In this document: one piece after another, positions 1-64,000 of the stretch | Layout: every line of letters starts with the position of its first letter | Position numbering within the stretch: position 1 is the stretch's first letter | Source of the DNA: a virus | Lineage: Duplodnaviria > Caudoviricetes | DNA length: 64,000 bases | Direction: 5' to 3' (one strand) | Virus record (IMG/VR): IMGVR_UViG_3300021400_000138 | Location: 121,391 to 185,390 of that record | Translations under genes and position numbers: made by a program | The notes under the pieces: generated by a model | The model's database searches: none | The model's input: the letters and a program-made list of their open reading frames with translations, nothing else | Told to the model about the DNA's origin: nothing

Positions 1-313
1 CCTTCTCTGCGGAATAAGCCGTTACTGTTTTGTACTCCTCGTTACCATCGTATTGTTGAGTAGGAGCCTATATTTGAAAATAACCTATTTCATCAATAAA
101 CAAATACATATAGGCTTTAAGATCTTCATAACCAGCAGATACAACTTGCTAACCATCGACAACAATAAAACGATCTACGTCAAACGATAATTCTGAATAA
201 TCCTTTACTTGTTTATGCAGCTCAACTGTTTCTGTACGAACACCATTTAATGCATACAAAACTTGCCTATCTGGGGTGCATAAATAAATAATCTTTACAT
301 CTTGAATCATCAT
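1..313 (-). CDS. Tail tip / baseplate hub (Tal-like) protein, 5' part only (runs off the window); TAG=Gln
   Basis: ATG at 313 overlaps the upstream TGA. The frame (MMIQDVKIIYLCTPDRQVLYALNGV...SELSFDVDR...KTVTAYSAEK) stays open to base 1 with two in-frame TAG. It follows the distal tail gene. Confidence 0.6.
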
Positions 314-1170
314 ATCAACCAACCACCAACCTTTTTATATGGGGCATAATATGAGATTTCTAATGCAACATCTCCTTCGAGAACTAATGTATTATTCCCC
401 GGTAATAATCTAAGCCAATAAATATCACCGACATCTCCCCATCCAAGATCTTTATATTTTACTATATCCAAATCAACCTAATGATTAATTCCTTGCATAT
501 ATTCCCTAACCATACATCTCTGACAATCAATTACAAAAGTAACAAGAGATCTACTGGTAGTTACTTGCATAAATTTATTATCATCGGTTACATTTGTTAA
601 TTTAAATGATGATGTTGAGCTGCGAATTTTTCCCGTTACTTTAAACTCCGGATAAACATATTCCTCATACTCATTTGTTTTACAATTAATTACAAAACGC
701 GTAGTAGAAGAGTAACCACTTGCATCTACATTGCTATAATTGTATTTCTCATATACATATGCATATGATCCATTCACTTGAAAAGTAAATGTACACAATA
801 TAAAACCGTTTACTCCAACAGTCCATTCCGTTGTTATAAACTTTCCAAAATATGAATAAGAATCCCCAGTACAATCAGTTATTTTTAATTCGGATGAAAA
901 TCGTGGTGATGTTAGCCACGATTCAACTATAACCTGTTCCTATACAGTAAAATCAGTATCATCAGATTTCATTAAACTATATGTGAACTGTAAATGCTCT
1001 TTCTAAACTCCATATTCATTGATTATTGGCTTCGATGCCGTAATCTCTCCGCCTAGATTCGTTCTTGTAATACCTGGAACCGTATCAACAACAGTTCCGG
1101 AAACAATTAATAATGGAACACCAATAATATTTTCTGTTGACTTATCATAATATTCAAATTTTGCCGTCAT
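310..1170 (-). CDS. Distal tail (Dit-like) protein, 286 aa; TAG=Gln
   Basis: RBS AGGAGG, ATG at 1170, TGA at 310-312, three in-frame TAG. Dit-like motifs VESWLTSP and WLRLLPGNNTL. Lies directly after the tape measure gene. Confidence 0.75.
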
Positions 1171-1201
1171 ATTATCCCTCCTTTCTATAATTTTTAAAAT
1201 A

Positions 1202-1219
1202 GGGAGGCCGAAGCCTCCC
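1202..1219 (-). terminator. Hairpin / probable intrinsic terminator after the tape measure gene
   Basis: GGGAGGC-TTCG-GCCTCCC followed by TATTTT on the minus strand. Confidence 0.55.
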
Positions 1220-1224
1220 CATAA

Positions 1225-4200
1225 TTATCTTGCTCTGCCAGATTTTCGTAAATCTTTTGCCTGCTCTGAATTCACATAATTTACAATATTATTTAAAAAC
1301 TTTCTGTTCTTTGCAAGATCTGATGCAACTTGTTGAATCTTATCAAGAGTAGATTCATCTACGTTTCCATTGACTGTTATTAAGCTGCTAATGTTTACGT
1401 TATTTGTTGCAGTATTATTTGCAATATTCTTTATAACTTCTGCTTGTTCTTGGTACTTCTTAAGTAATTCACTATTTGCATTCATTATGTAATCACGTTC
1501 ATCGTTACTGGAGAATAAATCCGCATTTGATTCTATTGGTTTTAATGTACCAAATGATGTTTCTAAATAACCTTTAGAGTCTTCGTATTTTTGTATCTCT
1601 GAACGGATATTATCCATTTGCTCTTTCGCTTGTTCGATATATTTATTAAGACTATCCTATATGTTATTATTATTTTCTGTATTTTCAATCTTAGCCTATT
1701 TTATCTGATCAACTATTTCTTCAATCTGATTATTTGCATTCTCATAAGAATTAACAATTCTATCAGTGTTTGCATCTATATTTGCCGGGATTTGTCTAAT
1801 TGGAACAACTAATGATTCTATTTGGTTCTCTGTTGTTTTAAATCCATTATCAACCACGGAAACAATGTCTAGAACATGTTTTTCTATTTCTCCATCTTTC
1901 ATTGCCATTCCAAGATTCATAAGTCCTTTTGTAATATCGGTTGGAATAACTCCTTCGCCACCAGAAAATGGCATAAATGTTCCTCTTCCTGTTGTTATAA
2001 TCTCAGGGCCTTTTTCCCAAATTTGAGCAATACCAGGAGCGGCGGAAAGAGTACCTTTTGCATATCTTCTGTATGATATACCAGAAAGACCGCCTTTTGA
2101 TTTCCAATAATCATACGAATAATTCATTTGCTTTTTGATTGAAGAGGTATCAATTTTAGACTTATTCGCATTCCAATTTGAAATTACATTTTTTTGAGTG
2201 CCGTTTGCTCCACCCTATGCTGTAAGCTTCTTTCTATTAACAACAGCGTCCGCAGCTTCTTGTGCAGTGTTGAATCCTAAAACACTTCTGAAATTCTTTA
2301 ATGCCATATCAGTTATAAGGTCTAATATATTTTGAAGTGATGTACCATCTTTAGTCCACCCTTTTACATTTACTTCTTGTCTTTCACTAGATGTTTTGGA
2401 AGCAGTAGTAATTATTCCAGATCTGCCTCCCGAACTACCTGAACCACTTGATCCGCCTGAACCAAAACCACTTCCACTAAATAAACCGCCTCCTGAACCA
2501 GGTCCACCAGTACTAACGACACGAACAGTATTCGCAGCGGAATTAATAATATTCGCGCTATTTGAAGTCGGCTTAATATAAGAAGTGGAAGCCAAATGAC
2601 TTTCAGATTGTTGCTGAACAGCTACATCTTTTGCTTGAATTGCCTAGATAACCCTATCAATATTCGTGGATATTGCACTTGCTGTACGTTCTGGAATACC
2701 ATTTGTTATTTCTGAAAATCCATCTTTTATTGCCGTCATTGCGTTTGCGCCGTTTTCAAGAGTTGCCTTATTTGCGGTATAATCCCTGATTGCACTTGCA
2801 ACTTTCTCTGTTTCTTGTTGGACGGCTCCAGTAATTGTTCCAATTTTTTCAGCTTCTGAAGCAGAAAGATTATCATAATAATGAACCATTTTTTCCGCAG
2901 CTGCCTCAAGTTGATCTTTATTCGGAATAGCTGTGGTATTTTCATGCTGAAGACTCTCAACGCCAACTAATGCCGAATTTAATGTGGGTGAGAACGTTTT
3001 AAGCCATGTATCGATTCCAGCATTTGTTGCGGTTAAATATTTCTCCAGTCCAGTTGACAAATCATTTATTGTTCCAACAACACTGTCTGTATTAATCTTT
3101 AAATCTTTTATAATGTTTTCGTAATTCTCATTTAAGTCATCACTAAGTTCACTAAGACCTTCAATCCGCATATCATATACATGTTGTTTTACAGTTTCAT
3201 CAAGATCATCTTGAGATTCAGAAAGTCGAGCTTCAAGACGAGCTTTCTGGGCTTTTGATTCTGCATCTGTACATTTATCTTTACATAGTTCGCTACACTA
3301 TGCCGTACTTTTGTACGCTCATGCTTTCACATGAGATGAGACTATATCACCTATGCATTAAATACATAGTCTACCATTTTGAATTACCAAACGCTTGCAA
3401 TCCTACGAAGCTACACTCATCGCTTCTAGTCGTTGAACTTTATCCTATTCGGATCTTAGCTGCTGGTTGCCCAATATTTATTATTTTCAAACTTTCGCAC
3501 CTGTACATATTTCATTACTATGCTGTAGTTAATAAATCTCTAAGGGTTTTCCAGACAATTAGATAAAACGCCCTACATTTAAGGCCTTCCAGTGCGCGAA
3601 TCTATTGCTGTATTAACTGTATATCTTTTGTTTTCGTTTTAAGTTGCCTGTCATAATCATACATCTCTTTTTGTTTCTGAAGTGCTTCTTGCCTTGCTTT
3701 TATTAATTCTTGAATATAACTAATTTCTTGTTTATACCTAGATGTATAAATAGAAATAATCTTCATTCTATAGCTATTTGCATCTTGTAATTCTTTTCTC
3801 GTAGAATCAGTAATTTCTTCTCTCTTCTTAAGATATTCTTCTGCCGAATATGAAGAATCATTTCTCCACCTTTCTTCATTAATTCTATATTCTTCTTGAT
3901 ACTTATTAAGTGCCTATAATGAACGTGTATATCCACTCATTGCGGCTTCTGCTGTGGCGAGACCGAACTGTGTATATTCTCCATCATCTGTAAAATACAT
4001 ATCTTCCGAGAACATGCCAACCAGCTCGTCCAAACTATCACGAAGTTTATTTACCTTGGCTATATATTCTTCGATTGGCTTAAAGTATAATACTTCACGA
4101 GATTCATCTCTTAATTTGTCAATTGTAATAATAGTATCATTCATTTTGTTTTGTAATTCATAAAGTTCATTTTGTGCCGTTCTATATTCTTCAGAATCTT

Positions 4201-7200
4201 CTCCGAGAGAAACACCAATTTCCGCCAATAACTATGATTGAACCTCCATGGACTTCTTCATATTATTATATGATTGATCAATATTATCAATCTGTGCCTA
4301 ATAATTTTGGGAGAGGGTAGTAGTATCAGTTATAAGATTTCCATTTGCATCCATGCTACGACCAAGTTCATCAATAGTTTCACGAACTTTTTGATATGTA
4401 TCCGCAAGCTTTTCATTATTTTCATATAATGATCTGTAATAATCGCCAGCATTTGAAAATTCTTTTGGATAAAGCGTTGCCATTGATTGAGCAAGTTCTC
4501 CTATTTTTTGCTTATTATTTTCTGTTTCTTTATCTAATAAATCTGTTACAGTTTTAAGTTCGCCAGCTTTTGTTTCTAGATTTTCAATATATGCATTCCA
4601 CTGGTTAATATAACTATATACCCATCCATTTAAATTTCCAGGTAATGTAGAAGTATCAATTTTTGTTCTATTTCTAACGGCATCAATGCCAGCCTTTTGA
4701 AGAGCAGGATTATTCTAAATATTTGTTATTGCTCCCATATATTTTCCAGCATAAGCGTCAACCTTCTTCACATAAGAATCATAACCCTTTTGTGCTTTTT
4801 CCATTTCCGCATTTAATTTAATTATAGTTTCATTTGAAACCTTTGTTTCTTCTTTTATTTTTTCAAGTTCGGTCTCAAGATATCTATTTGCTCCAACATA
4901 TGTTTCACTCGCATTATAATAATTAGAATTCTGTATAGCCTCGCTTAAATCTTTAGATAAATTTTTACTCTTTGCGCTACCAAATGTTCTACTAGAAACA
5001 TTATAATTAGATTGCGCAGAAGCAGCCGCTAACTATGCGTATATAGATTGTTGCCCACGAGTACCAATATTGTTTCCTATTTGAGTAACGGATTGATACT
5101 TCTTTGCAATCTGATTAAGCTTTTCTTCTGCCTGTTTAACGGGAATATTTGCGAACTCTTCATTAAGATCATGAACTTTTGATCGAGCGGAAACATACTC
5201 ATTTTCTACGTTGATTATTTGAGTCATTGCTTTGCGATATTCTTCTGAACCATAACTGATTCTTCCTTGCGTCATATTAACTTCAAGTTCTTCTCTTAAT
5301 CTTACGGCTTCTATTCTCAACTTATCTGCTTGTTGTTTATATCTGTTCATTTCCTTAGAATAGCTTTGTGCAATCTATGTGCCGTCCTCAAGATAAGAGC
5401 CTGTTTTTATAATATAATCACGAGTTGTTGCCAAACTATTGGCTAAAGTTGCTTGCCAATCAGAAAGAGATTTATAATAATTATCAATATTATCCATTTT
5501 ATCAAATACTGATTGAACTAAAGATTGCGCATATTCCGCAGCAGATTGGTTAGCTTTTTCAAATTGCTCATTCATTTTTTCTTGGGCTTCTGTTACTGCG
5601 CTTGACAATGCATTTGCTTCAGCCAAACACTGATTATAATAAGCAATTTTATCTGCGTACATACCAAATTGAGAAGCATCAAGGAAATCTCCATTTTGTA
5701 AAGCATCAAATACATAACTTGGGAGCATTAATCCATTAAATGAATTTTTCGCTCCATTTAATCTGCTGTTAGCCGTTCTGGATTGACTCTTTAAATCATT
5801 GTAATTAATTTTGGACTGTTGATATGCAGCATTATTCTCATTTACTTGTGAACTCAAATTAAGTAGACTCTTTTCAATTTGATAATTAATTGACTCATAT
5901 GTTTTTCCGTAAGATTTGATTAATTTCTTTGCTTGACTGCCACCAAATATCCCGGACAATACTTCATTAAGTTTATTAATTCCAGATTGTCCAGTCATAG
6001 TAGATATAAAAGAATTAATACTTTGCATCGAGTTCTAGAGTTTACTAATAGCCTTTTCAAGATCTTCAAATGGAAGATTAATCATATCACTGTAAAGACT
6101 ACGAAGCTGATTTGATAAAGTCTAAATTTGATTAGAAGCATTTATAGCATTATCTGTTAATTGCATATACTGTTGGGCGGCTTCATATAAGGCTTTGCCA
6201 TGATCGGTAGATGTATCAATCTGGTCAATTCTAAAAGCTCCATTTCTAAGATCTTCCAAATTTATTTCATTAGCAAGACTAACCGAATACTCTAATTGAG
6301 TTGATTGTACAACTTTTAATTGATGTTGAAGATCATTAACCTAATTTTGTAACCATCTGTAATAATCGTTATCTCGATCACTTCCCATAGCGTTCATAGC
6401 GTTCTGATAGTCCGCTAATGCATACTACAAGTTCTTTTCAGCGTTTTTGTCAGTGGCGTAATATTTGTGATCAAATGCCTCTTTTATTGCCTCCTGTGTA
6501 TACGTTGTAGCCGCTTTTGAATTAGCCCATAATTCCTAACTAATAGCATTGATTTCACTTCCTATGAGTTGTTTCTTGGTTGCGGTATCAACATATTGTG
6601 TAATTTTGTCCGCAATTTTCTTTGTTTGATTAGAGAAGTATTGAAGTCTTCGCTATACAAGATCAATACTCTGGAACGAATATTGAATCTGATCAACTAA
6701 ATCATCAAATGCATTTCCTACATTATCGGCGGCATCTCCAACATCACGGGCTGCATCTCCAGCATCCCTTGCTGAATCATTATAATCATTAAGATCATCA
6801 ACACCGTCCGCTAATTTCTGGAAGAAATCATGAGTTCCTTCAGGTAGAATATTAAAAAATCCAGAAGCAGATGCCGTTGCAAATGAACGCATTCCTTCAT
6901 GCATTGTCCCGCTTGCAAATGCCGATTGACCACCTACAATTTTTCCAACTCCGTGGGCCGCACTATGCTTTATAAGATCCTCTGTTTGCTTTGCATTCAG
7001 AATAATTTCACCACGTTTAAGGTGTTCTACGTGCATTCCGGGAGGAAGTAATTCCCATGTGCCATCCCGTGTAATTCTGCTTTCCTGGCCGATTTCATTT
7101 ACGAGCGCATCTTCGTCTTGCTTTAATGCCACATCACCTCTTGCATGAGCTGGAAGCGAGAAAGTACCAGCTGCATGATGTGCGAATTTATCAGCAAGAA

Positions 7201-10200
7201 CCGGATTGTTCTACATATTTGCAGCAAATGTATCATAATTAGTTTGTATATTTGCTTGAATTTGTGCTTGAATAATATTAGATTCAATTCTCTCTTTTAA
7301 TTTATTATATGCGTCTTCTGCCTAATCGGTCTCACCTTCAACTTCAACAGTTGGATGTTCCATTTCAATTGCATCTTTAAGATTTTGAATATCAACACTT
7401 CCTTGTCCATCTTCAGCATGAACAACAAATCCTATTTCTTCCCCATCATGTTCTTCTATACGTTCTAATAGTTCAGTAACATTATCCTCGCCCTCAAAGT
7501 ATATTTTAAGATCTCCTTCATTTTGAATCATATCAACTATTTGTTTTAATTCTTCTGTATCTTCTGAAGAAATTTGTAAGCTTCTGTCCCAATTTAATTC
7601 AACAAAACTATCGAATAGCCCCTTTAACTAATCTATAAAATCCAAATTAGAATATTCTTCCGTATGATCTTCCTAGAAATATGGATTGCCATTATACACT
7701 TCTCTATCATATTGCTTCGGTTCCGGTGCATTTCTTAATTCTGATGCAACATATTCTACTGCCATATTAAACGCTTCTTTTGCAACACGCTCAGAAACAC
7801 TAGCTATTATTGTTTCTATCATAGATGGATCTGTCTGTGTCTATTCCTCTTCGTAGTAGTCATGCTCGACATAATCACCATAATAATCAATATCTTTTTC
7901 TCTGTTACGTTCATCTATCTTTTGCATTAATTCATTAATAAAACCTAATATTGTTGTGTCTTTAGAAGCTTTATCTTCTTCGGCAACTTCAACCTGTACT
8001 TTTGGTTCACCTTTGGCAAGATTTTCTAAAAATGCCTTTGCAAGTAACGCTCCACCAACAACCAGACCGGATTGTATCGCTTCGCCTATTTCTTCTTTTG
8101 TCCAAGTTATTGAGCTACCCTCTGCGAAAGACGGAAGAGTAGATTTGCCGCCAACAATTTTTGCATTAGTTGAAGATTTACCAGTTTGTCTTAATTGTTC
8201 CATCTAACGGCTATTTAAAATTACATCACCCTTTTTGAGATGTTCTATGTGCATACCTCCTGGAATCTCATATAATAAACCATTTCGAATTATCCCCTCA
8301 TGGCCAGGAAGTTCATTTACTAAAGCATCTTCATCATGAGCTAAATGTCCATCTTTTATATTGCTCCCACGGGCATAAGCACCTAAAGTACCAACCGCAT
8401 GATTTGCAAATTTTTCTGCAACGTTTGGATGTGCCTGGGTAGCTAAATATTGATTAAATCCTTCATAATTAGCTTGGAATCTTATATTAATAGCATTGGC
8501 TTCCAAACGCTGTTTAACATCGTTATATGCTTGTTCAACCGAATCCATGGTGCCCACTATATTAGCATTTATTTCTGTATCATTTAAATATTTTTGTAAG
8601 TCTTCAATTCTTCCATCAAATATGCCCATATCATCGTGAATAACAAATCCTATTTCTTCGCCTTCGTGCTCTTTAATAAAATCAATAAGACCATTAGTAT
8701 CATCTTTTCCTTCAAAATAGAATTTTATATCACCATCACCTAATTGCTATGCTTTATTAATTATATCAAGTAATGCTTCTGTATCGCTTCCGGTTACTTC
8801 AAGTGTCGCCTTTGCTGCCCCAGATTGGCTTAATCTATCCCAAAAACTCATATCTGCTTTTTTCTCTTCTATGGTCTAATAAGATTCGCCTTCTTTTTGT
8901 TTCCTTTCTTCTTCCCATTGTGCCTTTATTACTTCAAATTCTTCAGATTGACGGTGTAAATTTTCCATCCCTTTATCAAATGCTTCAGCAGCACCCATTA
9001 TAATATCCGCGCCTACTTCAGCCATACCCTTATATACTACTTGTTCTATTGGAGAATAATCAGCTAATGGGTCTGGTTTTTCTGGTTCCGGTTCTGGTTC
9101 CTTACGTTCAGTGCCGAGCAAACTATCTATCACATACTGTCCTGCACTTTCTGCTATCATTTTAGGAAGAACATTGATCGCTGCATCTTTAACTCCTTCT
9201 TTAATATCGCTAATCATACCAGGAAGCGCATCTTCTAAAGTCATACCACCATATTCATTAAGGTGCGAGAGTATAGTTTCCACTAATTCATTTGTTTTAT
9301 TGATTGCTCCAACCTCTTCTGAATTATCTACAGCTATTTCTGTTTTGTTGTTATTAGAATCCATAATGGCCTTAATTACTGCATCAGCAATTTTACCCCA
9401 GGTAAGATCAGAAGAACTGCTTCCCTCAGCAAATGATGGAAGAGTAGCTTTGCCACCAATAATTCTTGCATTTCCAGATGCTCTGCCAGATTGCTTTAGC
9501 TGCTCCATCTAACGAGTATTTAAAATTACATCACCTTTTTTAAGATGCTCAACATGCATTCCTCCTGGAATTTCACGAAGTTGACCGTTGCGGATTATTC
9601 CCTCATGACCTGGTAATTCGTTAACTAAAGCATCTTCATCTTTTGTAAGCTTTCCATTTTTAACATCCGTTCCTTTTGCATAAGCGTTTAATGTGCCATG
9701 GGCTTTATAATAAACAATGCTATTTTTAAGACTATTATCATAAGCAGCTTGCGCTTGACTTGGTAATTGATGACTTGGCATTGGGCCGATAGGTTCTTCA
9801 TAAATTTGCATTTGCACTGGCTATGTCAATGGATTAAGATTCATATTATTTTGCTGTATCTGCAAAGTATTATTAAACGGATCCATATTTGCATCAACTG
9901 CTTGTAACGCTGCTGGATTAGCTTCTATCTGTTGCACTCCATCTTGTACTGTTGCATTAAGTGGATCAATATTTCCACCGACTTTTACTTTCGGGAATTT
10001 GCTAGGAACAGTTTCTTCACAAAATGTATTTAACACATCAACTGCATCCTGGTCATTTGCGCTAAGTATAAATTCTATTTCTTCACCATTATTGTCTTTA
10101 ATATAATTTATTGCTTCTTCCACAGTAGTAGCGATGCCATTAATTATAATGTCTATATTACTGTTTTGGCTAATTTCTGTAATAGCAGAAGATAATTGCT

Positions 10201-13200
10201 CTACATCGTCTCCAGAAATAGTAACATTAAATACAGAACCATCACTTGCTTTTTGTTGAATAGTATCCTGCTTATTTTCTAATGCGTTTAATCTCTCCAT
10301 TCCTTCATCCGTATCAATATTAACTTCCGTTTCTTCTTCTGCATTTTCCTGCGTCTCATCAAGTGAACTATTTAATGTACTAAGATTTGCCTCTGCTTCA
10401 TCTGTATTTGCTCCTTTAAAACTGCCATCTTCTGCAACGTTATTTTGTGTTTCGTCAACTGTTGTGTTCAACGAATCGAGTTGACTTCCATCGGCAGTAA
10501 CAACAAATTCATGTTTACCATTAATCAAGGCAATAGTTTTATTTGTTTTTGCTACGGCATCCGTAAATGATTCGCCTTCTTTTCCAGTAATAGTAATACT
10601 AATTACGTCACCATTTCTATATTCATATGCCTCATCGACCACATCTTCTACGCCATCATTTGTAGCTGTAATTTTGATTTCAACGCCATTTTTGTCGGCA
10701 TATTCTTGTAGATTTGTTAGCATACCGGATATGTTCTAATTGCTAATTTCTTCATTTACTTTGAAAGCAACTTCAATCTCTTTTACTTCTGACTGTTGAA
10801 TATCATCAACAACTCTCGGGTCAGATCTATAGGTTTCGAGTGCTCTACTAACCTTTTCTTCGCTCATTCCCATATTTTGTAGTTTCTCTTGTATTTTAGA
10901 AAGAGATATTTTATCAGCGGCATTGTCTATTGCTTCTTGCGTACTATTTGTAAATGCATCTTTATCTACACCAACCTTAAGACTAATATTATTAAGAGAT
11001 TCAAGTAATTCATTCACTTGTTCCTGGTCAAGTTTTACAGTCATTGAATAATCACTAGAAGAAAGCTCAGAAATTTGACTCTTCAAATCTTCGAGCTTCT
11101 GTTCGTCCGCATATACATTAAGGTCGAGATCGAATTCTTTCGCAAGTGTTTCATCATCTCCCTCGGCAATTAATTTTTGCCAAAACTCAACACGTTCACC
11201 CTGATTGCTTACTGGCTCTAGCCTTGTTCTAATAACATATTCAGCATCAAAGTTATTCGCAGTAAGACCGAATTTATCAAACGAATCAATAATTGCTGTA
11301 CCAAGTTCCATTGCCTATTTTTTACTATATCCAAGACGATCACCAATTGCTATAATAGCAGCCTGCGCATCTTTTGCGTCTTGTGATACATCTGGAAGTA
11401 AAGAGTAATCTTTTGTCATATCAATCGTCTTAAGGAATTCCGCACTATAAGCACGAAGACTATTTAATAGTTGTTCGTCTTCTTCGTCCATATGTTCATA
11501 AACATCACTAACTCTATGTAATACTTCGGCAAAGTCATCTGCTTTTTGAAGTGCTGATTTACCAAGACCGTCGTCTTGAATATTTGTATACATTCCTAAA
11601 AGCAATCCTTTTGTATCCCTTCCTCCAGCAAGTAATTGATTAGCATATTCTTCTAATGCTTCATAAGAAAGGACTTCGCCGTTTGGAAGAATTGGTGTAA
11701 GAGCAACGGCAGCCTATCCATCTTCACTAGGGAATGTATGACTATATAAGGTTACCAGATCATCTACATTGCTATCATCAATTTGAACAGCATATCCAGC
11801 ACTCGCCATATCTTCTAAGCTTAACTTTGGTCTATTTCTTAAGTCGAGCATTCTCTGTGCTGTAGCTTCTTCCATCTTGCCGAGTGTATCTTCATAAGAA
11901 GCCTGAACAAGAGAGAATGTACCATCTGCATTTTCAGTAATTTCCATACCGAGTCTATCAGCCATCTTTTTGGCTTCATCATAGAAGTATGTCACGATTT
12001 TTGGATCAAACATATTTTGATTTGCATAAGCAAGAAGATCATTAATGCCAGCAATATCGGCGTTATAAGATTCTTCTGTAATTAACGGTTCATTCGCATA
12101 TTGCTGCGCCATTTCATCAAGATTTCGATACCTCTCAATTAATTTATCAATATCTTCTTGACGCTCTTGCATTGTTATATCTGAAACACCTTTAACTTCA
12201 CCATCTGCTCGTTTTACAATTTTTTGTGCAAGCTCTTGAACAGTTTCTATTTGTTGGGCCGTTGCATCAACTTCATTTAATACAGAAACAACTTCAAAAC
12301 CATAATCCTTTAATGCCTCAAGAAAAGTTTGTATAATTTCTTCATCTGGTGCGGCTTGTGGTCCTCCCCATAATGTTCCGAGAGCCTGACTGATTTCTTC
12401 CAGATCGGTTGTTTTGAAAGTAAATACTCCAGCATTATCTTCAGCAATTCCTAAATCAGTAAGATCTTCCATGAAATTTAATAATCCCATACCATCAGGT
12501 CTAAAATATTCTGTAAGCCACGGATAAATATCTTCAAATGCTCTAGCAGTATTGCGATCTTCTTGAGTTAACATCTCAATAGCCGTCTTAAAATCGTCCG
12601 TACCGATAAGACCAGCATCCCTCATCTTTTCAAGATTCGCCAATTCATTCTATATGGTATCATATTTTGATCTTCCATTAGGTGTTTGCAACGCCGCTTG
12701 CCACTTCGTGAATCCTGACATAGATTCTTCGATTGCATTTTGCGCTTTAGCATATGCCTGTACCTCAAGACCAATTGCTTTTATTTCGGAACGAATATTT
12801 TGCAGATTCTGTTTAGCTGCATTACGTTTCGTCGTACCATCAATATCTACCTGTTTAGATAATGTTTTATATATGTTCTGTTGTGTTCTTAATTGAGCAT
12901 TAAGTTTAGACATCTGGGCAAGAATCCCCGTAGAAGATATCTTTCTTTGAAGATTAATATATCTTTCAAGTTCGCGGAAGTTTACCTTGATTCCTTGAGC
13001 AGATCTATAGAACATGCTAGAAAGATCAATATTAGAAGATATTTCTTTTAATTCACTAAAAGAGGAGATTAGAGCATCCATTGAATCTTGATCAATACTA
13101 TCTGTCAATGATTGATTAATTACAGCGTTTACACCCTCAAGAAGGCCCTCTGCCTGAAGTGAATAATGATGTGCTATTGATTTATCATAATCCTCAACCG

Positions 13201-16200
13201 TAGCAGATAACTCCTGGATTGTTTTCATATTTTCAATGAGTTGATCATTGATTTTATTATATTCTGTGGCGTTATCTCCAACAATTTGTCTCTGTTGTAA
13301 AAGATATTCATTTTGCTGCTCAATAACACTGATTTGTTGCTCCGCATTATTTCGTAAATCTGTAAGATCATTCTTAGAATAATATTCTCGATCCGCTGTC
13401 TTTTGATTTCTATAAATTTCAAGTTGAGATTGCTGCCGTTTTAATGCATCAAGTGAACGATTTAGTCCTTCTAATTCAAGACCACCATTAAGCATCTCAA
13501 CATATTGGAGCGTTTCATCGTTTAATGTTTGCTGTTCTTGGGTTAACTGTGCAATTTTATCTTTGTAGCCATTTGCTGTATCGATATTATTCTCTGTAAT
13601 TTTCCCGAGGTCATTAAGTTTGTTATTATAGTCTTCAATTAATTTATTATTTGCTTCAGATATTTGTCTATTATAATCAATTGCTTCCATATAATCTGAA
13701 GCCTCAGCAGATTGTCCACGATTTTGCGCATTGGAAATTCTGTTTGTAACAACGCTTTTATCGGTATTTAATCCCGCAATTTCAGATTCAAGCTTTGCAA
13801 GTTCTTTTTCGTCCCAGGTTGGCTGAAGGATTACCCGCATTTGTTCGATTTTTTCTTTCCAGGTCTCGAAATTCCAAGTTGCAGAATCTGTTTCCAGTGA
13901 TAACCGCGCAATAATTTCACCAGTTTTGCCCGTAGAATCCGCGTCTATAAGAGCTTGAAGTTGGGACACAACCTAATCTGCATATTGTGCTTGTGCTGTC
14001 TATCCCATAACATCCTGGCCTTTAAATTGACCTATAATAGAAGCACGAATCTTTTGCATGACATCTTCAATACTAGAATCATCTATTTTTACTTCACCAA
14101 TAATGTTATTAAAATATTGACTAGCTAATTCAATTTCTTCTGCGCTTGGTTCTCTTCCAAGACCGTCTTTTACAAGTTTGGAATAATTTTCAGCAAACTT
14201 TTCTGCTTCATCGCCACGCATCTTCAATAAGCCTTCAAGCAAATGATCGAGACTGTCGCTATATTTCATAAGTTGTTCTGGATGAGCACCTACAATATCT
14301 GCAATATTTACAGATTCACCATTGTTTATAGAATCTATATAACCTTGAATTTCTGTATTTAATGCCTTGAAATTATCTATAGTCTTTTTGAGTCCCTAGT
14401 CTGAATCATCTTTAAGAAGAGAAGAGAAGGTTGTATCATTTTTGGGCAGTTCAATTTCTTCTTCGACTTTCTTCTTATATGAATTATAACTACGTATACT
14501 TTCGTCTCCGAGAAGTGCATATGCTTTTTCTACATCGGCGATGTTCCAAGAGGTGATGATTTTCATTTTTTCTTCATCTGTAAATTGATCACCAAATCTT
14601 TCGCCAAGTTGAGCAACAACCGTATTAAGTTTATTTTGATATTCATCAATATTTGCCTGAAGCCCAAAGATATTCATATAATCAGCATATTGATCTCCGA
14701 AGATTTTTTGCATTGTAGTTTCAACCTGGGTTTGATAATCTTGAAGATTCATTTTCGTTGGATCCAATTCAAACATCTTTGATAATTCAGTTTGAGAATC
14801 CTCGCTTAATTGGTCTAATACTCCAATAATATTATCATGAAGATAATTATATAATGCGTCATCGCCCTCGCCAATGTTTGTATAATCTATATTATTAAGA
14901 TTCTGCTTTATATATGATTGTATATTAGAATCTAATTGTCCAAAGGTATATGAGCTATCTAAATAATCTCTGGCAGTTTCCGCTATATTGTGAAGAGTAT
15001 CTTTTTCTTTTGAGTTAAGCGCATTAATCTGTTGATTTACTTCACCAAGTTCTTTTTCATAACCGTCTGCAATTTGTTTTGGAATATTCTCATTCCAAAT
15101 AGAAGCCATATATTCTCGAATAGTATTCGCAACCGTTTGATCTGGTGTTATTTCAGAATCAAATATATCAGCTAACTCTTCATAAAACCTTATAACTACA
15201 TCATTTTCATTTTCAGTTACCATATCCATAAATCCATTATCTTCGAATAATTGTCTCAATGGTTCGAAAGACTCTTTTGATAATCTTACGCTAGTACCAA
15301 CATAGGCGTCCTCTTCAGAAAATGGATTAAGATTATTTAAAATGGAATCTCTTCTTGCGGCAAGTTGGTTCATTTGAATGTTGTACGTTTCCATTTGAGC
15401 AACAAAGCCTTTAAATGCTTTTCCAAGGTTTTCTCCAATTTCAACATTAGCAACATCAAGTGCAGCTTTATGCATTTGGTTGAGTTTATCTGTAGCATCT
15501 TCAACTGTTCCGCCAAGATCTAATATTGCGTTATTTTGCGAATCATATCCCTTTACAAGATATGGATATGTTTTTGCAATCTGATTAGAAAGATCTAAGT
15601 ATCTTTGATATTCGTCATTGGTCAAAGATTCGTTTTCATTTAAACTGGAAACACCAGATCTTAATTTTGTATATTCTTTAGCTATCTCATCAAATTTATC
15701 ATCAAGTTCTTTTTTGTCTGGTTCTTCTACGCCGATCTTTATTAATATATCATCTATTCCTTTTGATTTTTCATTTACGGTATCCATTACTTCTGTTATC
15801 TTTTCTTGTGCCTTTTTGCCTTCTTCAATTGCAATGTTTGTTGCATTTATTAGTTTATATAAACCTGTTATAACTAATTCTATAACTTTCGTTATAGCAT
15901 ACATTGCTATCATATTCAGGCCAGCACCAAGAACATTCTTTAATACTCCACCTGCTTTTGATGCAATTTTTTGGAATGTAGATAATCCATTAGAGGATTG
16001 TTTTAACCAGCTCTAGAATCCAGAGAAAGATTTGTCACTTTGATTTACATCGAGTAAGAATTTCTTCGTAATCTCATCTGCATCGCCTGTTTTTTCTATG
16101 AATTCATTAATTCCATCTAAATCAGATGGATCAAGATTGAGTATTGTATTCTCGTTTACATTGAACCAATCTTCAAAATCACTTGCTTTTGGTTTCTTAA

Positions 16201-19200
16201 AGAAATCTTTAAGTCCAGAGAATAGTCCATTAGACTTTCCGTCTTTTCCAAAATTCAAAACTCCAAGACCAAATATTTGTCCTACGGTTCCAACAATACC
16301 AGAAAGTAGTACCTTGAATGCACCGCCTTTATCTAGTAGTGTTGTAAATGCTCCAACAAGACCTGTCGCTCCATCCAGGAATATTTTTATCCAGTCGCTG
16401 TCAATTGATATTGCGGCGAGTTCCTGGAGGCGATTTTGAAGTTTTGCAAGTTTGCCGTCGATTGATTCGAGGTATTTATCGAGTTCTTGTTGAGCGGAAC
16501 CAGCATAATCATTTTCAGCTGCTTCCTTTACTTGTTCTAATACGTCTCCGTTAAGTAAAATTGAAGAAGCAATATTCATTTTGTTACGTATTAATATACG
16601 AATAGGTCATTTCTGCCTATTTCTGCATTTTCCCTCTTAGATTATATATGCAGATCAGATCATACCTTTACCATATTTTGGTACCCCCATACGTTTAATT
16701 GTTACCTTTTAAACTATGATCGTTACGGGCTTAGTTTTACCCACGGTATTTTCCATCTCTGGAATTCACCGTTTTGAGAGGGTTTAAATATTATATATTT
16801 CTATATAATGGAGCAATATTACTTTTCACTCCTATTTTTTCCACGTTGTATTTACAAGGGCCACAACTCCTTGCGTGTTTATAAACACCTTATACTTTCA
16901 TATAAGACTAGACTATTTCTTCATCTCCACCATTATGTGCTGAGAGTACACCTTTTCGATTTAATGGATTTTCACCAACGCCTTTGTGATTGCGCCCTAC
17001 TCCTATTGACAAAATGTCCACCTCTGTGGGATAGTCGTTGAACCTTTATCCTCGTCTTTACGTTAGAATACTTGGCTGCATGAACAGCGATTTCTCTCCA
17101 AATAGAAGAGTAGTACTTAGGCTTTTAACCATATACCATCCTTACGTTGTTTCTACTTTCGTACCATCATATTGTGATTTCTCCAATATTGTGGTGTAAG
17201 GCTTTACGCATTACCTGCAATTAGATGTAACTTATCATGCATATTTCTATACATGTAGGCCATTATTTAGCCAAAGCTTCTACCAAAGCATTTGCTCGGT
17301 TCTAACCTGTTTGTTTATCAGTTTCTTGTATCTCTTTATACACCTTAGAAATATCTAATAATATGTCATATGTACTTCTAAGATTTCCATTATTGTCTAA
17401 TACAGACACACCTTTAAAATTATTGCTTGCAACAGCAGTATAATCTCTGATCAATTGATCGGTTTTTGACTTTGTACGTACTACGAAATCGTCAATGTCT
17501 TCGCCAAGTTCCGCGATTTCATTCTTGGCTTCTTCTGTCAATCTGTTACTTTCGGTGAGCCACACCTACTGACTATTAATAAATAATAGCGGCTAGTCAT
17601 TTCTGGCTAACTCTCACATTTCATAAATTGTGGAATATATTGTGAGTTCGGACTGTGTATTTACCTTATAAAAAGGAACAACTTAACCTATTATGTTGCC
17701 ACAATAGACATCGCAGTCTCTACGGATTTATATAATATATTATACATATTCATAACGATAACCTTTAATTGTTTTTCTAATACCAGTTACCACTTCATAA
17801 ATTTTAAAAGCAATAGTGCCGTTTTCTTTTGCAGCCTATAGCATATTATCATAGGCCGCCACACTCTTATTATTTAAATCCAATTTTCTAACCGGATAAT
17901 AAAATTTTTCTAATCTATTTTCAGGTATTATATAATCTCCAGATTCATATAAATCTTTTGGTACCCAATAATGTTCATTAGAATAATATCCCTTCGTATA
18001 AATTGCAGAGATTATTCCGCTAATATCAATGGAATTATCTCTCGCAGCATCCGCATATGAACCATATTCTTTTTGATAATTCCGATGCATATCTAACATA
18101 ACTATTGGTCTACGAGTACTTTTAATATAATCATCAGGATAATACAATTTGTTTTCATGAAGAGCATCATATATCCTATGCGCATTTATGCATAATTCGT
18201 CAGCTATTACCTGGACTTTCATTCCAGAATTTAATTTATTCTATATATCTACAAGATTTAGTTTTTTGTTATAATCCATTTTGACCCATGATGGAATCTC
18301 GTTGATATCTGGAAAGAAGTATTGAATATATTTTAAAACCGGAACGCCATCAATCTCGTAGTCATAAAATTCATATCCTCGATTTATCCAGTATTGTTTT
18401 TTAATATTATCTCGAACTTTCTATCTTTTAAATCTATGCCATTGTCCTTGTACTTCAATAGCTATTTTTAACCTATGGTTCACAATATCTGTCGGCATAA
18501 CCTTTCCAGTATTTGGATTAACGCAAGATGGATCTTCTTCTATTGAATCAGGATAATAATGTTTATAAATTTGTTTTAATACAAGAGCATGTAACGATTC
18601 TAAAGTATCATCACAATTAGAACATGAAATTCCTTTATGCTATTCATCGTTTCTTCTTAAATTATATAGTGATTTCTTTATTATTTTACCACATCTTGTA
18701 CATTTAAACTCAAGTATGGAATCTTTGGTAATAATATCTTCTTGATTTGAAATACATTTAAAATTTCCATTAAATCGTATTTCTAAGTATTTATTTATAT
18801 TATAAAGTATGTATGGATTTTTTATTGCAAACCATATGGGATTTTTCTTTTTATCATTATTTATATAATTTTCTGCTTTAACAGATGCGTAATATTGCCC
18901 ATCACTTACTGTTACCAGCTGTTTTACAGATTTAAAATCATGCTCTTTGGTAATTAATATTAATCCAAATTTTTCTAAATTGTTTTTAAGTTTATAATAC
19001 TTTTCCATTTTTTCTCCTTTATAAATTGTTATTTGCATAATATAACTTTCCTCGACTTTGGCATTTCCACTATGCTCTTAGTCGATATAGTTGTTTATAA
19101 AAAATATATTACTATATTTCCGGGCTTCCTTCCTAGACCCGCAATCCTTAAACTAATAGTACGTACCCCTGCACTTGTCTTACTCATATCTTGAGTAATT

Positions 19201-22200
19201 AAATTCCCCGATGTGAGGAGACCCAACGTTTCATCTAAACTATTATTCTGTGTCATTAATACAGCCGCAGCATTCTGAAGACCCTATGCGAGTTCATCAG
19301 TACTGACGGCAAAATTGTTTGATCTGTTACTTTCAGCAATATGCCTACTAACTATCTTACCAAGATAGCGGATAGGACGTTAATCCTATCTCTGCATCTT
19401 TATATATACATGCAGTCCAGACTGTATATTACATCCATAAAGGATGGATAACTTCATAATAGCAATTACTCACTATTACCCGCAGTCGTTACGGTATAAA
19501 TAATAATAATATTATATTATAATCATTTTTACCTCGGTGTTGTCCAATTTAGGATGTTCACCGATATAGTTATCAAGTTGTGCAATATGCACAAAAACCA
19601 ATTTTAATTTTCATTAAAATATAGGCAACATTCACCTACCAAATTGAGTTTGTCTACGATAGAATTTGGATCTATATCTTTATAAGCTTGCGTAGCTGAT
19701 ACAAGCGATTGTGTAGCATCATTTATATTCTCAAATTCAGATACATTTAACAACTTCGTAGAAAGAGCAGCCATTTCTTTTGCTTCAGAGAAAGATTTTC
19801 CTAGCCTTAACCAGTCAGCAGTAGAATCTTGTATGGCTTTTGCAGTCGTTCCTAATTGATCCGCAATATCAAACGAATCAAACTGATACTTCTGTAAACT
19901 GGAAAGCGTCTCGTCACTAACCTTTCGCATTTCAGTCAAAGCTGTATCAAGTTCTCTTACAACAGTTACACCCTGTCTGAAGATGCCAATTACTTGATAA
20001 AAACTAGCAAACGACAACAAGTATCTTCCAAGGTTACCAAAGGATCCCTTCAACTTCTCTGCAAAACTTTTTCCAGTATTTCCAGCATCTGCTGCAGCGG
20101 CAGCGATCTTTTTAAACGTATTTACTAAGTTATCACCCTCAGCCGCACTTATCTATTCGCTACTAGCTAATCTGTCATATATAGGTTTAATCTCTGCTAT
20201 GGCTTGCTTCGCTTTTGAATTATTTGCCATCCATTCAGCCATGGACTTAGCCATATTGGATCGATGATTTTGATCCATCCACTGAAATGCTCCACCTGTA
20301 TTTACGTTTTTAATAGCATTATCTATTTCTTTAAAACCAGCTTTGACTTCGTTTACACTCTGTTGATAATCTCCGTTCCAATCAATAGAATCTATCGTTC
20401 TTTGTAAATTATGATACATTTCTGTTATTCTATTTACTTCATCCGCGTATGCCGCTGGCCTATCACTTTCATCTCCAAGATTATCTACCTATATTCCAAC
20501 GGATTTATAGGTTCTATCCAACGCATCTTGTATAACCTGAGTCTAAATTTCTTTTAATTCCGCATCTAAAGATTCTGCCATATCCTGGCTCATATCCTTA
20601 AATACACCAGTTGATTTTCCTGCGTCATCTACGGCGCCTTGGTATTCCTTGATTTTCTTTCTCGCATCTTCAAAGTATTTAGTATATTTGTTAAGCCATT
20701 CCTATTCGCTAATTGTTACCTTCCCGTTACTTTTCTTTTCGAGGAGTGTATAATATTTGGTTGCCAAAGCTATAAGATTGTTATATCCTTTTTCAACTGT
20801 ATCAAAACCTTCTGGCGTAATATTCGCGGCACGATTTCCTGCATCTGAAATTCTCCCACGTTGTGTTGCCAATTCATCCGCAGTAAATTTTGTAGAACCA
20901 GAACTTACTTTTTCTTCAAGAGTCTATATTGCCTTTTCAGCTTCATCTGCTTTTCTCTTTACATCTGCAAGACGAGTAGTAAGAGACCGTGTAACATTTT
21001 CTCCGTGACTTTGACGTTCTGACAACGCCTCAAGTTTTTCCACGGCAACAATATAATCATCAATCGCTTTTGTCGCATCCTTTATTTCTTTTGTTTCTTG
21101 AGAATCAACCTTTTTAGCTTGTTGTTCAGATTCCCTCTGCGTTTTTCGTTCTGCTCTTTTCCTTTCATTTTCCGCATCTCTATCAGCTTTTCTTTGTGCG
21201 GAATCCGCCTTGTCTTGGTCTTTCTTTTCATCAGATAACTTTCGTTTTCTCTCAATTCTTTCTAATGTATAATCGAGACCATCAAGCGGAGCCAAAGCCC
21301 TTTTTTCTATGTCTTTCGCCATCTTTTCGTTAAATAATGGATTTTCATAAAGGGCATCGGTTAATTCATATATTTTATCAGCTAATTTATCTATTTGATC
21401 AAGATCTCCTTCTAGCATCTTTCCAGCTGCCACATCTTTTTTCAAGTCTATATATTGTTTTACTACTTCAGATAATTCCCGAAGCCTTGCTTCTTTTTCC
21501 TCAATGTTTCTATCTTTAGCTTCTGATTCACGCATACTTTGTTCATACTCTTTTTGATCCGCAGCCATTTGATCAAACACCTTTTTCTACTTTTTCGCCT
21601 GCGCCTCTATATCTTTTTCTGAAGCCTAATTAACATAATATAAATCGGTATTTGTTTTCTATTCTTCTTGATCCAAAAGGGTACTCTCGGCAGCTTTCCT
21701 CGCTCTGTCAAATGCCTACGCTAATTCATCAAGCTATTCCCGTGTTAAATTTGATTTACCAACAAATTGTTCAAGACCAGTTATAGATTCAAATATTTGT
21801 TTTGATAATTTTTCTATAGATTTTGGAGTTTCAGCTTTTGATAATTCATCTATATTATCTTTTACTTTTTTAATATTATCAGCAACGTTGGAATAAAGCG
21901 TATTCGTCTGCGTAACTGTACCATTAGGTCTAAGCGTAACATTTCTTTTTGTACCACCCATATCAGTGATATCAAATGTGTCCGTTATCTTTCCCTCTTT
22001 ATTTATCTCTGATTTTTTTCTTATAGAAATGATATTATTCATCTCTATTCCGATTTTACGCAACTTTTCAATAAGCGCATCATATTCCTTGGAACCAGGC
22101 ATAAATTCCATTTCATCCGATCCAAACATACCACGAATTTCTTCTGCAACCTATTGTACTTTGGCCTGTCTTACTGTATCTACTGTTTTATCTATCTCGG

Positions 22201-25200
22201 CCTGTGGTCTGCTCAATATCTCAGCAAAAGACTTTAATGCATCCTTACTTTCGGAGATTTGCTGGAAAAGATTTCCGAATAATCCCTCCGTACTTGTACT
22301 AGCAAAAGATTTGGTTAAATTCTGTAATTCCGTTTCAAAGCCTTTAATTACCTCTAACTCTTTTTGAATAATACCACTAATGGTTGTAATATCTTGAGTA
22401 AAGGCTTCATTCTTTTTGTTAATGGCATCAGGCACTTTATTAATCAATTCACTTTCAAGCTCTCCAATAATTTGCTTTTCTTGGTCAACAACGTTTCTAA
22501 CAACTTCAACTTCTCCATTGAAAGCCGCATTTTTTGCACTTATAGCTTCTGGAATATCAACTTTCAACTTATTCTCAAGATCAGCAATGCTTAATACTTC
22601 ATCTTTTACATTGTCTGCTGGAACATCCCCGGCTTCGATCTGCAATGATTTTAATCCAAGAACAGATTGAATACCCTGAATAAGCCCATCAAAACTCTCT
22701 GAGAATTTTGTAATGCTTTCAGTTGATCCCTTAAAGAAATCTGTTGTCTAAAGCATTTCACGAAGAGAAGAAATAGAAGTAGTAATATCCTGAATTTGTT
22801 TCAATATAACAGGAATACCAGATTCATCATCTATCATTTTGAACACATTAGAGATTTCTTGAATTTCTTTTAATAAACTTTCAAGACTTCCAAGCAACTC
22901 TTTTATTTGCTATTCGTCAAAAGCAGCAGCAACTGGTTTATCCGAACCGTTTGCAACTTCTTCTTGTGCAGACGCAACTTCTCTAATCGCACCAGCCGCG
23001 CCTTTAGCCGCCGCACCAAGGTTTTCCATATCCTCTGTTTCTGGTTCTATAGAAGTAGTAGGAGTAGATGGTGAGGTTTCAACTGGTTCAGATATTACTT
23101 TTTTCAACTCCTCTTTCTTTTTTTGAATTGCTGCAATATAATCTTCGTAAAACTTAATTGTATCTTCATTTTTAGATCTCTTTCTTGTTGCGCTTGCTTT
23201 CTTTTCTTCCGCTTCTAGGGCATCAATATCCGTATAAGAATCGATTGAAGCCATCTTTTGTTCGCGTTCTAACTCAACCTTAGTTTTCTTTTTGGCGGGA
23301 GCTTCAGTGGCTAATTCTCCAGAAGTAGAAGAGGAGAGTTTGGTCCATTTTTCTGTTACTTCATCAAATGTATATCCAAGTTCTTCGGCCTTTTTATTAA
23401 GTCTTTCTATAGCTTGTTCGAATGGAAGATCTTGAGTTGTTATTGCCGCTTCCAGATCTTCGACGGTGTTTTTTAATTCTTCTGGAGCTTTTGATGCTCG
23501 GGCGTTGAACTTTGTTGATAAATCTTCTGGGGTTTCATTAGATATTTTCTAAATATCCGCCTTAAATTTATTTTTCTGCTATATCAACTAAACAATTTGA
23601 TTTTTTGCTTCTAATTCAGAAATTGCGCCATTGTAATAATCTATAAGCACCTATGCAAATTCTTCTGTTTTATTTTTTAACAATCTAACAGTGGCACCAA
23701 GAGCCTCATTAGATACCATCGACATTTCAGGATTTGATGTTATACTAAGGCCAGGTAAACCATATTGCTCACCATAACTATCACCTAAAACTCCACGATG
23801 CCCAGCAAATCTAAACAAATACTATTCAACTGTCTCTTCCGGATTAGAAATATTATCTACGCTCGCAGAATTATTAGCTAATTTAAACACTTCTTGTAAT
23901 GCTAAACTGAGTTCCTTTGCTGACATGGTGGCTTTATTTAACCCTTCAGAAATCTATTCCCCCATCTATTGACCAGTTTGCCCAGCTTGAACTTCTGACT
24001 CAGAAATAGTTTCTACTTGAGATGGGAGAATAGTAGTACCCGATGAAATCGGATTTTCACCAGATGTTTCGCGTTGTGTATCATTTAACTTCCCAACAGA
24101 ATCTGCTGCGTCATCAGCAGCGGCAGCAATACCTTTTAACTTTTCTTCTGAAGATTCTGGAACAACAACGTTAATAGTCTATATCTTTTCAAAGCTTTCA
24201 ACTAAGCTTTTTGTCTTATCAATCAATGTTTGCATTGCCGTGTTTAGCTATTCAAGATAGGAAATATCTTGATCAGATACGCCAAGTCCTTTTGCAAGAG
24301 TATTTTGTAGTTGCTATAACGCTTGTGCCAACTCACCAACGACACCTGACGCCTCTTTGGCTTCTTCTTCTCCACGCTTATCAATTGATTTTCCTAATAT
24401 TTCAAAGGCTTCCTCTCTTAAAGATTTTCTATTATCTTTATGAGATGCGTTGATATCATTTATTTTTCTGATCTCAGAAGCAATATAAGACATCTCTGTA
24501 CCGGGAGCACGACTGGTTCCTTTACCTGTTAAATATTTGTAAACATCATAATATGGATTTTGTTCTAAATAAGAAGCAATTCTTTTTTGGTTCTATTCTT
24601 TCCATTCCTCAAATGAGCTAAGACCAGAATCCAAATATTCAGAGCTAAATTTTCCCCAAACATCGTCTTCCAACATTTCACTAATAGCTCTCTCCAAATT
24701 CTTCATAAAATCCATTACTGCCTATATTCTTTCTTCTGGGTCTTTATTTTGTTCTATTACAGAAGATCTGCTGAAATATTCAACTATATCTCTTCCTGAC
24801 GTCATCTACCTAAGATAATCTGACGAGGTAAGACCAACGAGAAATTGTTGCGGATCGCCTTCGTCTCCGCCCAATATTCGTTTATAAGCATCGCGGAATA
24901 TAGAAAATATCTTATCATAGGCATCTGTGTATCTCTTTGCTTGCCTCCTCCATACGTCTTCCTCAGCTTTAATCCTTTGTTGAACATCAAGGGAAGTGTC
25001 TTCTCTTAAATTAACGTTAAACTCACTTTTCCCTATCTTTCTTTGCATTGCGCGAAGTCGTTCCCTTACAGACATGGTATCATTTCTAGCCGCGCCAGAA
25101 CTACCATCACCGATTACTCCGATTGATAAAGAAATATTATTTAATATACCAACGACTTCATTAAGTGCATTACTAAATGCTTGAATATTATCAATACTAA

Positions 25201-26545
25201 ATGCGTCATCAATAGAAGAACCGATATTATTCAACTATTGCAATAAATCAGATAATCCACTTTTATCATCAATAGTGTCAAAACTATTCGAAAGTACCTA
25301 AACAGACTCCACTAGTTGCTTTATTAATTCTATAAGAGCCTTTATTTCTTCCGATCCCCATGCATCACCTGGTTCAAAGTTTTGAACTGCCTCATTTAGT
25401 TTATTTTGAATATATTCTACCTTGTCTGCATATTCTTGGTATTCGCGTAGGCGATCTTCCATATTTTCATTACGCAATTTATAATGCTCATCATCACCCG
25501 TATTATATGAATCAACAGCGTGTTCGTCCCAATACTTAGCATCATCTAATGCCTCATCACGAAGCGCCTGAAGTTCTTTTAATGCCTTCTTATATCTTTC
25601 TATCTTTGGAAGATCCTCATCAATTGTAAACGAATAATCATTGACTTCCCAATCATACTCAATTTTATTCTTCCCTTTATATTGTGATTCTGCTTTTTTC
25701 TTTAATTCTTCAATAGATCTATAAGCTTTCTTTTGTCTTTCTGCCGATTCTTCTGTTGCCTTTGCCGCTTTCTCGGATGACTCCGCTGACTTTTCGCCAG
25801 CCTCCTCGGTTTTCTTCCCTGCATCTTCAGCAGCTTTTCCTTCTTCCTTCATAGAATCCGCTGTGTCTCCCGCAGCTTCTGCGGCTTTTGCCCATTCAAT
25901 AGTATTGATTTTCGGGAGTTCTATCTGTGCCTTTTCAAACATTTCAAAGGTAGCACCAGCTTCTTCTCTTAATTCATCAAAATATCCAAAGACTCTTCTA
26001 AGATTTTCAACTCCAAAAGTATTTCCCTTTTCTGGTTGTAGCGCCTCTAATTCTCGCATCCTATCTACAAATTCTTTTAGCTGTGGACTAACTTCTTCAA
26101 GATTGCCACCAAGTGCCTCAAAAGCATTCGCATATCTGAATACTTCAGTTGACGCTGTATTTTTAGGATCAACCATTTGATCTATAGTAAAGTTATTTTC
26201 TTTCTGTATATTGCCAAGTTTATTCCATGATTCAATCAAGGAAGCCTAAGCATTATTTTGTGTTTGATAATATTTTTGTGCGTTTGTAACTCCGCGAATT
26301 GCGCCTGGTTCTGAAAGTTTTCTGGAATAGGCTTCCTCCATTCTTCGTTTAATTTCATTTACCTTTTCTTCATTACTTGGATCAAAGTCTATTTTGATTT
26401 TAATATTCTCTACTTTTTTGCTTGTAGCTCTTATTCCTGCTTCAAGCTCATCCGCTTTTTGTATTATTTTGTCTACTTTTTTCGAAAACTAATCATCATT
26501 CTTAATAATCTCGGCAACATCTATATAACCACTTTTCACACCCAT
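1225..26545 (-). CDS. Giant tail tape measure protein, about 7,473 aa after removing 5 group I introns; TAG=Gln
   Basis: RBS AGGAGGTG, ATG at 26545. Exons 26545-19634, 19319-19137, 17538-17270, 16843-16828, 16576-3582 and 3271-1225 sum to 22,422 nt (7,474 codons). The ORF-track fragments share the expected frame in each exon. TP901-type TMP core (VRELDTALTEMRKV...IVDKLNLVG|NNFAVSTDELA...SLRIAG|TEEAK...LA|GKNRS|NIASSIL). Not every inter-fragment gap was translated by hand. Confidence 0.85.
3272..3581 (-). mobile_element. Group I intron (TMP intron 5), 310 nt, no ORF
   Basis: P1 GCCU|UA/UAGGGC with U.G at the splice site. R element GTTCAACGACTA, S element GATATAGTC, terminal G. Splicing restores ALEGL-TDAESKAQKARLE. 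Confidence 0.9.
16577..16827 (-). mobile_element. Group I intron (TMP intron 4), 251 nt
   Basis: P1 GGAGU|/GCUCC. The AAUAUU guide can pair with the 3' exon (P10). P7 GATCA/TGATC. Ends GTAACAAAATG. Restores GKNRS-NIASSIL. Confidence 0.9.
16844..17269 (-). mobile_element. Group I intron (TMP intron 3), about 426 nt; splice junction ambiguous by 1 nt
   Basis: R element GGTTCAACGACTATC, S element GAAGAAATAGTCTAG, P1 GGCUA/UGGCC. Restores EALA-GKNRS. Confidence 0.85.
17539..19136 (-). mobile_element. Group I intron (TMP intron 2), 1,598 nt, carrying a homing endonuclease gene
   Basis: P1 CGGGU|/GCCCG, P7 GACTG/CAGTC, ends GTAACAGATTG. Restores SLRIAG-TEEAKNE. Confidence 0.9.
17740..19008 (-). 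CDS. Intron-encoded homing endonuclease (Vsr/DUF559/EDxHD-like nuclease with Zn finger and two NUMOD1-like repeats), 422 aa; TAG=Gln
   Basis: RBS AAGGAG, ATG at 19008, TAA at 17740. CxxC..CxxC motif, then PTDIVNHRLKIAIEVQGQWH...RDNIKKQYWINRGY. C-terminal repeats PIVMLDM..YGSYADAARDN and PVRKLDL..YDNML(Q)AAKEN. Confidence 0.8.
19320..19633 (-). mobile_element. Group I intron (TMP intron 1), 314 nt, apparently ending in A
   Basis: P1 UAGGU|/GCCUA, P7 GACTG/CAGTC, ends GTAACAGATCA. Restores LNLVG-NNFAVSTDELA. Confidence 0.85.
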
Positions 26546-26562
26546 TTACTCACCTCCTTATT

Positions 26563-27216
26563 TTAACTAATATAATCTAAAATTGAATACTGTCCCCAAA
26601 TATAATCCATGGCCTCTTCATATCTTTTCTAAAGAGTGGTTCCGGATCTATTTGGTTTACCGTTTTGATAATTCTATAAATCAATCTCAATCCACTCACT
26701 TGGCGGATCTGACTTCTTCGCAAAATTTCCCCATAATCCATAAGGTTTTAAACCATGGCTTTGTTGATATAGACCAGGAACGGGCGTTCTCCATAAAGGC
26801 GCAAGCTTCGATCCATAAAACTCAGTTCCTGCATCATCTTTCGGCCCATAGTTTGCACCACCGTGATAGCCCTTTTCAAACATATATTCAAATATATATG
26901 CTGGACCAGCGTCACTTTTGTCAACTCTATATCCAGCAGGATAATAAGAATCTGGAGCCATAACCCAACGTATACGAGATCCTTTTACTTTAATATGATA
27001 CATATCATATAATCTATGTTTTCTATCATAATATTTTGGATCATAATCATCATAATAGTCCTTTACACGACTATCAAATATATCCTAAATATCATCAGCT
27101 ATTGCATATGCCGTTTCCTTCGATAATTTCTATATGAATTTTCCATTTTTAAAATCATCAGAAATTTCCTTTAATGCAATTCTGAATTTAGTTAATTCAT
27201 TAAAAGCATCTTTCAA
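26563..27216 (-). CDS. Putative tail completion protein (HK97 gp10-like); TAG=Gln
   Basis: TTG start at 27216, TAA at 26563. Motif DYYDDYDPKYYDR. Located immediately upstream of the TMP gene. Confidence 0.5.
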
Positions 27217-27244
27217 AATATCACCACCCTACATTTTGATAATC

Positions 27245-27281
27245 GTAAAAAATGGGGTCAAACTTTCCAGCCCAACCCCAT
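27245..27281 (-). terminator. Intrinsic terminator; shares a 21-bp exact repeat with 38989-39009
   Basis: GGGGTTGGGC...GTTTGACCCC followed by ATTTTTT. Confidence 0.65.
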
Positions 27282-27333
27282 ATATTAATAATCTACAGCC
27301 ACAATATATTATTTACTTATCAACAAACGTCTA

Positions 27334-27750
27334 TCAATTGTTTCCAATTTGATCAATTAATCTTCTAATTGACTGTTTATCCTGTTCATCCTAAGCTTCA
27401 TTCATTAAATTTTCCAATTTCATAATCATATGATCTTTTGCGTCATCGCGGCTATATCCAGAACGTCCACCTCTACGAGTGTATCCGCTACCACCACGAT
27501 AACTATTGCCTCTGTCATTATAGTACCTAGAAGAATACCCACCACGCTGAGAATAATTTCCGCTTGCAAGAGAATATTCATCTTCCGGTACATAAGCGCC
27601 CTCTTCAAACATCTCTACTGTACCGATATCTTTTAAAATATCTACCAGTTCGCCAATAACACAAACAGAATCTTTATCCAACTGATTACGATGAGAAATC
27701 TATTCAATCTCATCATATACAAGATCTTTAATTCTATCAAATTCTTTCAT
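27334..27750 (-). CDS. Conserved hypothetical phage protein with R/G/S/Y-rich low-complexity tract; TAG=Gln
   Basis: ATG at 27750 to TGA at 27334, across two TAG. Confidence 0.7.
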
Positions 27751-27767
27751 CGAAATTCCCCCTCTCT

Positions 27768-28235
27768 TTACCGTGTAACAACCAGATCTGGTCGCGTAAT
27801 AATAATATTTGCGTTTTGAACCAGAATAGGCTGATCAGAAGTATTACGTACACTAATTGTTTCACAACATCCGCGCCAAATCTGAGCATTGATTGCCCGA
27901 GAAATATTAAAATATTCTTCAACAGCTGCGGGTGTCGATATCATAGTAGAAGAGGGTATTGTTGTCCCATCAATAGCGATAGCGACCGAAATTGGTCCAA
28001 CTGTACCGCCAGTAGGAATTGCAATATTTGCTCCAAAATCAACGAGATAATTTGCACTATCCTTTTGTCTGCAACGGCAACAACCATTATAAGGAACATA
28101 TCCGCTCAATAAGAAACTACCAGTATCATCACGGTGTCTTATCAAACCTCGATTACACGGAACCGGAGATTCAGTGAAGATAATGGATTCTCCGGGATTT
28201 ACCGTCTAAACGGCATTTGCAGAATATTCAGCCAT
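27768..28235 (-). CDS. Conserved hypothetical beta-rich protein (MAEYSANAVQTVNPGESIIFTE...); TAG=Gln
   Basis: RBS AAAGGTGG, ATG at 28235, TAG at codon 10, in frame with ORF 27768-28145. Confidence 0.75.
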
Positions 28236-28242
28236 ATAATCA

Positions 28243-29298
28243 TCAACCACCTTTCACATATTTTTCCTGAATATCTTTTAAACTAATTTTATAATATTGT
28301 TTTAGAAATTCATCAAACTGTTCCGGTGTATTATGACCATAGCCATATTCTCGATGAAATAAAACATGAATCTCTTTAGATATTAAAATACCAGAATAAG
28401 AATCATGCTTCTAAACTATCTTGTTTAATAGCTCTTTATATTCTGTTTCATTAACGAAATCGCTAATCTTTGCTCTTTTGCTTTCAATATCTATATCCAA
28501 TTCAACTACAGCTTCTTGAAAAATAGTGCTTAAAGAAATTAGATGATGAATATCTGCATTTATCCCATATTCTCCAGAAATAGGGCATACCTTATAACAA
28601 TTACGTATGTCATTTTTCCAAATAGTAAGTGCTTGTCTAATATTATCTTCCAATAGTGAAATACCACCTTTATAATTCCAATGATTTTTCCCACTTCTAG
28701 CTTCAATTGCACACTAATTACAACTAGAACAGTGCTGTAAAAATTGAGATAATATCAGTTGACACTTATGTCCATTTTGACACAAACATTCTACCGGAGT
28801 ATACGCGTTTTTATATTCACCAATAATTTTATAACCTTTCTAAGAAAAAATATATTTTGCGTCTTCGGCTGTATATTTTGTTTTAGCTTTAATTAAAGCC
28901 ATATGTCCACACTCAGGACAACGATCTTGTCCAGATGTAAACTTCTTTAACGATTTTTCGAATATATTTCCACAACTACATTTTATCAGTAATTTTGAAT
29001 CAGAATTCTTATAATCTCCCTAAACATATTCACAGCCATGATCTCTTATAATATCGATAACATGATCCAACGAAAATCTATTTTTTTCAGAAGCTATTTC
29101 ATGCGAACATTTCTCACACCAAATCCTTCCACGATTAATGTGTTCAAAATCTCTTTCAAAAATCTTACCACATTTTCCACATTTTAATTTCAAAAGAGTA
29201 CTGCTATTAACATACTCCGTTGATAACAACTCTGTTGTACCATTTGAAAGTTCAAATATTCTTTGTCTTACTTCATCGATAGTTTTTCTTTTTGGCAT
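28243..29298 (-). CDS. Free-standing HNH homing endonuclease with Zn-ribbon repeats, 351 aa; TAG=Gln
   Basis: Repeated C..CG....F..CxxC units, then ADIHHL...IHVLFHREYGYGHNTPEQF. TGA at 28243. Confidence 0.8.
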
Positions 29299-29327
29299 AA
29301 TACACCTCTTAATTTTATATGACTAAA

Positions 29328-30056
29328 TTAATTACTGCATCCGCAACCATAGTTCATTCCAAAACAATTATTTTGAGGTACGATATATGCGGGAACGGGT
29401 ACGGGGTTCAGATACTGTTCAAGAGCTAATGTCTGTGCAGCATTATCAGCAAGAATCCGTCCAGTCTGGGCTGTCTGAGAGGCGGCAAGATTAGCCATTG
29501 CAAGTTGCTGCTGGAGATTAGCAATCTGCTCGTTCTTAGCATCAATTTTGTCCTGGCACATCTGATCGAGAATTCTCTGGGTAGAAGCAGTGTTGGCGGC
29601 AATTACGTCACGAAGTGCGTCACTTACAGCTGCTCTGTCTGCACATGCTTCCTAAGCAATGGTAGCACCAAGATTGGCCGTGGCCAATCTTTGCTCACAA
29701 CAACATGATTGCTGATTCATAGCAATTGTATTCATCTGGTTGGTAATATTTGCAAGACTATTTGCACGAGAAATTTCTGCATTAGCAAAACCATTAGAGA
29801 TAGCAGAAGTAATACCATTAATTCCAGAAATAACAGCTGCTTGATCAAATCCAGACTAAACATCATTCGCTGTTGCATACGGAGGCATATAACCCATTCC
29901 CATCTAACCGCCGCCAAATCCGTTGTTTCCCCAACCATTATTGGCAAAGATGAGAAGAATAAGAAGCCACCATGCACCATTGTTGCCACCAAAACCATCA
30001 TTGTTGTTGCCCATAACAGCCGCCAGATCAGCGGCACTCATTTCAGAATTCATCAT
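29328..30056 (-). CDS. Conserved hypothetical protein (Gly/Asn-rich N terminus, hydrophobic helix, coiled coil, Cys clusters), 242 aa; TAG=Gln
   Basis: MMNSEMSAADLAAVMG...GAWWLLILLIF...QQSCCCEQR...YGCGCSN. Three TAG, in frame with ORF 29328-29561. Confidence 0.8.
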
Positions 30057-30232
30057 AATGATTTCCTCCCTTTCTTAGAAAAATTAGGTTGATATAATAT
30101 GGCTGTAAATATTAATACCGAAATCAAAATGATCAGATATTATTTATATTTATATAAAAATATATTAATAATCATTAATAGTCAAACATTTTCAAATATT
30201 AAAACACTCATTAATAATTTTCTTTAAGTGAG

Positions 30233-32296
30233 TTAAGATGGTGTATTATCAACAGGTGTTCCGTTTAGATAATAGCAACTATCAAAATGTGTTTTTTCCG
30301 GTCTATTATCTGTCACTGTACTATGTCCAACACGAAATACACAATTTGCAAATTGAATACCGCCACCATTCTCAATAAAAATTGGAGTATAACTACCGAA
30401 ATTGCAATTAGATAAAATAATTCCTTGAGAAGAAGCTAACTTGATTTTCCCATAGAATATTGAACATCCATTAAATATCTCGCCAGCTCCCATAGCATTT
30501 ATATCAAGGGCATACCCATCTCCACGTCTCCCACTGTCATAATCTTTTGAACCAGTGTGATTAATTGTACAGCCTACAAATGCTCCATGACTATTATTGT
30601 TATAATTTCCTGAAGAATTATCCATTAAAACGCCATGCATATTTGTACTAAAATCACAATTTACAAATACATTATTTCCTCCATTATTTATAGCTCCGTA
30701 GTAGTTTTCAAAGAAGCCTGATCCAGATATCCTATGAAATTCAGCAATTTTACCAAGTGCAATACCTGCATTACAATTTCGTACAAAAATGTTATTAATA
30801 TAACATCCGCCCTGCGGATTGTATCCTGTTCCAGATATATATATACCCGTTCCAGCAATACTACTTATACGAACATTTTCAACTTCACAACGGAAACGCT
30901 GAGAATCACTTGATCCTGTACCCTGAATTTTAATACCACAAGGTACAGAAGACGCTAATTCCCATTCAGAAGATGGAATTATATCTGTTAAAGAACCATA
31001 TATCGCCAGATTTTTTATTTTTGCATCGACAGACAAACTAACCATATAGTTAGACGTTGGATTTGATGTTTTAATTAGTCGTGTATTATTCCCACATCCT
31101 TCAATTGACTTATTTGCATTAATATCAATTTTATCAATATAATAATCACCCGGTGCAAGTCTGCATATATTTTTTGCTACCAGAATTCCTTCAATTTCTG
31201 GTCCACGATTATTTAATGTACCGTCTGGAAATATGTCATAGCCTGTATATAATGGATCATTGTTAATAGTAACCCATTCTGACCAAACATTATTAACCAT
31301 AACCCGTATATACATTATTTTTTTCGTTGCATAATTAAATGGCAGTCCTAGTTGAAAAAAATGACCTTGAGTGTTGTTCGTAAATGAAACAATACATATA
31401 CCATTTGCAGTAGGAAGATGCGCAAATCCAGCAGAAATCGCGTTAGTATGCACAGACACAATGGAATTAACTGGCAAGTCATCACAGTCAGAATAAGTTG
31501 ATTCCATATTACCAGCGGTTATAATCAATTCAGAAGATTGAATCGCACGGGGATTAAAAATGTTTAATGAGTATGGTACATAGCCAGAAGCGGCGTTACC
31601 TTTTTCTATTTGAAATTGTTTGATATCCCATATTGTTTTGCTATTATTACTGTATGCAATGACTATCCTTGATACTGTTTTTCCTGCTGTGGTAGTTCCG
31701 TACTTGTACAGATACGTACTCTGCGAATTGGAAAACTGGAACAGCAATGATGATGTGTTATCTGTATAGAAAGCATATACCCCCAAGCCATTATTTGTAA
31801 GCGCACTTGTTGTCTTTGCCTGCAAAGAAACAGTATACTGCTGTCCGGCTTCGTACTCTACTCCGTATATGTCACCATAAGTGTAAAGGGTATGAGGAAG
31901 AGCACTGAAAGTATCTCCATCTACAGTTATATTGGGTTTTGTCTTAAGTTTTTTTATGTCAAAAAGATTTACTCCCGTCTTTGATATCTGACTTATATCG
32001 TCTATTAAGTTTTCTATATTCTGATCTAAATCATCCCTTAAAGAAGAGACATCACTCACCAAACTACTATAATCCTCTGGAATACTATTCAAAATTTCTT
32101 GTGCCTGTTCAGCATAATATTTACTATTATCTTGATACCCAGGCTCTGTAGAAGATACCGCAATACCATTCCTAGTTCCCTTCGCATATGCCTCTGCATC
32201 ATAAGTTATTTTTTCTCCCATTACATCAACGTTTACATAATTCCCAGTAATAGGATCCTTATATTTCACCGCATTCGGTTTTAAAGTAATAGGCAT
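30233..32296 (-). CDS. Putative tail fibre/spike: carbohydrate-binding-like domain plus parallel beta-helix (pectate lyase-like), 687 aa
   Basis: NSKYYAEQA and NLFD...QIEKGNAASGYVPY modules. LAPGDYYI...IEGCGNNT starts a beta-helix with Asn/Cys-rich repeats. No TAG. Confidence 0.65.
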   Translation of the reverse strand: MPITLKPNAVKYKDPITGNYVNVDVMGEKITYDAEAYAKGTRNGIAVSSTEPGYQDNSKYYAEQAQEILNSIPEDYSSLVSDVSSLRDDLDQNIENLIDDISQISKTGVNLFDIKKLKTKPNITVDGDTFSALPHTLYTYGDIYGVEYEAGQQYTVSLQAKTTSALTNNGLGVYAFYTDNTSSLLFQFSNSQSTYLYKYGTTTAGKTVSRIVIAYSNNSKTIWDIKQFQIEKGNAASGYVPYSLNIFNPRAIQSSELIITAGNMESTYSDCDDLPVNSIVSVHTNAISAGFAHLPTANGICIVSFTNNTQGHFFQLGLPFNYATKKIMYIRVMVNNVWSEWVTINNDPLYTGYDIFPDGTLNNRGPEIEGILVAKNICRLAPGDYYIDKIDINANKSIEGCGNNTRLIKTSNPTSNYMVSLSVDAKIKNLAIYGSLTDIIPSSEWELASSVPCGIKIQGTGSSDSQRFRCEVENVRISSIAGTGIYISGTGYNPQGGCYINNIFVRNCNAGIALGKIAEFHRISGSGFFENYYGAINNGGNNVFVNCDFSTNMHGVLMDNSSGNYNNNSHGAFVGCTINHTGSKDYDSGRRGDGYALDINAMGAGEIFNGCSIFYGKIKLASSQGIILSNCNFGSYTPIFIENGGGIQFANCVFRVGHSTVTDNRPEKTHFDSCYYLNGTPVDNTPS

Positions 32297-32298
32297 AT

Positions 32299-32607
32299 TT
32301 AAACACCTCCTTTATTAAGTTGGCCCATCACTTGATTTGCCATCTGACTTGCTTGATTCAATTGATTTACATTTCCATTCATACTCAGATAATTAATAAT
32401 CTGTTGAGGATTATTGCGAACTGATTGTAAATCATTATATTGCTGCTAATTAATTTTTCCATTATTAAATAAAATATCTAAAATTTTGCCAGGATCATTT
32501 TGAATCTACCTATATTGGCTTATTAATCCCAGTATTCCATTATTCCCACCAGAACGCATTCCTAAGGATTGATTATTTCCAAATTTATTAAACAAGGGGT
32601 TTGCCAT
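32299..32607 (-). CDS. Hypothetical Asn/Gln-rich protein; TAG=Gln
   Basis: ATG at 32607 (MANPLFNKFG), TAA at 32299, two TAG. Confidence 0.65.
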
Positions 32608-32608
32608 A

Positions 32609-33193
32609 TCACTTATTCCCCTTTCTTTGTTGATTATTTGTTTGTTGTGGTTTACTAAAATTTGTTATTCTATTTTCGATATCTTTAACCTGTCCACTTA
32701 AATTATCCAGATGATCATTCAGTTGATTAAACTGGTCCTCTGTAACATATGCACTAAGATTACTTAAACGATCATTTAAAGAAGAAAATTGTTCATTCAA
32801 CGTATCAAGCTAATCTTTCGTTGCATATTCTACTGGCGGGGCAGAAGCATATGCGGCATTAACATTTTTATCACCATTTGATCGTTCCGTATAATCAAGC
32901 ACTGTAACTTCTGGTTTTCCAGAAGCATCAACAGATTTTATATATATTACAGGTTCCTCCGAATCAAAGAAAACCATTTTTCCACCATTAGGAACATATT
33001 GTGCCTTAACCGAGTTTTCACCCTGTATCCATATCAAATTTGTATTAGGAACATTTGAAGGCTGAGAATAAGATGGCATCGCGGGTTGTTGCTACCAATT
33101 TCGCGCCATATAAGCCGGGGTATTTACCACTGTTGGCTGCACACTTTGATAATACATATTTGGCTGATAAGAAAATCCATTATAATTATCCAT
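32609..33193 (-). CDS. Conserved hypothetical protein (LIWIQGE...FFDSEEPVIYIKSVDASGKP); TAG=Gln
   Basis: Joins ORFs 32810-33079 and 32609-32800 in frame. RBS AAGGAGG. Confidence 0.75.
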
Positions 33194-33578
33194 TGTCATC
33201 CTCCTTCTTTTTATAATAATAAATTACTACTTCATCACTAGAATCCCAGGAATCATATACATTTCCGTCATCAACTGCAACGGCATGCGTTCCAGTGGCA
33301 ACTATATATTTTCCATCCTTATGATCTAAACAAAACTACCTCAACGTATAACAATCAGGACAAGTATTTGGAAGATTCTCCCTAATATATCCTTTAGATT
33401 TAAGATAAGATCCCCATACATAATTTGAGGATGGCATATCATATAGATTATAAGCTTCCACCATCAATTCAGTAAAAGTTTCCTCCCACGACTAATTTTC
33501 GATTCTACAAATAGCCCTGATTACACAATCACCAACCATTTTGTTCCCAGGATTTGGATTATAAAAAACATAACTCAC
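33186..33578 (-). CDS. Putative papain/C39-like cysteine peptidase; TAG=Gln
   Basis: GTG start. GDCVIRAI...THAVAVDDG.VYDSWD gives a Cys-His-Asp order. Two TAG. Confidence 0.6.
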
Positions 33579-33605
33579 ATAATCACCTCTTGAATAATCA
33601 ATAAA

Positions 33606-34016
33606 TTAAATAGAATATTTATTGGTAAATAGATCATCGGTTACCATTTGGATAACCATATTAAATTCCTTCAATTCACGTTGATCAATATCATCAATAA
33701 TATAATCAAATATTTTTCGCTCATTTAACTTATCAAAATCAGATATAGAATTATTTTTATTAATTCGTTCTATGTCAGTATATGCATCAAACAATGCCAT
33801 ACATGTAGTAATATACTTATTTACAGAATCAACATGTATGATACATTTCTCCTCGTCAGATTCTATTGTAAAAGATTTATCAATAATGCTATTTGCAATT
33901 TTTACTTTCTTTTCGATTGGAATATATATGTCCTTAACATGACTTTTTATAAAGTTATACTTTTCACCATCTGCCTGTTTTTGATCAAAAAATTTTAAAA
34001 AAATATCAATCTTCAT
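33606..34016 (-). CDS. Hypothetical protein, paralog of the adjacent gene (possible tail assembly chaperone)
   Basis: ORF track. Shares the IHVDS...YTDIER pattern with 34013-34537. Confidence 0.6.
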   Translation of the reverse strand: MKIDIFLKFFDQKQADGEKYNFIKSHVKDIYIPIEKKVKIANSIIDKSFTIESDEEKCIIHVDSVNKYITTCMALFDAYTDIERINKNNSISDFDKLNERKIFDYIIDDIDQRELKEFNMVIQMVTDDLFTNKYSI

Positions 34017-34537
34017 CTATTAGAAACTTCCTTTAATGCGTTAATCAAATCGTCTGTATTCATATTACTAAGTACTGGTGCCAAAGTATTTCCAACAAGT
34101 GTCCCAAATCTTTCAACCTGAGATTTAATAAATTCATGCGGTTCATATTCATTTGCCAGCGTATCCTTTGCAACACACTCAATAATAGTATTAAATTCAT
34201 CCGCCTCAACAGAATTTACACCCGCCATAATTTTGGCAAGTGCGCCACATTTTTGAAGCATATCATATTCTTCGAGAATTGGATCTTCTTCGCCTCGCTC
34301 AATATCTGTATACATATCTACAAAAGAAATCTTTGTTAACATCATTTTTACACAAGAATCAATATGAAGTTTCTTTGTTTTATTTTCATCTCCTGTTTCA
34401 ATATAATATGAAGAATTGATAATGGCATCCGCTCGTGCCATTTTTTCACTTAACGATACATATTTATTGGCCAAAATATGGTCATTCAAAATAAGCGAAT
34501 TCTCAGTATATGCATTTACAAAATCTTTATAATTCAT
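34013..34537 (-). CDS. Hypothetical protein, possible tail assembly chaperone
   Basis: ORF track, RBS AGGAGG. Helical protein between the major tail and TMP genes. Confidence 0.6.
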   Translation of the reverse strand: MNYKDFVNAYTENSLILNDHILANKYVSLSEKMARADAIINSSYYIETGDENKTKKLHIDSCVKMMLTKISFVDMYTDIERGEEDPILEEYDMLQKCGALAKIMAGVNSVEADEFNTIIECVAKDTLANEYEPHEFIKSQVERFGTLVGNTLAPVLSNMNTDDLINALKEVSNR

Positions 34538-34549
34538 AAAATCCTCCTT

Positions 34550-34702
34550 TTAATCGTCGTAATAATCTCGCATTTTTCGTGCGGATTTTCTGTCTCGTTC
34601 TCTATCACTCTCATCAATCTACTCATAAATAAGTTCCATTTCTTCTTCATCAATAAGATCACTAAGTTGCGATAGATCAATGTCTTTAATGTATTTACTC
34701 AT
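34550..34702 (-). CDS. Small acidic hypothetical protein, 50 aa; TAG=Gln
   Basis: RBS GGAG, MSKYIKDIDLSQL..., one TAG, TAA at 34550. Confidence 0.55.
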
Positions 34703-34796
34703 ATATTCATTTCTCCAATATATAGAAATATTGCACCTCATATGCTATAATCATTTTGTAACCCGTCAACCCAGATTAATAGAAAGGAGGTGCAAT

Positions 34797-34934
34797 ATGC
34801 AACTTGTACTTGCTATTACCTTCCTTGAAGTACTGAGATAGTTAATCAAACTAGTTATTGTACACACAATTATTAACCATCCAGAACTGTCAAAGGAATA
34901 GGTTGAGGCTATGACTTCTATGTATAAACATTGA
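34797..34934 (+). CDS. Small hydrophobic peptide, 45 aa (type I toxin-like); TAG=Gln
   Basis: RBS AGAAAGGAGGTG. Extended -10 TGcTATAAT at 34743-34751. MQLVLAITFLEVLR(Q)LIKLVIVHTIINHPELSKE(Q)VEAMTSMYKH. Followed by a hairpin. Confidence 0.6.
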
Positions 34935-34958
34935 GCCTCAATTCTTTAATCTCACACT

Positions 34959-34991
34959 TCACCGTAGTCTCCCGAAGGCTGCGGTGATTTT
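34959..34991. terminator. Hairpin between convergent genes, probable terminator
   Basis: TCACCGTAGTCT-CCCGA-AGGCTGCGGTGA followed by TTTT on the plus strand. Confidence 0.6.
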
Positions 34992-35424
34992 ATTCTATTG
35001 TATTTACATATATCTCCGTCCTCGGATTATCTTTGTCATAATCCGTTTTTAATGTAAGTGATTTAAGATGCTATCCGTCATCGTCGCATATAAACCCAGC
35101 TTCACTAAACGAATCCAAAATAAATTTTGGCGTAGTGTTGTCAGGATCTGCCCTCCGTTGGCTAGGCATATACGTAATAAACGTCATCTCAAACTTTTCT
35201 AGTTTCAAACTACTATATCCAAGTTTATTAATCCACCATACCCCGAAATCTTTCCACTTTTGTTTCAGTGCATTCATTTGAATCCTGGGAAGAATCATCC
35301 ATGAATTTATAGTTGGATGCATTGGCCTTTCAATAGGTTTTTTCCTAGCCCGTGGATGTTGTTTAAAATAAAAATCAGCATATTCATCAATTATATGCTG
35401 ATCCAAAACTAACTTATATTCCAT
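34990..35424 (-). CDS. rusA: RusA-like Holliday junction resolvase; TAG=Gln
   Basis: RRADPDNTTPKFILDSF.EAGFICDDD(G Q)HL...DKDNPRTEI. TAA at 34990. Confidence 0.75.
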
Positions 35425-35434
35425 AACATCTACC

Positions 35435-35870
35435 TTACTTATACAACTGATATTTTTTACTTATCTTCGCCGCAATATCATCTGGAAGAGGGCGAAATCC
35501 AATACAAGTAAGCGTCCTGCCAACACCAGATTCATCGTATTCTTTCAGTAAGACAGCAATCTTTTATTAGAAAATAATCCTCATTTTCTTTTAGTCCTAA
35601 TTCATTAGAAATTGTGCATACTTTTTCTAATTGATATTTATTCTTCGCCTCGCAAATTATTTTGGTAAATATTCCATTAATCCAATTATCCCAAGTGTCT
35701 ATGTCAAATTGAACATAAGAGATAACTCGCTCAGGTTCAACAGAAGATATATCACATACATTCTTGCGAATCATGTTTGTAAGAAATGCCATTGAAGCAT
35801 GTGAAACCTGGGCGGCAAGTTTTCCTGGGGACATGTTAAGGTCGCGACGAACGATTATTATTTGTTTCAT
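35435..35870 (-). pseudogene. pth2: Peptidyl-tRNA hydrolase type 2, interrupted by a +1 frameshift near 35544
   Basis: KQIIIVRRDLNMSPGKLAAQVSHAS...IKDCCLTE in one frame. The C terminus EYDESGVGRTLTCIGFRPLPDDIAAKISKKYQLYK is in the +1 frame. Confidence 0.75.
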
Positions 35871-35884
35871 AACTTTATACCTCT

Positions 35885-36910
35885 TTAAATAAAAGCCTCA
35901 TCTGATTCATCCGTCAAATCAGAACGAATAATGTAGCTTGATTCGGTTGTTTCTACCGATTCATGACCAAGTAACTTCTAAGCAACTTTCGGTGATTTAT
36001 GTTCATAAACAACAAGATTTGTTGCCTTACTTTCACGCCAAATATGAGACATAACACGACGGCCAACAAGTTTTGTCAATAATCCAGAACACCATTCGTT
36101 GAACGTTGTCTCACTTACTTGTTTCACATTTCCATCTTTATCTTTGGTAACAAACAAATATGGACAATCATCATCACCACGAACTTCCAACCATTTCTTT
36201 ATTGCATCCATAGCGTCTTGATCAAATTTAAGGCGACGTCGCTTGCCCTCTTTGCTGGGTCCCTTCGCTCGAAGAATATGTGTTGTATAAAACCTAGATA
36301 TTCCGATTTGTTCTTTTCCATCTTCATCAATATATTTAATCTCTTTAACAATAGGTTCATAATCTGCAATTTCTTTAAGAAGTTGTCTTGTCTCCGCTCT
36401 ACGAGCAGCCGAGCTATATGAGAATTTTACATAAGCAAGAATTTGCCATTTTTCAAGCTCTTCAAGTTTATTGTAAAGATCTTCCATTTCTTCTGGAGTA
36501 AGAGGATGTTTTTCATGCACAAACCCTGTTTTTACAACTTTCATACTTGAGGTAACAAAACTTCTGAAAGTCGGATATTCATCTTCATAGTACTCTACTA
36601 TATAATTGCAAAAAGAACTAATAACAGATTTTTTCATTTTTATTGCAGACTCTGAAAGACCACGATTTGTAAGCCAATTAAGATATCTTACAAATTCTTT
36701 TTTCTTTATATCAACACAATCTTTATCCTTTAATGATTCATGTACCCACCAGAAAAATATTCGAAGAGCAGAAGAGTACTGAATTTTTGATTGATCACTA
36801 AGTTCAATTTTGTATTCTAAAAATTCCTAGACCATATTACGGTTAAATTCATTTACTTGCTGCCACATCTCATCAGTTATTTCATCAGAGTGTTTCGCAA
36901 CTTGACCCAT
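35885..36910 (-). CDS. Tyrosine recombinase/integrase family protein, 341 aa; TAG=Gln
   Basis: SAARRAE...HIWRES...VA(Q)KLLGHESVETTESSY gives the R-H-R-H-Y catalytic set. ATG at 36910, TAA at 35885. Confidence 0.85.
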
Positions 36911-36930
36911 TGTCATCACCTACCTTTATT

Positions 36931-37173
36931 TTAAGACAACTTCCTCTTACACCAAAGGTCATAACATTCCTTAGAAGAGTTCTTATCAAAAACAAATACC
37001 AGAACATTCTTCCCAGTATTTCTATCCTAACTAGTATATATATCAATCAGTTCGACGTCATTCTTTATATACATAGCCGCCTAGTCTATATTAAGTATTC
37101 TTACAACATCTTTGCTAAAATAATCATACCTTTTTCCTGTTACCTAACTTCGTTTAATGAATTCATCGTCCAT
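36931..37173 (-). CDS. Hypothetical protein (DUF5659-like), 80 aa; TAG=Gln
   Basis: RBS GAGGAGG. VRILNID(Q)AAMYIKN...LVFVFDK...YDLWC. Confidence 0.6.
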
Positions 37174-37174
37174 A

Positions 37175-37408
37175 TTAAGCCTCCTCTCTGAGTACAGAAA
37201 TAATAATCTCCGACGTTTTAACAAGTTCTTCTTGTGCATAGGGACTATCTGAAACATCCTTTAACAATCCACGGGCAAGATAGAGGGGAAGATTAGTAAC
37301 GAACTCATCTTCCTCGTCTGTAGTTTCGTCATAGGATGTTTTGATTTTATCCTAGATTTGGTTATATCTATCCAGGACTGATCGTGTATTTGAATAGAAA
37401 TCTATCAT
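37175..37408 (-). CDS. Hypothetical protein, 77 aa; TAG=Gln
   Basis: RBS AAGGAG, one TAG, TAA at 37175. Confidence 0.55.
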
Positions 37409-37430
37409 GATTGTTTTCTCCTTTTAGTCA

Positions 37431-38270
37431 TCAAAAATCTAACATTGTTTCGTCTATTTCTAGGGTATCTGAGTCATATTGATTCATATATTCATAAACA
37501 TCGAAATGTTCCATAATACCAAGTTCTCGACGTTTTGTATTTACATATTCTTCAAATTGTTCTGGAGTATTATTGTATCTGCCATACACATTATGAAAGC
37601 TACCTTCAAAAGCAGTGCTATGATATTTCGCTCCAATACACACTCCGCAATTTATATCAAACCTTGTATTCGGATATAGTGCAAATGAATATATATGATG
37701 AACTTCAAGATTCTATGTCTCACCAGATATAATACATCTGCCCCGATCTTTCTCTATAACTCCTTTACGAAATTGATAATATTCTGGAGTTTTTCGCAAA
37801 TCTTCTGTTTTTTGAATTTCAGCTTTTGGTCTTCTATGTCCGATTGAACCACGACATGTAAGTTTTTTGCCAGATGTAAGTTTATAAATAGAAGAGGATA
37901 TAACTTGTCCACATGAACATTGACAAAAATAATATGGCATACGATTACTATTATTTGATTTTTCTTCATCGTATCCAATAACTGTAAGTTCACCAAATAC
38001 CTGACCCGTCATATCTTTCGGATTATTGTATTCACATTCCTTACAAATCAATTTATGATCTGGCCTATCTACTATATTTAAAATTCTTCTTAATTCACTT
38101 TCGTGTATTCCGTTAGGGCATTTAAAATAATACTTTTGCTTCGTCCCATACGGAATCTCTGATGGCAATTTATCATTCTTTTCATAATCCCAAAGATCTA
38201 ATATATCATGACGATTATTTGATAAACACCATTCTTCAAAAGTCTATTTGTATGTATATTTATTTCCCAT
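37431..38270 (-). CDS. Free-standing HNH homing endonuclease, 279 aa; TAG=Gln
   Basis: LWDYEKN..YFKCPNGIH Zn ribbon, GQVFGELTV..CQCSCG, and (Q)NLEVHHI...FHNVYGRYNNTPEQF. Lies directly downstream of the suppressor tRNA. Confidence 0.8.
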
Positions 38271-38294
38271 ACTTCTACCTCCTTAGAGTTGAAT

Positions 38295-38380
38295 CTCCTG
38301 ATATAGTTAAACGCAATGCGGAGAAGCCAGGAGGAGCTTCTCCATATAAGAGTGATCAAGTTCTTATATTTATTGCGTTT
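38295..38380 (-). promoter_or_regulatory. Structured leader (three-way junction plus pseudoknot) upstream of an HNH gene
   Basis: Stems AAACGCAAT/ATTGCGTTT, TATAAGA/TCTTATA and GGAGAAGC/GCTTCTCC. Loop CTCCTG is complementary to a downstream CAGGAG. Confidence 0.5.
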
Positions 38381-38382
38381 GC

Positions 38383-38475
38383 TAAGCCCGCTGGAATTCG
38401 AATCCAGATTACCTCCTTCAGAGGGATATCACGCTTTTAGAGAGCGGTGCACTAGTCCAGTTGTGCTACGGGCCT
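38383..38475 (-). tRNA. Amber suppressor tRNA, anticodon CUA (probably Gln-inserting), 93 nt with long extra arm
   Basis: AGGCCCG TA GCAC AACTGGACTA GTGC A CCGCT CT-CTA-AA AGCGT GATATCCCTCTGAAGGAGGTAAT CTGGA TTCGAAT TCCAG CGGGCTT A. Anticodon at 38438-38440. Confidence 0.85.
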
Positions 38476-38537
38476 ATATATTGGACAGTAAAAAATACCG
38501 TCCTTAAAATAAAAAGAGCAGATAATCCACTCTCAAA

Positions 38538-38930
38538 TTACAAATAATGTTTATAAAAATAATCGTTTATCATATCTACTACTTTATCCTCAAGATGATA
38601 TTCTTTAATCCTTTTGTTTATATCAGCATATAAATATTTATCCGCCACAGGATGATTTAACACATCGCCCATAACACGAAAATCATGTTCCGCACAATCA
38701 ACAAATGACTCATCATCTGTATGATAAAATACGACGTTTGTAGTAGCCTTATATTCTTCAGATTCATACTCACAAATAAGATATGTGTCATCCGGATAGC
38801 TGTTTTCTTTAAGCCAGGATATCAAACTATCATCTGGTTCGTTTTCGAATTCTAAGATCATATCTGCTTCAACTCTATATACAGCACCACAAATAGATAA
38901 CACTTTGTTGATCTTATACATCTTAAACAT
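38538..38930 (-). CDS. Hypothetical protein, 130 aa
   Basis: RBS AAGGAG before ATG at 38930 (MFKMYKINK), within ORF 38538-39038. Confidence 0.6.
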   Translation of the reverse strand: MFKMYKINKVLSICGAVYRVEADMILEFENEPDDSLISWLKENSYPDDTYLICEYESEEYKATTNVVFYHTDDESFVDCAEHDFRVMGDVLNHPVADKYLYADINKRIKEYHLEDKVVDMINDYFYKHYL

Positions 38931-39102
38931 AAGATTTCTCCTTTTCATCAAAATAAAAAAGAGCGGGACATCAATCCTGCTCAACAAAATAATCGTAAAA
39001 AATGGGGTCGACCTACCACCGCAAAAGTAGCAGATCAACCCCGTGAATAACGATGGTGAACCACCGCTATTGAGCTTTTCTTAAATAATCTACTTTCACT
39101 AA

Positions 39103-39525
39103 TCAATTCTTTTTATTATATTTGTTATGCCTGTCAAATTTCTTTTCTTTTGTTTCCGAAGGATTCTTGAATTCTCTTTCTTCTTTCACTTCATCTTTAG
39201 AAGAATCTGTCTCGACAGGCTCAACCACATCTTCGGGTTTTTCTTCTACCTCATCAACAATATCAAGAATCTCTTTCAGTACAGGAACTACAGGAGTTCC
39301 ACCATGAATAACATAACTCAAATCACCAAGTGCCTCCAGGGCGGCTTTGGCAGCTTCTTTTGTAATCTCTTTACCTCTATACTGTTGCCAGATATCATAG
39401 ATATCTTTGCATTTATAATCATGAACAAGATATCTCCAAGTTTCAAGAGGATCATATTCTTTACATCCGTGAGCGCAATATTGATATTCTACGCCACAGC
39501 AAAAACATTTTCTTTCGTGAGCCAT
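39103..39525 (-). CDS. Hypothetical protein with N-terminal Cys-rich Zn finger
   Basis: RKCFCCGVEYQYCAHGC. RBS AAAGGAG. Confidence 0.7.
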   Translation of the reverse strand: MAHERKCFCCGVEYQYCAHGCKEYDPLETWRYLVHDYKCKDIYDIWQQYRGKEITKEAAKAALEALGDLSYVIHGGTPVVPVLKEILDIVDEVEEKPEDVVEPVETDSSKDEVKEEREFKNPSETKEKKFDRHNKYNKKN

Positions 39526-39567
39526 TATTATCTCCTTTCTATGAATGTTATTAGGTACAATTAATAT

Positions 39568-40743
39568 TTATATATAAGCTTTAACTCTCATCTGAGTAAA
39601 GCGTGATTTTCTTAATTCACTAGGTTTATATTTGTCGAATATCCAAGTACCGAGTTTTGAATTTTCTGCATCGGCGTGAGTGAGGATATTACCAGATAGA
39701 TATGATTCTATGGAAAATGGAATGTTGATGCCTAGTCCACGGCGTTTGGCGTTGATGTATTCTTCAAGCTGTTCAGGTGTGTTATTATGTGTGCCGTAAA
39801 GATTATGAAACGAATCAACGATCTTAGCCTGATGGTGCAAATCACACAAACATATTCCATTTTTAACGTCTAATCTTAAATCTTTATATTTAGAAAATGG
39901 ATTAATATGATGTACTTCTAAATTTTCCCGACTGCCACAGCACTGGCATGTATAAAAGTCTTTTTTCAATACATTGTTCCTCCAATCCGCATATTCTGTC
40001 GAATTTCTACACCTTTGATTTTCTTTTAAGATACCACCACGCCACTGCGGAGATTCTTCACCTCTCGGTATATTTGCAATCGCTTTTTCTTTTGCACATT
40101 CTGGACAAATATATTTTTCCTTATTTATATCTAAAATACGTTTTTTATAATCGTCATGAATTCCATTCTCACATTTAAACCAAACATATTCTTTGCTTCC
40201 ATATGTTTTGTCGAACGGACCAAACAAATTTTTATCCGACCACACCTCAACATATTCTGGATGTTTATAGCCAAATGAATTTGTTAGACATACACGTTGT
40301 CCAGTACAATATGGACATTTGTCATGACCATTAGAATAATTATTTGCAGCGACATCAAAATCATCATGGTTAGGATTGTCTAAACATCTCAACCATATTT
40401 TATTTTTACTAGATCTATCTATGTCAAAATATGACTTTTCATTCTTATCAGACCAAAGCATATTTAAATAATCTAATCCATATTTATCAATTATATATTG
40501 ACCTATAGAATTACAGGCATGACAAATACAATAATATCCTCTTTTCTTATACCCTTTAACAACGTTTCCAATACAAATCATTCTTGATTCATGTAATTCA
40601 TCTGGACATTTAAGCCAATATTTTTTATTTGTAGTCGAACTAACTAAATTTGGGGAAATATCATTTAACTTATAGTCCCACAGTTCTAATAATTCATTAT
40701 AGTTGTTATCTATACAAAACTGTTCAAAAGAATAATTAATCAT
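39568..40743 (-). CDS. Free-standing HNH homing endonuclease with repeated Zn-ribbon (WSDKN...W.KC) domains
   Basis: CQCCGSRENLEVHHI...NGICLCDLHH...FHNLYG. RBS AAGGAG before ATG at 40743. No TAG. Confidence 0.85.
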   Translation of the reverse strand: MINYSFEQFCIDNNYNELLELWDYKLNDISPNLVSSTTNKKYWLKCPDELHESRMICIGNVVKGYKKRGYYCICHACNSIGQYIIDKYGLDYLNMLWSDKNEKSYFDIDRSSKNKIWLRCLDNPNHDDFDVAANNYSNGHDKCPYCTGQRVCLTNSFGYKHPEYVEVWSDKNLFGPFDKTYGSKEYVWFKCENGIHDDYKKRILDINKEKYICPECAKEKAIANIPRGEESPQWRGGILKENQRCRNSTEYADWRNNVLKKDFYTCQCCGSRENLEVHHINPFSKYKDLRLDVKNGICLCDLHHQAKIVDSFHNLYGTHNNTPEQLEEYINAKRRGLGINIPFSIESYLSGNILTHADAENSKLGTWIFDKYKPSELRKSRFTQMRVKAYI

Positions 40744-40768
40744 GTTCCATTTCTCCTTATAATGAAAT

Positions 40769-40853
40769 CTCCTAAATTTAAACAAAATAAAAGAGCGGGG
40801 TAGGAGTTCCCCCGCTCTTGTCAGTTAGTTCATGACGCTAACCTATTTATTTT
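40769..40853 (-). promoter_or_regulatory. Structured leader with the same architecture as 38295-38380
   Basis: Stems AAAATAAA/TTTATTTT, GTTAG/CTAAC and AAGAGCGGGG/CCCCGCTCTT. Loop CTCCTA is complementary to a downstream TAGGAG. Confidence 0.5.
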
Positions 40854-40919
40854 TTAAAAGGCCACTAGCTTTAAAACTAATGACCCAGAATATTACTATT
40901 ATATTATCAGAAAAACTTA

Positions 40920-42548
40920 TTAAGCAGCAGCAACACCGCTGATAACAAGGTCTTCTTCTGGATACTTATAATTTAAAATAATAACTTATTTTAAATCTTC
41001 GTTCATACAAAGACGCTACTCTTTGCACAGTTCTCTAACGAACTTCTTATACTTTCATATAAGCACAGACTATATCTTATCCATACCGTATTACTACGGG
41101 TTAGGCGAAACCACTTCGGCTGTCAATCGCTTACAGCCTACTCCTCTCAAGAAGGATAGTCGTTGAACCTTATTCTATTCGAATCTTGGCTGCTGATTTC
41201 CTATTGTCTAATCGGCACTTAGGATTTAACCATATACCATACAATAGATTTTTTCTGCTTTCGCAACATTCGCGTTTACACATATTTCATTGTTACGCTG
41301 TAGTTCTATTGTCTTTAAGGATTTCCAGCAATTCAGTTTCTTTATTCAGTGAAATAATCACTATCACATACAAGTTTCCCTATATGCTTACCATCCAAAT
41401 TTAAATTGTCAAAAAATATAGCAATTTAAAGCGAATTATTCGATAAATGTAATAGAGCGACTGTGTGCCAGCACAATAATCCACGTTCAGATTACCAGAG
41501 AAATCGACCTCTTGTGTCTCTGCATCCAGAGAAATAGTCATAGAGGGATCGGCGGCAAATCTCGGAATTACTACGTAGCAAGGTTTAAGATCGTTATTAC
41601 ACGGATCACCATAAGCACAGAAAAGTGTAAGCTTAACAAGACCCGGAAGATCTTTAGTAGTGTTGGAGAGCATAGCCCCAGAAACAACATCACGTTCATA
41701 CTTTACAAGATACTGAATAGGCTGATCTTCGCCAGCTGCAGGAGCAGTAAAGACAGCGTTAGAACCAGTACCAGTTACAAGTGCCGCTGAATCTGCTGCA
41801 CTAAGAGCAGGAGCATTTGCTCCATTACCATAAAGGCCAATTACACGAAGAGTACCTGTCTTAAGATCAGGAATCTGAATAGCCTTTCCAGCTTCAACAA
41901 TATAAATCTTCGGCATCTGAATAGCGGCAGAAGCAGAAGCATATGTAATTTCTTTACCAGACTGAGCATTAAGAGCTGCTGGATGGAGAAGTGCGTTTGT
42001 AGCGGTAAAGGTACCAGTTTTTGTTCTATAACTTGTACGGATTACATTACCCTTTTTATCAACAATATCGCTAGAATCAGCACTAATTTCAATGGATGCA
42101 CCAGACAGCTGATCAAGAGCATATTTCAGATTGTCATTGTCATCCTGAGCTACACCATAAAGTATTTCCTTTCATACCCTGACTTTCGTCATATTTAATA
42201 GGGAATAGCCTATATCTTCACCCTATACTAATAGGGGGTTGGCGCTTCGATTTAAGAGATTTTCACTCACTGAGAATTTCACTCAGCCCTACTCCTGTTG
42301 TGGAATTTCACCACTTAAAGGATAGGCGTTTAACGTTACTGCGAAACAGTTTTCGCACAGGATTGCCATATTACTGGTGTATGTAACTTAGGTGTTCCCT
42401 GTTAGCCAATTTACTAATTATCATTTCCTATAATTCCTAAACGTTAAATTGACACCCTAGATTTCTAGGTTCACCAACTATCGACATACGTTACCGTATG
42501 AAGCGACCAAAATTAATCGATGTAATGATTACCCAATTTAAAAGCCAT
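40920..42548 (-). CDS. Major tail (tube) protein, 267 aa, split by two group I introns
   Basis: Exons 42548-42516, 42168-41443 and 40964-40920. MAFKLGNHYID|EILYGVAQ...LYYIY|YPEEDLVISGVAAA. RBS AAGGAGG. Follows the neck genes. No TAG. Confidence 0.8.
40965..41442 (-). mobile_element. Group I intron (major tail intron 2), 478 nt
   Basis: R element GGTTCAACGACTATC, S element TAAGATATAGTCTG. Exon ends in U, intron ends in G, frame restored. Confidence 0.85.
42169..42515 (-). mobile_element. Group I intron (major tail intron 1), 347 nt
   Basis: P1 CGAU|/GUCG, P7 GCCTA/TAGGC, ends GAAAG, frame restored. Confidence 0.9.
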
Positions 42549-42670
42549 AGTATTTTCCTCCTTTATTTAATAATTAGTTATATAGATACAAAGGAATAAT
42601 TATCTATATATTCTACGGAATAATTATTACCCGTTAGCAACCACATTCACTTAGTGATCGGTATAGATAA

Positions 42671-43537
42671 TCACCCATTATCTTTAAGTTTTTTATGAAC
42701 ACTATTATTAGTGTCACGAATAATTTCTCTCATAAAATTATAATCTTCTGGTTTGAGTTTAGATCCATCAACAAATCCAGAATACATCCCCTTCATAAGA
42801 GCAGTACTCTATTCATAAATCTAAAGCCGACTAACTGAATCATAAAACTAAAATATACCAACTTCTCTAAGTTCCTATAATTTATATTTAAAACCAGGAT
42901 GATTCACACATGCCGAAATAATCGGCTATAAAATGGATTGCTATTTTCCAGAATCTTCATCCTTCTATCTCGATTCAATTTGACGTTTATCTTTCTCTAT
43001 ATACCACTATTTAAGGAACGGACTATTAGTTATCTTTTCTTCCGGAAAGATATTAAACACCATTCTTAAATACTGGTTCATATGATTCCAAACATCATAA
43101 TTGATCGCAATCTCATCCTGATCATTCCATAATATTATTTCCGTATCTTCTGGTAATTCGACAAATGAAGCATTTTCATCGGGAGGACTGCCGTCTTTTT
43201 TTCGAAGATATGGTTTAAATTTTTTCAGATCTAAATCACCAAATAACATATGCTATATTTCTGGATCAACTTTGGTATATAACATAGAGAATAACTAAAA
43301 ATCAGAAAATACATTCCAATCTATCCCCATGTCCCAAAGAAAAACTCGGTACTAAGTTGTATTAGTTATAAAGACATTTAAATTCTCAAATATCTTATTC
43401 TCACCAATTTCAACAATATCTCCAATAGTCGGCTGATAGATAACTATTTCTCCTGGGACTCCGTCAAGATTTATATGATACGGATCACGAAAATACACCT
43501 TAAGAATATCAAAATCAACCTTTGGATTCCTTGGCAT
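42671..43537 (-). CDS. Conserved tail-region protein, 288 aa; many TAG=Gln
   Basis: Joins ORFs 43352-43537 and 43007-43249 and continues ISACVNHPGFKYKL(Q)ELREVGIF(Q)FYDSVSRL(Q)IYE(Q)STALMKGMYSG to TGA at 42671. Confidence 0.75.
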
Positions 43538-44105
43538 ATATTTCCCTGTTGTTCATTCGTGTAATACCATTATAAGTTTTTGCCAAATTATTATCCGTAT
43601 CTTGCTCGAATATCAACGTTCGACAAGAATAATCTGTATCCATAACACTTGGTTGGTCAGATATTAATCTTATCTTTGGGCCAAATAAATTAGTCCAATT
43701 GAACGTATGAATTATTTCCGCAGCTAATAAATCATGACGGGCAATACCAGTTAGTTTTTCTATATTATTTTTTTCTTCACATAGAATGTAGAATATGATC
43801 TGCTGAATTTTCATATTTGAGTTGTATCTTTGTACATCTTTGTATGATATTTCAAAACAAATAAAGTTCTAAACATTATGCTACGTCGGATGAACCAGAA
43901 AAAAGGGGTATATATTCTGCCCAAGATAATCACTTGGATCTGCTTCCTGTTCTTCTAACTCTTTATTATTTAACAAATAAATTATCAGATCATTATCTAT
44001 GAGAGCTTTTTTAATAATTTCCTTATACCTGATATCATCGCTATCAGGAAGATTTTTTAAATTACGGAGTTCCTGAATCTGTTCTTGTGTTAATTCCATA
44101 TTCAT
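43515..44105 (-). CDS. Putative tail terminator / neck protein, 196 aa; TAG=Gln
   Basis: ORFs 43881-44105 and 43515-43814 are in frame across two TAG. Motifs NIYPF...ICFEI...RHDLLA. Confidence 0.6.
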
Positions 44106-44113
44106 TCCCTCCT

Positions 44114-46282
44114 TTATAATGCGATAATTTCAATTTGAAGGCTTGCGACCGCATCCTTCGAAGTGTTGGTTACTGTTAGTATTTTGCCTATATAAGAATC
44201 ATCACCCAGGAATTTAACTTTTACCTTATTTCCATCTGGAATTAGGGTAAGTAATTCCGTATCAACTGGATCGCCATCTATAAAGAATGTCCAATCTCCG
44301 ACTGGATAATCCTCTACAACTTCGTTATCCTCATTATAATAGGTGACGGTGAATGTTTTGGCTGAGCCACCAATCTTGAACTGCGGTTTTCCGCTGCATG
44401 TGATTGTTGATGTTACAGTAGAAGAGGAGGTGGGTTGATCTTCATCTGGAACTGGTATACCTGGAACAGGTTCCACTTCACTTTCTTTCCAATCTGCCCA
44501 CCAGGCAACCACATTACCGTATTCATCATAATCAGCTTTAAGCGTATGTTGATTAGCAAGGTCTTGAGCGCACGTATATATTGCGATACCCTTTGAATTT
44601 GATCGGTTAATTTTACTGATCTACCAAACTCGTGGTTCTGTTAATACATGTGCGTCAATCACTAAATATGTGTTGTAGTATAAATGTTCGGTATCACGAT
44701 TAAGTGGAAGACAAAACTGGGTCTGATCTTCCGGTTGCTAGAATTTATAATCTAACCATAGCAAAATATGTTACTAACTCATACTAAGTAGAGGTGGTCA
44801 TTTCTGCCACCTTCTGCAATTTTATAATTGTGGGATATTTTTGCAGATCAGAATAAATCATCGCCTTTTCAGGCGGACAGCGTATAAATATGTGTTACCA
44901 CATATAAAATATATTCGTTAAGGATTTTTGACAAAAAAATAAAGCCCTTACGGTTTAACATAAGAGCTTTCATAAATAAACATAGGCTGGGTGACATTCC
45001 AGCATCTCCAATATAGGTGACGGATGCCTGTTCCGTCCGCAGATGTTTATTATTCATTAGAATTATTATTTGTTAATATATTTGTTTTTACAAATTCAAC
45101 AAATTGTTTTAGAATATCAACTAGATCTTTTTGATCAAGTTCCCCAATTTTAAAAATAAAATCACTTTCTCTTAAATATTCAAATTTTGAAGTCCTTGCT
45201 GTCGATGCTAAATGTAATCCAGCATCACTCCAGTGAATAATTGGAGTATCAAAAGAATCATCGATACGAACTTCATGTTTTGTTATTTTTACTGCAATAA
45301 CCCATGGTTCCATTTCATCGATTACAACAACTGGCCTATTCGTGAATTTATCTTTATTCTCTTCCAAAAGAAAACTTGCAAACCAAACTTCACCCGTTTT
45401 AAACTTCAATATATTTCTCCTTCAATTTATTAAATAGATCATCCCATTCAGTTTCCTGAAGCCATGGATCATCTTTTGATAATGCAATAGAATAGTCATC
45501 ATGAGAATGCCCTAACACAGGGGCATATATCTCATTACGATGATTTCGTATAAAATCTAAATATTCCTCCATAAAGAACACCTCACATTTTATTATTTAT
45601 ATTAACATATATGAAATTAATTGTCAATATTTTTGTCAAATCTTATCCTCGGGATTGTCCTTCCCACAGGAGTTTTCCCGATAAAAGCTGTCTTATAATT
45701 ATATGTTTCCATATAACACGGCCTATGTTGACCGGAATTATAACTATTCTAACTTCTGCTTACACCAGGGAACTCATAATATTTGCCATTCTTAATCCAA
45801 CGATAAATATCATCACATCTAAGAACCTCCCAAGTCGGAAATTGATTCTCATCCCTGTCAGCAGTAGCAACCACCAACCAGCGTCTATATATGTCATCTT
45901 CTCCCTTTATCCATACATAAAGACCAACGGGATATCTGGCATTATAACGCCTACCAAACATTTCATCATAATAATCTACTTCACACTTATGACCTGGACG
46001 AAACTATATATGCATAGTGACTTCGTCTTTCTAAAACGTCTTCTTGCTATGAGCAATAAACTTGATATCAATCGGGATAGGATTATGATCGGTTTCAGGA
46101 TTAAATCCTTCCAATCTCAATCTATTTTCCGGAGTTGTATGATAATAGTCAAAGAAATATCCAACCTAATACTGAACGTCCTATGTAAACGTAGCGTTCA
46201 TGATTACGTCACTCTGAATCTTCCTAGCCCTTCCAGGAATCTGCGCCTCATGCATATTCTTAAAATCACTGAAGGTAATCAT
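44114..46282 (-). CDS. Putative head completion/closure protein, 399 aa, split by a group I intron; TAG=Gln
   Basis: Exons 46282-45731 and 44761-44114. GVSRS(Q)NSYNSG|LWLDYKF. C-terminal Ig-like segment. Lies among the neck genes. Confidence 0.7.
44933..44970 (-). terminator. Intrinsic terminator of the intron-borne TA operon
   Basis: AAAGCTCTTATG-TTAAAC-CGTAAGGGCTTT followed by ATTTTTTT. Confidence 0.7.
45050..45409 (-). CDS. mazF: PemK/MazF-family endoribonuclease toxin
   Basis: GEVWFASF...NRPVVVI...AVKIT...HWSDAGL..STARTSK...KIGELDQKD. TTG start overlaps the antitoxin 3' end. Confidence 0.8.
   Translation of the reverse strand: MKFKTGEVWFASFLLEENKDKFTNRPVVVIDEMEPWVIAVKITKHEVRIDDSFDTPIIHWSDAGLHLASTARTSKFEYLRESDFIFKIGELDQKDLVDILKQFVEFVKTNILTNNNSNE
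45399..45572 (-). CDS. Putative antitoxin, 57 aa, acidic
   Basis: Small gene upstream of and overlapping the toxin (LSKDDPWLQETEWDDLF). RBS GAGGTG. Confidence 0.65.
   Translation of the reverse strand: MEEYLDFIRNHRNEIYAPVLGHSHDDYSIALSKDDPWLQETEWDDLFNKLKEKYIEV
45599..45627 (-). promoter_or_regulatory. Sigma-A-type promoter for the TA operon
   Basis: TTGACA-N17-TAATAT with TG extension. Palindrome CATATATG in the spacer. Confidence 0.7.
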
Positions 46283-46283
46283 A

Positions 46284-46616
46284 TCAATCACCTTCCTTTA
46301 CATCCATGATCTTAGACCCAGCGTCCAAAATCAACTTGCGATAAATCGCCCATTCAAAACTTTCACTTTCATATTCTTTGAGCGCCGCCTCCAGAAGACA
46401 CATAGTCTCCACGAGTTCCGGTGGCTCAAGCAAAATACTATTCAACCCATTGATTTTATATTGTAAGTTGCGGAATGCTCCAACAACATCAATATCTGAG
46501 TATTCACTCTTTGTTTCAGGATCTACGTACAATAGCAAAAAGAATATACATTTTCGAATAGAAAGCTTGGTTGAATGAATTTGAGCAGAAGAATAGTTAC
46601 CGTACTTTTCGGTCAC
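46284..46616 (-). CDS. Conserved hypothetical protein (neck region)
   Basis: ORF track. Translationally coupled to its neighbours. Confidence 0.7.
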   Translation of the reverse strand: MTEKYGNYSSAQIHSTKLSIRKCIFFLLLYVDPETKSEYSDIDVVGAFRNLQYKINGLNSILLEPPELVETMCLLEAALKEYESESFEWAIYRKLILDAGSKIMDVKEGD

Positions 46617-47077
46617 GATTCTACTCCATTGATAACGCTGAGGTTATATGACCAGTCACGAATTAACTTACGAAGATCAGTTTGAGATTTCTCAAACATG
46701 GCTTTCATTTCCGCCAAATGCTGACTCTATGAAAAAAATTTTTGTTCGCTGTTTGACAAAAGTTGACTCGTCAAAAGCGTAGAATGATATCTTGGCGAGG
46801 CCCAAGCACTTACCATTCCAACAGCCAATACCTCCGTTATAAAATCCGTATCTGAATCAGTATCCAAAGATTCCCTCAGTTCAAAATCAATTTCTTCTAC
46901 ATCATCATCTGCCGAAACAGACGAAAATAATCTGCGAACCATGGGTTTTGACAGCGTAGATCGCAGATATCCATTCAACATTTCTTTTGCTAACTATTCA
47001 TCCAATGCTACAATTTCGTAGTCCTTTATTTTTATGTAAAACCGAGAATATATCTCGGCGTATTCTAAAGAGGCCAT
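46613..47077 (-). CDS. Putative head-tail adaptor, 154 aa; TAG=Gln
   Basis: RBS AAGGAGG, MASLEYAEIYSRFLHKIKDY..., two TAG, TGA at 46613. Confidence 0.65.
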
Positions 47078-47096
47078 ATATATGTACCTCCTTTAC

Positions 47097-47714
47097 TCAT
47101 TCAGCAATAATACTTCTAAAATCTGTTCCAAAAACATCATCGATCATTTTGATCTTTTTCAGACTATCAAAAGTACCATCTTCAATTTTCTCCGCAACTT
47201 TTACCTGTAAAGTTTTTGCAAGACCTCGCGGAAGTTTTCTGAGCGCATCTTCGAACACATTCTGTGGAAGATTAAGAACCTCATCTACGTCTTCATTAAA
47301 AACTTCATCATCATAGAACTTAGAAACATCCGCCCAGCGTGGATTTTCAAGAAGTTCTTCGTCTTCAATGATAAAATGTGGCGCATAAATATAATTAGAA
47401 TGTCTACTCTTCAAAGCAAACAAATCCTGATATTCAATTTCACACTCGTCGCCAAAGTTTTCGAAGACATAATATTGCCCAGATTTACCAGAAACTCCAA
47501 GCCAACCAGCAGTAACCGAACGACACAAGATCAGATCATTCTGATTAAATTGTCTTGGTTCTTTTTTAATTTCTACCTTTGGCTCTTCCTTAACAACAGG
47601 AGTAGATTCTTCAACCTTCTTTGATTCCTCAACCTTCTTTTCAACTTTTGCGGTTTCTGTCTTTACAGATTTTGCGGCAGTAGTAGTTTTCTTTCTTGTT
47701 GTAGTTGTTGCCAT
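47097..47714 (-). CDS. Conserved hypothetical protein following the major capsid gene
   Basis: ORF track, RBS AAGGAG. Confidence 0.75.
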   Translation of the reverse strand: MATTTTRKKTTTAAKSVKTETAKVEKKVEESKKVEESTPVVKEEPKVEIKKEPRQFNQNDLILCRSVTAGWLGVSGKSGQYYVFENFGDECEIEYQDLFALKSRHSNYIYAPHFIIEDEELLENPRWADVSKFYDDEVFNEDVDEVLNLPQNVFEDALRKLPRGLAKTLQVKVAEKIEDGTFDSLKKIKMIDDVFGTDFRSIIAE

Positions 47715-47738
47715 ATCCTTTTGCTCCTTTTATATAAA

Positions 47739-48854
47739 TTACTGTGTGATATTCCAGGTACCAAAATATCTACCAATAAGTGTGCTAACGCCAAGCTTGG
47801 TAAGATACTTAACTTCATAAGTCATATCCTGGTTAACAGTATTATCAGTAACTTCTTTAATCATTGCATCGCCTTCATAAACAAGTTTAACAAACTTATT
47901 ATCAACAACAGGCATAATAAGGATGACATCCTGGCCAAGTGCGTTCTTTACAAGCTTGTTTGTAGTATCATTCTTCGCAAATACCTGTGGGATCTCTACA
48001 ACTCTTGTTCCTTCAAATACTCCAACATGTCCAAGGTTTCTATGATCGGTTCTGTCTTCCTTTGCAATCCAATTTACATCTGCAAGATTTTTAAGCTTTG
48101 CAAGAGCAGACTTTACACCCATAATAATAACTTCTGCGCCACGGTTTGCAGCCTGGACATCCTCGACCATCGTTACAAATGTATCATGAGCAGCAGCATC
48201 AAGAGCAGCTGTTTTGTAGAACTGAGGGGATCCAGGAAGAACCTGAGAACCAGCAGAAATAACAGCCTTGAATACAAGTTCATTTACATAAGCATCCATA
48301 GCTTCATAAATAGCATTGACAAGTCTAGTCCAATCTGCACGACCAGTCATAACACGTTCAAACTCTTCATAAACGCCAAGACCAACCCAATAGGTCGGAA
48401 CACGGAATGTTTCACCAACGCCGAGGCGCTGCCTGTCAATATCCCAATGATCGCCAGAAAGTTTACCTACTGTAAGAACAGTCTGATCTTCAGTTTCAAA
48501 CTCATTAGCATCACCAAGTGCAAGATTCTTTACTTCAACGAAATCATTAAAGAACTCATTATCGGTCCATCCGGATGTAAGCATATTATCAACTGTATCC
48601 TCGATAACTTCGAAGATCTCATTTTTATGACGATTGATTGCTCTACGAATTTCTTTCTTAGAAGCGGTCTCGTCAATACCCATAATAAGACGGAATTTTT
48701 CTTTGATCATTTCATCAGCATCAGCTTTAGTAATCCCGCTCTGGAAAACTCCTCTGTTATAGTCAGCAAGAAGCTGAGAGAAGTTCATATATGCAGATTC
48801 ATCATTATCAAACGCAGCCTAAGTAGTTGCAGCAAAATTCATAAATTTACCCAT
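47739..48854 (-). CDS. Major capsid protein, 371 aa; single TAG at codon 12
   Basis: RBS AAAGGAGGG before ATG at 48854 (MGKFMNFAATT(Q)AAFDNDESAYMNFSQ...). Motifs FEVIEDTVD...FVEVKNLALGD...IDRQRL. Follows the protease and decoration genes. Confidence 0.85.
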
Positions 48855-48872
48855 ATCATTTCCCTCCTTTCA

Positions 48873-49427
48873 TTAACCATTCTTGCGAACAAGGATCTTA
48901 TAGAATTTTCCATTTGTTCTATTAATTACATCAACAATTTCTCCATAGAAAGCCGTAGACGCTGCGGGTTTTGCGGCCTGAGCCTTAAGATCATAACCAT
49001 CAGCAACAATATACTGACCCTTTGCCAGATCTGTTTCAACAGCAGGACTTCCAGAAGAAATCTTTGTAATACCATTCTCAGAAACAGTAAATTTATCTCC
49101 CGCCATGAGATCATATACTCTCATAATCTCACCAGTACCATTATAGAAATTATATTCGTAAGTAGCAGCCTTGGGCCTCTCATCTGCTCCAATCGGCACA
49201 CTAAGAATAAGTCCAACTCTAGAAGTAGAAGTTGGCTGTACCATTGTGAAATACTCGTTATCAACCCAAGCCATGTCATCGAGGTTTACAACTTTACCGT
49301 TGTCGATATTAGCACCAGCTCTGACGTTAAAAATATGCTTCGCATCATATGTTGCCTGAATATTAGTGCTTTCAGCAACAACATGCTTGTTCACAGCCTG
49401 TAAAAATGCATTAATCATAGCTTTCAT
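48873..49427 (-). CDS. Putative capsid decoration/cement protein
   Basis: Lies between protease and capsid genes. NIDNG...YNFYN...RVYDL..GDKFTVS pattern. Confidence 0.65.
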   Translation of the reverse strand: MKAMINAFLQAVNKHVVAESTNIQATYDAKHIFNVRAGANIDNGKVVNLDDMAWVDNEYFTMVQPTSTSRVGLILSVPIGADERPKAATYEYNFYNGTGEIMRVYDLMAGDKFTVSENGITKISSGSPAVETDLAKGQYIVADGYDLKAQAAKPAASTAFYGEIVDVINRTNGKFYKILVRKNG

Positions 49428-49448
49428 TTCTCCTTTCTTAATTTTGAA

Positions 49449-49478
49449 TAAAAAAATAAGTCGGGATAATTCCCGACT
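49449..49478 (-). terminator. Intrinsic terminator
   Basis: AGTCGGGA-ATTA-TCCCGACT followed by TATTTTTTT. Confidence 0.6.
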
Positions 49479-49493
49479 AAGTTTATTAATATA

Positions 49494-51290
49494 TTACTTT
49501 TTGTTTTTAAAGTTTTTAAAAAGACCACCATAAGGAAGTCTTTCTTCTTCTTTATTATCGCCAGAAGTCATAAACACCATACTACGTTTCTTTGGTTCTT
49601 CTTTAGAAGCGAAGGTACTATAGTTGGATTTCATAAACTTGGCGTAAATAAGATCGGCTTTATTAGTAAGATCCTCTACAGAATATTCATCCATATGAGA
49701 TCTAAGTTCTTTGAATTCTTCAAAATCTGCCATTACAGAATAATCCTCAGATGCAAGAACAGCTTCCCGAGAAAAGTGAAGTTCTTTTTCTTTATAAGAA
49801 CTAAGTTCGGATTCAATAGAAGAGTAGTTAGACTTCATCTGATCAAGTTTATTAATCTCATCCTGTGTAAGATATTGTGCGAACACTTGTACGCGATCTC
49901 CTTTAAGAGAATATACGTCTTTCTTAACAGAATATTCCTGGCGATAATGTTTATCCATCCAATAATCATGCATTACGCAATATTTACCGTCATCTTCATA
50001 CACATCACAGAAATACCACGTATTATCTGATTCAGAATACGTATCATTTACAAGCGTTGTAACCGCATTAATTTTATCTGCCAGACTAACAGAGAATTCT
50101 TTTTTTATTCCATCAACTGTCACGGAATAATCAAGGCTATTCTCAACTCTGGTACCCGTAGAATCTTCATCTTCAATAGCAGAAGTAGATTGATGCTCTT
50201 CAGTTTCTTCCTCTTCTTCAGGATCCGTAGTAGGTTCTGGATCAGTACCATCTCCATCTCCGCCTTCTAGATCATCATCTGCAAAATCTTCAACCACTTC
50301 AGGAGTTTCAGCAGTTTCGTCAGCAACTTCTTTTTCAGAAGTCTCTGTCTCCACTACTGGAGTTTCCTCTTCAGTGGTTTCAACATTAACTTCTTCAGAT
50401 TCAGATTCATTAATCTTAATCTCTTCAGTTTCCTCAAATTCAACTTTTACGTTTTCATTGTCCACTGGATTTTCCTCCTTTCCTGTAGTTTTATCTTCAG
50501 CAGAAAAATCTGCCTTTATATAATCGATCCGAGATAATACCTCGGAGATTATTTCTTCTTTGAAGTCTTTCATATTAAATACAAAAGAATTATTTTCTGC
50601 GCTAAAATCAGAGATGGTAATATTAGAGCCTTCCATTCCTGGCTCTATTTTTTGATGGCGCTCGTCAGTAGTTACACCAAGAATTGTAACCCCTAAAAAA
50701 TGGAACTAATCAATATTTAATATTTTAGTATCAACCGAATAGCTTAAAGAATCGACCGCTATTTCAATACTGACATCGCACTGTCCTTTATCTCTAAGAA
50801 TTTCAGCAGCGTGCGTATAATCTTCATAAATATAGCCGTTAACCTCAAGATAATCTTTGTCATGTTCATTGTTGTGAACAATCTTAGGATTACAAGATTC
50901 TGGGATTACTCCTACAACTTTTTCTTTATATTCAATGTTTCCGTCTTCATCAAATTCCATTTCATGTCCAGCAAAATCGTAATGAGAATTTCCATCACCA
51001 TCATCTATTTTTTGAATGTAACCAAGAATTGGCCTATTACTAAAGCTTGGTATAGCCTCATTCATTGCTTTACGAGAAATGGAAGATTTATTCCTATTTT
51101 CCAAAAGATGGCAACTCATAAGATGCACTGGCAATAAGTTATATGCTGGATCATAATCATCAGAAAAACTAATAACCTCTGGAATCTGTACTACAATAGT
51201 TGAATTAGACTCTTTTGAATTAAATACACATGTCTGATTTTGTTTGTTATAAAATTCATATAAATCATCTAAAGTAAACATCTTATGCAA
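49494..51290 (-). CDS. Prohead protease-scaffold fusion, about 598 aa; TAG=Gln
   Basis: ENRNKS...NRPILG..HE...SIEI...(Q)FHFLGVTILG..EPGMEGS, then an acidic linker and coiled-coil C terminus. One TAG at 50706-50708. Confidence 0.8.
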
Positions 51291-51325
51291 TGTTATCACC
51301 TCCTTTGATATTTTTATATTTCAAA

Positions 51326-51358
51326 AAATAAAAGAGCGGTAATAATATACCGCTCTTT
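51326..51358 (-). terminator. Intrinsic terminator (GAGCGG family)
   Basis: AAAGAGCGGTA...TACCGCTCTTT followed by a T tract. Confidence 0.6.
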
Positions 51359-51454
51359 ATAATATATAACATTGTTTTTAGTCGGGATTTAGATTATATT
51401 CTACGTACATATGACTATCCGCTTTACTATATTTATATTGTGCAAGAGGTATAT

Positions 51455-51688
51455 TTACATTTCATTTAAGTGCAAAAACAAATGTGGATACTTAGCTATT
51501 AAGTCATTCCGTACAATAACATTTTGCACCTCATTTTGATATTGCTCATAACACATCTGACGTTTTAATTGTTCTATTTTGTTATCCAGTTGTTTAATCT
51601 CATTTTCTATTATTGTTTTTTTAAAATTCATGTCTTTTTTAGAATTTTCATTAGCTTTCATAATATCTTTATTTGCATTTATAGACAT
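51455..51688 (-). CDS. Hypothetical coiled-coil protein
   Basis: ORF track, RBS AAGGAG. Confidence 0.55.
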   Translation of the reverse strand: MSINANKDIMKANENSKKDMNFKKTIIENEIKQLDNKIEQLKRQMCYEQYQNEVQNVIVRNDLIAKYPHLFLHLNEM

Positions 51689-51882
51689 TTGCCATGTCTC
51701 CTTCCAAAATTCATAGTAGTTCTATCAGTTAAGCCTGCTGTCGATGCCTCGTTGAGTTCTTATAGTTTCAGAGTGTTAAGTGCAATAGAAAGGTTCCTTT
51801 CTAATGAATTGGACTGATCCCAATCATCGAACTATGAACGGTCATTTTGATCATATCATTTACGGAACAATTGAAATGAGGA

Positions 51883-54800
51883 TTAATATAAAAAGCTTCT
51901 ATCTTCTCCGGCACCAATTCTTGTAAAATAAACACCAGTGTCATTATACGTAACAATATCAAAGCACTGTTCCGTTATGGTACCTTTTTCCATTGGCCAT
52001 GTACCTGAAATTGTTCCAAGCTGGCCGTAAGCATCGCACTGTGTACTAAATGCAAGCATTCCATTCCCGATATTTGTTGCGCTTGGATCTTCTCCAACTA
52101 ATTCGCCATTTTCGTTAATGCTAAACTTAATGGCCTGATCTACGTGCCAATGCCCATTCGCAAAAATGATTGCCCCAACGTCAGGACAATTAGTAAAATC
52201 AAAATTCATAGGATTTGTTCCAAAATAAACACCTCGATCTGGCGGAGTATATGTAAATGCAGATTTCTTTCTTCTGGCTGTTAAAAGTTTAATTGGAATT
52301 TCACAAGAATTCGAATTATTATATGGAGCAAAGTTGTATGGATCTATTACTTGATGTGCAACACACACTATATCATAGCCTTCTGGAACCGTTGACAAAG
52401 CCCTGTAAAGCCATGGAACATTTAATAACAATTCACCATATGCATAGGTATTTGTATATGTCTTAACGATTCCGTTATTCTTAGTTCCAGAGTAAACAGA
52501 AATATACCTTACCTTTTCAATCTCATCATCATACCAAAAATGATATCTATTATAGAAAAGCATTTCCCTTCTATCTGCAGCATCACTTATAGTCGGAATT
52601 AAATAGTTTTCCGTATCGAAGACAGCTGTTCCTTCAAGATATTTGAAGCAACTTTTGTATGCTTCTTCATATGGAATCATATACTGTTCATAAGCGTCTT
52701 CGAGATCCATACTGAGTTGATCTATATTACCTGTGTTCATGTCATGATTTCCATGACAGTAAATAAAATCTGTTCCAAAGGCAGAAACCATCTCATTTAC
52801 ATACAACTTCTCCCACATGTTTGCAATATATTTATTTTCGGCGCGATTAATCAAATCTCCACCAAATACAACTTTTCTAATGCCGGTTCTTTTTCTAATA
52901 TATCCGATAAGAGCTGTAGAATTCTGTGCATTTGTCAAACGACCATCATGTGCCAGCGGGTCCCAGTGAGTATCTGTAATAAATATAAAGTGTTTGCCCT
53001 TTGGAATCGAAGCAATTTTCCCTTCCAGATATTGATCAGCATCATAATTAGATGGATTTTCCGTAAGTGCAAAATAATACTCCGGAATCTGCTTTTTATA
53101 AAGAAAAGCATCTCTTGACATGACATCTATCTGCGTTTCCACAAGAGCAGTCGTATTTATTTTGTTTGACCACTTGACACCAGATTTTATCTGATCTTCA
53201 TATAATACACCATATATATGATATCTAATATCAACCCTACCGCCTGTTGTCGCAGACCCACTTGCGTATAATCCATAAAATTCTAGCCTAGTATAATTGT
53301 TTCCGTCATTAGAAACATAATCAAGCAAATCTATTATTCCATCTTCAGGAATATTTTCTGGTAAAATCTTTATAATGGCTTTATTACTTCCATTATTTGC
53401 ATAGAAGTTTAGATAGTCATTATAGTTATCACTTTCAGGTATCGTCCTTGCAGCAGTTTTTATAAGCAAGTATGGGTGCCTTGTAAAATCAACATGAATC
53501 GTATATGGCTCCTAATCTGGAGAAATATTGAACTGAGTATATTTAGCACTCGGATTTACTGTTGCGCCTGCTGGTGCGTCTAAATATATGTATCCAATTT
53601 CTAAAAATTTTTCATCAGGATGATACTTTAATGCCCGAGTATTATCATCATAATCTGCATTTTTGAAACCTTCGGATAATAAAGTTTCTTCAGTAATTTC
53701 TGAAATATCATCATTGATACTGGAAATATATTTCCCAACTGCAAAAGCATCTGCGGGTGTATTTTTTAATGAAAGGGTGTCATCGGTGTATTTAAACACT
53801 AACAGATTCGAAGCATTTTCAATGCTTTGTTTTGATACAGAATCTTTTCTGATGCATATCCGATACTTGTATTCTTTTGACAATTCAAAAAAGTCAACCT
53901 CATCATAAAAATTGGTTCCAGCAGCAACACTTGTTGGTTTTGAAAATTCTACACCATCCCACTGACCTACATATTTTTTATCAGCATCATACGCATATAT
54001 TCTGCAATAGTAACCATTTACAGGTTTGACTTTATAGATATTTTCAAGATATTCACTTCTAAGCCAAGCAATTGAAGCAGCTATGCCGCCAGTCGCAGTA
54101 TTAATGTATCCAACACTCCAGATTAAAGGATCTTTGAACTCAAACTTAATATCATTTTTTATTTGATCTACATATTCTTTATTAAACCCTATTGCAAACT
54201 CACTCCACTGCGTCCAGCTGTTTTCTACGGTAGTCCTGATAAATGTTCTTCCTCCATCTAATCCAATAAATATCTGAACGGTTCCCATATCTCCGGTAGC
54301 CCCTATTACAGTTAATCGCCCCGCTCTACTTATTGGCATATTTTCTATCGTTTTTGATACACTAATGTTTGCGACCCTATAATTTCCCGGCGTTGTATAT
54401 ACATTCAAATTACTATTCTCTGGGATTAAAGTGCTAGTACTGCCAAACAAGCCAAGGTGTTTTGCTTTCACATCATTTATTGAACTATCAACATAATTCT
54501 TATCAAATCCTTGTGCTATTATATTCCATTCATACCACGAAGTGCCGCTATATCTTCTGTGATATATGTTTCCGTTGGTTGCAACATATACCTATAATTG
54601 TACTGAACCTCCCGTCAGACCAAATACTAACAATCTTCCCGCACGATTTATAGGCAAATTTTCTATTGTTCCTGCTATAGACGTATTTGCCACTTTATAG
54701 CTCCCAATTGTTGTGTAGGTGTCAACATTCCCGTTTTCAGGAATAGCCTCCGAATATGCTCCGGTTACAAGCACAGATTTTTTCCCATTTTCACTTAAAT

Positions 54801-55713
54801 CATCTTTTAAATTATCTACTTCGCCCATAACCTTAACAGCCGTAACATCGTTTTCCGTCCAAGCTCCAGCAGCATGATCTGATTTAAACTTATATAACAC
54901 ACCACCATTAACAACATAATCCCCAGTCGAATATGCAGTTAAATCATCAAATCTCGGTGCAAAAGATTCACTTAATCCATTCACATTACTTTCAACAGAA
55001 GTTTCAAATTGCACCATTTCTTGTTGTGTTGGTATCTCAATTGTATCATTATCATTAGGATTAATCCAAAGCCTATTATCAGATCCAGATGGTTGAGTGG
55101 TACTAACATTAATCAAATTATTCAAGCTATCGCCAACAACCTTGGCATCAGCCGCAGAATTCTCAACAGTCAACGTTTTATCTGTATTAACGGCGGCAGC
55201 ATTATATACTCCGCCACTTGCCCAAGCAGTTCCATTATAATAATACCAATTACCAGCCGTATAACCAGTTTCTTCTCCCTAATATACATAGACCTTATCA
55301 ATGTTCGTCATATCCGCAGCAGTATTAGCGATTAGCGGGGAACCGACAGCAGAAATAGTATTGTTAACTCTCATTTCAAGTTCATTAAGATCTCCTGAAA
55401 TTTCACTTAATGCAGCATGTACTCCTCCGCTAGTTACGGCATTTTCACTTCCCCCTTTTGGAGAACTATCAAATTCGACTTGTTTAGTACCATTACCGAA
55501 CAATTCCCAATTTCCATTTTTATAATAATATTCATTATAATGATTATTACCCGAACCCTCATTAATTGGCACCAAATATAATCTATTAGGAACCGGATTT
55601 GATACAATTGGTAATCCAGTTACGGAACTATATTCGCTACTTGAACAGATATGATAATCTGCCGCGCCCCCAGAAGTTTTAGAACGGGCCATTCCGATTG
55701 TAAATAAATCCAT
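51883..55713 (-). CDS. Large virion-associated protein, 1,276 aa: fibre/knob-like repeats plus C-terminal calcineurin-like metallophosphoesterase; TAG=Gln
   Basis: Four ORFs in one frame joined by TAG. Motifs FITDTH, GGDL, GNHD, GHWH. Duplicated knob-like unit in which TAG aligns with Q. Confidence 0.75.
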
Positions 55714-55734
55714 ATATAATCATACCTCCTTTTA

Positions 55735-55968
55735 TCATATCCATTCAATCCACTGGTTTTGAGAATTTAACAAAAATATATTTCCAGATCCTATAGACAA
55801 CGCACGACTTCCAATTCCGCACGGGCGACAGGAGATAATATCTTGACCCTGTTGAATTCCAGCGGCTACACTAGTTGGAAGACTGGCAACATCAGAATCT
55901 GAATCCATTAAAAAAGTCATCTGTCTGCGAGATCCAACTGGAGCAGACTCGTCAATCCAATAAGCCAT
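55735..55968 (-). CDS. Small hypothetical protein
   Basis: ORF track, RBS AGGAGG. Confidence 0.7.
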   Translation of the reverse strand: MAYWIDESAPVGSRRQMTFLMDSDSDVASLPTSVAAGIQQGQDIISCRPCGIGSRALSIGSGNIFLLNSQNQWIEWI

Positions 55969-55980
55969 TGCTATTCCTCC

Positions 55981-56163
55981 TTAAAAAGTTAATATATCTG
56001 TATACAATACATTTTTATTATCTTTAGTAAACTGCATTTTACTTGGATCATTTATAAATACCCATTTTGAATTCTCCATGGCAAGTTCTTGAAAACCCGC
56101 TTTTCTGAGATACTCAGCAGTTTCTTTGTCAGATGTTTTTATAAAGTAATTTTTCTTTTCCAT
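55981..56163 (-). CDS. Small conserved protein after portal (FIKTSDKETAEYL)
   Basis: ORF track. ATG at 56163 follows AGGA. Confidence 0.65.
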   Translation of the reverse strand: MEKKNYFIKTSDKETAEYLRKAGFQELAMENSKWVFINDPSKMQFTKDNKNVLYTDILTF

Positions 56164-56180
56164 AAAATCATTCCTAATCA

Positions 56181-57827
56181 TTAAACATTTTCATCTGTAA
56201 TGTTTCTGGTTCTCTCAGCACTGCCAGATATTTCATCATCACTTACACGGTTTCTACCTGGAGTACTTTTATCATTACCAGTTGATCTACGAGTAGCAGT
56301 AGTATCTCCCCATGCAGTGTTGTAACTTGATAACAAAGGAATCATAATATCTTTAATACCTATTGCATTTTCGAATAATATCTAGCAATATGCCTCATAG
56401 GGCGTATATCCTTGAGATTCCAAAAATACCATGGCGCTCGATCCAAGTGTTGCCGCCTATCTTGTAGCTTCAATAAAACTTTCTTCATTATATTGCGTTT
56501 GTCTTAATACGCTAAAAATGTAGTTATCACTTATATTTTTATCTATATAATATTGGAAATTAGCTTCCAATCGCTCTACCAATAAAAAAGAAAAAGCTGC
56601 ATCATTAGCAATTGAATTTTTAATTCCAGCGGCAGAATTAGCGTCTCCAGATGAAACGACAACTTCAGATACACCTACAGTCTTATACAAATTCTTTATG
56701 GACTGACTTACTATATCAGCCGAATCCGCCGTGGTATCTTTATCCCATGTAATTTCAGAATCGATCATACCTGGCAAAACACCAACGCCTACCAATGGCG
56801 GAGCTATTTGCTCTATAGCATCTTTATAAGCATTGGCTATTTCAAGAGACACGGCAAAATCGTCTACAACTCCATTACTGCTATCTAAAAGCGGTACTTT
56901 CAAAAGAAGCAACGCCCAGTTATTTAATTCCTGGCGATCAGCAATTAAATCTTGATAATCAAGAACTTCTAACAGATTTGTAAATATTCCAGTCATAAAA
57001 GGCAGCGGTGTTTGAAATTCATCATCCTGCATACCACAAATCAAAGTGATCGTTTTTTCAGGCGGTACAATAAACCATCTTGCTGCTTGTTTGTCAGAAG
57101 CATTCTAGTAATCGCGCCATGCCTTCTACCATGGTTCATCCCAGCATCCTGACGTATCGCCATTTATGCCCTCAACAAAAATAATATTTTGACCAATAGA
57201 AAAATAAGTTAAGTCAAAAGCAATAACCCACGTACCCGCTTCAGTCTTTCCTTGAATTCGACAATATTCTAATGGTAACATGTGCAAAAACATACCTTCT
57301 TCCCCAAAGTCATATACATAACTAAAGAAAGCACCATCTCTAATAGCGATAGCAATAGCAGTAGAAAATTCAGATTTAATATTAAATCTCTAGATATGCC
57401 TTAACACATTCTCATATTCATTAGTTATTTTTTCGACATCAGGCTTTTCAGTAAATTTCATTTTTTGAGTAATATTATAATTATATAGAGGTAAAGTGGC
57501 ATAGTATAATATAATTTTCCTATATAGTGTCGAAACCCTCCATAAAAATTTAGATACGCCAACTAGTTGCATTCGAAAATTTCCAGGATTCGCAAGGTAC
57601 TATTTCACCAATGATTTAGTATATTGAATATACGTCTATCCATTATTACGCTTAACATCCTGCAAAATTAATTCTTTAAGTTTCTCTGTTTTTTTAAAAT
57701 CTAATGCTGTCGGTCTATTCACAACTTCCTGTTCCTAATTTTTTTTCTTTGAAACAAGCTGTTGTGACATAAGACCTTCGCGATTATCAGTAAGCGCCTC
57801 CTGCGCTTTGTTTGATTTTCTGGGCAT
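56181..57827 (-). CDS. Portal protein, 548 aa; TAG=Gln
   Basis: RBS AAGGAGG, ATG at 57827, directly after terL. ORFs 57390-57572 and 56457-57044 are in frame. C-terminal PLLSSYNT...GRN. Confidence 0.8.
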
Positions 57828-57843
57828 GAAGCGCCTCCTTTCT

Positions 57844-59832
57844 TTAGTTGTTATATATTGACGAACGACGAGGTGGAGTGATGGAGATGTAGCGAAGAAG
57901 ATCAGTCGAAGACTGCTTGGGTTTTAACTTCAATTCCAATTGACATGCACACCAATAATTATAAGCAATGGAAGAATATCTATCCTTACGCATACCAGAT
58001 TGTTCTTTCACCTTTATATTTCCATTCTTTACCTCATGATCCAATTTAATTAGTTCATACTCGGCCATAGTTGTTTGTAAATACGGCATTTTAATATATG
58101 CCTGGTCTGATGGGGAGAGTTTAGAATAGGTTTTATATGATTTTACCAATTCCTCTTCACATTCTTGTTCTGAAATAAGAAAGCTAATTCTACCATTCTA
58201 TATTCCATTTCTAAGCAACACACATATTTCGTTATTGAAAGTTGCACCAGCTTTTACTGACCAAACAACTTTATTTGCATCTTTAACTTTACATCTAATA
58301 GCCATGTCTTCATCATTAATGCACGTTAATGCTTTATATGTTTTCCCTGTCGAAGAATCATATTGATCCTTACAAATAAAATCGAAAATTCCAATTCCTA
58401 GTCCGCCTGTATCAACCACTAAGTCAGTACATTTGTATTCATAGAAATAACGCATAACAATAATCCCAAGTTCGTCAGTTGTTAACCCTTCAAATGTTTC
58501 TCCATATACTACATTTGAATGATAACTTACATCATCCTATTGAATTGCGCTATTAATATATAAAGCAGCCGCGTCATTTTTCTTTTTCTTCGTAGATCCC
58601 ATAAGGGCTACGTCCACCGACAAAATGCGCTTCTCTGTTGGCTATACAACAGGAAGCTTAATTTTATCATTATAAAATTTTAATGGTAATAATGCATTTT
58701 TTATTCTTCTTCGTTTATTAATTTCATCAAATTTAAATAGATTATCTCCATCATCACCTATCCACAAACATTCCATTTCCATCATAAAAGCAAGTTCGCT
58801 AAAATCGGCCTCGGATTTTTCATCGATGACCTATTCTCTAGAAAGCAAGCCTTCTTTAATTGATAGCTGATATGGTAGTCCACAAACAAAGTACTTCTTT
58901 GTATCATCAAAGAAATTAACAACATAAGCTTGAAGCTTTTTCCAAGCCCAGGAACTTTTAAAATATGCGCTGGACATATATATTTCTTTATTACGCTCTT
59001 GCAAATGTGCATATTCCGGTTTATTTAAATAACCAGGTTGTCTTGGACTGGTTAAGAATTTTCTAATAACAAGGTTAAGAATGGTCTCATCAACCATACG
59101 GAATTCATCAACTCATTTTGTTACCTTAGAAGCTTTTTATCTTCTAATTCTTGAAGTTTCCTACAAGATCAGCATATATTTTCACCTTAATCAGATGCTG
59201 GACGCTCTTGGGAAAATTATCTCATTTCCTATGCGTTACAATATACAATAATGTATTATCTCGGTATTGCCATGCATATGTTTAGGTTTTACCGATTTCG
59301 CCCAGTTTCAATTATATATTGCTATATAATCAAGCAATTAATTTACTATGATGTTTGCTCTTGCACCACGAGCATTATCCGTACTGGTTCTACTTGTAAT
59401 CCATGATCCATTCTTGAACATTATTATTGCATCATTCTATCCAATATTACATTTTTCTATCTCCGTACATAAAATAGGAGACATCTTCATTAATTCATCC
59501 TATATTTTTAGCAAAACCCCATTCGCTTGTTTAAGTGTTCCAGAACATACAACGATTTTACTTCCTGGATATAAAATACATCTTACAACACAGAAGAGAG
59601 CAGTAAGCCAACTCTTAGACATTCCTCTTGCGGCAATAAACATAAAATAATTATAATGCATCATTGCCCATATAAGAATTTTCTAAAACAGCTTTAGATG
59701 TATTCCTAGAAATTCTTCCACGAAACGTTCTGGATTATTTCTGTAATATGCAGCTCTCCAAGCAATAGTCTACATAATTTTCTGTTCTTTGTCCTGAGCA
59801 ATTTCTTGAACAGATTTTTTTCTTTCGCCCAT
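57844..59832 (-). CDS. terL: Terminase large subunit, 585 aa, split by a group I intron; TAG=Gln
   Basis: Walker A AARGMSKS, RGARANIIV|VDE Walker B, nuclease motifs LSVDVA and RKDRYSS. Exons 59832-59345 and 59113-57844. Confidence 0.9.
59114..59344 (-). mobile_element. Group I intron in terL, 231 nt
   Basis: P1 AGU|AA/UUGCU, P7 GCATA/TATGC, ends GTAACAAAATG. Restores NIIVVDEFRM. Confidence 0.9.
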
Positions 59833-60890
59833 TATAATTCTTTTTCAGAAGATCCAAATATCTGATCAAATAATGTCTCAGAATCTGCATCTTCATCATA
59901 CTGTGGTTTATCCACGGTATATTTCTTTATAAACCTTTCATAAGTTTGAGAAAATGCATTCTTCAAACCCATCATTCTCGCCATATGACCTTTGAAAAAT
60001 ACATCCAAGTAAAGCCCTATTTTATTAACAGATTTGAATTCTTCATCTGGCTCAGGTACAGGTTTTTCATTTTCCCATTTTTGAATTAATTGACCAAAGG
60101 TCTTTGCTTCAGTAAGAGCATTAGAATTATTCTGATTTGGCTTAAGAGACATGCTGCCCATAAGATCCTGAAGAGTTTTATCTAACTCTTTTGTATCCTT
60201 ACTATTCTTCTGGGCCTTATCAATCTCAAGTTCTTTAAAACAGATTCTCTTAAAAAGAATTTCCTGTGCTTTATTTTCACACGCATAACGTTTTATCCAA
60301 TCTTGATATTCTGATTCCAAGAATAGAAGATCAGAATTTGTATACCCGTCACCAAATCTTTTCTTTGCTTGTTTTAAAGTCCTGGAATTTTCATTAATTT
60401 CTTCTTCGTCTTTATCAAAATAATCAGCTGGCATTTCAGAATCTTTCCATGTTTTGCCACGCCAATTTGGAAGCGACTTGATAACAGTTATATAATGTGA
60501 CCAGGCAGTGTTTCTATGTTTATCCTGAACATCTTCTGCACATGAAGTGAGCGCAGATTGATACATTGAATCAATATACGGAAGATCCATCATTTCAAGA
60601 ACTTTCATTGTTTTACTACGATTGTCTGTATACTAATTTGTTTTTTTATCATAGTCACAAGCCATACCTATTAAACATTTTTTGCAAATAGGAAATAAAC
60701 CACTAGAATATTTTTTATCTGTATAAAAACCATCAATCGCATGAAACTCATTGCACATGTGGCAATAGTATAAATTACCATCTAAAATTCTATTATAATC
60801 TTTAGCGAGATTATTATAAGCTTGCCTTATCTATGCAACACCTGTTTTTTTAACCTCTTCCTCGGTTAATGCTGGCTTAAGCCGTATCAT
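59832..60890 (-). CDS. Zn-finger protein upstream of terL (possible terminase small subunit), 352 aa; TAG=Gln
   Basis: ATG at 60890, CHMC...FY...PICKKC, TFGQLIQKWENEKPVP. Coupled to terL by TAATG. Confidence 0.6.
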
Positions 60891-60909
60891 TATCTCACCT
60901 ACCTTTTAA

Positions 60910-61203
60910 TCATATATACAAAACCAAATACTAATCACACTTCGTATGATCACAACACGAAACAATCGTTACAACATTATCCTTCGCAGAATAAATCAAT
61001 CTATGCCAATCGTTTATCCTTCTAGTACATTCTTTTCTATTCAGCAAAGCTTCTGGTCTACCTAATCCTCTGATTAATCCGTCTTGATTAATGCTATTGA
61101 TCAACGAATCAATTTTCTTTGCAATCTTCGGATTCTTTGCCTACCAGGAACTATAATCTTTATATGCCTGTTTACTCCATTGTATTTTATATCTGCGTTT
61201 CAT
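60910..61203 (-). CDS. yoeB: YoeB/Txe-family ribosome-dependent mRNase, orphan; TAG at codon 21
   Basis: IQWSKQAYKDYSSW(Q)AKNPKIAKKIDSLI...GLGRPEAL...TRRINDWHRLIY...IVSCCDH matches the YoeB pattern DYLYWQ..GKPEPL..SRRI..EHRLVY..CRYH. Confidence 0.8.
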
Positions 61204-61289
61204 ATATTTCTCCTTTTCATCATACAAAAAGAGCAGAAGAGTACCGAAATACTCCCCCGCTCTACGGGGAACACATATTCCCATCCAAG

Positions 61290-61362
61290 TCGAATATGTA
61301 CGATTTGAACGTCTCCCCAACATCCCAAATGTCGTGTGCTACCAGATTACACCACATACTCG
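61290..61362 (-). tRNA. tRNA-Pro(UGG) with atypical acceptor/T stems
   Basis: CGAGTATG TG GTGT AATCTGGTA GCAC A CGACA TT-TGG-GA TGTTG GGGA GACG TTCAAAT CGTA CATATTCG A. Confidence 0.7.
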
Positions 61363-61369
61363 CTATAAA

Positions 61370-61437
61370 TTCTTCTTGCAGAATCGAACCACAATCAGGA
61401 GAGGAGAGTAGATCCTCTACCTGAGTACCAACAAAGA
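61370..61437 (-). ncRNA. tRNA-like element lacking a D arm (degenerate tRNA or ncRNA)
   Basis: T arm TGTGG-TTCGATT-CTGCA, long arm TCAGG.AGAGGA/TCCTCT.CCTGA, weak terminal pairing TCTT/AAGA. Confidence 0.35.
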
Positions 61438-61649
61438 CTTATCTAATCCACATCACAAAGCTACAAACAAGAGATAACAAACCAACTGCGCCAAGCCCAG
61501 CAACAATCTCTCTTCCAATTATCTTTAAATAATCCAATGGACTCACCTCCAATATAAAAAATTGGGCAGCATATAAACCAAAACTTATCTGCCCATGAGT
61601 ACTAGTAACTCAAGTTTTATGGATTACGGCTTTGTTAGCCAAATATCAA

Positions 61650-62204
61650 TCAGGGCCATTCTCCAAGCGGGAAGCCAAGTTTGCGTTCAACGTTCGTATT
61701 AAAATACACACCCTTTGTTCCTTCGCCCGTAAGAACCTCGGTAGCAATATCCTGATAAAGAGTACTGATCAGACCAAATGCATCATTCAGATTATCCGCC
61801 GGGATCTGTACTACACAATTCTGGAAGATTACATATACCATTGAAAACCAAGCATATCCATCATCAGCAGGAGATACCGCCATAACAAATGCGGGATTCT
61901 TCTCAAAAGCAACCTCAAATAGTTCTTTCTTATTAATGAATGTTCTATTACTCGGAACACCATCAATAAAAACTTTCAACGTCACATTACCAAATTCATA
62001 TTCATCTGGAAGGATCTGACAAAGTGCAGCCACTTTGTCGCCATTATTACAAGCAATAACAACTGTTGGTGCCTCACCACTATAATCAACATTAAAGGCA
62101 ATCTGAGGATCGCCATCAAACAGCGCCTCAAGTTTTTTAGTAATCACAACCCAAGGCGGAGAAATCTTAAATCTTACATCACTCATAATCCTTTTCCTCC
62201 TCAT
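61650..62204 (-). CDS. Conserved hypothetical protein
   Basis: ORF track. Probable start MSDVRF at 62186 after GAGGAGG. Confidence 0.7.
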   Translation of the reverse strand: MRRKRIMSDVRFKISPPWVVITKKLEALFDGDPQIAFNVDYSGEAPTVVIACNNGDKVAALCQILPDEYEFGNVTLKVFIDGVPSNRTFINKKELFEVAFEKNPAFVMAVSPADDGYAWFSMVYVIFQNCVVQIPADNLNDAFGLISTLYQDIATEVLTGEGTKGVYFNTNVERKLGFPLGEWP

Positions 62205-62758
62205 CCCAAATAAGCATTCACAATGTTCATTGCAGTTTCTTCGTCAAGCTTGGTTGTTCCTCTATATCTAAACTTTTGCTGAGTTCCGCCAACACAGGTA
62301 CAAAAAACAAATCCATGACGATCCTTATCCCAATCAAAACATACCTGTGGATCATCCTCGTCTTCCTCACCATCAAACATAAACAATGTATAATCTTCAA
62401 TCCACGGAACATCTTCCAGGATCTTATCAATATACTCTTTTCTCGTATAAAGATAACCCTCGAATCCAATATACTTATCTTTTCCTTCACGAAGCATACG
62501 TTCGCAATACATTTCATAATCCTTTGTTACAGAAAGACACCATGTATCTTCATAACCATCCATATCTGGAGATTCAATGTGCAAACTCGGTAGAGTAAAA
62601 TTCCCGCTGAAACAAATAAGATCTACAATCAGTTTCTCGATGGTTTCATAATCAGCAACTACGTTAATGCTATCATAATCTTCCAGATTATCAATATTCT
62701 CCAGAATTTCATCAGCAAGTTCTTCAATACATTCGTAAACAATAACATCTTTTTTCAT
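62201..62758 (-). CDS. Acidic hypothetical protein
   Basis: ORF track, RBS AAGGAG. Confidence 0.7.
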   Translation of the reverse strand: MKKDVIVYECIEELADEILENIDNLEDYDSINVVADYETIEKLIVDLICFSGNFTLPSLHIESPDMDGYEDTWCLSVTKDYEMYCERMLREGKDKYIGFEGYLYTRKEYIDKILEDVPWIEDYTLFMFDGEEDEDDPQVCFDWDKDRHGFVFCTCVGGTQQKFRYRGTTKLDEETAMNIVNAYLG

Positions 62759-62813
62759 ATGCGCTTACTCCTTTTATTCAAAAATAGCCAGGGCTAATGC
62801 CCTAGCTATAACA

Positions 62814-63029
62814 TCACTCTTCATCGAGTGTCTTTTCCTGGTCAGTCTTTGTTGTAATAACAAACGTAATCTCTTCACCAACAAACGGTGCAAGACATTT
62901 TTCAACTGCAATCTCTGCGGACTCACCTTCTGAATTTTCATAAACAATTGTTTGGCAATCTTCTGATAGTACACCTTTGATTGTAAACTTATCCGTCATG
63001 TTACGTTTATATACATAATTCTTTGCCAT
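62814..63029 (-). CDS. Small hypothetical protein (YonK-like position)
   Basis: ORF track, RBS AAGGAG. Followed by a hairpin terminator at about 62780-62808. Confidence 0.65.
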   Translation of the reverse strand: MAKNYVYKRNMTDKFTIKGVLSEDCQTIVYENSEGESAEIAVEKCLAPFVGEEITFVITTKTDQEKTLDEE

Positions 63030-63044
63030 ATTCTTTTTATCTCC

Positions 63045-63677
63045 TTAATCAAAAATATCATCAATACTATCAATCAATTTATCAACAACACCGAGCGTTA
63101 CAAGATCATCCCCAGTAATATACCAATCTTTATTTTTATTACGATTAAATGTCTTCTCATCAATTTTTGTTCTAGAAAGAACATATTCTTTTGTTCTAGC
63201 AAGCTGCTTCTTATTATTTTTCTGGAATTCCTCAATTTCAGACTGAGTTCCTTGCATAGAAGCATAACCAGCATGAACAAGAGTTTGAGAGTGCTTAAAC
63301 GCATAACGCTTATGTCCCGCAATAAGAATTTCAAAACCCGCTGACATTGCAGCTCCCATAGCAATTGTAATAATTGGAATTCTACTTGCAATCAATAGAT
63401 CTGCAAAGTATATCGATTGAAAGCCATCCCCTCCGAAGGAATGGACCAAAATATATATGGGTTTAAGTTCTTCCTTTGGAATATCTTTTTCATCCATGTT
63501 CATTTGGATAATTACTTTTCCAAGTTCAATAAGAGCATAATCATCCTCAATTTCATAATCAATAGTAAAACATCTATTCTCTCTCAATTTCCAATATGTA
63601 TATTCTTCTGGAGAAGGAATATCAGACTCTTTAGCATGACCCAAAATTGGAAGGTCAAATGAAAGAAGTTCTCCCAT
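63045..63677 (-). CDS. clpP: ClpP-like serine protease
   Basis: PIYILVHSFGGD...GAAMSAG...GHKRYA..S.TLVH...DWYI...LGVVD. Confidence 0.85.
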   Translation of the reverse strand: MGELLSFDLPILGHAKESDIPSPEEYTYWKLRENRCFTIDYEIEDDYALIELGKVIIQMNMDEKDIPKEELKPIYILVHSFGGDGFQSIYFADLLIASRIPIITIAMGAAMSAGFEILIAGHKRYAFKHSQTLVHAGYASMQGTQSEIEEFQKNNKKQLARTKEYVLSRTKIDEKTFNRNKNKDWYITGDDLVTLGVVDKLIDSIDDIFD

Positions 63678-63680
63678 ATA

Positions 63681-64000
63681 TCAACCCTCCTTATTTGCCA
63701 AGCGTTTTTCTAATTCCGCAATTCTATTTTTCAGATCTTCAACTTCAGTTGAATCATTTCTTCCTTCTCTTAATCCGCGATAATCGTTAAGCACTTCTGT
63801 AAATACTTCCTGGAACTTGTCGTTATCCTCGAAAATAACCACACTACGCTTATGTTCCGGATCACTTCTATCAGCTTTAATACCAATAACCCTAACTTCG
63901 TTTGTGGGTTTCTGATCGATTTTATCTATAAGTCTTTTCGCAACTGTCATATTGCGAATAACTTTACCTTTAAGTTCAGTTTCATTTTCTACATTCCCTT
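63681..64000 (-). CDS. Hypothetical protein; frame is open to the window edge
   Basis: ORF 63681-63950 extends upstream without a stop (ENETELKGKVIRNMTVAKRL). Confidence 0.55.
   Translation of the reverse strand, partial: GNVENETELKGKVIRNMTVAKRLIDKIDQKPTNEVRVIGIKADRSDPEHKRSVVIFEDNDKFQEVFTEVLNDYRGLREGRNDSTEVEDLKNRIAELEKRLANKEG

Follow-up and report, generated by a model that had tools for sequence, protein, structure and literature searches.

Why would a suppressor tRNA carry two anticodon arms? The question is raised by a tRNA gene located in the 64,000-nt stretch of viral DNA analyzed here (hereafter, the window), which is the last 64 kb of a complete 185,390-bp crAss-like phage record with direct terminal repeats. 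Between its anticodon arm, whose triplet is CUA, and its T arm, this tRNA has an additional arm whose loop reads CUG, the anticodon of a glutamine tRNA. The Borges 2021 preprint presents the charging of phage suppressor tRNAs as a question still open in the field. A CUA or UCA anticodon should weaken or switch the identity seen by the glutaminyl- or tryptophanyl-tRNA synthetase (GlnRS, TrpRS), and a second arm keeping the original anticodon would solve this difficulty.

The window has a G+C content of 35%, and nearly all of its ORFs lie on the minus strand. Reading TAG as a sense codon opens very long ORFs, such as one of 4354 aa with 32 TAG codons and one of 2313 aa with 30; the window also contains a portal gene (phrog_2739), a group I intron, and families of unknown function in PHROGs. 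In its size and intron content, the genome is consistent with the large “Zeta” crAss-like phages of Yutin 2021 (PMC7886860). In the portal gene, seven of the eight TAG columns of the window correspond to CAG or CAA in a 92%-identical relative, and most TAG columns are Gln across five relatives. At the scale of the genome, where all TAG-containing ORFs were compared by tblastn with every collected locus, Q is the majority residue at 25 of the 56 covered TAG positions. These alignments indicate that the phage reads TAG as Gln, as the initial annotation had proposed. The tRNA gene at 38383-38475 (minus strand) is the only CUA tRNA gene of the complete 185,390-bp genome, and this anticodon in a TAG-recoded genome bears out its earlier description as an amber suppressor. 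Both GlnRS and GluRS were searched for in the complete 185-kb phage genome and neither was found; since the phage encodes neither, a host enzyme must charge the tRNA.

The Rfam tRNA model (RF00005) aligns with the minus strand at 38383-38475 over model positions 1-71, with a score of 46.1 bits (E 4.8e-9) that exceeds the 29-bit gathering threshold and places the gene among tRNAs; it was missed by the Rfam scan of the whole window at gathering threshold. In the Rfam alignment, the second arm is a 20-nt insertion in the variable region. ARAGORN calls a CUA tRNA at 38381-38476(-). The letters and coordinates first quoted for the gene proved correct throughout, on the minus strand, and its parts are collected in Table 1. 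An extra U(-1):A73 pair, suggested at the outset and drawn as optional by ARAGORN, is possible, but the relatives that encode the 3′ CCA fix a 7-bp acceptor register. Within the 7-nt loop of arm 1 (38436-38442), CUA occupies positions 34-36, preceded by U33 and followed by a purine at 37. The T arm is perfect, yet A53:U61 replaces the usual G53:C61, a substitution found in only 2 of the 96 members of the family described below.

Table 1. Parts of the tRNA gene and neighboring features, in window coordinates. Read 5′ to 3′, the 5′ half of the tRNA is AGGCCCG UA GCAC AACUGGACUA GUGC A CCGCU CUCUAAA AGCGU G and the 3′ half is AUAUCC CUCUGAA GGAGGU AAU CUGGA UUCGAAU UCCAG CGGGCUU A.
Feature	Position	Strand	Remarks
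Whole tRNA gene	38383..38475	-	93 nt; without encoded CCA; A73 in the 7-bp register; Rfam, ARAGORN
Acceptor stem, 5′ strand AGGCCCG	38469..38475	-	Pairs with 38384-38390 (CGGGCUU); read from the sequence
D arm GCAC / AACUGGACUA / GUGC	38449..38466	-	4-bp stem; Rfam alignment
Arm 1 (decoding arm) CCGCU-CUCUAAA-AGCGU	38431..38447	-	CUA anticodon 38438-38440; 27:43 is a C.U mismatch
Arm 2 (proposed identity arm) AUAUCC-CUCUGAA-GGAGGU	38411..38429	-	Loop 38417-38423; CUG 38419-38421
Linker AAU, arm 2 to T stem	38408..38410	-	End of loop 2 to T stem, 9 nt
T arm CUGGA-UUCGAAU-UCCAG	38391..38407	-	A53:U61; sequence and Rfam
Terminator-like hairpin downstream of the tRNA	38319..38344	-	Consensus scan only; 10 pairs, then CATTGCGTTT
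Terminator-like hairpin separating the tRNA from the upstream ORF (38538-39038)	38514..38534	-	Consensus scan only; 9 pairs, then TTTATTTT

We looked for homologs of this tRNA with and without the second arm as bait. An exact scan for arm 2 returned 17 viral contigs that share the arm letter for letter and have widely different acceptor, D, and T stems. Two other scans put no constraint on the variable region: one searched viral contigs with the anticodon arm (75 loci), the other searched metagenomes with the anticodon loop and the T arm (120 loci). A total of 139 distinct CUA tRNAs were parsed, yielding 96 distinct long variable regions, 75 of which belong to one family. We define here a dual-arm tRNA as a tRNA with a class I body, an arm 1 with a stop anticodon, and an arm 2 whose 7-nt loop contains a sense anticodon and ends 8-10 nt before the T stem; the window tRNA falls within this definition, with its conserved inner stem UCC/GGA, its loop CUCUGAA, and 9 nt between this loop and the T stem. 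Many phage CUA tRNAs are devoid of a second arm, and in one tandem CUA tRNA (L178:476-573), the loop of arm 2 is UCUUAAC, which corresponds to neither Gln nor Trp. With other ruminant gut DNA samples, only the two-arm core is shared, the tRNA bodies being different. Other searches were less productive: BLASTN of the tRNA region against GenBank phages gave no match, an exact scan for the anticodon arm of the window copy itself gave four chance matches without tRNAs, and retrieval of relatives through the portal gene gave 5, then 11 loci, too few for a clade-wide survey.

The arm-2 loop of the 75 distinct arms follows the consensus N-U-(C/U)-U-G-A-N and always contains CUG or UUG. Position by position, we found C53/U20/G2 at 32, U71/C4 at 33, C61/U14 at 34, U75 at 35, G75 at 36, A69/C5/U1 at 37, and any base at 38. 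Conservation of the loop in homologs was the check set beforehand, and it held, U35 and G36 being invariant and position 34 restricted to C or U. The placement of the arm is also constrained on one side: the distance from the end of loop 2 to the T stem is 9 nt in 60 of the 75 arms and 8-10 nt in all of them, which is how far from the T stem the loop of a normal anticodon arm ends when the variable loop has 4 nt. From arm 1 to arm 2, the distance ranges from 3 to 11 nt across the family. Some members (L178, L160, L144, L155, and L231) have two full arms of 5-6 bp separated by a six-base linker (AGGAAG, AGGAAU, or CAGAGC); in some subfamilies, the arm-2 stem is only 2-3 bp long. When arm 1 is deleted in silico, ARAGORN predicts a tRNA-Gln(CUG/UUG) in 63 of the 75 members, including the window copy; the molecule, thus, contains two overlapping cloverleaves.

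Deciding whether arm 2 is a real structure was not possible from the window copy. Folded by itself, its variable region has a free-energy minimum with a 5-bp CCUCU/GGAGG stem and a GAA triloop, and the arm has a z-score of -0.84; for the whole tRNA, the triloop fold reaches -29.5 kcal/mol versus -25.5 for the fold with the 7-nt loop, i.e., 4 kcal/mol less stable. The single-sequence evidence for this arm is no better than for a shuffled sequence. It had been conceded from the start that the resemblance to an anticodon arm could be due to chance, and this is indeed possible on the window sequence; the covarying homologs rule against it. We measured covariation in an ungapped alignment of 60 arms, for the three pairs closing the 7-nt loop and with 500 column shuffles. 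The 7-nt-loop model scores 0.518 versus 0.165 ± 0.023 for the shuffles (0/500 reaching the observed value) and at most 0.201 for slid controls, while the triloop model, at 0.192 versus 0.168, does no better than its shuffles. Admission to the family required at least two closing pairs, which leaves the third pair as the only one not subject to this selection; its two bases are complementary in 49 of the 60 arms (UA 21, CG 14, GC 10, AU 4). Closing stems are replaced wholesale from one arm to another (UCC/GGA, UGC/GCA, CAC/GUG, GCC/GGC, GGC/GCC, AUC/GAU), the longer ones included (CACGG/CCGUG, CCAGG/CCUGG, CUACGG/CCGUAG).

The 7-nt loop is, therefore, a conserved structure, on a stem shorter than six pairs. 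The proposal that the extra arm is a hairpin presenting CUG in a 7-nt loop is strengthened by the 75 distinct homologous arms and their covariation; the 6-pair stem initially drawn below it keeps its loop but loses its outer pairs, which are not conserved among homologs. The triloop was the free-energy favorite in the window copy and was rejected as the conserved structure on family covariation; it may still form there, a stable triloop being peculiar to the commonest subfamily, which includes the window copy. Two other resemblances were considered and set aside. The GGAGG of arm 2 recalls a Shine-Dalgarno sequence and is not conserved, other arms having GGGG, GCAGG, GUGGG, or CCGUG at this place, and the resemblance of CCUCU/GGAGG to a group I intron P1 is not family-wide either.

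The body of these tRNAs was then compared with the elements that glutamine-charging enzymes recognize, over 96 distinct family tRNAs. The 1:72 pair is weak or mismatched in 94 of them (U:A 33, U.U 25, A.C 18, A:U 11; never G:C); 2:71 is G:C in 80 and 3:70 is C:G in 74; at position 73, G (79) predominates over A (12) and U (5); a C27.U43 mismatch tops arm 1 in 56. The tRNA-Gln genes of these phages have U1:A72 or A1:U72 together with G73, and their anticodon loops (CUUUGAC, CUCUGAA, CUCUGAC, CUUUGAA) are the arm-2 loops, CUCUGAA of the window copy being the loop of a tRNA-Gln(CUG). At the sequence level, the acceptor end of the family matches that of the phage tRNA-Gln genes. The window copy itself, with A1:U72, G2.U71, G3:C70, and A73, belongs to a minority acceptor pattern in the family. 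The identity set of E. coli GlnRS comprises a weak 1:72 pair, G2:C71, G3:C70, G10, and G73; A1:U72, G3:C70, and G10 of the window copy fit this set, G2.U71 fits partially, and A73 does not. The decoding positions 34-36 are CUA instead of YUG, and YUG occurs in arm 2 only; the window tRNA is, thus, not an ordinary tRNA-Gln. As for A20 of the D loop, formerly read as Arg-like, it carries no signal, because the D loop varies freely in the family.

A natural experiment on the role of the second triplet is provided by L114 and L166, two CUA tRNAs built in the same way but with an arm-2 loop GUCCAAA, i.e., U-CCA-A, with the Trp anticodon. An ordinary tRNA-Trp(CCA) gene precedes each of them, at a distance of 8-9 nt. 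L114 is within a 146-kb crAss-like record (G006, 93% complete) that is also TAG-recoded, as illustrated by a 2803-aa ORF with 22 TAG codons, and the CUA tRNA with the CCA arm 2 is its single CUA tRNA; a search for TrpRS in this 93% complete genome found none. In the G006 endolysin, four of the five TAG columns are occupied by W in 118/120, 120/120, 74/120 (F in 42), and 112/120 homologs, the fifth TAG lying in a variable linker. In the rest of the genome, W is the majority residue at 10 of the 24 covered TAG positions and Q does not occur at any. The alignments, thus, indicate that G006 reads TAG as Trp, in a case made up of one genome and one short contig; a motif scan (CTCTAAA..TCCAAA..GGTTCRA) returned, beyond L114, only chance matches or an ordinary tRNA-Trp. 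Opal tRNAs (UCA) with a CCA arm 2 are found at loci where in-frame TGA aligns with W, the majority residue at 26 of 51 positions. To summarize these associations, CUA in arm 1 with CUG or UUG in arm 2 goes with TAG = Gln, CUA with CCA goes with TAG = Trp, and UCA with CCA goes with TGA = Trp; in all three combinations examined, arm 2 displays the sense anticodon belonging to the amino acid that the stop codon receives. Three functions had been offered for the CUG arm, namely synthetase recognition, a decoy for anticodon nucleases, and a removable or refoldable element switching decoding; the way in which the triplet tracks the assigned amino acid over the three combinations favors the first.

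The Trp case also bears on the origin of the second arm. The G006 suppressor and the neighboring tRNA-Trp have one difference per acceptor strand and identical T arms; arm 1 of the suppressor is the Trp anticodon arm with CCA changed to CUA and one compensated stem pair, and the variable loop has received a 21-nt insertion that forms arm 2. By this comparison, the suppressor is a clear paralog of the adjacent tRNA-Trp. In the window tRNA, the stems CCGCU/AGCGU and AUAUCC/GGAGGU have nothing in common beyond the loop consensus. The scenario put forward in the initial annotation, in which a tRNA-Gln anticodon arm was duplicated and one copy then underwent a G-to-A change, is not supported by these dissimilar stems nor by the insertion in the variable loop of G006.

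The anticodon bases are major identity elements for both GlnRS and TrpRS; of the classical suppressors, supE is a Gln suppressor without G36, and su+7, an E. coli tRNA-Trp with CCA changed to CUA, is charged with Gln. Therefore, a CUA decoder loses part of the Gln identity and nearly all of the Trp identity. We, thus, propose, with a probability of about 60%, that arm 2 is an identity arm read by the host GlnRS or TrpRS and that arm 1 decodes. In the Gln case, arm 1, at its normal place beside the D arm, would read UAG on the ribosome; arm 2, at the position of a long variable arm, would present a copy of the tRNA-Gln anticodon loop (U33, CUG, A37) and, together with the Gln-type acceptor end (weak 1:72 pair, mostly G73), would be recognized by the glutamine-charging enzyme of the host, which could be GlnRS or, where the host is devoid of GlnRS, a non-discriminating GluRS with GatCAB. 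Arm 2 would compensate for a decoding anticodon lacking the G36 needed by the enzyme, and the charged tRNA would let the phage read about 250 in-frame TAG codons as Gln. We lean, by a little, towards the broader proposition, to which the three natural combinations point, that stop-recoding phages have evolved a tRNA class in which decoding and amino-acid identity are located on separate anticodon arms.

We infer both the reading of arm 2 by a synthetase and the three-dimensional arrangement of the two arms. GlnRS is a class I synthetase, and enzymes of this class come to the tRNA on the face opposite to the normal variable arm; they could, therefore, read arm 2 only in a different fold, with either a rearranged five-way junction or an alternative stacking in which arm 2 lies on the D stem. 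The frequent C27.U43 mismatch might permit such a rearrangement, although this is speculation, and the window arm might first have to open from the triloop, which hides CUG, to the 7-nt loop. The second arm is also dispensable, as illustrated by the many phage CUA tRNAs without it, such tRNAs generally still inserting Gln.

Other explanations have to be weighed against the identity arm. Arm 2 could be a long variable arm of the usual kind. It could also serve as a docking site, with a phage protein, EF-Tu, the ribosome, or an enzyme of modification or processing as the partner, or protect against host nucleases; its likeness to a Gln loop would then be unrelated to aminoacylation. That long variable arms act as recognition handles is known from Ser, Leu, Tyr, and Sec tRNAs, and the window arm prefers a fold hiding CUG; we nevertheless consider this explanation unlikely, as it accounts neither for the change of the triplet to CCA exactly where the stop codon is Trp nor for a position 34 limited to C/U and invariant U35 and G36 amid freely changing stems, and the body of these tRNAs is unlike that of class II tRNAs. 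Still less can be said for a functionless leftover, i.e., an old anticodon arm or an inserted hairpin remaining after the new CUA arm arose. The Trp-type suppressor, located 8-9 nt after a paralogous tRNA-Trp and differing from it mainly by the 21-nt insertion, does show that such arms arise by simple insertion events; a leftover would, however, decay, whereas the loop is conserved in 75 distinct arms with compensatory stem replacement and copies with otherwise diverged stems share the arm letter for letter, which makes this origin without function quite improbable.

Both arms could also decode, the molecule switching between its two cloverleaves to read UAG via arm 1 and CAG via arm 2; the arm-2 triplet would then stay cognate so that either reading inserts the same amino acid, and this could coexist with the identity arm. 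The canonical tRNA-Gln left in 63/75 members by the removal of arm 1, the canonical distances from arm 2 to the T stem and from arm 1 to the D stem, the C27.U43 mismatch (56/96) that could loosen the stacking of arm 1, and the constant agreement of the arm-2 triplet with the assigned amino acid are all in line with such a switch. We know of no precedent for it, however, and find it improbable: several of these phage loci have ordinary tRNA-Gln genes, to which a second reading would add little, and an arm 2 of 2-3 bp could hardly form a ribosome-competent anticodon stem. Finally, the gene could encode a tRNA-Pyl, or a suppressor of the classical type II with a tRNA-Ser, Leu, or Tyr as its ancestor, inserting the corresponding amino acid at UAG, but we find this hardly credible. 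A 23-nt variable region with A73 would fit Leu or Tyr, and ARAGORN does label the gene “tRNA-Pyl”, a label that it gave to every CUA tRNA examined here, even to a Ser-like one. The TAG columns, on the contrary, align with Gln and not with Ser, Leu, or Tyr, and true Leu/Ser/Tyr-like CUA tRNAs found in other contigs look different. We discarded class II in spite of the long arm on these columns and on the 4-bp D stem, which differs from that of the Leu, Ser, and Tyr tRNAs of the same phages and agrees with the initial view that the body is not Ser/Leu/Tyr-like. tRNA-Pyl has a very short variable loop and a small D loop, and was set aside on the 23-nt variable region and the 10-nt D loop of the window tRNA.

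The identity arm can be placed among known systems. Code 15 phages (crAss-like, Lak, and others; PMC7886860, Borges 2021 preprint, PMC9523058) have the same phage-borne CUA tRNA and share with the window phage many in-frame TAG codons aligned with Gln, a host with the standard code, and no synthetase of their own; in these papers, suppressors are treated as ordinary tRNAs and no second anticodon-like arm is mentioned. In a 2025 preprint (PMC12636597), 213 phage suppressor tRNAs were screened; Gln was inserted by 28 of the 29 CUA tRNAs tested, and the GlnRS of E. coli and that of Prevotella charged phage tRNA(CUA)s with Gln, the Prevotella enzyme being active on a phage tRNA(CUA); tRNAs exceeding 100 nt were flagged as low confidence, and the extra arm is not mentioned. 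Our literature search on suppressor tRNAs, anticodon mimics, and dual anticodons, whose coverage was incomplete so that an earlier publication is possible, found no description of this design.

Arm 1 and the body of the dual-arm family resemble supE (tRNA-Gln CUA) and su+7, which became amber suppressors through a single-base change of the anticodon. A CUA tRNA with a weak 1:72 pair and G73 is accepted by GlnRS. In the classical suppressors, the variable loop is 4-5 nt long and part of the synthetase recognition has been lost, whereas the second loop of a dual-arm tRNA would restore the triplet; and, while a tRNA such as su+7 would give Gln, in G006 the CUA tRNA whose second loop is CCA is associated with Trp. 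Like dual-arm tRNAs, those of class II (Ser, Leu, bacterial Tyr, Sec) have an extra stem-loop between the anticodon and T arms. Their variable arm is a synthetase identity element through its shape, length, and orientation, with a small loop of free sequence; dual-arm tRNAs differ by a conserved 7-nt loop of the anticodon type, a 4-bp D stem, and Gln or Trp as the amino acid. Allo-tRNAs have a Ser identity, and tRNA-Sec has 8/5 acceptor/T helices with a UCA anticodon. Both were rejected for the window tRNA on its 7/5 acceptor/T register, the eighth pair U(-1):A73 being possible in the window copy only. Mukai 2017 (PMC5389517) describes allo-tRNAs with 8/4 or 9/3 acceptor/T stems which, like dual-arm tRNAs, came from metagenome mining and have long variable arms, some with stop anticodons; the 7/5 register, the Gln-type acceptor end, and the anticodon-mimic loop set dual-arm tRNAs apart. 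An anticodon-like loop that attracts a synthetase outside decoding is found in viral tRNA-like structures (e.g., TYMV TLS-Val) and in synthetase-binding mimics in mRNAs (PMC6542539); these are non-translating RNAs, whereas here the mimic would share the molecule with a working anticodon arm.

The dual-arm tRNA is a new structural variant of suppressor tRNA and may embody a new principle. If the identity-arm reading is true, it would give the first example in nature of a tRNA whose decoding and identity anticodons are separate, and the second arm would also explain how TAG can be assigned to Trp in one phage lineage. Swapping the arm-2 triplet would reprogram the amino acid given to the stop codon, which makes a testable design rule and a possible chassis for genetic-code expansion. 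For phage annotation, it is worth noting that dual-arm tRNAs, with their 90-100 nt, are easily mislabelled as Pyl- or Ser-like or lost to length filters.

Regarding the expression of the gene, a scan for sigma-70-like promoters, with a tool devoid of Bacteroidota or crAss-like phage promoters, found no site on the tRNA strand. In the one metatranscriptome (contigs) from the probable source sample, coverage spans 38641-38827, outside the tRNA gene. In relatives, group I introns interrupt the arm-1 loop exactly after U35.

Glutamine does not seem to be the only amino acid inserted at reassigned stop codons in these phages. In G006, a 146-kb crAss-like sister phage carrying its own CUA suppressor tRNA, comparison of protein columns indicates that TAG is read as tryptophan, not glutamine: at four endolysin TAG columns, W is found in 74–120 of the 120 homologs. 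UAG = Trp (code 32) has been termed “rarely reported” in one paper. The two-arm design, in which the decoding arm is followed by an extra hairpin with a sense anticodon in its 7-nt loop, is also seen in UCA opal-suppressor tRNAs, with CCA in the second loop (loci L285, L289, L305, L320, and L326; intron-split copies in L283, L297, L313, and L316). In the loci of these tRNAs, in-frame TGA codons are aligned with Trp, W being the majority residue at 26 of 51 positions.

L178 carries two CUA tRNAs in tandem. One is a normal two-arm tRNA of the Gln type; the other (476-573) has an arm 2 with a good 5-bp stem, but the loop of this arm, UCUUAAC, matches the anticodon loop of neither tRNA-Gln nor tRNA-Trp. 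We also found a 96-nt tRNA-Ile(UAU) (L147:1875-1970) with an extra hairpin whose loop includes GAUAA, GAU being the usual Ile anticodon; the two-arm principle might extend to a sense codon in this single case, the other ~25 UAU tRNAs seen being of normal length.

In some relatives, the suppressor gene is split by a group I intron within the arm 1 anticodon, inserted after CUCU, between U35 and A36; in these intron-split genes, the arm 2 loop is never the interrupted one. The window has a group I intron of its own, flanked by ORF 41401-41916 and ORF 39568-40785; the latter encodes an HNH/DUF4379 endonuclease-like protein and is probably a homing endonuclease gene.

The suppressor tRNA gene itself seems to shift between genomic positions: in the relatives L010 (3725-3813) and L014 (3675-3766) it follows the portal gene at a distance of 40–90 nt, whereas in the window (38383-38475) it is ~18 kb from that gene, amid DUF4379/HNH-type genes.

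Coordinates of introns, tRNAs, and other elements in the window and in relatives
Feature	Location	Strand	Remarks
Intron-split suppressor genes	L042:468-690; also L036, L045, L047		
Intron_gpI match	L042:468-659		Rfam, 50.5 bits
Group I intron	window 41046-41391	-	Rfam, 59 bits
Suppressor tRNA of G006 (IMGVR_UViG_3300028805_000058; loci L246-L253)	L114:7800-7892		
tRNA-Pro(UGG), ordinary	window 61289-61362	-	Rfam, 40.8 bits
Skipping-rope RNA (RF02924)	window 44979-45047	-	match at 43.5 bits; sRNA motif of unknown function
Skipping-rope RNA (RF02924), second copy	L047:6612-6679 (relative)		near tRNA array of L047
Tyrosine recombinase (phage integrase) family match	window 35885-36919	-	ORF with two in-frame TAG

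Elsewhere in the genome there are a tRNA-Leu(UAA) and two additional tRNA matches from Rfam without an ARAGORN call. The integrase-family ORF, ~1.5 kb downstream of the suppressor tRNA, is noteworthy because the absence of an integrase was taken as a sign of a virulent lifestyle in a paper on crAss-like phages.

Follow-up and report, generated by a model that had tools for sequence, protein, structure and literature searches.

A solo YoeB-family gene with in-frame amber codons at the head of the late block of a TAG-recoded gut phage

Toxins of the YoeB family are known from the YefM-YoeB and Axe-Txe systems of E. coli, S. aureus and S. pneumoniae (PDB 2A6Q, 6L8E, 7BWF and 8YXV). We analysed a gene of this family situated in a 64,000-nt stretch of phage DNA (the window), which forms the last 64 kb of a complete virus record of 185,390 bp with 107-bp terminal repeats. 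The window protein shares with these toxins the family, the predicted fold and the catalytic Glu, His and two Arg residues. In contrast to them, it has no antitoxin gene and is not part of an autoregulated two-gene operon; it carries Thr-Lys in place of the C-terminal Tyr, as well as changes at the equivalents of K49 and E63; and its gene belongs to a phage late operon and requires suppression of UAG.

Some phages carry complete yefM-yoeB or relB/dinJ-yoeB pairs. Such pairs, with YoeB homologues 29-42% identical to the window protein, were found in Pseudomonas phage vB_PaeS-D14H, in S. aureus phage SA 1306 Kay and in three human-gut phage scaffolds. The antitoxin gene is located immediately upstream of yoeB in all five (YefM/Axe in two, RelB/DinJ in three), whereas the window copy has a hairpin and a Shine-Dalgarno sequence in this place.

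The closest functional analogy is RegB of phage T4, an mRNA-inactivating nuclease of the YoeB/RelE fold for which no antitoxin is known and perhaps none is needed (PMC3014915). The analogy concerns role and fold only, and we claim no common membership: the RegB sequence shows no similarity to that of YoeB and the active sites differ, whereas the window gene is a bona fide YoeB homologue. Furthermore, regB is an early gene whose product, aided by S1, cuts GGAG in Shine-Dalgarno regions, while the window gene heads the late block. A solo yoeB would bear on the question of how phages recruit toxin-antitoxin genes, for instance for a RegB-like shut-off of host or early mRNAs.

Recoded stop codons have been proposed to block the premature or accidental synthesis of harmful late products such as those of lysis genes and a homing endonuclease (Borges et al., bioRxiv 10.1101/2021.08.26.457843). 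The window phage is similar to the phages described there in having recoded stops in late genes and a suppressor tRNA. The text of Borges et al. makes no mention of toxins of toxin-antitoxin systems, whereas the gated product in the window is a classical type II toxin whose partner was either lost or never present. The gating of harmful late genes by the code has thus been described before, and its extension to an antitoxin-less type II toxin is absent from that work. Support for such code-locking comes so far mainly from codon statistics; a 97-codon toxin gene with one early TAG, an effect easily read from growth and the matching tRNA encoded in the same genome would offer a compact test case.

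The yoeB gene and its predicted product

With TAG read as Gln, the gene is a YoeB/Txe-family ORF of 97 codons plus a TGA stop on the minus strand (61203..60910); the start codon ATG occupies 61203-61201 and the TGA 60912-60910. The original prediction had these coordinates right and left the strand unsaid. A strong Shine-Dalgarno motif, AAGGAG, can be read at 61210..61215 (minus strand), 6 nt ahead of the ATG. Translated with table 11, the frame closes after 20 residues at the TAG at 61143-61141.

The translated sequence matches the PF06769 profile with 70.3 bits (cut-off 27) and the NCBIfam equivalog TIGR02116 with 58 bits (cut-off 51.8); the PHROG label is 'RelE-like toxin'. Phmmer comparison with the solved YoeB chains of S. 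aureus and E. coli gave E-values from 5e-17 to 5e-11. The AlphaFold (AF2) model, a predicted rather than a solved structure, has a mean pLDDT of 85, and Foldseek superimposed it on YoeB structures with TM scores of 0.86-0.90 and rmsd of 1.2-2.1 A; the model thus has the RelE/YoeB microbial-RNase fold. Judged by sequence and by predicted fold, the gene is certainly a genuine member of the YoeB family.

Alignment with E. coli YoeB pairs E51 with E46, R62 with R59, R68 with R65, H86 with H83 and T87 with Y84. The four residues that make up the catalytic set in E. coli (E46, H83, R59 and R65) are all present, so that the original reading of YoeB motifs (the Glu, RRI, HRL and the C-terminal His) proved correct, as did the replacement of the C-terminal Tyr by Thr. 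This replacement is unusual: Tyr occupies the position in 120 of 136 representative homologues, and Thr is found there solely in the subclade of the window protein. In E. coli YoeB the Y84A mutant is inactive and Y84F is impaired, and Tyr84 is needed for activity (PMC3814384). Residues that touch the A-site codon in the E. coli enzyme, the base-reading K49 and the base-stacking E63 (PMC6821326, PMC3814384), are changed as well: the equivalent of K49 is Leu (Lys or Arg in 119 of the 136 representatives) and that of E63 is Trp. One loop is shorter by two residues.

The variant active site is conserved among the nearest relatives. The cluster formed at 90% identity has 11 members; a further homologue, P0002, shows about 61-67% identity. 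Across these sequences E51, H67, R68 and the tripeptide H86-T87-K88 are invariant and R62 is nearly so, the tripeptide being kept down to 61% identity. Lys88, adjacent to Thr87, could take over phosphate contacts. Nuclease activity of the window protein is plausible, though not assured, because the Glu, the His and both Arg residues are kept and the variant is conserved; activity, specificity or codon preference may differ from those of E. coli YoeB. The His-Thr-Lys variant may define a YoeB subgroup with altered chemistry or codon preference.

Two in-frame TAG codons interrupt the gene under the standard code. The TAG at codon 21 (61141..61143, minus strand) corresponds to the glutamine of the family's W-Q pair; this position is Gln in 69 of the 136 representative homologues, as expected for a recoded Gln codon. 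Translation with table 11 and the alignment both agree with the original prediction that the amber codon at the conserved Gln would leave a stub of 20 residues. Full-length YoeB requires UAG to be read as Gln. As a possible way around the stop, we considered a restart at TTG 61104, which under the standard code would give a 57-aa C-terminal fragment; we rejected it, as no Shine-Dalgarno sequence precedes this TTG.

The other TAG, at codon 91 (60931..60933, minus strand), is located four codons beyond the His-Thr where YoeB proteins usually end, and the original prediction of a second TAG near this end was accurate. Past residue 91 the tails of the cluster members vary in sequence and in length (7 to 14 residues) with the downstream DNA, and residues 88-97 of the model have pLDDT below 50. 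For these two reasons the TAG at codon 91 marks the functional end of the window protein, with residues 1-90 as the functional core and residues 91-97 as an unconstrained read-through tail. This TAG may be the ancestral stop of an inserted cassette, described below, now read through into the flanking DNA; the cassette border lies only ∼10-20 nt further on.

Few further copies came to light. Searches of viral contigs by protein, by alignment and by a degenerate DNA pattern gave none beyond the phage's own record, and no copy was found in genome contigs by alignment or pattern. Among metagenome contigs, L023 has the sole further yoeB copy. In 38 shared codons the two copies have six synonymous and no non-synonymous differences, and the gene is, by this comparison, under purifying selection, because all six codon differences are synonymous. 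The L023 copy has the same Shine-Dalgarno motif and also carries TAG at codon 21. For a goat-gut variant with ∼5% divergence, the differences listed include no change at 61141-61143. RNA-Seq contigs from one run, of what is probably the source sample, cover 59800-59959 and 61592-61870 and none extends over yoeB, though contigs of this kind cannot show absence.

An inserted cassette without an antitoxin gene

The gene was predicted to lie ahead of the terminase operon, and this is right. The next gene on the same strand is the first of the packaging operon (59832..60890), which belongs to phrog_3314, has two TAGs and is conserved in 22 related loci that have no yoeB. It is followed by the large terminase (57844..59832, minus strand; phrog_38 and others), encoded in two ORFs, 59832..59338 (164 aa, the ATPase part) and 59097..57844 (417 aa), which are separated by a gap of 240 nt; an Rfam search of the gap for an intron gave no match at E<=1. 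The portal gene (phrog_2739) is located further downstream in the operon. On the other side of yoeB, the upstream neighbour is a tRNA-Pro(UGG) gene (61289..61362, minus strand), a part of the phage backbone common to L002, L003 and L009.

YoeB is an addition to this backbone. It is absent within 6 kb in all of the 22 related loci, which were fetched via the downstream phrog_3314 protein, and five related full records contain neither YoeB nor YefM. Similarity to the relatives in blastn alignments resumes at 60910-60923, where the yoeB frame ends. In the relative L009, ∼10 nt separate tRNA-Pro from the conserved leader ATGATTAAAAGG that precedes the phrog_3314 gene; the window has ∼373 bp inserted between tRNA-Pro and this leader. 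The inserted cassette (60916..61288, minus strand; ends +/-6 bp) consists of a stem-loop, the Shine-Dalgarno sequence and yoeB. The TGA stop of yoeB is outside the insert and belongs to the backbone leader. yoeB is therefore an accessory single-gene insertion between tRNA-Pro and the first packaging gene.

The stem-loop (61220..61263, minus strand; ∼14-15 pairs followed by a T-run) resembles a terminator, is placed directly upstream of the Shine-Dalgarno sequence and travels with the gene. In L023 it is kept with one base change and a small indel in the loop, and in 6 of the 11 cluster members it forms part of over-long translated N-termini. An Rfam scan of 57500-62000 (E<=1) returned tRNA-Pro alone; the hairpin matches no known family.

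In L023 the stem-loop, Shine-Dalgarno sequence and ORF recur directly behind a gene for a GIY-YIG homing endonuclease (67-843), which has four in-frame TAGs. The slot that yoeB occupies in the window is filled in L003 (∼5000-5985), L005 and L006 (upstream of 6001 in both) by a similar gene, and the copy in L003 has a match to NUMOD1, a domain of homing endonucleases. This slot, bounded by the tRNA cluster and the phrog_3314 gene, is a hot spot for accessory genes. The cassette therefore sits in intergenic hot spots of the kind used by free-standing homing endonucleases, and probably moves from one to another.

Two features next to the insert are recorded here in their own right. The leader ATGATTAAAAGG(A/T)GG (window 60902-60913, with a matching place in L001-L009) is found ahead of the phrog_3314 start in the majority of the close relatives shown, regardless of what is located further upstream; beyond serving as a ribosome site, it may act e.g. 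in late-operon control or as a recombination joint. Between a 184-aa gene and tRNA-Pro, a small ORF (61439-61552, minus strand) with a strong ribosome site, GGAGGTG, encodes a hydrophobic single-helix peptide of 32-37 aa that has no family match and could be a small membrane peptide.

The gene was described as an orphan, with no YefM-like ORF next to it, and a search of the rest of the genome for yefM had been called for; the orphan status holds both locally and genome-wide. The 82 nt upstream of yoeB are taken up by the stem-loop and the Shine-Dalgarno sequence, followed by tRNA-Pro; no ORF fits there, so that the adjacent antitoxin gene characteristic of type II systems is missing. The cassette has no room for a second gene or for a promoter. 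In the complete genome, six-frame profile searches at E<=10 gave no match to the antitoxin families PF02604, TIGR01552, PF04221 and PF12910, including no match to YefM, and the genome contains a single copy of PF06769. Two other kinds of partner were considered and set aside: a peptide from the preceding gene, as the upstream neighbours of the cassette copies differ, and an antisense or type III RNA antitoxin, as neither repeats nor an antisense promoter-like site were seen at yoeB.

The recoded late block

The virus is a complete 185-kb, SPbeta-like phage of the ruminant gut in which TAG is recoded to Gln; it was found repeatedly in ruminant gut metagenomes (13 studies). With TAG as a sense codon, the window has ORFs of 4354 and 2313 codons that contain 32 and 30 TAGs, respectively. 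A tRNA gene with a CUA anticodon (38381..38476, minus strand) presumably provides the reader of UAG. The minus-strand late block has a TAG frequency of 7.9 per 1000 codons, versus 1.1 for the plus-strand block, and the phage accordingly shows both marks of a recoded phage, a CUA tRNA and late genes rich in TAG beside early genes poor in it. The identity of the host and its code are inferred.

In the late block TAG makes up 18% of Gln-type codons and is present in 35 of 52 genes; in total, 187 in-frame UAGs occur in the late mRNAs of the phage. The minus-strand genes just upstream of yoeB have 0.5 TAG per 1000 codons, and yoeB is the first TAG-bearing gene of the block. Its own TAG density equals the block average: at the late-block rate, a gene of 97 codons has a probability of 0.53 of containing one TAG or more and of 0.18 of containing two or more. 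With two TAGs in 97 codons, the gene shows no preferential recoding above the background of the module, and its TAGs are no more than chance expectation for the late block. The earliest Gln positions of the gene, codons 8 and 12, use CAA and CAG.

Within late genes, the first TAG tends to come early. Its mean relative position among Gln positions is 0.21, compared with 0.27 for shuffled labels (P ∼0.02-0.04; late-block genes in window 1-60900 and genome 102-121 kb), with the caveat that gene starts were called automatically. This bias fits selection for early translational blocks and gives a hint in that direction. The other toxin gene of the phage, which is MazF-like and has a presumed partner gene upstream (without a family match), is free of TAG. 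Also present in the genome are three genes for tyrosine recombinases and an Ant-like gene, by which the phage is possibly temperate.

The place of the CUA tRNA varies among related phages. In close relatives it belongs to a Pro/Thr/Asn tRNA cluster that immediately precedes the packaging operon, where the TAG-rich block begins (L002 503-575; L005 3891-3982; L006 4521-4595), and in the window phage it is found 23 kb further into the late block.

Antitoxin-free YoeB and the role of the amber codon

The explanation that we regard as best, and to which we give about an even chance, is that yoeB encodes a solo, late-expressed YoeB-type nuclease which does without an antitoxin because its late timing and the late code keep it silent until then, with nothing out of the ordinary about the TAG at codon 21. 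YoeB would be made along with other late proteins once the CUA tRNA of the phage is active, and would act as a ribosome-associated mRNA endonuclease in the shut-off of host messages, early phage messages or both. No antitoxin would be needed, because the toxin would be made only late, in a doomed cell about to lyse; the position in the late operon, the hairpin that resembles a terminator and the late code would together provide this confinement. Codon 21 would be a recoded Gln codon like others in the late module, and the gating effect of its TAG, though real, would be a by-product. This TAG is no distinctive gate, because 35 of the 52 late genes also contain TAG, with equal density, and it is fully explained by the ordinary drift of CAG to TAG in a recoded late module. 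If correct, the gene would show a type II toxin persisting under selection without its antitoxin.

Several points go against this explanation. The change of Tyr84 to Thr, at a position where Y84A abolishes the activity of E. coli YoeB, and the presence of Leu and Trp in place of K49 and E63 make an active nuclease less certain. RelE-type nucleases prefer UAG and CAG in the A site, and an A-site nuclease made late could cut the phage's own UAG-rich mRNAs, with their 187 in-frame UAGs. Finally, if the phage is temperate, it matters that the gene stays silent in the lysogen, and selection could have acted on the TAG after all. Loss of the Tyr and the phage's own UAGs likewise complicate the roles proposed for the toxin, host shut-off and the clearing of stalled ribosomes.

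The original prediction went further and suggested that the genetic code replaces the antitoxin. Several parts of this proposal stand: production of the toxin depends on UAG reading, the gene is an orphan, a CUA tRNA is present and yoeB heads the late block. The part that does not stand is the TAG as a gate specific to this gene. Replacement of the antitoxin by the code is plausible, and not yet distinguishable from drift. In its strong form, which we find possible but on the unlikely side, the protein antidote was shed and UAG selected in its stead, so that the toxin fires when a suppressor tRNA is present, either late in the phage's own cycle or in a lysogen superinfected by a related recoded phage, in which case it would be a code-sensing suicide switch. 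The early TAG would be favoured as an antitoxin substitute, untranslatable in the standard code, during early infection, in lysogeny, under leaky transcription or after transfer to other hosts; that it was selected as such a safety catch we consider rather doubtful. An extension would have the toxin of a lysogen fire when a phage with a suppressor tRNA switches the code, i.e. a code-sensing abortive-infection device. Selection of the codon draws support from L023, where TAG is kept at codon 21 though 6 of the next 17 codons differ synonymously, and from the goat-gut variant, where ∼5% divergence brought no change at 61141-61143 among the differences listed; yet a single site kept in copies that are nearly identical is weak evidence. 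The TAG-free MazF-like toxin with its presumed partner gene, the possible temperate lifestyle and the cassette's own upstream terminator-like hairpin, with no room for a promoter, are in favour too. So is the early position of first TAGs among the Gln positions of late genes (P ∼0.02-0.04), although the start calls behind this bias are automatic. Against selection of the codon, CAA and CAG stand at the two earliest Gln codons (8 and 12), and the TAG density of yoeB is that of the block. Should the phage lysogenise, the safety-catch reading would gain, because silence under the host code would then matter more.

Two further explanations were weighed. The protein might be inactive as an mRNA nuclease, a neo-functionalised or weakened YoeB fold serving as a ribosome binder or in another RNA-binding role; its existence without an antitoxin would then be explained. 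Thr at the position of Tyr84 (Y84A is dead in E. coli YoeB; PMC3814384), Leu at that of K49, Trp at that of E63 and the loop shortened by two residues all point this way, but the general base Glu and the general acid His are invariant in the subclade, both Arg residues are kept (R62 nearly invariant), purifying selection on yoeB is strong and the invariant Lys88 could supply phosphate contacts; we hold loss of nuclease function to be improbable. Still less probable, in our estimate, is a cognate antitoxin that escaped recognition, be it a novel small phage protein or RNA, or a YefM or RelB of the host. Antitoxins are diverse and short, which speaks for it. Against it, the cassette borders leave no co-travelling gene, the upstream neighbours differ (tRNA-Pro in the window versus a GIY-YIG endonuclease gene in L023), the four antitoxin profiles have no match in the complete genome, and the downstream gene is conserved in relatives that lack yoeB.

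Sizeable late-block genes of 687, 136, 174, 166, 405 and 171 aa (window coordinates 30233-32296, 33606-34537 and 38538-41916, minus strand) have zero TAG amid TAG-rich neighbours; such genes may be needed before the code switch or may be very highly expressed. A search with PF04998 for a late RNA polymerase of YonO type, which would ignore hairpin terminators, gave no match. Outside the window, at genome position 5103-6752 (minus strand; L029) and followed by a gene for an HNH endonuclease, a 549-aa protein matches phrog_8308, a profile of 847 positions. Its distant homologues occur in Enterocloster phages, one of them annotated as 'RNA-dependent RNA polymerase', and the protein may be a split late RNA polymerase of YonO type, a suggestive match at this stage.
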